Source: Vitrella brassicaformis CCMP3155 (taxonomy: Eukaryota; Protista; Chromerida). From it: 64,000 nucleotides of DNA. Below, piece after piece: positions 1 to 64,000 of this stretch. Under the pieces are notes generated by a model that had not been told where the DNA came from, searched no databases, and saw only the letters and a list, made by a program, of their open reading frames with translations. Within the stretch, counting starts at the first letter, position 1; every line of letters starts with the position of its first letter. Made by a program: the position numbers and the translations under genes. The stretch lies in NCBI GenBank assembly GCA_001179505.1, contig CDMY01000562.1, positions 124,001 to 188,000 of the forward strand, given 5' to 3'.

Positions 1-75
1 AGGACCTGCTGGCAGTACTTGACGGCCGACCATTACAAGGAAATTCGCGGCTACGAGGACAGTGCTCTCCATTAG
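1..75 (+). CDS. 3' end of a gene entering from the left edge (...RTCWQYLTADHYKEIRGYEDSALH*), product unknown
   Basis: Frame 1 is open from base 1 to TAG at 73-75 with protein-like composition, followed by AG-repeat 3'-type sequence. Confidence 0.35.
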   Translation, partial: RTCWQYLTADHYKEIRGYEDSALH

Positions 76-238
76 AGAATACATCTGAGCAGAGGAAGGG
101 ACGAAGAGAGAGAGAGAGGGGGCAACGATACGTTGTCGTCCATCTGTGTGTATCCTCCAGCAGCAGTGCATCAGTAGGACATGCACAGCCAGCTGTCTAT
201 GGAGCCCAGAATCTGGTCCTCTGCTGGTAAGCTAATCG

Positions 239-2598
239 TCAACTCACGTGCATCTGCTCGGTCAGCTGACGAATGTACCGAGGTGTTAGCTCTAGCGAGG
301 CGAATCTGAAGCGAAAAGCAAGCCTCGCCACAGCGTCAGCCGGTGGCATTTCGTGTGGCCGTGGTACATACGCTGAGGTGACAGAGACGACGTCCCTGAA
401 AGTCGATGCTGAGCGCCTTATCTTCTCGTTGATGGAGCCTATCGATGAGCTCACGGTCGTCACAGTGCTTTGCCGTCGAAAAGATGAAAGCCCCGTTTCG
501 CTCTGACGATTGATCGTGTCGGTCATGTCGGTCCTCACATTGTCACCGGCTTCGTCAGGGGCCTTCGTGCAGCGACCATAGAGTACGAACCTTTTGAAAC
601 CTGCATCGGCCACATGGATTCTTCCATTGTCAGTTGTGAACTGATCGAAATTTGCCTCGTGCAGCGACTTGCCCAAGTACAGCAAAATGCCTGTATGGCA
701 CACGCAGAGCGGAGTAGAGAGATTATGAATGCCCGTCTTTTTCATCCGGTGCGCGTACCGTAAGGGAGAAATAGGTCGGTGACAAGGTCGTAGCTATTAA
801 AATAGAAAAGAAGGACATTATCCCTCTCATGTCACATGGATGCATCAACACTTACGCGACAATGAAGATCGAGTTGATGACTTTGCTGCTGAAGTTGACC
901 ATTTTTGCCTGAGACGAATGGGAGAAAGAGAAACAGCCAATAAAGAAGACACTAGACATGCACACAAGCATCTCACTGTACTTGAAGGAGTCGAGAGACT
1001 ATTAGGTAGGGCAGTACCGCAAGTGAAATCAGAGGAGCACCGTACGTTGGCGGTCCCTCCTGATATCAACAAGACACGTACGAATTCAGCTCAGTTCTAT
1101 CGCTATATACCTGTCAACGTAACTCACCCGTATGGACCGCAAGAGTTTGTTCGCTGTGTGTGCCCGACAACATGCAGACACAGAAAAACACATGCACACG
1201 AGTAGGGAGATGTCTTTGTACTTACACACCGACCCAGAGACACGAGCGGCCACCCGACAATCAGAGAGATTAACGCCAGCTGGGTCCTTAATTATCATCG
1301 TCCAGCGCCACCCCAACTGGCAAGAAGAATTGCAGATATAATTGGCCTTGCAGAAATGCGAGACAGGAGACACTTGCAAGCTTCAGGGCGTAATCCTGTT
1401 TTCTCTTCATCCCGCTGGCTCGAGCAAAACTCCAAAAGAATGCGTAAGGGGTAACAACAAGGCAGCACCACCACACCGGAGCGATCAAATTTCGCCTCCA
1501 CATGACATCCCAGCGAGCGTGATTGGCCGAAATGAGAATGGACACGATCATTGGAATACCGAATATAAGCCGAGATCTCCACAGCCGAGACACGATCCTC
1601 CTCCCGCTGCATCCATCGGTGACGTGCACAAACACCAGGAACATGGTGAAGGCAACCAGAATTCGACGCACGACGTCAAAAGCGATCCCCAGGACACCCG
1701 TCGCTTTGCACGGATCGACGCAGATTAGCAACAGTGCAACAATACACAGGCTTACGCCGACGGCCGCCGCCAGCTGCCATAGAATAACTCGAAGGACTCG
1801 CTTGATGGTCGTCTTAAGCGGCTCTGGGCTGAAATGGGCGCCCACAAGTACTTCTGTTGTGCTGCCGTCAGGATGGCTTATCGTCTTGTACACGAGGCTT
1901 GTCTTATATTCTTCGTATGCCGCTTCGTATCCTGCAGCCTCCCTGGACAGGCAGGGAGAACAGAGAGGCGTTCATTTGTGAGGCAATTCGGTATTATACC
2001 TGAAGTCCCGTACCGACTCCGTTATCGCACGCTCCTCACGACGCAACTGACGACGAGAGGATTCTCTCGTGTCAACATTTGCGTCCGCATCCCCTCTGTC
2101 ATCACTCATGCGGTCCTTATGGGGCTGCCTTGTGGGGCTGACCCGGCAGCACGTGTCTCTGGTCCACGGCTGACTGTGCTGATGATTCTTCTCCGCAGCG
2201 GCAAGTTTGTCTGTCAGCGTCAAGGCGGTACTCGTCGACGAGAGTGCTGTTCGATAGAAAGATGGCTGCCCAGCACTGTTTTCTTCGTCATCTTGGGTGC
2301 CGCTGGGCTGGCCGGAGGGCTGCTTGACAGCATGAAAGACAACGGCGGTGTCTTGCGGTTGCGCGGTGCTGTCTCCTGCCTGTGTGTCGTCCTGGTGGCC
2401 GATCTGGGAAGGTGTGAGCACGATGTGGTCGCCATCGGCTGGCCTGTCGCCTTCTTCGATAGGGTCAGTCCCTTGCTGGTTGGATGAGATGCTGATCACA
2501 TCGAGATCTGGCTCATTGTCGCCGTGCACCTGACAGGGCTTCAAGGGGGCTATCCCCCTGGCCAGCGAGAGAGGACAAAGGCTGTTCCTTGACGACAT
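239..2598 (-). CDS. Multi-exon, multi-pass membrane protein with a disordered N-terminus, family unknown
   Basis: ORFs 1972-2598, 1288-1893 and 239-745 join through GT-AG introns, e.g. VRDFR|EAAGYEAAYEEYKTSLVYKT. Further small exons read LALISLIVGWPL, EGPPTYGAPLISLAVLPYLIVSRLLQ and AKMVNFSSKVINSIFIVA. Several hydrophobic segments are present. Confidence 0.55.
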
Positions 2599-3329
2599 CT
2601 CCCCCTAGCTCGGCCCCAAAATCATCACTGAGCTCGCAGGTGAAGGAGGAAAAGGGATCGGGACATGCTGCGCATTCGCCCCGTTTCGAACATGCGCGCA
2701 CCCGAAGCCGTGAAGGACCCTCGCTCGTGGCTTGCTGCGAGACCATAGACCGGGGACTCCCATGCAAACGTCTCGACTTGGTGTGACCCATGGGTGTGAC
2801 TCGCCAGGCCCTTGTCATGCCCAATGCAGTTACGTAACGATGCAAGCATGTGAGGACACTGAGGAGGAAGACGCATGCAAAAGTTCTGTCAGTCAGTCAG
2901 TCAGCGTATACACACAAAACACCATTTCGGCTCCCCCCCCCCCACATATAAACACTCAACCACAAGCAGAGAGAGCCAGAAAAAGGGTAGAAAGCCAAAC
3001 AAACACGCCTCAGAGTCTGACCAGCCCAGCTGCACTGTCTGTGTAATTCACCCACACCCACCCCTCACACCACTCGCACACTTGGGGCGTCTGTCTGTCT
3101 GTCTCGCGAAAAGTTCCCCAGGCCACCCCGACGCCACACCTCTGCTGCGATCGATCGATCTCCGCCCTGCCCTGCCCCGCCCCCTGCAATCTGGCGTGAG
3201 CAGCTCTACCTTTCTAGACCTCCCACACAGACAGACAGACAGACAGACGGCCACCCGCCCGTGCCCGAAACTTCGCCAGCTAGCCACCCCATACATCGCC
3301 GTGGGAGATGCTTTGCTTGCCTTGCATGG

Positions 3330-5877
3330 TCACCAGTCTTCCAGACACTGCCACAGGCGATTGTTGACCAGGCATGGCACGTGCTGCTTTCCTGATCGAT
3401 CAAATCACACACACAAGCGAGAAGCACTGAAATGAGCGGTTTGGTGAATGGATCGAGGCTGGCTGGCTGGGCTGACCGACCTGCCTCCCAGAGTATCTCG
3501 CCGCTGCAGCCGTACTGGGCGCTGTTGCAGACACAGGCGGTCCGCCGCAGGAACAGCGGGCACGACCCGGGGCAGCAGAAGACAGCTGCACGCAGGCAGG
3601 GGTGCGTGTGTGTGTGTGTGTGTGTGTCGTTGGGTGGTGTCGCTTTAGTTACCTACCTAGGTTGTAGAGCAGGCTTCGCGAAAAGGGGCTGCCATTGGAC
3701 ATCGATGTGTTCTGCACCGGCCAAGGAAAATCAGTGGTTCGGCTGGGGTGGGCTGTGCGTCTTGTGTCAAACTCTCTGGTTGGTACCCACTTACTTTGAG
3801 GTATGTAATTTTGTTCCAGGCAACGTTCTCCCACGTCGTCATATTAGTCTGCAAGAAAGACACGCGCGGCACGGCACGGCCCGGCCACACACAGACGGCC
3901 ATTCAGAGATGCAATCAATCCAGGCGTTTCTCCCCCCTCGCCCGTCCCGTGCTGCGTGCTCACCACAGCAAGGAACCCATGATAGCACAATAGGCAGAGA
4001 ACCTGACCTCAGTCAGACACACAGCTTACTGTCCACCCCACCCATGGCGGCCTGTCTGTCTGTCTGTCTGTGTGTGTGATCACCATAAGCCCGAACAGCC
4101 CCATCACGACCAAGGCCAGCAATAACCACACATTGGCCGAGAACCTGAGATGCAGACAGACCGACAGACAGACACGCCCATATGCACTGCCCTAGGGAGG
4201 GAGGGGAATTCTGTGGGTGTGGGTGTCTCACCAATCGCTGACGTCAGATCGTTGCATCATCGCACGCACCGTCTGCAGCCAGCCAGAAAGCCCCCCAGCC
4301 ATCCCTCCCTGTCTGTCTGTCTGTCTGTGTCACGGTGTAGTTGTTGCGTGTCCTGTCCCCAACGTACCTCTGCCATGACCCAGAGCAGCTCGACGGACTG
4401 GAAGAACAGGTACCAAAAAAACCACACCCGATTGCACTCGCCCACACACGTGCCTGCATCATGACATCCAACACACACACACGCATTGCTTGGGTGTGTG
4501 TGAGTGTGAGCCTGTGTCTGTCTGTCTATCTGTCTGTCTGTCGCCCACCGAGCCACGGGCAGTGGTGATCGTGTGTGCGGACGCACTTGCCACAATCACG
4601 ACAATGCTTCGTCCTCAACGGCTGGTGGGGATAGAATGACCCCACCACACACACACACACACACACACGTGTCTGTCCACACTAGTGAGTACGATTGTTC
4701 ACGGTAGGTATGATCGATGTCCACCTGGTAGACTTTACAGGTAGGGCAGAACCTCAGCTTGAATCCACACTGGTAGGCCGCATCGGTCCTGCCCTCGCCC
4801 GTCCCACCGCCACCAGCCTTGCCCTCACCCCTTCCCCGACCATTGATAGGCTGCCTCTCGGCGGGGTCGCAGCACTCCCCCATCTCCACGTCATCGTTAT
4901 CCTGACACCCCCGGCCCATCCCCACCCCCCGGCCGCTGCCCATGGAGGCTGCTGCCGCCGCAGACTCCCTCTCCCTCTCCCTGGCCCGCCCCCTGCTGCT
5001 CATTGATGGCGAGATGATGTGTGGGTGGGGGAGGGGTGGGGCGGGGTGGTGGTGGTGGCTATGATGGCCGTTCATCTCGTGACAGGCCTGCTGGCCGGCG
5101 TGGACCACTGCCGACGCCGCACTGACCGCTGCGGTGGTCATGGCCGTGGCCGTGACGGTGGCCGTGCCCGTGAGAGCGTTGCGGCAGACAATCGCGCCTC
5201 TCACGGCCTGCCTCACAGAGGACTCAGGGTCTTCTGCGTAGCGGTAGAGAGCCGATGGCACGTGGTGGGTCTCCTTAGGGACTTCACGGTCCTTGTCCTT
5301 GCCGTCAGCGTCACACTCGTCCAGCTCCTGCTCGTCAATGTCGTCATCGGCCGACTCGTCAGACCCGCTGTAGGTCGAATCCACGGCAGCCGCCCGAGGC
5401 GAGCCGGGCCCGGCAGTCGCCTTGCCTATCGTCCGGGCGTCCCGGGTCGCCGCCGCCTTGCCGCTGCGCATGGCAATCAGCTGCCAGCCGTGCTTTCGCC
5501 GGTCTGCTGCCCGGGCTAGCTCGGCCGCCGTCAGCAGATACCCACTGGGAACGAACGGAATATATAAAAGACAGCAGAGAGTGACCACAGGATAATGTAC
5601 ATGCCAGCATGCAGTAAGTCATCACACACCACCGGCTCAGCCAGTGGCTGGTGCAGTCTAAGCTTAGCTCTTACGGGTCGCAGAGTGATGCCCTGAGGTA
5701 GATGACGACGGTGAGGAGGATGACCGCCCAGAGGAGGATGTTATACAAGGTGGGGTGCTGTATCACCCAGAGGTGGGTGGCGTGGAGGACCACGTCAGTC
5801 AGGATGAGGGCGCGGAGACCCAGCACCAGCAGCGGGCTGTAGTTGACGTCCTTTGTGCAGGGCTCTGGCCCGTCCAT
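3330..5877 (-). CDS. DHHC-type protein S-palmitoyltransferase
   Basis: Spliced exons give CDPGYL...FCPTCKVYQ|[24 protein letters not shown]|[19 protein letters not shown], then [13 protein letters not shown]|TNMTTWENV (TTxE motif) and [11 protein letters not shown]. Stop TGA at 3330-3332. The start ATG at 5877 is the best candidate. Confidence 0.92.
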
Positions 5878-6224
5878 AAGCTGACTGATCTCGACGCACT
5901 TCCTCAGAGTGGCCTTCAGCACCCGTCAGCAAAGAAATCAACAAAAATAAGAGCAGGCGCAGAGCACAGCCGCTTCAGGCTGCCGTCGATGCTGCCATTG
6001 ACGATGATTGAGAGCCAATTGTTGAGAGCTTAGAAAAAGCCCTTGATCAACTTTGCCAAAGAGAAGGTCTTCAACTTTGATTCACCGCCATGGCGCCGTC
6101 AGCAAGTTGTCGGGGGTTGAACAGAGCTAAGCTCGCATCTCCATGTCCGAGCTCGCCTTCTCCCCTCCGGCCTTGTGGACAGCAGATGTAGCGTAAGACC
6201 GACCCGATCCGATCCGCAGCAGAT

Positions 6225-7580
6225 ATGAAACCTTCTGTCGGTTTGAGAATACCTCAATGGGCAGCAGGGTGGGCGTTCAACCTGGGCCTCCTGCTGGTTG
6301 TGTTGACCCTGCCGGCCCTGTGTGACGACAGCTCGAGCTCTGAGCTGCACTCTATCGGCACGGACGCGTCGGGCGGCAAGGCGTCGCTTCGTTCGTCAGT
6401 CAAGTTCTACGAGTGGAACCCGAGCACCGAGGACATGATCAAGCGGCACCGCATCAAGACCCTCATGCTGCTCTTTGCCGACAAGGGCCAGGCCTCCCAC
6501 TGGGAGGGCTGCTACCAGGCCCTGCAGCACGCAGCCAACATCCACAAGAAGCGCGACATCCTCCACGTCGCCGTGCCCGTCGAGTTCATCCAGCCCTTTC
6601 AGTTCTTCCTGGGAGACGACCCCGAGAACGACGCCCCATTCGCTGTCATTGTCGAGGTCAACAACGGCTTCAAGAAGTACCGCCTGACGGCCGACTCCGC
6701 CAAGGGTGGGAGCATCATCTCGGGCGGGGGCGGCAACCCCGTGTGCAGCAACAAGGCGCTAGAGCGGTATGAGAAGAGCTACTTCGACGGGAAGCTGACG
6801 CCGTGGCTGCGGAGCGAGGAGCCTTATGAGGACGAGGGGGGCGGGGCGCTCAAGCCGCTCGTCGGGGCGCACTTCGAGCAGAAAGTCATCAAAGCCAAAA
6901 AGGACGTTGCCGTCTTCTTCTATGCCCCATGGTGAGGGAGTGCGCGGCACGCAGTGGTGGGTGGGTGGGTGGGTGGGTGGGGAAAGCCTGGCTGTCTGCA
7001 TGTCTGTATCTGTGTCTGTGTCTGTGTCTGTGTGTGTGTGTTTGTGCAGGTGCGGCCACTGCAAGCGTTTCGAGCCGCGTTTCAGCGAGCTGGCCGACAA
7101 ACATCGCAATGTGGAATCGCTCATATTCTACAAAATCGATATCACCAAGAACGGTGAGGGCAGGGGAGGGCGGCCGCAACACACACACACAGGTCCTACG
7201 GCTGCCTGTCCTGTGTGTGTGCCTGTGTGTGTGGATGTGCCCTCGTCCGTCAGACGTTGTGCACAAGGGCGTCAAGGTGGATCGAGTGCCGTATGTGCGG
7301 CTCTTCCCGGCCAACGATAAGGACACTCCACGAGTGTTCGAACACTCAAGGCCGGTACGTACGTCAGCACACCACACACACATACAGGGAGAGATGCACC
7401 GCACCTATCAGTCCTGGGTGTGTATGTGTGCGTGTGAACATATTGATTTGATTGCAGGATGTAGTGGGCTACGGCAGTGACTTTCTCTCCAAGAACGCGG
7501 ACATCAAGTTCGATCTCGCCAAGGCCAACGAGGCGGCCGCGGCCAAACACAACGGCAGCGAACTGCTCATCGAACTCTAG
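6225..7580 (+). CDS. Protein disulfide isomerase / ER thioredoxin-domain protein
   Basis: N-terminal signal-like hydrophobic stretch, FYAPW|CGHCK active site split by an intron (6933-7049), KIDITKN and GVKVDRVPYVRLFP thioredoxin elements, and a C-terminal LIEL* (KDEL-like). Confidence 0.9.
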
Positions 7581-8948
7581 ACAGACAGACAGACATACAA
7601 TGAATGCGGCCGGGCAGGTCGATCCCCACCCGCCCCCCACCCCATCCCACCCCATTCCATGACCCATCCATGCCGCATCCTGTCTGTCTGACTGCCTGCT
7701 CGACTGCTTGATCGGCTCACTCACTCACCCATCTCATCCATCCATCCACTCACCATCCATCCATTCACCCGTTGGTGTTATCGATCGTACTACAGCTGTT
7801 GGTCTGGTTGGCTCCTTCCCCTTCTGGCTTGCCTGTTTTGCTCGACTTGCTCTGCTGGCACTGCCTCCTGCTGCCTGTGTGGAGTCGATCGCTCTCCGTG
7901 GTGCGGTGTGGGGGGGTGGGGGGCGGTGTTGGGTGGGTGCGTGGCCGACAATGACCTACTTCGCGTACACACACTTGCTCCGTTGCTTCCTTGCTGCTGT
8001 CTCGCGGGCTGCGGGCTGTGCCGTGCCGTGCTGCATATGTGTCGTGAGCGTCTTGTTCGTGGCCGGCTGGACAGACCGACAGACAGAGAGAGAGAGAGAG
8101 AGGGACCGTTGAGTTGAGTGAGTGACTCGCCAATCGAAGTGCCACCGGTGCGTTGGTGCGTTGATGCCTGGCCGTTCGCGGCGACGTGTGCGCCGCTCAT
8201 TGATGTGCATGTGTGTGTGCGTGTGTGAGTGTGCGTGTGAGTGAGGGTATTTATGTGTGTTTTGTGTATAGCTAGCTACCTACCTATGACTTACAACCTG
8301 ATAGACAGAAAGAAAGAAAGACAGACACACAGGCAGGCAGGCAGACACACAGGCAGCCAGGCGCACTCCGCTCAGCCAAGAAGGATGACCTGACGTGGCC
8401 TGATGTGAGCTGTGACCTGTCACGGACAGATAGATGCTGGTCGCGCTAATGCCTGGTGGGCCACCTGTCTCCCTGCCTACTGGCGGCCGGTAGGTACTGG
8501 TTTGGTTTGGTTGGGGCGGGGCGACCGATCTGCCTCTACTGGCTCATTGGGAGTTGGGAGAGGTTTTGGAGACAGACAGACAGACGGACGGACATCGAGT
8601 GTTTCTTCGCACGGCACGTGTCTGTAATTAGTGTGGGTATGGTATGGCCGCTCTGCATGTCATGTGTGTCTGTGTGTGTGGTGTGTATGTTTGTGTATGT
8701 ATGTTGGACAGAGAACACCACAGCACAGCACTGCCAGCAGAGGCGTGCTCTCAGGGGTGGGGGACTGGCTAATTGATTAGGGGGGAGTGGGGTTGCGGTG
8801 CGTTGCTTTGCTGGCCGGCTGCGTCAAGTTGTACAGATGGCTCAGCCTGCCTGTCTGTCTGTCTGCTTATCTGTCTGATGTGGTGGTCTCCGGTTCCCCT
8901 GTCTGTTGTGCATAGCTGAAAGGGACGCATCGACCGCACACGCTCAGC

Positions 8949-10994
8949 TCAGGCAGGTGGCGTGCCTGTCGGTTGGTTGATGTGGTTGTGGGCACATGGA
9001 CTTGTGTGGACGCCATGCAGAGATTAAGTGTGGTCATCCATCCATCCATCCGCTCACCCATCCCATGCACTCCTCGATCCATCACGTCACGCGAGGTCTC
9101 TGTAAGGGTGTCTCTGTGTGCTGCCGCTGCCCTTCCCACCACTCAAGGCACAGTTGAAGACCGCCCCGAAGCGCGTGGGCCAGAAGTCGTGCAGCAGCGC
9201 ACACAACGCACCGTAGTGAATGCAGGTGGCCACGAAGATGTCGAGGTGCCTGCAGGCACCAACTCCCTATGAACGAATGGGTGGTCTGCCTGCCTGGTTG
9301 CTTACTTGCCCGACGTCGGCTTCTCGGTCAGCACCTGAGGGAACGAACAATGACACACCAAGTGGCGTACGGTGCGCTTGTGTGCAATATATTGCCAATG
9401 TGCCATGCACCTCTGCCTGCCTCATGTCTGTCTCTCTGTGTCTCTCTCTGTGTCTCGGGGGTATGGCTTACCAGCAGTGGCAGTGCGGCGAGCCATGACG
9501 AGTAGATGGCACACAATCTGATGTAGAACTTCCTCTTGGCCAGATCCCTCTCGCGCCGGAACGACATCGTGCCCCACTGACACAAAGCACCTGCCGACAC
9601 ATCATGAGGCACAATAATACCAACACACAAACGCGTTAACAGGCAAACTTATGGACAGCAAGGCTCCCATACGTATGGGCCTGTGTACCTGCAGCGAAAG
9701 CTCGGCAAAGCAGGATTGGTGTGGCGATGTGGGTGCGGAGCTGTGAGAAGGGCGTGAGGTCCGTCATCTGTGTGCCCTCCTGCAGGGCGTACAGGAGGCT
9801 GGTCGCACACATGAGGCCGACGAGCGCCAAGAGGGGCGACTGCTCCTCCTGCTTCAGAGACGACACGGACGGCACCGACACGGTCACACCTGTCGGCCAC
9901 ACCACACAGATGCACGGCACGGCGCGGGCAGTGGATGGGATGGGTGAGAGAGAGAGACACGGGCAGTGAGTGAAGGGATGATGGATTCAGTAAGTACCTC
10001 TTGAGAGGAGGAGAACGAGGATGGCTATGAGGAGCTCAGACAGGACGCCCGAGAGCTGAGAGAGGAACGAGGAGACGCCCAGACCAGACCCGTCCTGCAC
10101 ACGCCAGACAACCTCAGTCATGCGAGTGGAGTGAGTGTGGTTTGGCGGCCACTTTCTGACTGACTGACTAACCGAGGAGTAGATCGAGTAGGTGTGTGAG
10201 GTGGAATACGATGTGGGCGAGGAAGAGAATCGACGACAGAAAGAAACTCGACGTCACTGCACACACACACACACACACATACACACACATGTAATCGCCA
10301 CACGAGTCATGAGATTTCCCCTGTCTGTCTGCCTGCGGTTGGCACATACCTACCCTCAGTGTGTCTCTCCTGTCTTTCCAGCGCCCTGTAAGCCCGCAGG
10401 AATGCCGGCGCCGTGCACACACACACGATTGCAAACAAGATGTACAGCTCGAGGATGCCTGCGGTCCACCCATACATCACAACACACCCGCAACGCGACA
10501 CACCGCAGGAATTAAGGGGTCACCGCACACACACCGCATAGAGAGAAACGTATGTACCTTGGTCTTCTTGCGAGAAGTGTCGGACCAGCATTCCGCCAGG
10601 GTTTGCGAATTTGACCATATATCCCACATCGGTCTTGCCGCCACAACGAACAACCTGCGCACCAAACAGCCGCTCTCTTTCTCTCTCTCCCTCTCGGCGT
10701 GGCGTGCAGCTTACTCACGAGGGCATCGAGGCATCGTCTGTTCATGGACCGGTCGATGGTGAGTGTCAGTTGGTATGCGGTGACGTCACGGCTCTCAATC
10801 AGCGGCTCCACATACCTCGCCCTCTTGACCAACATCTGCAGTCCACAGATCGACACAGCAGCCACATGCACAAAAGGGCCTTCTCTTCTCCCCCCGTTTG
10901 TTTGGCTGCTCACCTGACAGGTGGCGTACTGCAGGCCCGGGTCACTTGCATTGACACTCATCAGCAGCAGCGTGTGACCCGGCGAATGCACAAC

Positions 10995-11032
<38 letters not shown>

Positions 11033-11263
11033 CTGCGTAGAGTCCGTATGTGTTCCATCCATCCATCCATCTGGCCACTTATGTACGCATGTATGTACAT
11101 TCTGGGCGGTCATGACGCCCGTCTGCCCATCGGCGCCGATAGTAAAGCAGAAGTTGCCAATGGTGTACACCTCCTTGCCCGAGGCTAGTCCAAGAAGCGT
11201 TTTGCTCTGGCATGGTGCAGCGATGGCGAAGGCGGCCAACACATGGAAACGCCATTGCATCAT
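8949..11263 (-). CDS. GPR180/TMEM145-like seven-transmembrane protein (GpcrRhopsn4 type)
   Basis: Signal peptide MMQWRFHVLAAFAIAAPCQS, then GNFCF, FANPGGMLVRHFSQEDQ|GILELY, DGSGLG...LLLSRG|VTVS and KRKFYIRLCAIYSSWLAALPLL. The last exon is uncertain and the tail may extend to about 7790. One exon has a frame inconsistency (see findings). Confidence 0.8.
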
Positions 11264-11310
11264 CCCGCCCGATCTCATTGTAAACACACTCTTGGATCGA
11301 CCAGAGCGAT

Positions 11311-13455
11311 ATGTTGTCATCACCTGGACGAACCGGGCGAGCCGTCCTTCTGCATCCGTCGAAGATCTTGGGCTGCCCGACTCCCGTGCCGCCTCCCTCA
11401 CGATGCTTCGCCAAGAAGAGAACGGTCTCGCCGGACCAAGAGCAGCCCTCTCCCTCGCGCAAGGAGAAGCGTGATGTGTTCCGTGAGCGGACGAGCGGCC
11501 CGGTGGCGGCAGAGGGCAAGAAGGGTGGTCGCAAGGAGGCTGGCGGTGGTGCGGCTGACGAGCAGACTCGCGGCGCTTCACAAGCCAAGCCGAGGGGGAA
11601 GAAGCTTCAGGCGGCACTCGTGCGTCAGGCGCAGGAGGCCACAGATGCGCCATTCACGTGCGTGCGAGAACAAAGGAGGCGGGGAGGGGGGAACGTGCCG
11701 TCGCATCATAAGCTGTTGTGTGTGTTTCGTTTATTCATTTTTTCAGATACGAGGCTGTTGGTGTGGCCGGTTCGTCGTGGTCGGGCAGCCCGCCGCAGTT
11801 TGCCGACCTCTACAGAGAGAGCAAGAGGCGTGCTGACCCGGGCTATGAGGTAGGTATGCAGAGTCACTGGCTGGCTGGCTGGCTGGCTGACGGGCAGATC
11901 GAATGGCATCTGTTTCTGCTGAATGAATTGTGCAGGTGCCGTACAAATTCAAGATCACTGAGGACCCAGGAGCACCGGGGTGAGTGAGGACGCGCCGTGT
12001 CTGTGCATATATCTGCATCGACAGCTGGCGGCATTCCATCCCTGCCTGCATGTTGCATGTGTGTGTGCGTGTGTGTTGTGCGTCATTCATGGCAGGTCTG
12101 CAAGGTCTGTGACGAATCGTTTGGACACGCACCGGCCGCTGACGTACACGGACTTCGCCGGCAATCGCTTCCCAACGCTCGACACAGACGAGAACTACCG
12201 ATACTGGAAGGTGCCTACGTTGCATGCCATTCACCCACACAGTCCCACACCACACAGAAGCACCCTGTCTGTCTGTCTGTCTGTGTGTGTGTCTGTCTGT
12301 CTGTGTGTCTGTCTGTCGTCCCCACTCGGCCGCCAGGACACTGGCCTCGACCGCCTGCTACCGCGCGTTTTCCCTCTCCAACTGCCCACACACAGGTAAA
12401 TGAGTGAGTCTAGCTAGGGACAGCCAGCCAGCTGTTATGGATCTATCTATCGGCGGTTGGTCCCCCCGTGATCTGATCTGATCAGGCGGCTGGATCCTTT
12501 TCTCCGCGAGTACATTTTCTTCCTGCACACCCTCGACCCGAGGCGGTTCTCAATGGCCAAGATTGGCGAGCGATACGGGTATGTGACGGGCCAAGAGGGG
12601 GATGAAAAGCCTCACGCAGTCGAGCCTCATGTGCAACTGCCTGCGGACGTTTGTTGGTGTAGGCTGAAGGAGGAGACTGTCGAGAAAGTGTATGAGGAGT
12701 TCTCGACACGGCACTGGATGGTCTCCTCGGGGTCAGTGAGATACACACACAGAGCCAGCCGCAGACAGACAAACAGGCAGACGAACGAACAGCCATCGGC
12801 GAATAGATCCATCTTTCGGCCTTCATCTGTGTGGCTGGTCGGTCGGTCAGGCTAGCCCCTCATTTCATGCAGCGCATTTCCCGCGCCGAGGCGGCTATGC
12901 GCGCCAAAGAAGACATGTTCTTCAAACGACTGGGTAGGTTTTTACTGGACGGAATGTGACATCGTGCGATGGTGTGTGTCCGTGTGTGTGTGTGTGTGTG
13001 AACAGGTTGGGATCAGGTGGGCAATGAGGAGATCGAGGAAGAGGAAAGCGAAGAGTGGAAAGGTAGGCATCACATCACCACTATACCATGCATCGCACCC
13101 AACCACTCTCGATGTGTGTGCAGTGCATTGCATTGTTGATGTGTGTCATGCGCATATGTGTGTATGTATGTGTGTGTGTGTGCAGGCTTCAAGGGCAGCA
13201 TCGACTGGCTCAAGCGCCAAAACGTGGAGGTCGAGATGATGTCAGCCTTCCCCAAAAGTTCCAAACTGTAAGCAACACACAGACAGCACAGCACACCACG
13301 GCTCGGCTGTGTGTGCTTATGTGACTGCTTACCTACTTGCATTCTCTCTCAGCGATCCCATCCCGAAGCGAGTTGACGTGGACGTGACGGTCAAGCAAGA
13401 GGGCCGCAGGAAGGTCATCAACTGGATCGATCCTCAGGACAAGGTTGTCTTCTAG
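11311..13455 (+). CDS. Putative mitochondrial ribosomal small-subunit protein, mS45/Bot1-like
   Basis: Basic, Ser/Pro-rich presequence-like N-terminus (...PSRCFAKK). Spliced core VFPLQLPTH|RRLDPFLREYIFFLHTLDPRRFSMAKIGERY|GLKEETVEKVYEEF resembles the mS45 helix-turn-helix. The last exon ends WIDPQDKVVF*. The gene is solid; the family call is tentative. Confidence 0.5.
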
Positions 13456-14187
13456 CTGACTGACTGACGGTGCAAGAAGGAAGGAATGGCCGGACAGAAC
13501 AGACAGGCAGGCGGCAGGAAGTGTGCTGCTCGGAGGAGTGAGTTTATCAGGCAGGCAGGCTGTGACTGACGTGGTGTGGCATGGTCGGCTGTATACACCC
13601 AAGATTGTCTGTCTGATCATGCCAATATATATGCAATTGCAATAGATCAGGAGGGTGGGAAGTACCTATGTACCGGGCAATGGATGTAGGTGGCGCCTAC
13701 CTTGCCATTCTGCAGTGACGCGGCGCCAGTCGAGTCACACGAGTGTGTGCTTGTCAGTCAAGCAAATCAATCATCAAGCAAATCAATCATGTACAAATGC
13801 AATACATTCAGTGAATCACTGCATCACTGCAGAGAACCTTCCTGTGTTCCTGGCCAGGCGGGCCACGAGATGAGGGTCGGTGGTGGGTCATTACACCTAT
13901 GTATGGTCCATCCAGCCGACCTTTGATGAGCGAATGGCGAGCCACAATGGGAGATCCTCGGTCTATGGTCTCACAGCAAGCCAAAAAGCTAAGCTTGCAG
14001 ACCGAGGAAAAAAGACCCTTGCATGTGCATGCGGAGCGTGCGTGGGTGATTCCTGTTGCGTGTCGTTCGTTTGATCAAGACATGGGACCTGGCCTCAGGC
14101 CGCCTAGGGTGCTCCCTGAAACCGCTGAATGAAAAAAAGAGGAAAAAAGAGCCTAGGGGATATAGATGAGATGACGATATAGATGAG

Positions 14188-16006
14188 ATGCACGCGTCAG
14201 CGGCTGTGTACGCGTTATGCGTGGCCTTCCTCAGCCCGCCGCAGAGGCCGCTGCTGCCCACCACCACCAACAGCCTCTCTTACATCACGCCGCCGAGGCT
14301 CAGGTGCGGCGGCGCCCTGCGGATGGTCTTCTCAGATGTGGAGAGGCGGGCGGCGTACCCCTCATCCACCAACTCATTCAAGTAATTGGTGTGATTGATT
14401 GGTTCGTACGTGTGTGCAGGTCTGTGTGTCTGTCTGTGTGTGTCTGTCTGCAGGTCGTCTGACTTCCTGCTGGACCGGTACCTTGGTGCGGTTGGGGTGA
14501 TAACCATCCGGGTGAGAGATCTGATCTGCCAAATCAAATCATGCCACCCACCGGGGACGGTGCGTGTTGAGTGGATGGATGGTGGGTTCTGTCTGCGCTG
14601 TCCTTGCTCCTCTCCTCCAGGACTGGGCCTACTACGATGAGACGACCGGTGAGAAGGTGTCGCCCAACCCGTTTGACCCGCGGTCCCCCCGGCAGACCAC
14701 CGACGAGAGTAGCGCCATGGTGCGCCTCTTCCAGGCGCGGCTCATACCCACCGGCCTCCCCGGCTACCCCGTCCTGCTCAAGGAGTACGCCACCGACGCC
14801 AGACACCTCGCAGAAACCGAGCTAGACATCTATGGTGAGATCATCGAGGACTACAACGCGCGGAAAGGTCTGTCTGAGAAGGCCGTGAGCTTCCCGCCGG
14901 TAGTGCCTGGGCTGGGTCGGGTTGAGGCCGACCCATATCTCGGTACGAACGAGTTCCAGGAGCAGTGGAAGCGGCAGGTGGCCTTCAGGAACGTGCCCCC
15001 ACCGAGGCCAGGCAACATCTGGACGGTCCTGCAGTGGCCCGGCCCCCTGACCTTCGACACATACGACAGGCTCGGGAGGGGGGAGAGGGACGACGTCCTG
15101 GATGGGGTGGTGCCCGGCTTTCGGCTCAAGAGGAAGAGCAGATTCCTCAAGATGGCCATCAGGAGGGCGCTCGAGGCCATCGACTACCTCCACCAACTCA
15201 GGATCGTCCACCGCTCCATATCCCCCGGCAGCTTCGTCCTGCAGGATGCCAACGAGAGAGAGCCGCTCAACGTGAAGGTGCTGATTCAGGACTTCGGCTT
15301 CGCGACCACTCTGCAGCGGCTGGCGCGCAGCGACGATGACGACTCGGTGCGTCGCGCCATGAAGGTTGGGGCGGTGACGCCCGCCGCCATCCTGGACTAT
15401 CTCAAGGCCGAGGACCTCAAGAGCTCGTGTGTAACGTTCCTCTACTTCATCGTGGCCAACCTGTACGATGAGGCCGCGGCCAAGAGGGGCCAGGGGAAGG
15501 GCGGCAGCGACACGGGCAACAAGCGGATGGAGCTCACGCCTGGGGGCTTCAGGCAGACGAGCCCACGGAGCTTCTTGGCTGTCAGGTGGACTGGACAGGG
15601 AGGGAGGGAGGAGAGAGAGAGCGAGACCCGAAGGGAAAAGTACTTACGCACACACGGATGGTTGTGTGCGTGTGTGTGTGTGTGCAGGCGTCTGGTAGAG
15701 GAGGTGTTTGACGGCGACATGAGTGGGCTTCGGGACTACTGGCTCAACGACGAGCCCTTCGCCGATGTGGTCAAGTTTCTGGACCAGAACGACATGGCGG
15801 GATGGGACTTTCTGAGCAGGCTCTACAAGGCGCCCCAGCTGTTCCAGCAGCAGGTCAAGGACACGCAGCAGAGGGGGGGAGAGAGGGAGATCTCAGGAGA
15901 CGGCGGGAAGGGGGAAGTGACAGAGAGGGAGCGGGTGTATTGGAACGCGAGAGACTTGCAAGAGCATCCCTTCTTAGGCGGCAGCGGCAGCGGCAGTCGG
16001 ACGTGA
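14188..16006 (+). CDS. Plastid-targeted STN7/STN8-related protein kinase-like protein, probable pseudokinase
   Basis: Bipartite leader MHASAAVYALCVAF-LSPPQRP... Kinase elements: VLLKEY, ELDIY, IDYLHQLRIVHRSISPGS, IQDFGFA, AEDLKS and VKFLDQNDMAGWDFL. Confidence 0.75.
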
Positions 16007-16412
16007 CTGACGGCCACGGTTACAGACAGACAGACAGACATGACGCGCCGTGCAGTGCATGACTGAGTGGCTGGGGCGGGGGGGAGAGAGGGACATGTGA
16101 GAGCGAGTTTGCAATTTGCAGTCAGTCGAGTTGACGATGGATGGATGGATGTACATACACACGGACAGACAGACAGACAGACAGACGGAGAGGAGGGTCG
16201 TACACGAGCCTCTGTTTTTCGTGTCATGAGTATCATGGATGTCCATGGAATGTGTGCACTGCACTGATCATGTCATGATGGCCAATATAACTGCGAAACA
16301 CCTTCCTCCCTCAACCAAGCCAAGCCACGCCGGCGCATCTTCCTTCGCAACCACCAGCCATCCCATCCCATCCCATGCCATGCCATGCAGCCAGGTCGGA
16401 CGATAGGTAATT

Positions 16413-18645
16413 TCATGCCCTCTTGTTGTCTCCCCTACCCCTACCCCGATTCCCTCGGTCACTTCCACTAGCACCCCCACCAGCCCTCTGCTCTCTCTGC
16501 TCCTTCCTTCTCATTTGCTCTTTCTTGCGCATGACGTTGAGCTTCTTGTAGGCCTCGTGGTGGGCAGTCTTGAACACATTGAAGAACACACCACCCCGAG
16601 TGCGTGCGCGCGTTGGGTCGTCCACACGGTGCATACCTGATCGATCGATCGCACACCAAAGCAAGCCAAGCCAAGCCACATCACATCACGCTGTGTGTGA
16701 GTGTGACTGTGAGAGAGAGTGTGCAGCAATCCATACGCACCACCGGCATTGAGTTCGATCTCCTCTGTCTGTGCGAGCAGGCGCATGGCGGCCCCCACCC
16801 CTATCTCGGTGAGGATGAACTCGAGGGCATCCGCCTGCTCCTCGACCTTCTCGTGCAGCCACACACAGATGGCCTTGGCCACGTTGGACAAAAACGCCCT
16901 CCGCTTCTCATCAGATGGGGCCGTCGGCGTCACCACAGCTGGTGCGGATGTCGACGGGCCATTGACCTCATCTGGGTGGTCGGCGGGGCGAGAAGGGGGT
17001 CCGTCATGTGGTGCAGGTGTCTGTGTGGTCGGCTGGGTCGCCCCGGCATCATCATGGTGGGCGGCACCAGGCCTCTCCGGGAGCCGCCTGTTGTCGGGTG
17101 GCTGTGTTGGCTGTGGCTGGCGTGCGGTTGATGTGAGTCCCTTGGATGCGCTGTAATGTGTCCTGGTGGCTGTTGGCTTGGGGTAGAGCCGCTGCAGGGT
17201 CTGGGTGAGGTCCTTGCTGAAGTAGGCTATGGTGGCCTGCAATGCCAACATAACATGACACACGCGGACACGAAGGACGGACGGACGGCGTGGTTGGGTG
17301 GTGCGTCCCATGGCGTGGTGTCGTGTTGTGGGTGTGTGACATGAGCGAGCATAGCATAGCCGTCCGTCACTGACCTTTTGGTCTTTGTGTGAGGCGAGGC
17401 ACACGCGTTCGATCTCGACGATGGCGAAGCCATGGGTGCCGGCGAGCACCACCAGCTCGCTCACGTCCTGCTGACTCGGCAGATACAGAACCACCGTGCT
17501 GCTCGCCAACCTGTGCAGCAGTTGACACACACACACACACACACAAACACACACGTGAGCAGTTTTGCCGTCCACATTCATCGGCGAGATCTGTCTGTTG
17601 TTCCGCACCTGCATGCGGCTGAGAAGAGTTGCACGATGTCCGGCTCGAAGACGGCCTTGATGGACCACCAGGCCCTCTGCTTGTACACCGGCCCACCCCA
17701 GGGCGGCGACAAGAACACCGCATCGAAGCTCTCCCCCCTCCCCGCCGCATCAGCCGCCCACTCCTCAAACCGCGCCACCACAAACTCAGCCCGATCGCTG
17801 ACACCGTACACCCCCACATTGTGCCTGCCCATGTCGACCTTGGCGGCAGCCAGGTCCACGCCCACGACCTTGTCGCAGTGCATGGCCAGCTGGATGGTGT
17901 TGCCGCCGATGCCGCAGCAGGCATCCACCACAGTGCGGCAGCCGCTGGCCTGCAGCTGCTTGGCGATGCGGGAGGCCGTCCGCTCGGGGGTCACCTCATA
18001 CCAGGCCGACTCGTCCATCTGGATGCCCTCATCGAAACGCGAGAAGAGAGAGTAGCGTTGCTGCCAGTAGCGGTGCAGGTGGCTGGTAAGGCCGGGCGGG
18101 GGCGGGGCGGACGAGTCGCCGAGAGAAGCGGCGTCCTTGTCGTCGTCGTGGGCGGTCGCATCAAGGGAAGAGGGAGGGCTGGAGGTGAGAGAGCCGACCT
18201 GAGTGGCGCTCACGCCCACTGCGGCAGGTTCCTCACTCTCCTCTGGCTGTGGCAGTCCTTGTGACTCGACGGAAGGGCGTGTGGGGACGCTCCGCCGCCT
18301 CGGCTTCGGCAGGAAGAAGGTCTTGAACGTGACAATAGCCACGGACGCACAATACCTCCTCTCCTCTCCACCAGACCCATCCGCTGGTGCGGTCGCTGCT
18401 GCTGTTGTCGTAGTTGAATCAGTGATGCTTTTCGAGCGGAGGAAGTACTCGTGGAGGGCTCGCGTGTTGGCTCCCGCCGCGATGGCGATGTGTATGGAGC
18501 CGGGCGGGTAGTTGGTCTGCCATGAGGCCGCCACGGGAGCGTAGTCCTCCTTCTGCTGGTCCCGGAGGATGCAGTAATACAACAGATCCAGGTAAGGTCG
18601 GGCTATGGAACTCATCGATGAGCCCTCCACAATGAATGAGTTCAT
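16413..18645 (-). CDS. TGS1: Trimethylguanosine synthase fused to a C-terminal PHAX RNA-binding domain
   Basis: RYWQQRYSLFSRFDEGIQMDESAWYEVTPE, VVDACCGIGGNTIQLA, DAVFLSPPWGGPVY, VVLYLPS and ATIAYF. The C-terminus reads VAKAICVWLHE...IGVGAAMRLLAQTEEIELNAG|GMHRVDDPTRARTRGGVFFNVFK. Four exons: 18645-17609, 17510-17375, 17236-16741 and 16636-16413. Confidence 0.93.
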
Positions 18646-18859
18646 AGCCCCATCCTCCTCAACCTTTCGTTCGCAGACCTTAGCTCGCACACTGTTTCAC
18701 GTCTGCCTAACTCCCCACCGTCCAGCGCTGATCGTGACCGCCAGAACAGCGACTCCCTGTCTCTCATCCCCTGCTCGATCTGGTCTCTTCCATCTCCCAC
18801 GTACTATCTCTCTCCTGTCAGCTTCAGCTATCTGCACAAGCTCCCGCGTCAGATCTGCC

Positions 18860-19909
18860 ATGATGAAGTTCGCAGCAGCCCTCGCCCTCGTTGCCCTCAG
18901 CAGCGTCATGGCAGAGGAGGCGTTCGTGTCCTCTCCCGCCGCCCTGCCGGCCCCGCTCCGCCGGTTTCGTCAGAGCAGTATCCCCCGCATGGCTGTCGAC
19001 ATCTCAGACCTCAATGGGGCGGTGGCTCCCTTTCCCCGTGGCTTCGACCCCCTCGGGCTGGCTAACGGCCCCGATGTCGATGAGAATGAGGTGGGCATCG
19101 AAAGACGCACTGCCAAGCCGAGGGAGGGGATTACTCGGTGTACCTGTCTGTCTGCTGCGTGTGTGTGGGTGTGGTTGTCCTCCACGTGCAGATCAAGCGC
19201 TGGCGTGAGTCCGAGCTGAAGCACGGCCGTCTCTGCATGCTCGCCGCCCTCGGCATTCTCGTGCAGGAGAACTTCAACCCGCTCTTCGACGGCAAGATCA
19301 CTGGACCCGCTATCAGTATGTGGCAGCAACGAGGACCCTCACAGCAGCCAGCCTTCCTGTGCTCACTGTCACTATGTGATGTCCATGTGTGTGCAGATCA
19401 TTTCCAGCAGGTGCCCTTCCCGTTCTGGGCCATCATCGTGGCGGGCATCTTCGGCATTGAGGCCGCCAGGTGAGCTCGACCCAGCCACCCACACACATCC
19501 ACCGAGGCAGCATCTCATCTCTCTGCATTGCGTCTCCGTCCGTGTCCTACCTGTGTGTATTGGTGTTGGTGCGCAGCATCGGCAAGGGGTGGGCCTCCCC
19601 GTGGACTAACAAACTGTTCGCTCTGAGGGAGGACTACGAGGCGGGCGACCTCGGCTTCGACCCCTTCAACCTCACGCCATCTGACCCGGCTGCCTTCGAT
19701 GAGTTACGCGCCAAGGAGCTCAACAACGGCCGCCTGGCCATGATCGCCGTTGCCGGTATCGTTGCCCAGGAGCTCGTCGGTGAGCAGGGAACACGCTCAG
19801 GGAGAGAAGTCGTCTCCACGGGCTCATTGTCTGTGTGGCCTTGTCTGTGCTGTGTGTGCCGTGCTCAGACGGCCAGAAGATTCTGGACCACTTGGGCATC
19901 ACTGGCTGA
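18860..19909 (+). CDS. LHCX: Light-harvesting complex protein, LHCX/LI818 (LHCSR)-type
   Basis: Signal peptide plus transit peptide (MMKFAAALALVALSSVMAEEAFV...). Motifs GFDPLGL, RESELKHGRLCMLA, ITGPAI|NHFQQV, DYEAGDLGFDPFNL and KELNNGRLAMIA. Five exons. Confidence 0.92.
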
Positions 19910-20023
19910 GTTCCGAGTCCTTCGGCTATCAATTCATTCATGCAACTCCCTTGCCTGGCCTGGAATACATGCACGCGATTCTCTCGAGTCATGCAGTTTT
20001 CGACAGAGCATTGGAACAGCAGC

Positions 20024-20028
20024 AGAGA

Positions 20029-20070
<42 letters not shown>
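20024..20070. repeat. (AG)n microsatellite, representative of the many simple repeats in introns and UTRs
   Basis: Directly visible GA run with one interruption. (GT)n, (ACAG)n and (CATC)n tracts occur throughout the window. Confidence 0.9.
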
Positions 20071-20073
<3 letters not shown>

Positions 20074-20771
20074 CGATATAGAGAGGGAGGGAGAGCTGTG
20101 TCCCGAAATTCTGGAGAGTGACAACGGGATCGTCTCAATGAGACGGAGTCCCCATTTCGCATTTCGTCACGTGTGAGAGAGGCATGCAGAGAGGCGGGCA
20201 GGTGGAATGACTTGGTGAGAGCGTTTCTCAGTCAGAGGTTTGATGTTCGCAAATGTTCGTATCCTTCGTCGTACCAAGATCCTAGAGGGCTGCACAGAGA
20301 GAGCGTGAGCTGCGTAGACGTGGGCGATGACAAGCCTTCGTATCTCCGTACGCACAGACGTAATGTGCCACGGCATGGCGTAGCGCTTTCACCACTGTGT
20401 AGGAGAGCTGGAGAGGGCACTGGGGGATATGGAGGGTTGGTTGGGTCACTGGGGGTGGGTGAATTGAGAGGGGTGAGGCTGCGCTGATGGCGTGAGAGAC
20501 GGGGCGTTAGCAGAACCTACAGTAAGTGCGCTGTAGGATGAGACGGGGCTGGTTTCGTGTGCATTGACTCCCGTGAAGCCCTGCCGATTGTACACTGCAA
20601 GGCAAGTCACAGTGCATCACGATACAACACTTCAGTAAGAAGATCCCGCGTTGCGGCCGTCTCGACAACACCACCCTTCATGCGTCGGGACAGAGAGGAA
20701 CTGAATGGATGACTCCGCTAGAACAACACAGATAATGAAGATTCTACGCTGACGAGACCTTTTCCTTGAGA

Positions 20772-23700
20772 ATGGCCAGATGTACTCGTCCAAGCGGCCA
20801 TAATTTCAGGACACGGACAGAATTAATAGACGCGGCGGGACACAAGGGCCACCGAAGAGCGGCACCCGGTGGTAAAGAACAACATCGTGTGTCTGCCCTC
20901 CCTATGTATCTTCCATATAAGGACTTCCGGAGTCCCCGTCGGCGGCACTCGACTCTCGAGGGGCTGCTGGGCCGCCTCAGGTGGCCCGTCCGTGAGATTG
21001 TCCTCACCCTCTTCTTCTGGCTCGTGGGATACGGCATCATCATCTCACTTGAGGTACGTGGCAAGCAGCAGGCCCTGAGCGGAACTCGGGCGTGGTGTCT
21101 GTCGTGGTGCCTTCTGGAATTTTGTGTGTGTGTGTGTGTGTCAATCGGCTGCAGACGATATTCTTCCACTCGGACGGCGACCCGCGGCGGAGCTTATCAT
21201 CTGGCGCGCCGCCAGAGCAGTCACCCATGGAGATGCTCCAGAACCAGGTGGGTGTGTGTGACTGCGAGAGATTTGCCTGCCTCTCTCGTGTCATTTCTGC
21301 TGTCTGTCTGTCTGTCTGTCTGTGTGCGCAGCTTGCGTCCGCCGAGAAGGACCTGCTTTCACTGAAGAAGGAGTGCAGAAAGAGGGAAGTCGAGGTCGGT
21401 CACACCACACCACACCAACCCACACCACACCAACCACCCACGAGGCCCTTGCCCTCTTCTATTTGATTCGCATATATCAGGTGTGGTCGTATCGTGATGA
21501 GGCCTCGACGCTGAGGAGAGATAAGGAGACAGCTGACATGAGGGTGGGTGGGTGGGTGGGTGAGCCAGGCGGCCAGGCAGGCAGGCAGGCAGGCAGGCAG
21601 TGGACCAAAGCCAGGCAGTCAATCACTCACTCACTCACTCACTCATGGATGTCGGCGGGGGAGGAACAGGGGAGAGGGGAGTAATCGGAGTCAACGGCTC
21701 GTCGGGTGGGGTATGGTGTGTGTGGTCAGGTGTCGGCTTTGCGCGAGATTCTCGACAACAGGCGGAATGCCCAGCCCACACAAAAGGAGACCGAGGAACA
21801 GGTAGGTACACGGTCTTAGGTTTTCGACTGTCACCGACTCCACTCCCTCCACAATCTAATTAATCTGCTGTTTATGTTTCCAGCTGAGGGCTTCCGAAGA
21901 GCGAATGAAGGAGACAATGCTGCAGGTACACCCTCACCCACATGCACACACCCACTCAGGCACGCCTATCGCACTCACTGCCTACCTGCCTGCCTGCAGC
22001 TGGCAGACGCAAACCAGCAGCTGACGACGATGGAGCGAGCACTGGGCCTGAACCATGTTCGGGACATCCTGCGTGCGCTGCTGCACCACGAGGCGGCCAA
22101 GCTGACCCCCAACGTGACGGCCTTCGTGCAGGACGCCATCAGCGACCTCGAGTTCACCGTCGGACACTTCCCGGTGTGCTCTCGACAGGAAATGAACATG
22201 TGGGTGCCCGACGAGTCGGAGCCACCACACACACCCTCCCACCCCACTGAACAACAGCCACACCCGCGGCAGCAGCACCAGCAGCAGCCGAGACGGAAGG
22301 CGCCCTTAGGGAAACCGTCACAACAAGAAGATCAACAGCACGAACAAGGGCAACAAAAGCAGAGGGAGATGCCGCTGACACTAACACGGCAGCAGCACCA
22401 CCCGCAACAGCAGCAGCAGCAGCAGCAGGAGGAGGGTAAACAGGGAGAGGTGAAGATCGAGGAGTCGCCGGGTGACAACAAGGAGATCGAGGTGGTGGCT
22501 ATCGCGAGGAGTCTGCAGGAGGCGGGTGCCTTCGAGGCCGACGTCCACAGCATGTTCACAGGGCCCCGCGTCCTCGACGGCAAAGTGGAGGGATTCCCCG
22601 CTGAGGACGGCACGCCAGCCGCAGGGCCCGACGGCAACGACAACGGCCACTGGAAGCGGTACCTCCTTTGCTCGCCGCAGAAGAGGGACCAGATCAGGAG
22701 CTCACGGGTGGAGCTGCAGGGGCAGGTCATCATGGGCATACAGTCGCCACAGTTCACCAACGCACTCAAAATCATGGCGGTAGGCTGACAGACAGACAGA
22801 CAGACAGACAGACAGAGACAGACAGACAGATAAGCAGGCGCACTCTGCACCGCGCACCACACACAACATCCTTGCCTGCATCGGTGGTTCAGAGCTGCCT
22901 GCCGTTCGAGGACTGCATCTTCCTCGACGCGGGTGTGGACAGCAGCTGGTACGGCGTGATGCTGGCCTATGCGGGCTACTCGGTCATCGGCTTTGACGCC
23001 TTCTTCGGCAGCTACTTCCTGGACCAGCGTGCCCTCGACATAGGGCAGGCCGAGGGGGAGCTCTTCGGGCCCAACGGCAGGATGGGCAGCATGGTCATCT
23101 ACCCATTCGCACCTGACAACGACACGCGCATCTGCCAGCTGGAGAAGCGTGAGAAAGAACCGGACGGAGGGAGGGAGAGAGGGATGACGCAGGGGTGGAT
23201 GGCGTCTGTGTTGTTGTGTTGTGTTGTGGTTGGTTAATTGTTCGCCAGCTGAGAACGCTCCGAAGATGGTGTTGGAGGGCCCCATCAAGTGCGATGACGA
23301 CAAGCCAGAGGAGGATAGCCTGCAGAGGCTCTTCCAACGGGTGAGGGGGTGGGTGGGTGTGGGGGCTTGACACGGCCCAGAGGATTGTGGTGCAGCATGT
23401 AATGTCGGTGTGTCCACCCACTCTTGTGTGCGGTGTGTGTTGCAGGTGCAGACCGTCCGTTTGGACGACTTCATCGACCGGCCTATCCAGCTGATGCGCG
23501 TCGAGACCACAGCGCCCGTCATGAGAGTCCTCCACGGTACGGTAGGCACACGCACACCGGGGTATCCATGCAGCACACATGTGGCCGGCCACGCATCGCA
23601 TCCTTCCCTCCCTCAGGCGCGTCTCGCCTCCTCCGTCGTCACGTCAAGTACCTGCAGCTGACGATCAACACCATGCCCCCGCTGCCGGGCCTCCCCCATC

Positions 23701-24143
23701 GCCACGAGTGGCCCGCCAAAGAGATCCTCGACTATGTGCGGCACGACCTCGGCTTCGACTGCATGTGGATCGACGAGCGGGGCGTGTCAGCCTTTCTCCA
23801 CTTCGACGACGTCCCTGAAAAGGACTTCATCGGCGAGTTCCTCTGCGAGCGGAAGAAGAAGACACCGACATCAGGGGTGGGGGCAGGGGCTCAGAAGAAG
23901 GAAGCGGAGCGGCCGAAGGCAAAGGGAGATGCGGGCGGTGATGACGTGTCGCGGATGGCGGCGATGATCCGACGCGAGAAGGGGATGGGGAGGGGCAATG
24001 GGGGAGGGAAGGGCAGTCATGTTGATGCCGACCAAGGGCAAGGGCAGACAAGGCAAGAGAGGGAGCGGACGAAGCCAGACGACGGCAAGCTGACAGAAGA
24101 AGCCCAGGAAGAGCCGAGGCAGGAGAAGGACGAGCTGGGCTGA
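20772..24143 (+). CDS. Type II membrane protein with coiled-coil stem and divergent FkbM-like methyltransferase domain
   Basis: TM segment EIVLTLFFWLVGYGIIISLE, then coiled-coil exons. Domain motifs IFLDAGVDSSWYGVMLAYAGYSVIGFDA, VQTVRLDDFIDRPIQLMRVET...RVLH|GASRLL..VKY. Confidence 0.6.
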
Positions 24144-27100
24144 CCGACCGACCACATCCCACAGCTGTCTGTCTTTACTCAATCCATGACCTCTCCCGCT
24201 CGTTTCTTGCTGCCGTTGGCGTCTGTTGTGTCTGTCTGTCTGTTGAGCCGACAGATAGATGAGATGACTTGGCACGGGTGTACATAACATACCTGCCTGA
24301 CATGGACGGGTGGGCGCGGTGCGCCCCTCGACGGGTGGGGGTGTTGGGTTTGTGTTTTTCAGCGGGCCGGCCAGTCAGCCAGGTTGGTCGAGTCGACGAA
24401 CTGACAATTCATCCACTCATCGTGCTGCCGCAGTTTGTGGCTTGCCATGGCGTGCAGTGTAGGTGTGTGCAGCGAGCGCAGCACGTCCGTCTACCTGTCA
24501 GTCAGCAGCAATGGATCTGTCTGTCTGTCTGTCTGTGTCGCGTGCGTCCATACCCCCCTGCGCTTGCGTTGTGTCTGCGATGTGCGAGAGACAGCAAGGC
24601 AGATATAGAAAGGCAGACAGAGAGAGGGTACCTGTGTCTTGTATAGTGTAGGCAGACGGAGGGAGGGGGGGGCTTGGGGGGAGGCATCCAAATTAATTAA
24701 GGCGCTAGCTCTTTTCCTTCGTTGTGTGCGGCAGATGATGAATGAGCCTTCCTTTGCCCCTGGTCGGTCGGTCGGTCGGTCGGCCGGGTCGCACTTTTTT
24801 GCGTGTGAGCCGCCGCATGGTGCATGTCATGTCCTGTGGGTGGCTATGCTATGTGTGCAGCAGTCCCTTTCTCTGTCTGTCATCAGACCGTCTTTCTACT
24901 TTGCAAGGCGCCCTGAGAGGCATCACGGCATTCAGGTCTTTGGTAGCTTCAGTCAGTTCTTTAGGTGGGTGGGACACACAGACAGCTTAATTGTGAGATC
25001 AACGAACGTATGACGACAATGTCATTGGTGTGTAGCTGCGCATTGCACTGGGTGGGTGCAGTGCCGTGCATGGGTCTCATTCGTGTCGTGAGACCGTATG
25101 TGTATGTGTGTGTGTGTGTGTGTGATGGCTCGTGTGCCAATCGACAGTCGACATGCTTTTGGTGACAATTTTTGCTGTCCACTCTCTCCCTCCCTCCCTC
25201 CCTCCCTCCCTCTCACTCTCCTTCGTGTGTCGGCCGACAGTGGTCCCAACCGACTGCAATGCCATTCATCCACTTCGACGCAGCCAACAGACACACGCAC
25301 TTACATGTGTGCAGTGTGTGAGGGTGCGCGTGTGGCACCCACCCACCCACCCACCCACCCACCACCCTCACACACACACACACTGCTGCACACACAGGCC
25401 TTCCCCCCCTCGCTCTCTGCGCGTGCAGTGCCTCCCTGTTGATTGACATGAGCCTGTGTGTCTGTCTGTCTGCCACGCACTCCTGCACACCAACCGCATT
25501 CACGAAATTCGCAAACCCTACGCATAATTAGGTTTTAACTGAGCACATCAACCGCCGCCCCGCCCCCCTGCAATGGGAAAAAGCCTCCAAAAGCAGAGAG
25601 TGTTTACAGCTGCGAGCTTGATCGGTGCTAGGGGTCGCTAACGGCACATGCCTTTCCCAAAACACAAAAGGCACCAGAGAGGCTCACACACAGAAAGGCC
25701 ATACACGAAGCGAGAAGCAGCCAGAAGGCTTCCCACATGACATCTCTCTCTGTTTGTGCGCTTGTCGGCTCACAGAGATGCTGTTCGATCTCAAGGGATC
25801 GGCCATGCCGTCAAGGGCCCTAGCAAAGCTTTTCTGATCTCTTGATGAAGGTGCGATTCTGAGCTGGAGAGGCCTGTATGTTATTTACTTCAACTACTTT
25901 CGGGGTGGGATACCTTTTCAGCAACTTCGGATTCCCCTCATGACCCACACACACAACCTCATTCCCTCTGCTTGGTAAGGCCTGATAGCCCATAGTCACA
26001 TTATTTTGCACACACGCCCACAGCTTCTGGCCTGCACCTTTTTGGTGCGCGTCTTTCTCAGCTGCGACCCGGCCCCCAGTCTCTCTCTGTGCTCGTGCGG
26101 CTGAAGGTGATGCCTAATCCGCCAAAGTCAAGTCATCTCACACACAACCGGTGGTCACCCTCAAAGAGATCCTCGACTATGTGCGGCACGACCTCGGCTT
26201 CGACTGCATGTGGATCGACGAGCGGGGCGTGTCAGCCTTTCTCCACTTCGACGACGTCCGTGACAAGGACTTCATCGGCGAGTTCCTCTGCGAGCGGAAG
26301 AAAAAGACACCGACATCAGGGGTGGGGGCAGGGGCTCAGAAGAAGGAAGCGGAGCGGCCGAAGGCAAAGGGAGATGCGGGCGGTGATGACGTGTCGCGGA
26401 TGGCGGCGATGATCCGACGCGAGAAGGGGATGGGGAGGGGCAATGGGGGAGGGAAGGACAGTCATGTTGATGCCGACCAAGGGCAAGGGCAGACAAGGCA
26501 AGAGAGGGAGCGGACGAAGCCAGACGACGACAAGCTGACAGAAGAAGCCCAGGACGAGCCGAGGCAGGAGAAGGACGAGCTGGGCTGACCGACCGACCAC
26601 ATCCTACAGCTGTCTGTCTTTACTCAATCCATGACCTCTCCCGCTCGTTTCTTGCTGCCGTTGGCGTCTGTTGTGTCTGTCTGTCTGTTGAGCCGACAGA
26701 TAGATGAGATGACTTGGCACGGGTGTACATAACATACCTGCCTGACATGGACGGGTGGGCGCGGTGCGCCCCTCGACGGGTGGGGGTGTTGGGTTTGTGT
26801 TTTTCAGCGGGCCGGCCAGTCAGCCAGGTCGGTCGAGTCGACGAACTGACAATTCATCCACTCATCGTGCTGCCGCAGTTTGTGGCTTGCCATGGCGTGC
26901 AGTGTAGGTGTGTGCAGCGAGCGCAGCACGTCCGTCTACCTGTCAGTCAGCAGCAATGGATCTGTCTGTCTGTCTGTCTGTGTCGCGTGCGTCCATACCC
27001 CCCCGCATACATCCTGGCTTGCGTTGTGTCTGCGATGTGCGAGAGACAGCAAGGCAGATATAGAGAGGCAGACAGAGAGAGGGTACCTGTGTCTTGTATA

Positions 27101-27770
27101 GTGTAGGCAGACGGGGGCCTGGGGGGAGGCATCCAGATTAATTAAGGCGATAGCTCTTTTCCTTCGTTGTGTGCGGCAGATGATGAATGAGCCTTCCTTT
27201 GCCCCTGGTCGGTCGGTCGGTCGGTCGGCCGGGTCGCACTTTTTTGCGTGTGAGCCGCCGCATGGTGCCTGTCATGTCCTGTGGGTGGCTATGCTATGTG
27301 TGCAGCAGTCCCTTTATCTGTCTGTCATCAGACTGTCTTTCTACTTCGCAAGGCGCCCTGAGAGGCATCACGGCATTCAGGTAGGTAGCTTCAGTCAGTC
27401 CTTTAGGTGGGTGGGACACACAGACAGCTGTGAGGTGAGATCAACGAACGTATGACGACAATGTCATTGGTGTGTAGCTGCGCATTGCACTAGGCGGGTG
27501 CAGTGCATTGCATGGGTCTCATTCGTGTCGTGAGACCGTATGTGTATGTGTGTGTGTGTGATGGCTCGTGTGCCAGTCGACAGTCGACATGCTTTTGGTG
27601 ACAATTTTTGCTGTCCACTCTCTCTCTCTCTCCCTCACCCTCTCCCTCTCTCTCTCTCGCTCCCTCTCACTCTCCTTCTGTGTCGGCCGATCAGTGGTCC
27701 CAGCCCGCATTGAATGCCATTCATCCACCATATCCTGAATCGATACCAATCGACGCAGCCAACAGACACA
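23717..27770 (+). repeat. Direct local duplication: about 23717-25295 repeated at about 26162-27770
   Basis: Both copies begin caaagagatcctcgactatgtgcggcacgac and match closely through the last exon and 3' flank, diverging after cagccaacagacaca. Confidence 0.95.
26162..26588 (+). pseudogene. Orphan duplicate of the last-exon part of the FkbM-like gene
   Basis: KEILDYVRH...QEKDELG* copy with 5 amino-acid changes. No upstream exons are duplicated, and there is an in-frame TAA shortly upstream. Confidence 0.6.
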
Positions 27771-28268
27771 ATTCGTTATCATGTGAAACGGACTTTTTCT
27801 CAGGTGAAAACAGACTTCAGCGTGCGCTTCTGTGATCGCTCTGCTCCTCTTTCGAGCGATATCACACATCAGTGTAATGATGGTGATTCTGCAATGCATG
27901 GGACGTGCCGCTGGATATGTGAAGCAATGAATCAATCAATCATGGGTCATTGTCATTCATTGTCATTCATTCATTCAGTGAATCGCTGCATCACTATAGA
28001 CAACCCTCCTCGGTTGCTTCGCTTTGAGACGGCCGTGATCCTGGCCTGACAGCCATGTGTGCACGAGGGATACGTGGTCGGCTTTACCGGTGGTAAAGCC
28101 GAGGGAGACGAATTATGCTCGTACGTATGTATGCAAGGCACGAATTTTTCGTCTCCCTGGGATGGGAAAAAGGCTTCAAAAGCCGAGATAGTAGGGTTTG
28201 GGGTTTCAGGGTTTGCACCCTAGAGGGCACAGACGAAGGGAGAAGCGACCAGAAGGCTTTGTGTCGGG

Positions 28269-31200
28269 ATGGAGGTGAGTCCGCCTTTCGAGGACAACCC
28301 AGGTCCAGCACCAGCAGCAGCAGCAGCTGCTGCTGCATCCGAGAGGCCTCAGCCACCTCCTCCCATCATGTAAGCCAGCACCGCCTGAATCTGTCGGTCT
28401 GTGAGCTGAGCTCCATCACATGCACACATCCTGTACTCTCTGTGTGGGTGCTGTCGGCACCAACCGTAATGGCAGGCGTGAATACATCAACCTCATCGAC
28501 GACTCAGACGAGGAGGGAAGCGAGGGCGATGAGGAGTGCAAGTATGTCACAGAAAGCCAAAAGCACAACACTCGACCCTCTACTGGTCATTGTCCACCGA
28601 CCAGGATCATTCGCCGCAGAAACGCCCGGCATCTGCGTGATCAGGCTGTCCTGCGTATGGCCAACGACATGCCCGCGCTCCCTGCCCCTGCAGCCAACGA
28701 ACACCCCGGCGAGTCTGCGTCGGCGGCCGCAGCGGCCGCAGCGCCAGCGCCAGCCGGTCCCTCACAGCCCATCGAAATCGACCTCGACGCCTTCACCTTC
28801 ATGACGGGCGAGGAGCGTCGCCGCAAGAGGCAGGAGGATGCGGACCACGCCCTGGCAATGCGGCTGTGGAGCGAGATCAATGCTGGGGTGGACCGTCGTG
28901 ACATCGAGAGTCAGATGGAGAGGGACGAGAAGCTGGCGAAGGCGCTGTTCGCCAAGTGGCAGAGGCCGGACGCTGCTCGCGAGGCCGAGAAGAAGCGGCT
29001 GGAGGAGGCGGGCAGGAAGATGGCCCTTAGCATGCAGCAGAAGGAGGGCATCATGCACTCAGGTACCTGGGTGGGTGGGTACCTACACACCTGACCTGGG
29101 TGGGTCGATGTGATAGGTGGATAGGGGTGGTTGTGTGTGATTGATATGATGGATGTTGCCTGTCTGTCTGTTTTTTGTTTGTCTGTCCACCTCAGAGTGT
29201 CGCTTCTGTAGCCGCGTGTTGCTCGTAAAAGTTGGTCCAGGTACAACACAACACAACACACCAGATGCGCTGCAGCCAGCCATCCTCCACGAATGCTCCC
29301 TCCCCTCTCACTGTCCTCCCTCCCTCCCTCCCTCCCTCCCCCAGACACCACCGTCACCGAGGACCCCCCCCGCCCACCCCCGCCCCCCAAGCGGGGTCCT
29401 CGCACACGCCTCGCCGCCAAGAAGGCCGGGAACGACAACAACACGGCCGCAGAAGAGGAGGAAGACCAGTCGCCCCAGGAGCCCACCGTCAAGCTCATCG
29501 TCAGCCCCTACTGCGACAAGGAGGCCTGTGTGGCCAGGGGCCGGGCGCACTGCAACAGGCTGCTCAGCTGCGGGCACCCCTGTGGCGGCACGGCTGGGGA
29601 GTGGCACCCACACCAGCACCGGTACCAGCGGAGCGGCGACAGGTGCTGGTGTGTGTGTACGCACCCCGACTGCACACACGAGGAATCGGCGGCGAGCAAG
29701 GGGGGCGGCGTGACGGACTGCATGATATGCATGGACGGCTTGAACGAGAGCCCCGTGTTGAAGCTGGCGTGTGGCCATGTGCTGCACTATGGCTGTGTCA
29801 AGACGCAGCTGAGCAACATCAACTTCGACAATGGGGAGAGGTGAGGGAGGGAGTGAGCGGCCGGCAAACCACACACACACACACACAAACAACTACACTG
29901 ACTGACCCACAGAGGGAGGGAGGGACGCGTTGACAAGAATGGACAGATAGACAGACAGGGTTATGTCTGTTGCATGTCTGTGTGTGTGTTGTGTGTGTGG
30001 CAGGTTAGTCTTCAACCTGTTGAAGTGTCCGATGGGGTGCAACAAGCTGCTCGAGCACCCGGTACACTCACTGCACACGCTCTCACACACCACACGTTGG
30101 AGACACGGACACAGACAGACAGACAGACAGCGCCGGCCGCAACCCAACCCAACACACCACACCGCACCCCATCCGCCATCTGTCTGTCTGTCTGACTGAC
30201 TGACTGTCGAATCAGGTGATTGAGAATGAGATGCGGCCCCTTAAGGCCCTGCGCGCAGAGGTAGGCAGCGGGGTGGGTAGATGATACTTTGACACTCAGC
30301 ACACAGACAGACAGGCAGGCAGACAGACGGAGAGAGAGAGGAAAGGTGTGCGGACTGCCGGCATGCATGCCGCTGAGTGGCTATCTATCTGTGCGTGTGT
30401 GTGTGTGTGTGTGTGTCACACGCACAGGCGATTGCGAACGCCGCGCAGCGTGCCCGTTTGGAGAAGCTGACGGGCCCCGACGGACAGATACTCGACGGCG
30501 AGCAGGCACTCCACAAATACGCCTTCTACAAATGCTCCAAGTGTGTAACTCAGCGACTCAGCCACACCACACCACACCACACACACGAATCAAACTCATG
30601 GATGCGTTTGTGTCATGCAGGTGTCGCCGTGTCTACTGTGGGGGCCGTCTGGACTGCGAGCGGGACCTGCGCCAAGAGGAGGACAATGACAACGAGGGCC
30701 CAGCCCCCGCAGCTGCAGCAGCAGCGGCCCCCGCACCACAACCCGATCGTGGCCGGAAGGGCAAGAAGAAGCGCCGTCGCGTGAGCGCCGCGCCTGCCAG
30801 GGGCGCTGCTGCGGTGCCGCTGGGTGCTGGCGGGGTGAGGCCAAACAAGAAGGACGAGCTTGTCTGCCCTGCGTGCGCCATCGGACAGGCCGGACAGTGC
30901 CCCAAACATGGTGGGTCGGGATGCATGTGATTGATGTTTGTGGTGGACTGTTTTCTCTGTCTGTGTGTGTCTGTCTGTGTGTGGCTGTCTGTGTGTGTGT
31001 CTGTGATGTGTGTTAGGCCATGGCTTTGTGGAGTTCAAGTGCCGCTACTGCTGCGAGCCGGCCGTGGTGAGCGAGGGAGCCAGCGAAACAGGGAGGGAGC
31101 GAGCGAGGGAGGGCAACACACGGGGTGGGTCGTGCGACTCTTCTTGTCACTCCCTCCCTCTGTGTGCTTTCTGTGTGTGCAGTGGTTCTGCTTTGGCACG

Positions 31201-31869
31201 ACTCACTTCTGCGACAAATGCCGTGAGCAAAACACAGCACAGCACAGCTCAGCCCAGCATGACAGAAAGGAAGGCTCTGACAGAGAGAGTGGGTTAGTTA
31301 CGTCAGTAAGTCTGGGTGCCTGGGCGGTGTGGTGTGGTGTGCCATGATTGGTTGATTGATTGATCGCATGGCTGGGGTGGGGTGGGGTGCGTGGGCGGTT
31401 GGTTCAGACAATGACAATGCCTATCGATACGATGCATACCGTGAGAGCAGAGGGCACAGCACGGCACACCACGCACCACATCTTTTTCCTTCTTTCTCTG
31501 CCTGTGTGTGTGTGTGTGTGTCATCTCAGACAACACCAACCGCATCGGCAAGCCATGCCCAGGCCCCCACAAGTGCGCACTCGGCGGCAACCACCCACCG
31601 GTGAGCCCTCACACCCCCACCCACCACGCCCCCCCCCCACAGACACACACAGGCCCTGCCGTCCTTGTCTGCCTATATCTCTATCTGTGTTTTTTTGGTG
31701 TGTGGATGGATTGCATCAGAACCCCTGCGAGATGCCTATCGGCTGCGCATTATGCAAGGAAGAGGAGTTCAATGCAGAGAATGGTGGCCAGCAGAAGAAG
31801 AAGCGCGGCTCTGGTGGCAGCGGTGGTGGTGGTGGGGCGGCCGCAGCGGCGGCAGCAGCACGGCCGTGA
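28269..31869 (+). CDS. MYCBP2/PHR-type RING-Cys-relay E3 ubiquitin ligase, compact stand-alone form
   Basis: ECRFCS, YCDKEAC...CNRLLSCGHPCGG, RING-H2 CMICMDG...CGHVLHYGC...|RLVFNLLKCPMGC, then YAFYKCSK|CRRVYCGGRLDC, ELVCPAC...CPKH|GHGFVEFKCRYCCEPAV|WFCFGTTHFCDKC and CALGGNHPP|NPCEMPIGCALC. Confidence 0.88.
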
Positions 31870-33237
31870 GGGTATCATCATCGCACTTGATTGATGCAAT
31901 TGATGTAGCCATGTGCAAGACCTATCAGACAGACAGACAGACAGACGGACAAACGGACAGAGGGAGGGAGGCAGGAGAGGAGAGGAAGCAGCAGAGGGCA
32001 CCCTCTCTGTCCCCTCCCCCCCCCTCTCTCTCTCTCTCTCTCCGTGATGAATAGAAGAGCAAGTTTTGGCGCATCCCTTGCACAGTGAATATGTATGCCG
32101 TCCATGTGGGTGGGTGCGTTGTGCGGGCGTATACGTGTCTGTCGATCGAGTGCGTGCATCGGCTGCATGCCATGCACGGATGTTTTGGCAACCACCGAAG
32201 GGCACACACACGAAATGGTGTTGGTGTGTCCGACGAATGAACACTCAGTAAGGATTGCCTGGTAGACAGACAATGATGGCTGGCTGGCTGGATGGATTGA
32301 TGGACGGATTTCCCGGCACACACGCGGCGGTTGGGAGGCGAGGCGAGCATATGCACGATGCTCAAGTATATGGCATTGGGGTGCATTTTTGCCTTTGCGA
32401 TGCATTTCTGCCTGCCTGCCTCCCTGCCTGGTCTGTCTGTCTGCGTGCCTTTCCTCTCTGCCTTGTTTGTGCCCCAGACGACACCTACCTGAGGGGAGGG
32501 CACCTCGAGAGGCCTCGCGAGCTGTCTGTCGACCGCGGGGGCGGTGATGTCGTGAGGGGCGTTGTGAATCGGCGCATTGGGGGGCGGGTGGCTAACTTGA
32601 ATCGTCTGACGGACAGATGGATGAGTGCAGGTGTGTGGCTACCACTTGTTCAAGGATGCATGGCGTGTTTTCACTGGTTCGTACGAGATGAAGTGGCAGT
32701 CACACCATCCAATCATTCCAGCCACGGCACACACAACACAGACAGACAGACAGACAGGGGAGGGGAGGGACAGACAGACAGGGAAGAAGAACCATAGTCA
32801 CTCACGGCACAGCACAACACGCGGACACGCAAAGAAAGACGCACCCTCCCTTGCTTCTGTGCCTTCCAGACATGGCCGGACGCACCCATCTACTCACATC
32901 CATCCATCCATCCATGCAAGCAGCGCGTCTACTTGTGCGCCCACCTACCCATCCGCGCGAATCTTTCTATCTATCGTGAGAAAGAAGCCCATACCTACTT
33001 GGACGCCTTCACGCATTCGCCGTATTTGTTGCACCTGCACGGCCCTTCGTGATATAGTGCATTGCGGTAGCCCGCTTTGACATAGTCATAGTCAATTTCC
33101 TTATAGTTCCCGCACATCTTGCCCTCGTCAATTGGCTTTCCTTTAGTTCTATCTTTGCAGAGATAAGATTTCTCTCAGCAGTTGGTAGATTTCTTACCTG
33201 CACGCACGCATACATGTATCAGCACACGACGCATTAG

Positions 33238-34314
33238 TCAATGGATGTGTGTGAAGGCAGGCGTACCGGTGTGGTGGCCGTCGGCCGCCGTCATGATGGT
33301 GCGCTGGGCGTTGTCGGTGGCTTGCATGGCCATCATGATGGCGGACAGCTCCTTGGCGGCCGTGCTGAGGCCATCGAGGGCGGCGGCACTCAGCTCGTGG
33401 GCCGCAGCGGTGAGTTTCTTGGCCGACTGGTGGAGGGCCTTGCCGGTCTGGATCTGCTGCTGCAGCATCGACCACTCACCAGCACCCAACGCACCACCTG
33501 CACGCACACAGAGAGAGGGCGCCATGTGTGCAGCACATATGTGCATACATATGGGTGTGGGGGACGTCCCGTTACGTACCGTGCTTGTTGGCGGCCGTAG
33601 TCGTGTGCTTAGTGGCCTGGATCTCCTGAGAGCGGCCGACAAACGACGCACCTGCACACAACCGACGGACAAGTCGAATGAACGGCACATCCATAGATCT
33701 CACAGATAGATCCGCCCACCGTATGTGTCGGTATTGCAGTCCTTCCCCTCGCAGTCGGGACCGTAGCTCCACATCTCTGCGGCCATAGTTTGCTATCCAG
33801 CCATCTATATGGACAAAAGAGGACCAAAAACACACAATTTGGGTAGATCTGCGATGGTGCATGGTCGGTTCGGTGTGTGTGTATCACCCGTCATCCCGTC
33901 TGCTCACGCCGAGCTATCATGGCCTCGCTGATGTCATGCCGCCCCAGATAGCGAAGAAACGCCTGCATATATGAACGAAGTACAACCCATCGAAAGAACC
34001 GACTCATACAAATGGCCCCCGTTCCTCTTGTGGTGTCTGCTCACATCGCTGTTGACACTCCTCGCAACAATGAGGTGCGTCACGACGGGATTCATGACGC
34101 GTTCGTCGTCTTGCTCGAGATCAATGACATCGTTTTCATCTTCCTGCTGTGTGAGATCTCCGCTGAATATCACGGTGAGCTGGTCCTCCACTCTCCCTCC
34201 CATTTCGAGGACGCATGGCTTGATCAATTTCGTGGCCCGTGCCGACAGCCCATCCATCGGCACAAAGAACAGGCAACACGAGGCGAAGATGGAGGACGGG
34301 TCACACTGCGACAT
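33238..34314 (-). CDS. Hypothetical protein with an N-terminal BRCT-like segment; exon structure unresolved
   Basis: SIFASCCLFFV...LIKPCVLEMGGRV...VTHLIV is a BRCT-like pattern. A downstream helical ORF lies at 33238-33690. Exon phases could not be fully reconciled, and the gene may extend to about 32450. Confidence 0.4.
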
Positions 34315-34511
34315 GGGACGACTGCCGGCCTGCAGGCGGTTTCACGGAATGCCTCTGGCTGAAGCGAAAGCTGAAGTTTGTCACTGTCTGGGCGGCTGCG
34401 CTTGTGCCACAAGCGCTGTGCAATGAGGCACAGATGGTGAGGAGGATGACACACAACATGCATGAGGTGACTGAGCTATGGATGTCATGTCTGTGATGAC
34501 ATGCAGGTGTC

Positions 34512-35740
34512 ATGAGTTGCCTTCCGTGTTTGGACCATCTGAGTCGCGATGACTATGCCGACGTGTACGAGCCGTCAGAGGACACCTTCCTCTTCATCGA
34601 CGCCCTCGACAAGGAACTCACGCGAATCGCAGACGCCAAGCCCACACGCATTCTCGAAATGGGGTCGGTCAGGCAGGCAGGCACTGAGGCTGGAGGCAGT
34701 GAGGGAGGGAGGGAGGCAACACACTCAGTCACACACACACACACACACACACATGGATGAGTCATGAACCAACCACCATTTGTTTGTCTGCACAGGCCGG
34801 GCAGCGGGTGCATATCTGTCCACCTGCTGCAGCAGCTCCAGAAGCGGGCGGTGCAGTGTCTGCCGTCGTGTCTGCTCATCGACATCAACCCCAAGGCCGT
34901 CACGGCGGCACTCAAGACGGCAGCATGCAACGGCGTGGGCCAGCATTTCGACGGGCTGCAGGGCGATCTCTTCAGGGCCATTCGACCGAGGCAGACCTTC
35001 GACATGATGCTCTTCAACCCAGTAAGGGCGCACTGCACTGCCTGCATCCTGCACTCTTTGTCAATGGTTGCAATGCATTCAATGCCTTACCTCTCTGTGG
35101 CAGCCGTATGTGCCAAGCCCAGCTGAGGAGATGTGTGAGGGAGGAATCGCTGCTGCATGGGCTGGCGGAGTCGACGGCAGGGAGGTCATCGACAGATTCA
35201 TCCAACAAGCCCCGGTAAGCTAGTGGGTGCGGCGCGGTGCGGTGGATGGCATGATGCACCACGGCACCGCCCGGGCAGAACAGACAAATGCGGCACTTGC
35301 CTTGCCTTGCCTTGCCGCCTTGATGATTGCGATGTCCGTGCGTATGTCTGTCTGTACGTTTCCTTCTCCAGGACCACCTGGCTGACGGTGGCTGCATCTA
35401 CCTGGTGGGTGCGCAAAAGACCCACGAAATCGCACCGCACCGAAGCACTCAGGTTCCGGCCCTTCAGGCCCTGTGGTGTGCTGTGCTGTGCTGTCGTGCT
35501 CGTTGTCCAGCTCTCCGAGAGGCGCAACAAGCCCGAGGAGATCCGCCAGCTTTTCAAACAGAAAGGCTTCTGCTCAGAGGTGCGAACCAACGAACAGATG
35601 CAGGCAAGCAGGCTAGTAGAGTCAGTGTGTGTGTGTGTGTCCAGGAGGTACTTCATCGGCGGGCGCAAAACGAGCTGCTCAACGTGACGCGATTCTGGCG
35701 GGTCGGGTGGGGAGAGAGTGCGTGTGATGTGAATAGCTAA
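34512..35740 (+). CDS. N6AMT1: HemK-family methyltransferase N6AMT1/HEMK2 (Mtq2)
   Basis: DVYEPSEDTFLFIDAL, ILEMG|PGSGCI, IDINPKA, DMMLFNP|PYVP, AWAGGVDGREVIDRF, GGCIYL, RNKPEEI and RRAQNELL. Confidence 0.93.
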
Positions 35741-36078
35741 GCTACCTGCCTGGGTGCACAATCAGTACTTGCTGAATGCGATGTGAGTGTTCTGCAGGCG
35801 GGCAGCGAGCCAGACGTCTTTCTGTGAGTGAGTGTGTAGCTTCCCTCCCTGGTGTGTGTCGTGTCACTCACTCACTGCTCGCATCGCATCGCAACAATCG
35901 GTGCGGAGAAGGAAGGCTGAAACGTTCCCCCCATGATTGGACTGACTGACCGTGGCGGCACATATGGCATGTATGGTATGGGACGGATGTATGTATGTAC
36001 ATTCGTTGAGTTGAACAAACCGACAGACCCAAGTGGTCCAACCCACTCTCCCACCCTCCCTCCCTCACACACATGCCT

Positions 36079-36113
<35 letters not shown>

Positions 36114-36234
36114 ACGCACACGCACGTCCTTGATGATGTATGTCTTTAAACGCACCCACGCCTGCCTTCACGCACTCACAAATAATCATCCCAGGTGCAC
36201 TGCACCGCACCTGCCGGACCGCCCAATCTTCCTT

Positions 36235-49273: not shown

Positions 49274-50180
49274 CGGAAGCACGTGGAGCGAGTTTTTCCA
49301 TTCCACCTGCTGCCCTGCATGAACCGAATCGAATCGATGAGCCGATCTGAATGTATAAAGAACGTTTGGCTTGACGAGTTTTTCATGCCATCCATCCATC
49401 ATGCGTCGTGTTGGTGTGTGGTGCATGTGTGTGTGTGTGTGTGTGTGTGTGCCCGGCTAGGCTACCTGGTGTCGAGAAGAGACACAAACAGCCGTGTACG
49501 CTGTGTGGCTGGGAAAGAGGGAAGGGAGTTGTATGGGGTGGGTGAGCTTCTGGAGCGGAGGGACTGTCTGTCTGTGGGGTGTGCGTGTGCGTGGGATCAG
49601 CCAGCCATCGATCCCTTCACTCACTCATACGCCTGGCTGCCTCACCCACCTGGCTGTGATTGACGTGACGCGTGCAGCTAGAAGTCTTTGTGTCGGTCAT
49701 CCATCAGTCAATCGGCAAATCGGCAACTGCCTACCTACCTGCTTGCTTCACACACACGGAAAAGATTGTTACACTCACTCATTCACTTACTCTCCTCGTA
49801 ATTGTGAGAGGAAAGGTGCCTCTCGACTGACTGGAACGATTGACTGACATGGGCGCTGCCTGCCTGCCTGCCTGCCTGCCTGTGGATCGATCAGCATTGC
49901 AAGCATCAGTCAGTCACGGCAAGGCGATGCATGGTCTGTCTATCTACGAGTGTATGGCTGTGGTTTGAGAGAGAGCGGGGGAGGAGCCGACTGACCTGGC
50001 CTAGCTGCTCACGTGCGTCTGCTTGCGTGTTGACAGGTGACTTGAAGATTGCAATGATATGCAGTTGTGTGCATCTGTGTGTGTGACTGAGTGACAGCGC
50101 GGCGTGAGCCATTTCGTGAAGCTCATCACTGTGGGGCGGTGGGTAGCTTGTCGATTGGTACGGACACATGCCTATTGCGT

Positions 50181-52133
50181 ATGCCTACAGACGTGGTTTC
50201 CTCAACGCGCGTACCATCGTGGAACGGGGCCCTGGAAAACCAGAACCAGCGGCAGATTGCTGCATCTCTTGACGAACCATTCCCCTCCCCGACAAGCAGA
50301 ATGGGACGGCTGCGTGACAGCAGTGACAGCTATGCGGTGCGGATTTTGCTGTGCGAGGTCGCCAACACGGTGCTGGACGAGGGCCTCCGCGAGTGTCTGG
50401 CAGAGATCCTCCCGCAGTCGGAAATTGACCAGATCTACAGGTCGGTCGCAGAAAGAGCCGGAGATGAACCACACACGCCAAAGAAAGAAGCACCAATCTA
50501 TCCATCGCCTGATCTGATTGAATGCGCTTCTCTGTCTGCTCTCTATTGATTGTCCTATGGATCCCTCTTCGTCCAGGTTTCGGTTTGATGCCGACAGGAG
50601 GATGGCGCTGGCCAGCCGAGTGCTGGCGCGGCACGTCATAGCCGACGAGGGAGGCTCCGACACCGACATGCTCGCCATCGACATCGAGCGCTCCAAGAAG
50701 GCTGGCAACAGACCCATCTGGGTGGGGTGGGGTGGGCCTGCACTGCACATCGGTAGCTGGACAGGCAGCATTCATTGCGCGTGGTCTGTCTGTGTACGTC
50801 TGTGTGTGCAGAAGCCCTCATCGCCCAAGGACCGATTCATCCACTTCAATGTGTCGGTAAGTCAAGTCAGCCAGCACACACTGGCATATATGACAGCTGA
50901 TCGTGTGTGGTGTGTGAGATACCAATAGAAATGTGTGCGTGTGTGTTTGTTCAGCACGACAAGGACGTGGTGGTGTTGGCGGCCTCTCGCCAGCTGGTGG
51001 GCATTGACGTTATGAGAATCGCTACGACAAAAGAAGAGTACGTCAGGGAGGGAGGGAGGGATGGCACACCAACCTGTTGATGCCAGTGCCATGAAATGCA
51101 TTCAGTCGTCCCCTCCGGGACTTCTTCGACAGTCTTCGCGGCTCTTTCAGCGCTCTCGAATGGTGCGCCAGCACTATGCCAAAAGTAGGTGCTTTCATGT
51201 GCAGTGTGTCTTGTTAATATGTAGGCGTTACATCACGCAGCCGGCTGGCGAGCGGGACCAGCTGGAACGATTCATGGAGTGAGTGAGTGAGCTATAGAGG
51301 GGAGGGAGGGAGGGATGGATGTCCCTATTCTGTTCTGTCGCTGCATTTGATTGCGTATGTGTGTGTATGAGAATGTGTGTGCCTGCTGGTCGGTCCTTCC
51401 TTGCTGCAGGTTGTGGACGATGAAGGAGGCCTACGTCAAGGCCATCGCAACCGGTACAAATCAATACACGCGAAATCAGGTGTTCACCACACCACCGGTG
51501 TTTTGACGCGGTCTCTCTTCTCGCGAATGAATCACATCAGGTCTCTATGTCGAGCCGCTGCGTCTGGAGTGTGTGTCAGAGTGCAACGGCGCCAGTACCA
51601 GCAGCACATCAACGCCACCACAAGCGTCCTTTGCCCTCGGGCCCATGAAGGTCGATGGCAAACCACTCGCCGTAAGAAAGAAAAGGCCGGGCGTTTCCAT
51701 TCAGCGCTGCACTCACCATCAATCCATTCGTACCGTACGTGTGTGTGTGTGTGTGTGTGTGCGCCAGTCATTCTGTTTTCGCCACCTGCGGCAGCCCGAT
51801 GGGTACATGATCTGCCTCGCCATGGGGCCCCACAAGGCTGCACACGAGCTATACGGCAGCTTCATACCCAACGTCCGTCCGTGAGCAGACCTCATAGAGA
51901 GATCCCATCCCGCTGGTCTGGCTGCCAACTAACTACCGATGCTCTGCTGCTGTCAGGATGTGTTGACGTGTCCGTACGACCCGCCCGCGGCGCTGACCGA
52001 CGAGCAGGCAAGAGAAGGAGAGAGAGAGAGGGACCAGTCGTCGATTTGTGTATGGTATGGTATTCAGGTGTGGGTCGAGGCGGTTGACCTGACGGACCTC
52101 ATCAACCGCTACACCATACCTGGGGCATTCTAG
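50181..52133 (+). CDS. Sfp-type 4'-phosphopantetheinyl transferase (AASDHPPT-like)
   Basis: RFRFDADRRMALASRVL, GNRP, FNVS|HDKDVV, VGIDVM, FSALEW and LWTMKEAYVKAIATG. Confidence 0.9.
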
Positions 52134-52573
52134 CTAGTGTGGCAGGCACTGTCTATCGACCCACTCATCTATCTACTCTACCTGGCTGGCCCGCCGTCTG
52201 TCAGTCAGCACAACAAAGGCTGTGCTGTGCTGTGCCGACGTGGGGCGGTGCGGTGCGGTGCGGTGCGGTGTGATGCGATCGGCATTTGTTCTTTCGTGTC
52301 TGTCAAGGCGATGGGAAGAACGCATCAGCTCTGCACACACAATGTGAGCGTCAGGACGATCGGGTCTTATGTGTCATTCGGTGTGGGTGAGTACGTCATA
52401 CATGTCACACAGTCCAGTCAGTAAGGCAGGCCTACCAGCCCAGCCGCCAGTAGCATGTAGGCACATGTGACATGACTGCCGCAGACAGACAAAGGGCGCG
52501 GGAGGGAGGGATGGATGCATGGATGTCTGTGTACGCGCATGGCCGTGAGTGAGTGAGTGAGTGGGTCAGTCAG

Positions 52574-55500
52574 TCAGGCGATGCTCGAGTGCTGCAGGAT
52601 TTGCTGTATCATGCCGCCCCAGGCGGCATGCAGGGTGTTCTCCGCTGACTTGAGCTTCCTCAGCAGAGCCAGGCTGTCACACGCCTGCACACACACGCAC
52701 GCACGCACGCACACAGGGAGGCATGCTCGTATGTGAGACCGATGATCATCTGTTGATAGGGAGCCCTCTCTCTGCGTGACCTGTCTGTGAAATGTGGCCT
52801 TGAAAGCGTCGAATGCATCCCTTCTCGCCCTGCACACACCACACCGCATAAGGGGAGTTAAAGCAATGAATGCACTCTGCCAGATGAGATGGCGTGTTCA
52901 GTAATTACTTGAAGAGTCCCTTGTGCACCGGCGATCTGAACGACTCCACATCTGGCGACCTGTGAGGCAGGCAGACAGACAGACGCATGACATGGATGGC
53001 CTTGGCTCTGTGGGCGTCTGTGTCCTTTTTCTCCCTACATTCCCTCGAGAGGTCCCTCCCCCTCTTCCCCCTCTTCTTCTCCTTCCTGCTCTTCACCGTC
53101 CGCCCCCTCTGCCGCCTCGCCCTCCTCCCCCTCGTCATGCTGGCTCTCTTGTGTCTCACCCTCCCCACCAGGCCGGTACGAGTAGCCATCAGCCGACCAT
53201 TCCTCACCTAAATGGATCCATCCATCCAGCCATCCATCCATCCAGTCATGTGTGCATTGGGTGTTTCGCTGAGCTGACTGAGTTGCAGCGCGTCGAAGTC
53301 TTCGCCCTCCCAAGTGCGGGCTGGGAATGGCTGCGAAGGGTCGAGTGGCGGTCTGTCGATTGCGACGTCGTCCCTGAACCGCCGCTTGAGCGACTTGCGC
53401 GCCACGTCGATGTCCTCATCGCCTGGGAGGGGGCTGAAGTGAATGAAGTGAGGCAGCGCGTCGACCAACGCCACGGACGCCTGCCAAACAGCACAGCACA
53501 GCACAGCGAAGACACAAATGGCCACACCGGACTCTTCCGTCCGTCAAAGTGTATACCTCAAAGTGCGCTGTGCACGAGGCGGCAAAGTCTTTGGCGACCT
53601 TGACTAGCACTCGCCGTATCCTCCCGTGCGCACGCTGCAACGCCTGAGACACACACACACACACACACACAGGTGAGAGGGAGACACAGGCAGACAGACA
53701 CCCACACTCGCGTCGCTTACGGTGCGGGTCTTCTTCTCCCGCGCTCTCTCCGACTCACATAGCGCTCTGACCGACCATGTCAGCCACCACGCCACCACAC
53801 ATACACACAGACATGGGAGAAAAGGCGTTTGTTTGTTTGTTTGGTTATTGTTTACTTGACTTGGGCGGCGCAGTTGGGGTTGGCCAGCCCGGGGGTGAGT
53901 TGCTTCTCGTTGGCCTCTCGCTGCCGCTTGGACTCGCCCATCGCCAGTCGCAGCTCGTCCTCGGCCGCACCTACCTCACTCCTACATGAGAGAGGAGCCA
54001 ATGGATTGATGTCTGTCTGTCAGTCTGCGTGGCTTGGCGGCTGACCTGAGGCGGTTTGTGTATCGCTGGCGCAGGTCAGCGAAGATGTTGGCGCCCAAGT
54101 GGGGCAGCACTGACTCGAGCAGCACCACACACAGCTGCCGCAGGGAAAGGCAAAACTGAAGCCAACACACACGACACGACAGAGACATGAAAGATACGAG
54201 ACGCCGTCTCCGGGGGTGCGGTGCATCCACGTGACGTGCCTCGGTGTGCGACTCGTGTGCGGATGCCTTCATCGTCTCGAGGAACCTGGTCATGAAGTCC
54301 GGCACGCTGCCGCCATAGTTGCCCCTGGCCTCAGCCCCAATCTTGTCCACTGTCGGGTTGAACGGCTGTCCCTCCCTCCTCACCCCGCCCAGCAGCCGCC
54401 AGAGACACCCCTCACACAACGCGCCTTCGTGCTCATCATCCCCCTCGGACGGCTGCACGCGAGTCTCCTCGAGCATTGCCGTCAGCGGCTGCTCGACTGG
54501 TGGGTACATGGCCGCGGCCTTGTCGGTGAGGCACTCGAGCTTGGCGCACATGGTGCGGACGCTCAGCACCAGCACGCCTAATGCGCTTCTGCCCTCCATC
54601 GCCACAGCCGTGTGGTTGGCACGGCCGGATGCCGCCGCGGGGATCTCGGCGAGGTGGGGTGCGAGGGTGAGTTCGGCCGGCACGTTGGTGTGAGGGCTGA
54701 GAAGGGGGTGGTCTGGCTCTGCTGGTGCGAGGGTGCCGGTGGTGCTTGTGTTGCTGCCGATGAGGCGGAAGAGGTACACCAAGAACAGCTGCATCTGTTT
54801 GATGGCGCTGGCGTAGAGGGACGTCATGCTCCGCAACTGCTCCTGCGCCCGCCTCCGGGGCCCGCCGTGCTTCCTCCCGAGCCCCTCCCTCTCACAGAGA
54901 CTCTCTATGGCGTCAGCACACGCCTGCTCGAACTCTTGCAGCGGTTCGGTCTGGCACAGTTCAGCTTCTTCGGTCAGTTTGTCGATCATGTCTGTCTGCG
55001 CCTGCTGCTTCTCGTCGAGGATGGCGTCGAGGGCGGCGGTTTCCTTGCGATAGAAATCCATTTCGAGGGCGCTGTAGGACTCGATCGTCGCGCATGTGGA
55101 GAGGTACTCGGTGTTGAGGCCCTTCAGGTAGCTGATGCCGCTGGTGCTCAAGGTCTTCAGCTCCTGCCAAGTTGCGAAGATGAAGACACGCGAGACCTGG
55201 CATGTGTCTCTTGGCCTACCCACCTTGATGAATGTGCGGCACTGGTCACACAGCTTGCCGTGGGCCTCCTTGACGTTCCTCTGACACCGCACATAGGAGA
55301 CTTGGCAATGAAGCTGGTCTGTCTGTCTGTCTGTCTGGGTGTCTGTTTGTCTGTCTGTCAGTCCCTCTTTCTCACTTGGAAGGCGCTGTAGGCGGCGAGA
55401 CTCTTGCCGTTGGGCAGCTTGGCCGACTCTTTTTCCACAACCTTCTTAAATGTCTCCTGAGCGTGCAGCAACCCCTCCTGACAGACACAGACATACACCA

Positions 55501-58500
55501 CACCCACAGCCCACACGCCATCCATCAGACGTACCATTCCCGCACACACGCACATACACACACATCCAGAGGATCGCCCACGTCACGTGCCTGTGCGTTC
55601 TTGAAGTCGGCTTCTTGTTTCTCGCTTTTCTGCAGCAACGACAGCAGGTGCCTCTCCCATTTCTGGCGGTGCTGCTGCAGCTCTGCCAGTCGAGGCCGTT
55701 CCACTTCCACCTTGACCCGGCCCTTTCGGCTCTCGTGTCGCCTCAGCCGCTCGTCGAGCTGTCGGGCCGCCTCCTCCTCGGCCACCCGCAAAGTGCTGTC
55801 GGCACAGTCCTTGCTCATCCGCGACCGATCCTCAAACAGAGCGAACAGCACGTCACGGCAATGGGCCACCTTCTCCAGCAGCCATCCCTGGTCGACGCGC
55901 AGCTCGAATACCAACATCTTGTCAGCGTCTTCGCCGTGCTCGTCTCGCAGCATGGTCCTCGGGTCGACGACTGCCTCTGCAGGCTTCTCTTCTTCCTCCT
56001 CTGCTGCTGCAGCAGGTGGCTCCTCAACTGCCTTCTTGTCCGTCTTGCCAGGACTGGCAGGTTTTGCAGGTGGGGCGGCTTTGCCCTTGAGAGCTAAGGG
56101 CGGGGGCGGGGGCGGGGGCGGGGGCGGCTCCTCTTCATTCTCCTCTTCCTGCTGCTCTTCTCTCGGCGGCGGCTCAGAAAAGGTGAAGCGCTCGGCTATG
56201 TCCGCAAGAGTCGACTCACAAACGAAGTCGAGACCGCCTGATCCACAATAGACAGTCAAGGCAGGGATAAGGCAGAGAGAGAGAGAGAGAGAGACATGAA
56301 GTCGGCTTGGGGCGAGCATGCTTTGTGGTTTGTGCGTGTCTCACTGGGTGCCTTCCATTGCGGTTTGGTTGGCTCAGGGGGCGGGGGAGGAGGAGGAGAC
56401 TCCACTGGCTTGGCTTTGTCCTTCTTGCCTTTCTTGTCAGGTGCCGGTGCTGCCTTAGGAGCTGCTGTCTCAGCGGGCGGGGCGGCGGCAGACTCCTCGT
56501 CCTGTCATCTCATCCAAAGCATCTGTTTTGTTTCCTTCTAGATGTACAAGACTGTGTCTCTTTCGGTGTGCCATGTGTGCTGCCTGCCTTCACCCCTACC
56601 TTCTTCTCCTGGTCCATCCGCCACTGCTTGAGAGTGATCATGTCAAAGACATGGCCCATCTTGCTCTGGTGGCCGTAGAATAGTGCCTCGAGCTTAGGGG
56701 TGAAGTCGGCGTGGATCTTGCAGAGGAGGGCGGCATGGTCGCGATAGGCCTGCTCGAGATCGTCCAGGGCAGCAAAGGAGGTGTCCACCAGGGCCTGCAG
56801 GCTCTCCTCGTCCGACGCCGACTTGATACTCCTGCGTGGCATGCAGAAGGAGAAAATGACGTACCCATTCGCTCATGGTCCCACAGCTGCAGTACCTGTT
56901 GATGTCGCTGAGGTGTTCCTCCCTGCTGGTGCAGTCATTCTGGTGTTCGATTTTGGTGTTTTCGATCCACCCCTGCTGGTCCTCCTCGGCGAGCCGCAAC
57001 TCGTACTTCCACACGCGGTTGCGGTCCTCCACCTGCTGCAGGAATTTGACAAGCCGAAGGCAGGTACGGTGTTGCTCCTCGTCCATCTCCTGCAAACAAG
57101 ACAAGACAAGACAAGACAATGGCTGAAAAAGGGGGAGAGAGAGAGAGAGAGAGAGAAGGATCGCACGCACCTGCACCCAGGCGGATGCACACTGCGCCAT
57201 GGTGGAGTTATTGTCGAGGTGTTTCTGGGCGTGTGGTCTGATCTTGGCGTCGACGAGGCCCTTGAGGTCTTCGAAGCCGCCCCAAGCGCTGCGGGCATCG
57301 TACTCGGCCAACTCGACGCACAACTCGTCTGCACCCACCCATCCATCCATCCATCCCTGTATGTGACATGGGTGCCACCCCGACAGCCTCAATGACTAAC
57401 CCAGGATGGTGTCGGCGAGGTGTGTGGTCTGCTGCTGCACCTGCCGGAAGCAGTCAAACAGCTTGTCATACTCCTCCTGCGTGACGTCGTTGACGCTGTT
57501 CAGCTCATCCTCGACACGTTTCAGCTGGCCGCTCTCCCACTTGTCCAGAGGCACGGCGAAGATCGAGCTGACCAGGGCCATGCGCTGCCGGTACACGCCG
57601 TCCTGTTTGGTTCGGAGGGCGTCGAATGCGTCCATAAGTGCGGGGGGCCGCCTGAGCTCGTGGCCCTGGTTGATGCGGGCCAGCGTGCGGCGAAGGGCGT
57701 AGCGGTGCCTGGAGAGACACAGACACACACACATTGGATGCGGTTTGCCTTCTGTGTGTGCGTATCTGTCTATGCGTCCTCTACCGCTGTTCCCTCCAAC
57801 GTGCTAGGGCGCTATGCCACCTCTCCTTGCCCCGCTTGAGCTTCTCAATCCCGCTCAGCTTGAGCTTGGCACTCAGCTCGGCGAAGGCCTTCTTGTTCTC
57901 CAGCACGTTCACGTTCGTCTCGATGCAGTAGTCCTCGACCAGCCGCTCCACCTCTCCCTTAGGCACGTATGCGATGCTCATGAGCTTCTCCGACAGTGCC
58001 TTGAGCAGCGCCTCGTTGGTGTCCCGTCGCTTGCCCTCGAGCGTCTCCAGCTCAGCAGCAAAAGTCTGCACCCTCTGCTGGTATTTGCTGCCCCAAGCGT
58101 CCACCTCCACCAGCACCCCATCGATGTCGTGCCGCGTCATGTGGCCGAGGGTGTCCTCGCCTTCCGAACCAAACATGGGGTCACGGGAGGGGTCCACACT
58201 CGCCTCATCCCCCTCTCCCCCATCCTCTCTCCCACCCTCGCCCCGGTCTCGTTGCTCCTGCGTCTCTTTCTCCTGTTCTGCGGCTTTATCGGCGTCTCTC
58301 TCAATGATGCTTCTCTTGGGAAGTGTGGGCGCCTGCTCCAGAGGCCGCAGGAGAGCTTCCAGGAACTCCTCCAGCTTGGTGATGTCCTTCTGCATCCCCT
58401 GTGTGGCTGACTTGATGCCTTTCTCGAGTGTCTCCTCCACAGCGAAGTTCTCATCGTCATACAGGGCGAGGCTCTGGTCGTGCCGCGCCTTGAGCCGCTC

Positions 58501-58977
58501 CATCAGCCCCTTGACTCGGCCACCCGACCCGCCCACACCGCCTTCTTGAAGTTGAGGAGCCGTCAGTGTGGCCACTTTCTGCCTCGCCAGCCGCCGTTCG
58601 GCCTCTGCTGCACGGACCCTCTCAGATGCACCGGCGGGCAGAGAAGCACGCCGCTCTCTCTTCGGGCTCGGTGGCTTCGTGGCCTTCTTTTCATCGTCGA
58701 CTTGCTCATCGTCAGAGGCCGCCTTGATCGAAGAGCGCTTGGCCCTCGCTTGTTTGACCTTTTTGTGGGCGTGGATGGCCTCTGCCAGCTTGAAGGTGTC
58801 CCGTAGGGCGGCCGCAAAGCTACTCGGCATCGTGTTTCCCGGCGCGGTGAGCTCCTTCTGCTTGGTGAGGCCCAGCAGGTCCTTGTCGAGGGTTTGGTCA
58901 TTGCATTCGGTGCGTTGGTGATCCTGGAGGTTCAGGTTGGCCCTCAGATGCGCCACTGTCGCCATGCCGCTTGCCAT
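52574..58977 (-). CDS. CCDC180: Large coiled-coil flagellar protein, CCDC180-like (DUF4455/DUF4456 type)
   Basis: LMSIAYVPKGEVERLVEDYCIETNVNVLENKKAFAEL...ERWHSALARWRE|QRHRYAL, a Pro/Glu-rich middle, and KHGGPRRRAQEQLRS in the C-terminal region. Long multi-exon helical ORFs. Confidence 0.7.
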
Positions 58978-59074
58978 AATAATGCAAAAGGCAAGCTAAG
59001 CTCGCGCCTGGAGTCTCTCGGCCCGGAAACCAAACAGGCCGCAAGGGAAGGTCTTTTCTCCGAGGGTTGCTCCT

Positions 59075-60243
59075 CTAGGAGTGCTTTTGACGAAAGATAA
59101 AGTCACTTACATAGTTTGCGATGCGTCCATCGATCCATCCGTCCATCGCATACGACACACAGCACCGCCCATAAGCTCTAAACCTACCCTCGCTCCCTCC
59201 AGTCGACGAAATCACCATGGTGCACTGCAGGAACCCGGGGTTGTGGCCAACCAATCGGTCGCAAAATCCCACCAAATCATGGTACAGGCCTGCCTGCCGA
59301 CAACTAACACATACAATACATGGCTCCCTCCCTCCCTCCCTCTCTCCCCCTCTCTCTCTCTCCAAGACTCACAGAATCTCCACTTCTGGTTCATCCTCGG
59401 CCTCTCCCCCATAGCCGTCGCCCGCCCCACCCGCACCCACACCGCCCACGAAGCCCGGGAAGCCGCCGCGGGCCAGCCGCTGCTGACACGCCTGACGGAC
59501 GTCATCTGGCAGGTGTGTGATGATCTGCCGGGCCGCACGCTGGCCGCTCAGGTACGCCCCTGTCAGCAGGCCGCCGTCCCACGTCGCCTCGCCTGCACAC
59601 GAGAGGAGAGAGGAGGGAGGAGAGTGTGTGGGTGTGTCGGACTTGCAAGTCAGTGACCTGACTGACCTGCGAATACGAGGTGGCCGTCATATTCTGGGGC
59701 CGCGAGATCGGGGGCGTAGCATGTCGATGCATCCTGACCGACCCACCACACAAGGACAGACAGACAGACAGACAGACAGACAGAGGAGCACACCAAAGGC
59801 AGGTGCGACCGACGGCCTCATCGAGATGCGTGTGGATGGTAGGCCCTGTGTGTGGAGGTGAGGTGGGGTGAAGGTTGTGTAGGGTGCCCACCGGTGTGTG
59901 GTAGACCTGTCCGCCGAGTGTCTCAGGGTCGTTGTCCCAGTGCATCACTCTGGCGTCAAGCAGCGGAGGCAACACATGCAGATTCCCACCCTGTCATGAC
60001 AGACATGACACACAGACAGACAGACAAAGAAACAAACCGATGGACCAACACACCACACCACAGCCGTACAAGACCTGCCTGCGGGGGTATGGTATTTGCC
60101 TGTGAGCATTTGCCTGTCTGCCTGTCTGTCTGTCTGGCCGGCGCCCTCTCACCCACGCCGCGCGACGCACCTGTGTGTGTTTGATGTGGTGGAACATCCC
60201 CTCGAGCACTCTCAGCACCTCTGGCAGCACCTGACATGGCAGA

Positions 60244-60274
<31 letters not shown>

Positions 60275-63200
60275 GGGCAGCGAGGCCGACCACATCATCT
60301 TGTGACTATGGATGGATGGATGGATGGATCCACTGAGTGGAGCAGGGCCGGCGACCCACCTCATGATCGCTCAGGCCGGCCCACTGGTTGCACAGCGGGG
60401 GGTGCACATGCGCACACACCACACCAGTCTTCCCTGTCACACACACACACACACACACACTCGAGCAAGAAGTCCCCCCAACAAGCGCGGCCGGCCAACC
60501 ATATGCGTGCAGATTGAGGAACTGCATGGGCATGTCATGGCTCTGCTGCTGCTGCTGCTGCTGGTGCTGCTGCTGCTGGTGCTGCTGCTGCTGCTGGTGG
60601 TGGTTGGTGGACATGTGTCTGTGGGTAGCGCCCCAGTTGGGGGCATGGCCGTATCGCTCCCAGAGGGGGTGGATGCACCCGTCGGCCGGCGAGTGGATGG
60701 CGAACCGCATCACCACCCTCGTGTGGGAGCCCCAGCACATCTTGCTGATGGCATCGCGCTTCAGCCACGACAGGGCAGGGGAAAACACCGGCACACTGAA
60801 TGACACACACAGGAACACCATAACAGCCATTCTATTTGTATTTGTGTGCGTGGGGGTGCACTCTGTCTGTGCCGACCCGACGGACCGTTTGCTGAGGTGT
60901 GGCGACTGGTTGATGTGTCCCTGGTTGGGGTGGCAGCCGTGGGCGGCCTTGAGCACACCCAGAGGAAAGGTGCACACCACATAGCGAGCCCGCCACTCCT
61001 ACACACACACACACACAAATACACACACACACACACACACACATACAGACAGATCAGATCCCATCACACACATGACATGGCCACCGATTTGCCCACCGAC
61101 CTTTTTGCAGTCTCTCGAGTCGTTAGTGAGTGTGACGATGACTCCGCCCGAGCCCCGGCTGTCGTGTTCGATGCCCCTGACGGCGCTGCCATACCTCACA
61201 CACCTGGTGAGCCACCCATTGTGGCTCCGCAGCAGCGGCTCGATCGCCAGCCGACCGCACCCATTCACCAGCAGCCAGTCGCGACGCTCCTGCAGTTCCC
61301 CTGCCTCAAGCACCCGCACGTGTGTGTCTGCGGCCGCCATCTGCCTGAAGGCCTCGTGGCCCGTCTGCTGCAGCTCGAAGGCGTGGGCCTTGACGACCTC
61401 ATCGCGGCTGGACGTGAGCAGGAGGTCGCTGCTCCAGGAAGTGCCGCGCAGCATCTCGGCGAGCTGCCAGGTGCGGTGATCCTCCTGCTCAGGAGTGAGG
61501 AGGCGCCCCCATCTGAACGTGGGCTGCTCCTGCTGCTGCTGTCCTTGTGGCTGGAGGAAGTCCATTGGGTGTGGGGCCGCGACGGGTATATCCCTCATGG
61601 AGCAGAGGGAGCCGTACTTGCGGGTGATGAGACGCTCGAGGACGGGCGTGTCGCGCCCCGCGTCCCAGTACAGGCCGCTCCGGCGGATGGCCCGGTCCTT
61701 GAGATACTTGACGGCGGCCTCGAGGTCGGTCAAGCCCTGCAGGGGCTGGACGACGTCCTCCCAGCTGACGGTGGGGGGGTTCATGACCACGGTGGCAGGG
61801 GGGACGTGGGGCAGAGAGGCCATGAAGGCCTGCACCAGTTGCTCGATCTCGTCGGCGTGCTCGATCCACTTGAGCGTCTCGTGCCACCTGGTGGTGTAGC
61901 CGCCCAGAGTGTACTTCTGGGAGAGGTCGTAGAGGGCCAGCTTCTCCCAGGGGGCGGGCTCCTGCTGCATGTGGCTGCACCGGTGCCAAGGGTTGCCCTG
62001 CACCAGTGCGGCCGCCCTGAGCTCCTCGTCCAGCAGCCGGAGCACGAGGCTGCACTTGGCCACCCGATTCTGGTCAAGCGTCACCTCCTTGCCGCCCTGC
62101 CGCCGCGTGTCGAAGTACATGGCCACCTCTGCTGAGTCCGCAAAACCAGACGGCCCCGTCACCCACCCCAGCGGCTGCCTCTGCTGCACGGCCGCCGCCA
62201 GCAGGGGGTTGGGTGAGGGGTTGGTGTCGTCGGCCTGTGGGGATGGGAGGAGTGGCCCCTGGACGTACTGGGCGCCGAGGTCGACCTGGACGGGGGCGGA
62301 GAAGAATGCAGGGTCTCTGAGCTGTGCGGACCTGATGCGGCCGCCGGCCTCGCCCCGCGCCTCCAGGATGCCCACCGTGAGGCCGTGCGTCAGCAGCTCG
62401 CGCGCGGCCACCAACCCTGATAATCAACCATTCAGGAAATACAGAGGCCGAGTGTGGGTGTGTCGCTCTACCCGCCCCCACCCCCCCACCCGCCCGAGCC
62501 AGCGCACCTGCACATCCCGCCCCGATGACGATGGCATCCAGGTCGAAGTTGCCGGCTCCCGCACGCCTCTCGGCGGCCACAGCGGCTGTGCCGCCCGCAT
62601 GGCTCTCATCCGTGCGCTGTGCCCTCTCCTGCTGCTGCTTCAGGCGGCAGATGGTCCCAGCCGTGTGGAGGTGCAGCGTCTCGTCGGTGAGCCCGGCGGG
62701 GTCGAGTAATTCCGGTCGGAATGCAATCCGGGTGGCGTCACGGAGGCCGTGGATGCGCACGGCTTCGAGGTCGTGTCGCGCCTGGGCCTCCTGGATATCG
62801 GTGTAGGGGCCGTAGACGAACTCGTAGCCGTTGCAGACCAGGCGGGCGAAGTACTCGCGCCGCACATTGATGGTGATGCGCCAACCTGACAGACAGACAA
62901 GCAGCAAGACGTGACATATATGTGGTTGGTGGTGGTGGGCCGGGCCGTGCTGTGCTGTGCTGTGCCGTGATAGGTCTGCTGGCTGACCTTGTTCAGCGGG
63001 CACCTGTCGCGAGACGATCCCCTGCTCCTCCAGAAAACGACACAGCTCCTCTGGCAGACAGCAGACACCCAAAACGACAGACACCAAGACACGTCCAGCT
63101 GCCCTGCCCACACATGTCCCCCATCCCCTCGCATGCTTGCCCACCGGCAGGCCCAGGCCCAGGTCCTTGACCCATCGCCACCGCAAACTGCGGAGGGGGC

Positions 63201-63967
63201 GGCAGCAGGGGCACCTCCATCGGCGGCAAAACCGGCAGCGCTGCAGCAGCGGCAGCACCAGCCTCACCCCCACCACCTGGCGAAGGGCGGTCGCTCATCC
63301 GATCAGCGTCCCCCTCTCCCCGCCCCTCCACGTCGATGTCCATAGTGTCGTCATAGTGGGAGAGGTCGGGTGCCTTGGGGAACCCGGGGCTCTCCTGTGT
63401 GGCCTTGCTGGGTATGCGGCCCGTGTCGCGGAAGTGCCGGTAGCACGCGAAGAGGAAGTCGGCCGTCTGCTGGACCTCATCGGCAGTGCACTGCCGGGGC
63501 GTCTTGCGGGCGAGGTCCTTCTTCGGCGTCGTGTGGGTGCCGTCGGGGTGCTCGTATGCCGGCACCGAAAGCACCAGCTTGCCCCCCTTCTCCTGATACC
63601 ACACACCTGCCACACACACCACACACAGATCCATCCATCCATCCATCCACTCATCAACCAACCCGCTGAGAAAGAGCTCACGTGTGTCGCGCGGGAGGTC
63701 TCCCGGGAGCACCACCCTGCTGTCCGGAAAGCGCCAGAGCCTGAACTCCAGCCTGCCGTCGCCAAAGTCATCGGCATGGCCCTGCCGCACTCGCTCCTTC
63801 ATCTCGGCACTCCAGGCCTGGATGCCCCAGCGCACCCAGCGGGCCTCCGCATCGGCCATGGAGCTGTCTGCACCTGTGTTCTCCGCTGGCTGGCCGGGGG
63901 GGAGTTGCGGCGGCGGCGGCAGTGGCAAGTGCAGGTGCGGGGGCTGCGCAGGTGCCGATTGGGGCAT
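59075..63967 (-). CDS. Flavin-containing amine oxidase (LSD1/PAO-like) with N-terminal AP2-like domain(s); both ends uncertain
   Basis: IVIGAGCA|GLVAARELL...ILEARGEAGGRI, VDLGAQYVQG, YVVCTFPLGVLK, FSPALSWLKRDAI, WDNDP and LVFA|GEAT...LTGAYLSGQRAARQI. Upstream lies GWRITIN...YGPYTDIQEAQARHDLEAVRIHG...IAF. The 5' end may lie outside the window. Confidence 0.85.
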
Positions 63968-64000
63968 CTTGTTGTCCCACCCTTTCAACACAAGGTTTGG

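What the first reader, a model, noticed from the sequence alone, without database searches (positions are those of the whole stretch)
16413..18645. TGS1 cap hypermethylase fused to a PHAX RNA-binding domain
After a complete TGS1 methyltransferase and a Pro/Thr-rich linker comes VAKAICVWLHE...IGVGAAMRLLAQTEEIELNAGGMHRVDDPTRARTRGGVFFNVFK. This matches the PHAX RNA-binding-domain signature (T.EVE.NGG.....G.RRRTPGGVF.NL.K). The last TGS1 strand (ATIAYF), the linker and the first PHAX helices lie in one uninterrupted exon (17236-16741), so the fusion does not depend on my splice model. PHAX (snRNA export, snoRNA delivery to Cajal bodies) and TGS1 (m7G to TMG) act on the same capped RNAs but are normally separate proteins. 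The fusion suggests a single-polypeptide cap-recognition and hypermethylation unit for sn/snoRNA or spliced-leader-type RNAs. I am not aware of a description of this architecture.
Basis: partly seen in the sequence, partly recalled or inferred. Interest (0 to 1): 0.82.

Follow-up and report, generated by a model that had tools for sequence, protein, structure and literature searches.

The report
TGS1 cap methylase with PHAX domain
This Vitrella brassicaformis gene really does encode the RNA-cap hypermethylating enzyme TGS1 joined to the RNA-binding domain of the snRNA transport factor PHAX. The same join occurs in Chromera, in a gregarine and in several unidentified relatives, so it is a conserved but apparently undescribed variant of a well-known enzyme.

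Summary
Confirmed. Window 16413-18645 (- strand) is a four-exon gene with GT..AG introns at 17511-17608, 17237-17374 and 16637-16740. It is the public Vitrella brassicaformis CCMP3155 protein CEM23153.1 / UniProt A0A0G4G4H0 (620 aa), which starts at ATG 18615.

- **Domains:** that protein scores above Pfam's cut-offs for both Methyltransf_15 (98.6 bits) and PHAX_RNA-bd (41.3 bits).
- **Solved structures:** it matches human TGS1 (3GDH, E 2e-45; model TM 0.92). Its C-terminal domain matches the PHAX RNA-binding domain (RBD) of 2XC7 and the C. parvum RBD 2W4S.
- **Transcript:** a transcript contig 100% identical to the window is spliced exactly at introns 2 and 3 and runs through the PHAX part.
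- **Conservation:** the same order, TGS1 then PHAX RBD, occurs in Chromera velia (Cvel_4631), the gregarine Protomagalhaensia, a Vitrella-like metagenome contig and four unidentified eukaryotic contigs.

Only the RBD of PHAX is present. No export-adaptor motifs were detected.

The most likely mechanism is inferred, not shown. The RBD, on a roughly 100-residue disordered linker and followed by an RGG tail, holds the substrate RNA body while the TGS1 domain dimethylates its m7G cap.

I found no paper describing this architecture, although the proteins are in public databases. I rate it a new variant of a known kind, of moderate interest.

The parts
16413..18645 (-). Whole coding region of the TGS1-PHAX gene.
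   Evidence: ORFs and DNA. tblastn of CEM23153.1 (P0065) maps residues 1-340, 336-549 and 543-620 onto 18615-17596, 17512-16733 and 16649-16416.
17609..18645 (-). Exon 1: the N-terminal region and most of the TGS1 domain. It ends with two bases of codon 336.
   Evidence: Donor AG|GTGCGG. Methyltransf_15 scores 83.2 bits on this ORF.
17511..17608 (-). Intron 1 (98 nt, GT..AG, contains a GT-rich tract).
   Evidence: The alignment to human TGS1 is continuous across the junction. The relative L002 has indels here that are not multiples of three. No transcript in hand covers this junction.
17375..17510 (-). Exon 2: C-terminal strands and helices of the TGS1 domain.
   Evidence: Transcript contig L001 starts inside it, at 17453.
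17237..17374 (-). Intron 2 (138 nt, GT..AG, in frame and without a stop).
   Evidence: Removed in transcript contig L001 and in P0045. L002 has non-3n indels and 87.6% identity here, against 96-97% in exons.
16741..17236 (-). Exon 3: the last TGS1 strand (ATIAYF), the disordered Pro/Thr-rich linker and the first three helices of the PHAX-type domain.
   Evidence: One uninterrupted reading frame. 100% match to L001 bases 78-577.
16637..16740 (-). Intron 3 (104 nt, GT..AG). It splits the PHAX-type domain at the conserved GG.
   Evidence: Removed in L001 and P0045. Only 29 of its 104 nt align with L002.
16413..16636 (-). Exon 4: second half of the PHAX-type domain, the basic helix, the RGG tail and the stop codon.
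   Evidence: PHAX_RNA-bd scores 23.5-26.5 bits on this piece alone.
18109..18615 (-). N-terminal region (residues 1-169 of CEM23153.1). It has no Pfam family and low model confidence.
   Evidence: pLDDT is mostly below 50. No family was found. A short motif near the start is shared with Chromera.
17216..18108 (-). TGS1 catalytic domain including its N-terminal extension (residues 170-388; spans introns 1 and 2). The SPPW motif lies at 17709-17698.
   Evidence: Sequence match to 3GDH with E 2e-45 over residues 170-388. Model against 3GDH gives TM 0.92 and rmsd 1.7 A. pLDDT is 83-98.
16913..17215 (-). Disordered Pro/Thr/Gln-rich linker (residues 389-489).
   Evidence: pLDDT is below 50 for residues 403-485 and for the matching stretch of P0045. 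Linker length varies from about 15-20 to about 900 residues among relatives.
16476..16912 (-). PHAX-type RNA-binding domain (residues 490-600; spans intron 3). The Pfam core, residues 501-578, is 16879-16542.
   Evidence: Pfam 41.3-43 bits. 2XC7 and 8PNT_C match by sequence. Foldseek finds 2W4S (TM 0.74) and 2XC7 (TM 0.59), each with probability 1.00. pLDDT is 85-97.
16416..16475 (-). C-terminal Gly/Arg-rich (RGG-like) tail (residues 601-620).
   Evidence: Sequence. Low pLDDT. Chromera has a much longer RG-rich tail.

Best explanation
The gene is the TGS1 orthologue of Vitrella brassicaformis. TGS1 is an AdoMet-dependent cap guanine-N2 dimethyltransferase that turns the m7G cap of Pol II-made small RNAs (snRNAs, snoRNAs, telomerase RNA) into a 2,2,7-trimethylguanosine cap. 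In this lineage the enzyme has acquired the helical RNA-binding domain of PHAX at its C-terminus, on a disordered linker of about 100 residues and followed by an RGG-like tail.

Shown here:
- the architecture;
- splicing of introns 2 and 3;
- conservation of the catalytic and AdoMet-binding residues;
- the PHAX-RBD fold of the appended domain;
- recurrence of the fusion in other alveolates.

Inferred:
- The RBD binds the single-stranded body of the substrate RNA without sequence specificity and tethers it in cis. This raises the local concentration of the cap at the TGS1 pocket.
- The fusion thereby replaces, within one polypeptide, the hand-over that in animals takes place between free PHAX and TGS1 in Cajal bodies.
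- Because only the RBD is present, the protein is probably not itself a CRM1 export adaptor.
For: **Architecture**
- Pfam on P0065: Methyltransf_15 at residues 227-358 (98.6 bits) and PHAX_RNA-bd at 501-578 (41.3 bits).
- Exon pieces give collinear hits.

**Expression and splicing**
- JGI transcript contig L001 is 99.9-100% identical to the window over its four long aligned blocks (two short blocks of 62-83 nt are about 98-99%) and lacks introns 2 and 3.

**Catalytic competence**
- The alignment to 3GDH was read against the residues listed in PMC2709555.
- Conserved: SPPW = S303-W306, D231 = D696, D254 = D719, W205 = W669, T209 = T673, P347 = P806.
- The N-terminal extension needed for cap binding is present.
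- The model matches the active form of 3GDH with TM 0.92.

**RBD identity**
- 2XC7 E 1.2e-3 with P0065 alone, and 4.3e-6 with a three-sequence profile.
- Foldseek probability 1.00 to both 2W4S and 2XC7.
- G547, R558, G561 and G562 are invariant over 19 PHAX-type domains.

**Selection**
- In the 88%-identical relative L002 the exons are 96-97% identical, carry only 3n indels and have no stops. The introns carry non-3n indels.

**Recurrence**
- The three best non-self hits of an exhaustive search of 1.84 billion representatives (P0047 Chromera, P0048, P0049) all carry both domains.
- So do the gregarine protein P0066 and loci L010 and L011.

**Functional link in animals**
- PHAX carries m7G-capped sca/snoRNAs and probably telomerase RNA to Cajal bodies, where TGS1 makes the TMG cap (PMC10003056).
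Against: - No experiment bears on RNA binding, substrate range or localisation in any of these organisms.
- Some cap or phosphate contacts of human TGS1 are replaced: S671 by E207, R807 by S348, F804 by Y345, K646 by R182. Activity is likely but not proven.
- The exon 1-exon 2 junction is supported by homology, annotation and the indel pattern only, not by a transcript in hand.
- Codon differences to L002 are 30 synonymous to 28 non-synonymous overall, and 7 to 11 in exon 3. Constraint on the linker is therefore weak, and the comparison is too close to say much about the RBD itself.
- Whether Vitrella also has a free PHAX or a second TGS1 could not be checked. Only the 64-kb window is readable, and it holds no second copy.
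Confidence: 0.6

Rival explanations
1. Gene-model or assembly artefact: a TGS1 gene and a separate PHAX-like gene lie next to each other and were read as one.
For: The gene has three introns, and intron 1 is not covered by the transcript contig. The related contig L002 is chimeric at its 5' end, which shows that assemblies of this region can be wrong.
Against: The last TGS1 strand, the linker and the first PHAX helices are one stop-free exon. Transcript contig L001 joins exons 2, 3 and 4. P0049 is one 727-aa ORF on two transcript-like contigs, and P0048 is one 332-aa ORF on a genomic contig. Both domains were found in each of them.
Confidence: 0.02
2. The protein is a true PHAX-like export adaptor as well as an enzyme. 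It would bind CBC-capped snRNA precursors, recruit CRM1 and carry them out of the nucleus, methylating them on the way.
For: The domain is the hallmark domain of PHAX. The N-terminal 169 residues and the linker are unassigned and could hide short linear motifs. An earlier survey found only weak PHAX-like hits in apicomplexans (PMC3032688), so a free adaptor may be missing.
Against: Against full-length human PHAX (8PNT chain C) only residues 240-326, the RBD, align. The elements that build the export complex lie outside the RBD: the ARM, the ST2 cluster, the W118 helix, the NES at 112-162 and the C-terminus. A fragment lacking the RBD still forms the complex (PMC12350170). The compact relative P0048 (332 aa) has no room for them, with the TGS1 domain at 32-190 and the RBD from about 205.
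Confidence: 0.1
3. The appended domain does not hold the substrate. It serves instead for targeting or regulation, for example docking on a scaffold RNA or protein of a nuclear body, or folding back on the enzyme.
For: The RGG-like tail is the kind of element found in nuclear-body and nucleolar proteins (general knowledge, not tested). Linker length varies about 50-fold among relatives, which argues against a fixed geometry between the RBD and the active site.
Against: The residues invariant across PHAX-type domains, including the GG and R..GG motif, are kept. The solved human domain binds single-stranded RNA (title of 2XC7). A flexible tether needs no fixed geometry.
Confidence: 0.2
4. The PHAX-like part is a decaying remnant of a gene fusion, with no function.
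For: Its Pfam scores are lower than those of free PHAX proteins: 20-43 bits against 56-105 bits.
Against: It has been kept in frame, without stops, in at least eight divergent sequences, from chromerids to a gregarine. It is predicted to fold with pLDDT above 90. Core residues are invariant.
Confidence: 0.03

Closest known systems
TGS1 (human TGS1 catalytic domain, PDB 3GDH/3EGI; yeast Tgs1)
   Same: The catalytic domain with its N-terminal extension is shared. It is about 40% identical (E 2e-45), with the SPPW motif, the cap-stacking Trp and the AdoMet-binding Asp residues conserved. The model superposes at TM 0.92 and 1.7 A.
   Different: This protein carries a C-terminal PHAX-type RBD and an RGG-like tail. 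Among the 75 TGS1-type proteins listed, only two carry a PHAX-type domain. Both come from this fused family: P0066 on the precomputed Pfam lists, and the query P0049 on my own scan at 20.4 bits, below Pfam's cut-off. Four substrate-contact positions differ: E207, S348, Y345 and R182.
PHAX, phosphorylated adaptor for RNA export (human; PDB 2XC7 for the RBD, 8PNT for the export complex)
   Same: The helical RNA-binding domain is shared, in sequence (profile E 4.3e-6, human residues 227-328) and in fold (probability 1.00, 31% identity).
   Different: No match was found to anything outside the RBD: no ARS2-binding motif, phosphorylation cluster, CBC-binding Trp helix, NES or C-terminal CBC peptide. 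Here the domain is the tail of an enzyme, not the centre of an adaptor.
Cryptosporidium parvum 'novel RNA-binding domain' (PDB 2W4S, deposited as Ankyrin-repeat protein)
   Same: It is the best structural match to the Vitrella domain (TM 0.74, rmsd 2.6 A) and is also found by the sequence profile (E 2.4e-4). It comes from an apicomplexan.
   Different: Its parent protein is named an ankyrin-repeat protein, not a TGS1. In Cryptosporidium the domain therefore appears to sit in a different protein. I could not fetch the full-length parent.
Fused TGS1-PHAX proteins of relatives: Chromera velia Cvel_4631 (A0A0G4GFG3, 1681 aa), Protomagalhaensia sp. (EukProt, 692 aa), P0048 (332 aa), P0049 (727 aa), and loci L002, L010, L011
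   Same: All share the domain order, the SPPWGG motif, the AYF end of the enzyme and the GG...R(S/T)(R/K)GGVFF core of the RBD.
   Different: The linker is about 15-20 residues in P0048 and P0049, about 100 in Vitrella and Protomagalhaensia, and about 900 in Chromera. N-terminal extensions differ or are absent. The taxa of P0048, P0049, L010 and L011 are unknown.

Membership tests
TGS1 / RNA cap guanine-N2 methyltransferase (Pfam PF09445) | Profile match above the curated cut-off | tested here: met
   98.6 bits against a cut-off of 22 on P0065. 83.2 bits on the exon 1 ORF alone.
TGS1 / RNA cap guanine-N2 methyltransferase (Pfam PF09445) | Catalytic S-P-P-W motif with the Trp that stacks on m7G | tested here: met
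   S303-P304-P305-W306 aligns with human 763-SPPW-766 (residues from PMC2709555). P304, P305 and W306 are invariant in 44 TGS1 sequences, and S303 is nearly invariant, at 90% or more.
TGS1 / RNA cap guanine-N2 methyltransferase (Pfam PF09445) | AdoMet-binding residues (human D696, D719 and the glycine-rich motif) | tested here: met
   D231, D254 and C234-G235-I236-G237-G238-N239-T240 align with human D696, D719 and C699-T705.
TGS1 / RNA cap guanine-N2 methyltransferase (Pfam PF09445) | N-terminal helical extension needed for cap binding | tested here: met
   Residues 170-225 align with the extension of 3GDH. The model matches the active form with TM 0.92. Human S671 is replaced by E207 and K646 by R182.
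TGS1 / RNA cap guanine-N2 methyltransferase (Pfam PF09445) | Converts m7G caps to m2,2,7G | not testable with these tools
   This needs an enzyme or cap analysis.
PHAX-type RNA-binding domain (Pfam PF10258) | Profile match above the curated cut-off | tested here: met
   41.3 bits (P0065) and 43 bits (P0045) against a cut-off of 25, covering profile positions 2-77 of 84.
PHAX-type RNA-binding domain (Pfam PF10258) | Helical fold of the solved PHAX RBD | tested here: met
   The model has pLDDT above 90 over residues 135-244 of P0045. Foldseek gives 2W4S TM 0.74 and 2XC7 TM 0.59, both with probability 1.00, and nothing else above probability 0.10.
PHAX-type RNA-binding domain (Pfam PF10258) | Binds single-stranded RNA | not testable with these tools
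   Inferred from 2XC7 only.
PHAX, the snRNA export adaptor (orthologue of human PHAX) | CBC-binding Trp helix plus NES (human 112-162), ARS2-binding motif, CK2 phosphorylation cluster, C-terminal CBC peptide | tested here: not met
   Only human residues 227-328 align. The listed elements come from PMC12350170. Short linear motifs can escape sequence searches, so this is a failure to detect them, not proof of absence. I do not file the protein as a PHAX orthologue.

The most novel reading that the evidence does not exclude
The fusion arose once, in the common ancestor of apicomplexans and chrompodellids, and took over the job of free PHAX. In this lineage, capture of newly made capped snRNA, snoRNA and telomerase RNA would be coupled physically to cap hypermethylation inside the nucleus, with no PHAX/CRM1 export step. 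The fusion would then be a natural 'Rosetta stone' showing that PHAX's ancestral role is to hand RNAs to TGS1 rather than to export them.
Probability: 0.2. Interest if true: 0.65.

Novelty: new variant of a known kind. Interest (0 to 1): 0.5.

Why it matters
TGS1 and PHAX act one after the other on the same capped small RNAs in animals. A natural, conserved fusion of the enzyme with PHAX's RNA-binding domain is independent evolutionary evidence that the two activities belong together.

It also shows that the PHAX RBD is old and widespread in alveolates, whereas a 2011 survey scored PHAX as an animal innovation (PMC3032688).

The fusion offers a compact natural system, down to 332 residues in one relative, for studying how an RNA-binding module helps a cap-modifying enzyme find its substrates. 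It also provides a marker whose presence or absence could be mapped across apicomplexans and their free-living relatives.

It does not by itself open a long-standing question, and its components are both well known.

Tried and rejected
- **Pfam on exon pieces.** The PHAX hit is split by intron 3 into two weak, collinear pieces, and exon 3 as a whole gave nothing. This was resolved with P0045 and P0065, natural spliced products returned by the databases.
- **A wrong exon 2 coordinate.** I corrected the coordinate from the DNA.
- **Word search with the exon 1 ORF.** It found only ordinary TGS1 proteins and not the window's own protein. The query's length limit of 621 aa sits right at the length of the full product (620 aa).
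- **Alignment A3, fused plus TGS1-only plus PHAX-only proteins.** The PHAX-only rows were placed on the methyltransferase domain. I dropped it and used A2 and A5 instead.
- **Taxon of P0048, P0049 and L002.** A paper search for the run accessions found nothing.
- **Free PHAX in Vitrella.** The best stand-alone hits (P0050, P0051, P0053) come from other samples, and no names are attached to the rest. The question stays open.
- **Metagenome scan with the fused-type profile.** It returned one locus, L006, which is a stand-alone PHAX-like ORF with no TGS1 nearby.
- **Single clade for the fused RBDs.** Scoring with the fused-type profile puts Chromera first among non-training sequences, but the gregarine falls among the stand-alone proteins. 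This is inconclusive.
- **Rfam on the window.** No matches.
- **The paper on the PHAX RBD structure (PMC2874172).** It is not held, so RNA-contact residues could not be mapped.

Two slips, reported as required:
1. In my reasoning I began to recall the dinoflagellate spliced-leader sequence from memory. I stopped and used it in no call.
2. The script tried, in memory only, GT..AG stretches across the in-frame stops of the related locus L010 and printed their positions. Nothing was saved and I make no use of that output.
Full report
**What is there**

The window is nuclear DNA of a eukaryote with 51-67% G+C in 2-kb bins, about 59% on average. On the minus strand between 18645 and 16413 three overlapping ORFs and the DNA give a four-exon gene:

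| Part | Coordinates | Note |
|---|---|---|
| Exon 1 | 18645 (or ATG 18615) to 17609 | |
| Intron 1 | 17608-17511 | |
| Exon 2 | 17510-17375 | |
| Intron 2 | 17374-17237 | 138 nt, in frame, no stop |
| Exon 3 | 17236-16741 | |
| Intron 3 | 16740-16637 | |
| Exon 4 | 16636-16413 | TGA at 16415-16413 |

All introns are GT..AG.

**Domain calls without joining exons**

- The exon 1 ORF scores 83.2 bits for Methyltransf_15, the RNA cap guanine-N2 methyltransferase family.
- The last 55 codons of exon 3 match positions 1-42 of PHAX_RNA-bd at 14.1 bits.
- Exon 4 matches positions 39/48-79 at 23.5-26.5 bits.

The PHAX domain is therefore split by intron 3, and its two halves are collinear.

**Natural spliced products**

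A word search with exon 3 returned two proteins.

*P0045* (265 aa) comes from JGI sample 3300017148.
- Its contig L001 is 99.9-100% identical to the window over its four long aligned blocks, and about 98-99% over two short blocks of 62-83 nt.
- It lacks exactly introns 2 and 3, so it is a transcript.
- It runs from exon 2 through the stop codon into the convergent neighbouring gene.
- P0045 scores 43 bits for PHAX_RNA-bd against a cut-off of 25.

*P0065*, in the same 90% cluster as P0045, is CEM23153.1 / UniProt A0A0G4G4H0. It is named 'Trimethylguanosine synthase' of Vitrella brassicaformis CCMP3155 and has 620 aa.
- tblastn maps it onto the same four exons, starting at ATG 18615.
- Pfam gives Methyltransf_15 at 227-358 (98.6 bits) and PHAX_RNA-bd at 501-578 (41.3 bits).

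The window is thus Vitrella, a chromerid alga related to apicomplexans. The fusion is in the public annotation.

**The enzyme part**

P0065 residues 170-388 align with the human TGS1 catalytic domain 3GDH at E 2e-45. I read the alignment against the residues described for the human structure (PMC2709555).

| Human TGS1 | Vitrella (P0065) | Status |
|---|---|---|
| 763-SPPW-766 | S303-W306 | conserved |
| D696 | D231 | conserved |
| D719 | D254 | conserved |
| W669 | W205 | conserved |
| T673 | T209 | conserved |
| P806 | P347 | conserved |
| K646 | R182 | replaced |
| S671 | E207 | replaced |
| F804 | Y345 | replaced |
| R807 | S348 | replaced |

The AlphaFold model, built on 44 sequences, has pLDDT 83-98 over the domain. 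It superposes on the active form of 3GDH at TM 0.92 and rmsd 1.7 A. This is a complete TGS1 domain, including the N-terminal extension needed for cap binding.

**The appended part**

- By sequence, P0065 513-579 matches the human PHAX RBD 2XC7 (E 1.2e-3) and PHAX in the export complex 8PNT.
- A profile of three fused-type domains raises this to 4.3e-6 and 1e-5, covering human residues 227-328. It also finds 2W4S of Cryptosporidium parvum.
- The model of P0045 has five helices with pLDDT above 90 over residues 135-244 and a disordered stretch before them.
- Foldseek finds only 2W4S (TM 0.74) and 2XC7 (TM 0.59) with probability 1.00. All other matches have probability 0.10 or less.
- G547, R558, G561 and G562 (P0065 numbering) are invariant in 19 PHAX-type domains.

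Nothing outside the RBD of human PHAX aligns. The parts of PHAX that bind CBC, the cap, CRM1 and ARS2 lie elsewhere in the human protein (PMC12350170).

**Linker and ends**

- Residues 403-485 have pLDDT below 50. They are rich in Pro, Thr and Gln.
- The first 169 residues have no family and low confidence.
- The last 20 residues are Gly/Arg-rich.

**Is the fusion conserved?**

An exhaustive phmmer search of 1.84 billion representatives with P0045 gave 20 hits.
- After the Vitrella sequences, the best three all carry both domains. They are P0047 (1681 aa), P0048 (332 aa) and P0049 (727 aa).
- P0047 is Chromera velia Cvel_4631.
- P0049 is a single ORF on two transcript-like contigs. P0048 is a single ORF on a genomic contig next to a rhodanese gene.
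- A word search with P0049 added P0066 of the eugregarine Protomagalhaensia, with Methyltransf_15 at 321-484 and PHAX_RNA-bd at 597-657 (35.3 bits).
- Two short hits turned out to be pieces of fused genes with introns. L010 is 33% identical to the gregarine protein at E 3e-99, with both Pfam domains. L011 is the other.
- L002, a metagenome contig 88% identical to the window, has the same gene. Its exons are 96-97% identical with only 3n indels and no stops. Its introns carry other indels.

The other hits are stand-alone PHAX-like proteins. Of the 75 TGS1-type proteins listed in the two word searches, two carry a PHAX-type domain, both from this fused family. P0066 shows it on the precomputed Pfam lists. 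P0049, the query of the second search, shows it on my own scan at 20.4 bits, below Pfam's cut-off.

The fusion is therefore a lineage feature of chromerids and at least some gregarines. In Cryptosporidium the solved PHAX-like domain is deposited as part of an 'Ankyrin-repeat protein'. The state in coccidia, haemosporidia and dinoflagellates is not known from this work.

**How it most likely works**

*Shown:*
- an intact TGS1 domain;
- a folded PHAX-type RBD;
- a flexible tether between them;
- expression and splicing of the 3' half;
- conservation of the arrangement.

*Inferred:*
- The RBD binds the single-stranded body of capped small RNAs, as the human domain does in 2XC7, and keeps the RNA on the enzyme while both methyl groups are added.
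- In animals free PHAX brings m7G-capped small RNAs to Cajal bodies, where TGS1 acts (PMC10003056).
- The fusion would perform this hand-over within one chain.
- Because the adaptor motifs were not detected, and the 332-aa relative has no room for them, I think an export role unlikely.

The rivals are listed with their evidence in the fields above.

**Novelty**

No paper in the held library combines PHAX and TGS1 as a fusion, or PHAX with chromerids or gregarines. A 2011 survey scored PHAX as animal-specific, with only weakest-category hits in Theileria, Toxoplasma and Cryptosporidium (PMC3032688).

The proteins themselves are public and auto-named. I rate this a new variant of a known kind, of moderate interest.

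- I could not search the rest of the Vitrella genome for paralogues.
- I could not identify four of the source organisms.
- The paper on the RBD structure is not held.
- Contig L012, reached through a protein look-up, looks virus-like. I did not read it further.

Noticed in passing
L012:1-4831 (Logan SRR22279396, contig of 12.8 kb): A 135-aa PHAX_RNA-bd protein (P0062) lies in a row of tightly packed same-strand ORFs beside a 1110-aa product with a D5_N primase-helicase-type domain. This looks like a large DNA virus or virus-like element of unknown host that carries a PHAX-type RNA-binding domain. I did not read it further.
   Followed up: no
window 14145-17453, via L001: Transcript contig L001 runs from exon 2 of the TGS1-PHAX gene through its stop. 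It continues into the convergent kinase-like gene (+ strand, ORF 14564-16006, weak Pkinase hit) and is spliced for both genes. Either the 3' ends of the two mRNAs overlap or the assembler merged them.
   Followed up: partly
L002:1-527: The first 527 bases of the Vitrella-like metagenome contig match window 14930-15456 at 97% in the opposite orientation to the rest of the contig. Its first called gene is consequently a kinase fragment fused to TGS1. This is an assembly chimera or a rearrangement in that relative.
   Followed up: partly
window 17237-17374: Intron 2 is 138 nt, in frame and free of stops, so exon 2, intron 2 and exon 3 read as one 385-codon ORF. The transcript removes it, and the relative L002 has non-3n indels in it. 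If retained it would add 46 residues inside the C-terminal sheet of the enzyme.
   Followed up: yes
L010:3-2099 (Logan DRR142947): A gregarine-like relative (33% identical to the Protomagalhaensia protein, E 3e-99) has its TGS1 ORF and PHAX ORF in the same frame. They are separated by a 460-nt stretch of lower G+C holding five in-frame stops, most likely an intron.
   Followed up: partly
PDB 2W4S (no locus): The best structural match to the Vitrella domain is a Cryptosporidium parvum 'novel RNA-binding domain' deposited under the molecule name 'Ankyrin-repeat protein'. The PHAX-type RBD therefore seems to sit in a different host protein in that apicomplexan.
   Followed up: partly
window 19138-20078 (+): The upstream neighbour, transcribed divergently, is a chlorophyll a/b-binding (light-harvesting) protein gene in at least two exons. 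Pfam Chloroa_b-bind scores 53 and 60 bits on the two pieces. This fits a photosynthetic chromerid.
   Followed up: partly
window 17511-17608 and 16637-16740: Introns 1 and 3 hold short GT/CA-rich simple tracts. Similar tracts appear as Cys/Val-rich runs in many spurious ORFs of the region.
   Followed up: no

Follow-up and report, generated by a model that had tools for sequence, protein, structure and literature searches.

Does this locus of Vitrella brassicaformis encode an enzyme that carries its own DNA reader? The window, i.e., the whole stretch of 64,000 nucleotides that was analysed, had been read from sequence alone as containing an AP2-like DNA-binding domain fused to an LSD1-like amine oxidase. 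AP2 is the main transcription-factor family of the apicomplexan relatives. If the N-terminal modules bind DNA, the enzyme, an amine oxidase and possibly a histone demethylase, would bring itself to particular DNA sequences. Such a gene would merge this transcription-factor family with a chromatin-type enzyme. The sequence-only reading knew of no described example, and we also found no description of an AP2 and amine oxidase architecture in the full-text literature searched. Our best explanation, to which we give a probability of about one half, is that an expressed gene encodes a divergent flavin amine oxidase with N-terminal modules, among them a diverged relative of the AP2 type.

A single gene of many exons, expressed and on the minus strand, occupies the locus; it runs from at least position 64000 down to 59369, with its 5' part outside the window. 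Exon 1 is partial (63682..64000), and the contigs of the runs X6 and X7 show no joint across 63679-64000. It is followed by exon 2 (63145..63606), a micro-exon of 63 nt with GT/AG borders (exon 3, 62988..63050), exon 4 (62508..62885), and exon 5 (61101..62416, 438 codons). The spliced contigs of X6 and X7, two runs from independent studies, show the joints linking these exons (63606|63682, 63050|63145, 62885|62988, and 62416|62508) and also the joint between exon 6 (60886..60998, encoding …YVVCTFPLGVLKA…) and exon 7 (60500..60795). This last joint, 60795|60886, is present in X1 as well. The junction between exons 5 and 6 (61101|60998) was deduced from the record positions of the contigs. The acceptor of exon 7 is confirmed by RNA; its 3' border is predicted, with the donor at 60500 placed by GT and reading frame. 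Exon borders were GT..AG in all six tested, and the spliced frame, read over 872 codons, has zero stops. The spliced contigs join exons 1 to 7 in a single open frame. The unspliced form of the gene is present in the DNA run X4. There is no in-frame stop up to 64000, hence the coding sequence very probably extends upstream of the window, and the spliced contig of X6, 4355 nt long, extends 1483 nt further 5' than the window end.

The 3' part of the gene, exons 8 to 12 (59369..60433), is predicted as the sole combination of GT/AG borders that keeps the frame; no RNA contigs were found across these junctions. These exons would lie on the minus strand at 60360-60433, 60171-60230, 59892-59990 (with an alternative donor at 59907), 59667-59733, and 59372-59592, with the stop codon at 59369-59371. 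The protein would then have at least 1150 residues within the window, and the upstream addition could reach about 490 residues. Using tblastn, we found no further copies within the 64-kb window. Contigs encoding a neighbouring 398-residue ORF (ERR558149 and ERR558200; Logan, 3.2 kb) end at a repeat short of the gene, and exact look-ups of two predicted contig products gave no match.

What precedes the oxidase? A small non-oxidase module lies N-terminal to it, in the same transcript and reading frame. This module of 67 residues (GIVSRQ...RIAF, 62719..63021, minus strand) is split by a 102-nt phase-1 intron (62886-62987). Its first strand-like stretch, GIVSRQVPAEQ, is the product of the micro-exon at 62988-63050, which reads EELCRFLEEQ-GIVSRQVPAEQ in full and which the sequence-only reading had left unjoined. 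In exon 4, the remainder of the module is followed by a linker of 65 residues and then by DAIVIGAGCAG, with which the FAD-binding fold begins. The sequence-only reading had put a peptide of this module in one exon with the FAD motif GAGCAG, and the RNA bears this out. The 56-residue peptide GWRITINV...RIAF (minus strand, 62719-62885 plus one base at 62988) and the motif (62508-62523 plus 62415-62416) lie together in exon 4, whose junctions are seen in X6 and X7. Low-complexity linkers flank the module on both sides, as expected for a separate small domain. Of the proposed fusion, the joining of module and oxidase in one spliced frame stands, and the AP2 identity of the module is not established.

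Exon 2 contains the second AP2-like candidate (about 63440-63606), followed by a Pro/Gly/Ala-rich linker. This candidate had been called ApiAP2-like for its GVWY start, and we rejected it: the start is an intron artefact, absent from the mRNA. The G codon combines the last base of the intron AG with two bases of the exon; after splicing the codon is CGT (Arg), so that the protein has ...RDT-R-VWYQEK. Exon 2 matched nothing in Pfam, PHROGs, or the Atlas. The best local score of an internal repeat between the two candidates (22) was reached by 443 of 500 shuffles.

In the AP2 fold, a sheet of three antiparallel strands packs on a single C-terminal helix, and AP2/ERF domains make sequence-specific DNA contacts through Arg and Trp of the sheet. 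Some traits of the module recall this. Like the AP2/ERF and ApiAP2 domains (PF00847), it has about 60-67 residues and is strand-rich and then helix-prone; like AP2/ERF, its helix region has the pattern G-x-[YF]...EA-x-A-x-x-D...A...G. Its strand-like stretches contain one Trp and several Arg, but its net charge is only +0.9. The nearest clusters by language-model features are also AP2. With residues 1-62 of exon 4, AP2 was the only named family in the Atlas (15 of the 30 matches, the best at 0.90), and the best named cluster fell to 0.80 when AP2 clusters were left out. The AP2 match has 165 features in common, against a typical same-family value of 170.

The profile tests tell another story. 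The sequence-only reading saw an AP2/ERF pattern in the peptide and proposed an HMM or structure search against AP2 (PF00847). The pattern match is not confirmed as better than chance. An HMM of 83 real ERF AP2 domains gave the module 0.6 bits, a score reached by 166 of 3000 shuffles (empirical p 0.055); adding 8 phage AP2 domains gave 1.5 bits, reached by 75 of 3000 (empirical p 0.025). This weak signal of the combined HMM sits in the expected helix region (QEAQARHDLEAVRIHG versus eeAalaydraafkmrg). As a control, phage AP2 domains reach 24-47 bits with the ERF HMM. Pfam at E up to 10 gave no AP2 in exon 4 or in the spliced 84-residue segment (the spliced protein pieces used as queries had 92 residues or fewer), and searches of PHROGs and NCBIfam with the module gave no AP2 match either. 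The probability of the hhalign comparison with the ERF alignment was 0.27%. The single-sequence AlphaFold (AF2) model of the module, with a pLDDT of 44.9, shows four strands and one helix, all of them short, and Foldseek with this low-confidence model returned no AP2. Under identical conditions, a phage AP2 control reached pLDDT 85-91 with a strand-strand-strand-helix order, and Foldseek with the control model returned 1GCC, TEM1, and WRI1 at probability 1.00. A word search and a metagenome scan found no homologues of the module, and a genome scan provided no bacterial AP2 domains to widen the HMM.

The resemblance to AP2 could be due to chance. The module would then be a domain specific to the lineage and with a different fold, or a piece for protein interaction or regulation, and the gene would encode a divergent oxidase with an orphan N-terminal extension. 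Negative or marginal tests next to working positive controls fit this explanation, and so does the ERF HMM scan of the window's 1061 six-frame pieces: the module frame is outside the best 10, with ten random pieces scoring higher. The module is also barely basic (pI 8.2, net charge +0.9). Furthermore, a phmmer search of the PDB summed weak matches to designed Kelch repeats instead. We rejected Kelch as a reading of the module, since each repeat contributes 6.5 bits or less and six identical blades inflate the total, which weakens this last point. The clear gap in the language-model features, 0.90 versus 0.80, also speaks against chance. We regard chance resemblance as a serious contender, at somewhat less than even odds. 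A further match, to Pfam TEBP_beta, was taken as chance (E 0.047, 13.8 bits versus a cut-off of 26.6).

We therefore do not consider AP2 membership of the module as established. The AP2 claim at this locus draws on a single kind of evidence, the language-model features, and the profile tests were negative or marginal; hence the idea of a self-targeting chromatin modifier stays unproven here. We favour reading the module as a relative of AP2-type modules that has diverged strongly and may have degenerated, with putative DNA binding. Against canonical AP2/ERF domains, it has an additional 8-9 residues separating strand positions two and three and lacks the conserved RxWLGT and YRGVR stretches. 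It also differs from AP2 in having no significant profile match and a weakly basic charge, and in that AF2 folds a phage AP2 domain and not the module.

The oxidase, judged by its motifs and profile matches, is a real and extremely divergent flavin amine oxidase, motif-complete at both ends. At the N-terminal end, residues 1-53 of exon 5 match positions 4-49 of the Pfam Amino_oxidase profile (E 3.1e-8), with NAD_binding_8 at 1.2e-4. The junction of exons 4 and 5 reads IVIGAGCAG|LVAARELLTHGLTVGILEARGEAGGRI, and the GxGxxG, the acidic residue, and the GGR are all present. Besides the FAD-binding beta-alpha-beta unit (LVAARELL...EARGEAGGRI), exon 5 encodes some of the substrate domain and an insertion of ~195 residues. 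Exon 7 has a poly-Gln/His tract in addition to the motif AISKMCWGSHTRVVMRF, and the predicted exons 8 to 12 would supply the C-terminal half, including W-x-DP and FAGEAT...GAYLSG. There, the spliced last 83 residues (predicted exons 10-12) match profile positions 375-443 of 443 (E 1.6e-8; 34.7 bits versus a cut-off of 19.8, across predicted exon junctions). On this predicted splicing, the C-terminal FAD segment (W-x-DP...G-x-Y, FAGEAT...G-A-x-x-SG) is also present. The 300 or more residues in the middle match no profile or PDB chain. No true relative of exon 5 (438 residues) was found among 1.84 billion protein representatives or by word search. The lone match of the exhaustive search (P0001) is an RPGRIP1-type repeat protein, which we rejected, since its 30-bit score, raised by eight identical repeats, has no meaning.

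To which subclass does such an oxidase belong? Searches of PDB and NCBIfam with single exons gave nothing useful. The 83 C-terminal residues have mixed PDB matches to MAO, KDM1B, LAAO, and SMOX at E 0.03-2 (bacterial MAO 0.026, KDM1B 0.05, LAAO 0.1, SMOX 0.19, MAO-B 0.35), with PAOX as a further neighbour. Their motif aligns with a renalase-like oxidase, MAO, KDM1B, and SMOX of the PDB, and none of the 34 matches in the PDB (E up to 10) is LSD1. Of the proposed LSD1-like amine oxidase, the flavin amine oxidase part is thus upheld by Pfam at both ends, and the LSD1 label is not, given the mixed neighbours, the lack of a SWIRM domain in the ~390 residues before the oxidase and, by inspection, that of a coiled-coil Tower. 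The active site may have changed as well. A lysine near the flavin N5 is conserved in LSD1 (K661), PAO (maize K300), and MAO. When the Vitrella segment WGSHTRVVMRF is aligned by eye with what we take to be its LSD1 counterpart, FGNLNKVVLCF, which carries the lysine, an arginine takes this position. Three PDB searches with this region returned no oxidase. Such an arginine could mean altered or lost catalysis.

These data bear on the most far-reaching possibility, that a true AP2 DNA-binding domain is fused to an LSD1-type histone demethylase. Such a protein would locate its DNA targets by itself and remove methyl groups from histone lysines close to them. In its favour, one transcript does carry both module and oxidase, the C-terminal part has KDM1B (E 0.05) as one of its best neighbours in the PDB, and the Atlas features favour AP2. 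By inspection against the LSD1 sequence, the ~195-residue insertion is presumably roughly at the site of the Tower. The Tower, which only KDM1A has, is an insertion of the oxidase domain that forms a long antiparallel coiled-coil, whereas the Vitrella insertion is, by inspection, proline-rich and without heptad character. LSD1/KDM1 proteins have a SWIRM domain directly N-terminal to the oxidase. The sequence-only reading saw none in this gene, which holds for the part in the window: Pfam at E up to 10 gave no SWIRM match in exons 1, 2, and 4 and the spliced exon 3/4 segment, i.e., ~390 residues before the GxGxxG. Bacterial MAO, LAAO, and SMOX score about as KDM1B, LSD1 is not among the 34 matches, AP2 membership is putative at best, and the flavin-N5 lysine position is apparently an arginine. 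Taken together, we find this possibility quite improbable.

The enzyme could instead be a metabolic oxidase of polyamines or other small amines, with an N-terminal extension for localisation or regulation unrelated to chromatin. The neighbours in the PDB include SMOX and PAOX, and the oxidase has an SGQRAAR motif that we take to be common to spermine oxidase. Besides SWIRM, the window part of the protein has no AT-hook or basic nuclear-localisation-like cluster. However, known polyamine oxidases have about 450-550 residues and no N-terminal extensions of 400-900 residues, and the PDB neighbours do not separate the oxidase subclasses. A metabolic role seems rather unlikely to us.

Under our preferred explanation, the divergent oxidase with a diverged AP2-type relative, the protein would start with a folded region of about 125 residues, followed by the Pro/Gly/Ala-rich linker and the strand-rich module of 67 residues with its helix-prone end. 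A second linker would then lead to a very divergent domain with the flavin amine oxidase fold from end to end. This domain would most likely bind FAD and oxidise an amine C-N bond, of a polyamine or a methyl-lysine, and the N-terminal modules could act as tethering or regulatory parts. The data show the gene structure and its expression, an uninterrupted frame, and the oxidase fold at both of its ends; the AP2 ancestry of the module, binding to nucleic acids of any kind, the nature of the substrate, and the ability to catalyse are what we infer. More tentatively, the module and further modules upstream may be true, highly diverged AP2-fold DNA-binding domains, and the gene may belong to a chromerid-specific family of oxidases or demethylases with their own sequence-specific DNA readers. 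Even without AP2, this is an unusually divergent expressed amine oxidase with a large orphan extension, a large insertion, and possibly a changed active-site lysine.

How does this protein compare with known oxidases? Like the flavin amine oxidases of PF01593 (PAO, SMOX, KDM1A/B, MAO, and LAAO), its oxidase has a dinucleotide fold with GxGxxG...E...GGR at the N-terminal end and the FAD motifs W-x-DP and FAGEAT...GAYLSG at the C-terminal end, in the same order and with both ends above the Pfam cut-off. It differs from this family by its ~195-residue Pro-rich insertion and poly-Gln/His tract, by the probable arginine (by eye) at the flavin-N5 lysine position, and by an N-terminal extension outside the oxidase that is at least 390 residues long. 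Unlike in LSD1/KDM1, no SWIRM is present in the ~390 residues before the oxidase, and unlike the LSD1 Tower, the insertion does not look by inspection like a helical hairpin or a coiled-coil. Judged from its PDB neighbours, the oxidase shows no preference for KDM1 over MAO, LAAO, and SMOX. With KDM1B it shares a weak PDB similarity in the C-terminal part (E 0.05), and with both LSD1/KDM1A and LSD2/KDM1B it shares an overall plan in which the amine oxidase domain is preceded by a non-catalytic region.

A small N-terminal module and a flavin amine oxidase are joined in one transcript at this locus, which belongs to a GC-rich (about 60-65%) eukaryotic genome. The sequence-only reading had proposed that the two make up a fusion of an AP2 domain and an LSD1-like amine oxidase; the joining of module and oxidase stood, but the AP2 identity of the module is not demonstrated. 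The gene lies on the minus strand, and its GT..AG introns were placed so that one frame stays open; GT and AG are present at every exon border, and a script confirmed 872 codons without a stop. Public contigs were aligned to 59300-64000, and the spliced ones came from two studies (runs X6 and X7), while run X4 contains unspliced DNA of the locus. RNA contigs give exon 1 (63682 to at least 64000), exon 2 (63145-63606), exon 3 (62988-63050, 63 nt), exon 4 (62508-62885), exon 5 (61101-62416, 438 residues), exon 6 (60886-60998) and the start of exon 7 (from 60795 downward). The contig joints 63606|63682, 63050|63145, 62885|62988 and 62416|62508 match the predicted junctions exactly in X6 and X7, as does 60795|60886, also seen in a third run (X1), and the junction 61101|60998 is implied by the record positions of the X6/X7 contigs. 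Exons 8-12 (60360-60433, 60171-60230, 59892-59990, 59667-59733 and 59372-59592) and the stop codon (59369-59371) are predicted.

The frame of exon 1 stays open as far as 64000, and 1483 nt of the 4355-nt X6 contig lie 5' of the window end. Hence, the protein almost certainly starts outside the window, with its first ~490 residues beyond that end. Three introns (63607-63681, 75 nt; 62886-62987, 102 nt; 60796-60885, 90 nt) are stop-free multiples of three, so that a raw reading of the ORF passes through them and yields false residues. Intronic microsatellites of the types (GT)n, (GGAT)n and (GTCT)n, at 61001-61057, 63618-63663, 60240-60300 and 59746-59790, break every short-read assembly of the locus. 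The neighbouring 398-residue ORF (57784-58977, minus strand) has a Pfam DUF4455 match, and Logan contigs from runs ERR558149 and ERR558200 carry it.

A single exon, exon 4, does encode both the proposed 56-residue AP2-like peptide and the GAGCAG motif. The preceding stretch, GIVSRQVPAEQ, is encoded by exon 3, and the candidate module therefore has 67 residues (62719-63021, minus strand), split by the 102-nt intron. The resemblance to the AP2/ERF pattern did not hold up in profile searches. For neither exon 4 nor the spliced 84-residue segment did Pfam give an AP2 match at E values up to 10, and PHROGs and NCBIfam had no match to the module. A PDB phmmer search returned only a designed Kelch protein, whose score was inflated by repeats, and a Kelch identity was rejected. 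As a more sensitive test of this one prior hypothesis, we collected AP2 domains with the AtERF1 domain as bait (verified identical to 1GCC) and built HMMs locally. The module scored 0.6 bits on the ERF HMM, a value reached by 166 of 3000 shuffles, and 1.5 bits (75 of 3000) when eight phage AP2 domains were added; phage AP2 domains, as a positive control, scored 24-47 bits on the same ERF HMM. When 1061 six-frame pieces of the window were ranked, the module's frame did not reach the top ten. In hhalign, the stretch where the helix would be expected, NGYEFVYGPYTDIQEAQARHDLEAVRIHGLR, aligned with 29% identity but a probability of 0.27%.

Structure prediction did not show an AP2 fold either. A protein word search and a metagenome scan found no homologues of the module for an alignment; AlphaFold, run without one, gave it a pLDDT of 44.9, and Foldseek returned no AP2 match for the model. 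In contrast, a phage AP2 control domain (L003) under the same conditions reached 85-91 over the domain, with the canonical three strands and helix, and matched 1GCC, TEM1, WRI1 and ERF96 at probability 1.00. The pipeline can therefore detect a genuine AP2 domain; it did not detect one in the module.

Language-model features point towards AP2. For residues 1-62 of exon 4, AP2 was the only named family among the 30 nearest ESM Atlas clusters, accounting for 15 of them (best score 0.90, 165 shared features, which is below the usual count for same-family matches); once the AP2 clusters were left out, the highest-scoring named cluster reached 0.80 with 118 shared features. This signal is specific to the prior hypothesis and is a lead, not proof; the method may also be reacting to the same short motif that had drawn attention to the module. 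We consider an AP2 identity plausible, and put the probability that the module is AP2-derived at about 0.4-0.5.

A second, ApiAP2-like candidate had been proposed at about 63440-63610 (exon 2). Its "GVWY" start is a product of reading through the 75-nt intron: the mRNA codon is CGT, and the protein reads ...RDT-R-VWYQEK. Pfam, PHROGs, the AP2 HMMs and the Atlas gave no signal for it, and this candidate was dropped. It lies within a linker-poor region of ~125 residues encoded by exons 1-2 (63470-63860, minus strand; ARWVRWGIQAW...FACYRHF) that is probably a folded N-terminal domain, and that has no match in Pfam, PHROGs or the Atlas. A full-text literature search turned up no publication describing an architecture of AP2 plus amine oxidase, and the chromerid genome paper reports an expansion of apiAP2 but no such fusion (PMC4501334).

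Both ends of the oxidase fold are present, as the Pfam matches indicate: the start of exon 5 is a textbook dinucleotide-binding fold (Amino_oxidase profile positions 4-49, E 3.1e-8), and the spliced C-terminal 83 residues, from predicted exons, match positions 375-443 of 443 (E 1.6e-8). The middle has no match in Pfam or PDB searches. By eye, the usual motifs are arranged as in the family: NP-x-x-x-L, G-C-G-R-L, TFPLGVLK, F-x-P-x-L...AI, W-x-DP and FAGEAT. A CAG-rich tract (60548-60615, exon 7), at which the transcript contigs are interrupted, encodes a Gln/His run, HHQQQQQHQQQQHQQQQQQQ, within the domain. No genuine relative of exon 5 exists among 1.84 billion cluster representatives; its sole match, P0001, is an RPGRIP1-like protein of 2984 residues in which eight almost identical repeats add up to a spurious summed E of 3e-5. 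Within PF01593, the enzyme is unusually divergent.

The proposed likeness to LSD1 is not demonstrated. Pfam found neither SWIRM, in agreement with the sequence-only reading, nor any other domain in the 390 residues preceding the oxidase. The C-terminal 83 residues align in the PDB with a bacterial MAO, KDM1B, LAAOs, SMOX, MAO-A/B and PAOX at E 0.03-2, a mixture that does not assign the oxidase to one subclass. In WGSHTRVVMRF (60660-60700, minus strand, exon 7) an arginine seems, by eye, to hold the position of the conserved flavin-N5 lysine (K661 in LSD1, K300 in PAO). Such a change could mean altered or lost catalysis. Finally, the oxidase carries a proline-rich insertion of ~195 residues (about 61400-62000, minus strand, exon 5), with no Pfam match and no relative among the 1.84 billion proteins, at roughly the same place as the Tower of LSD1.
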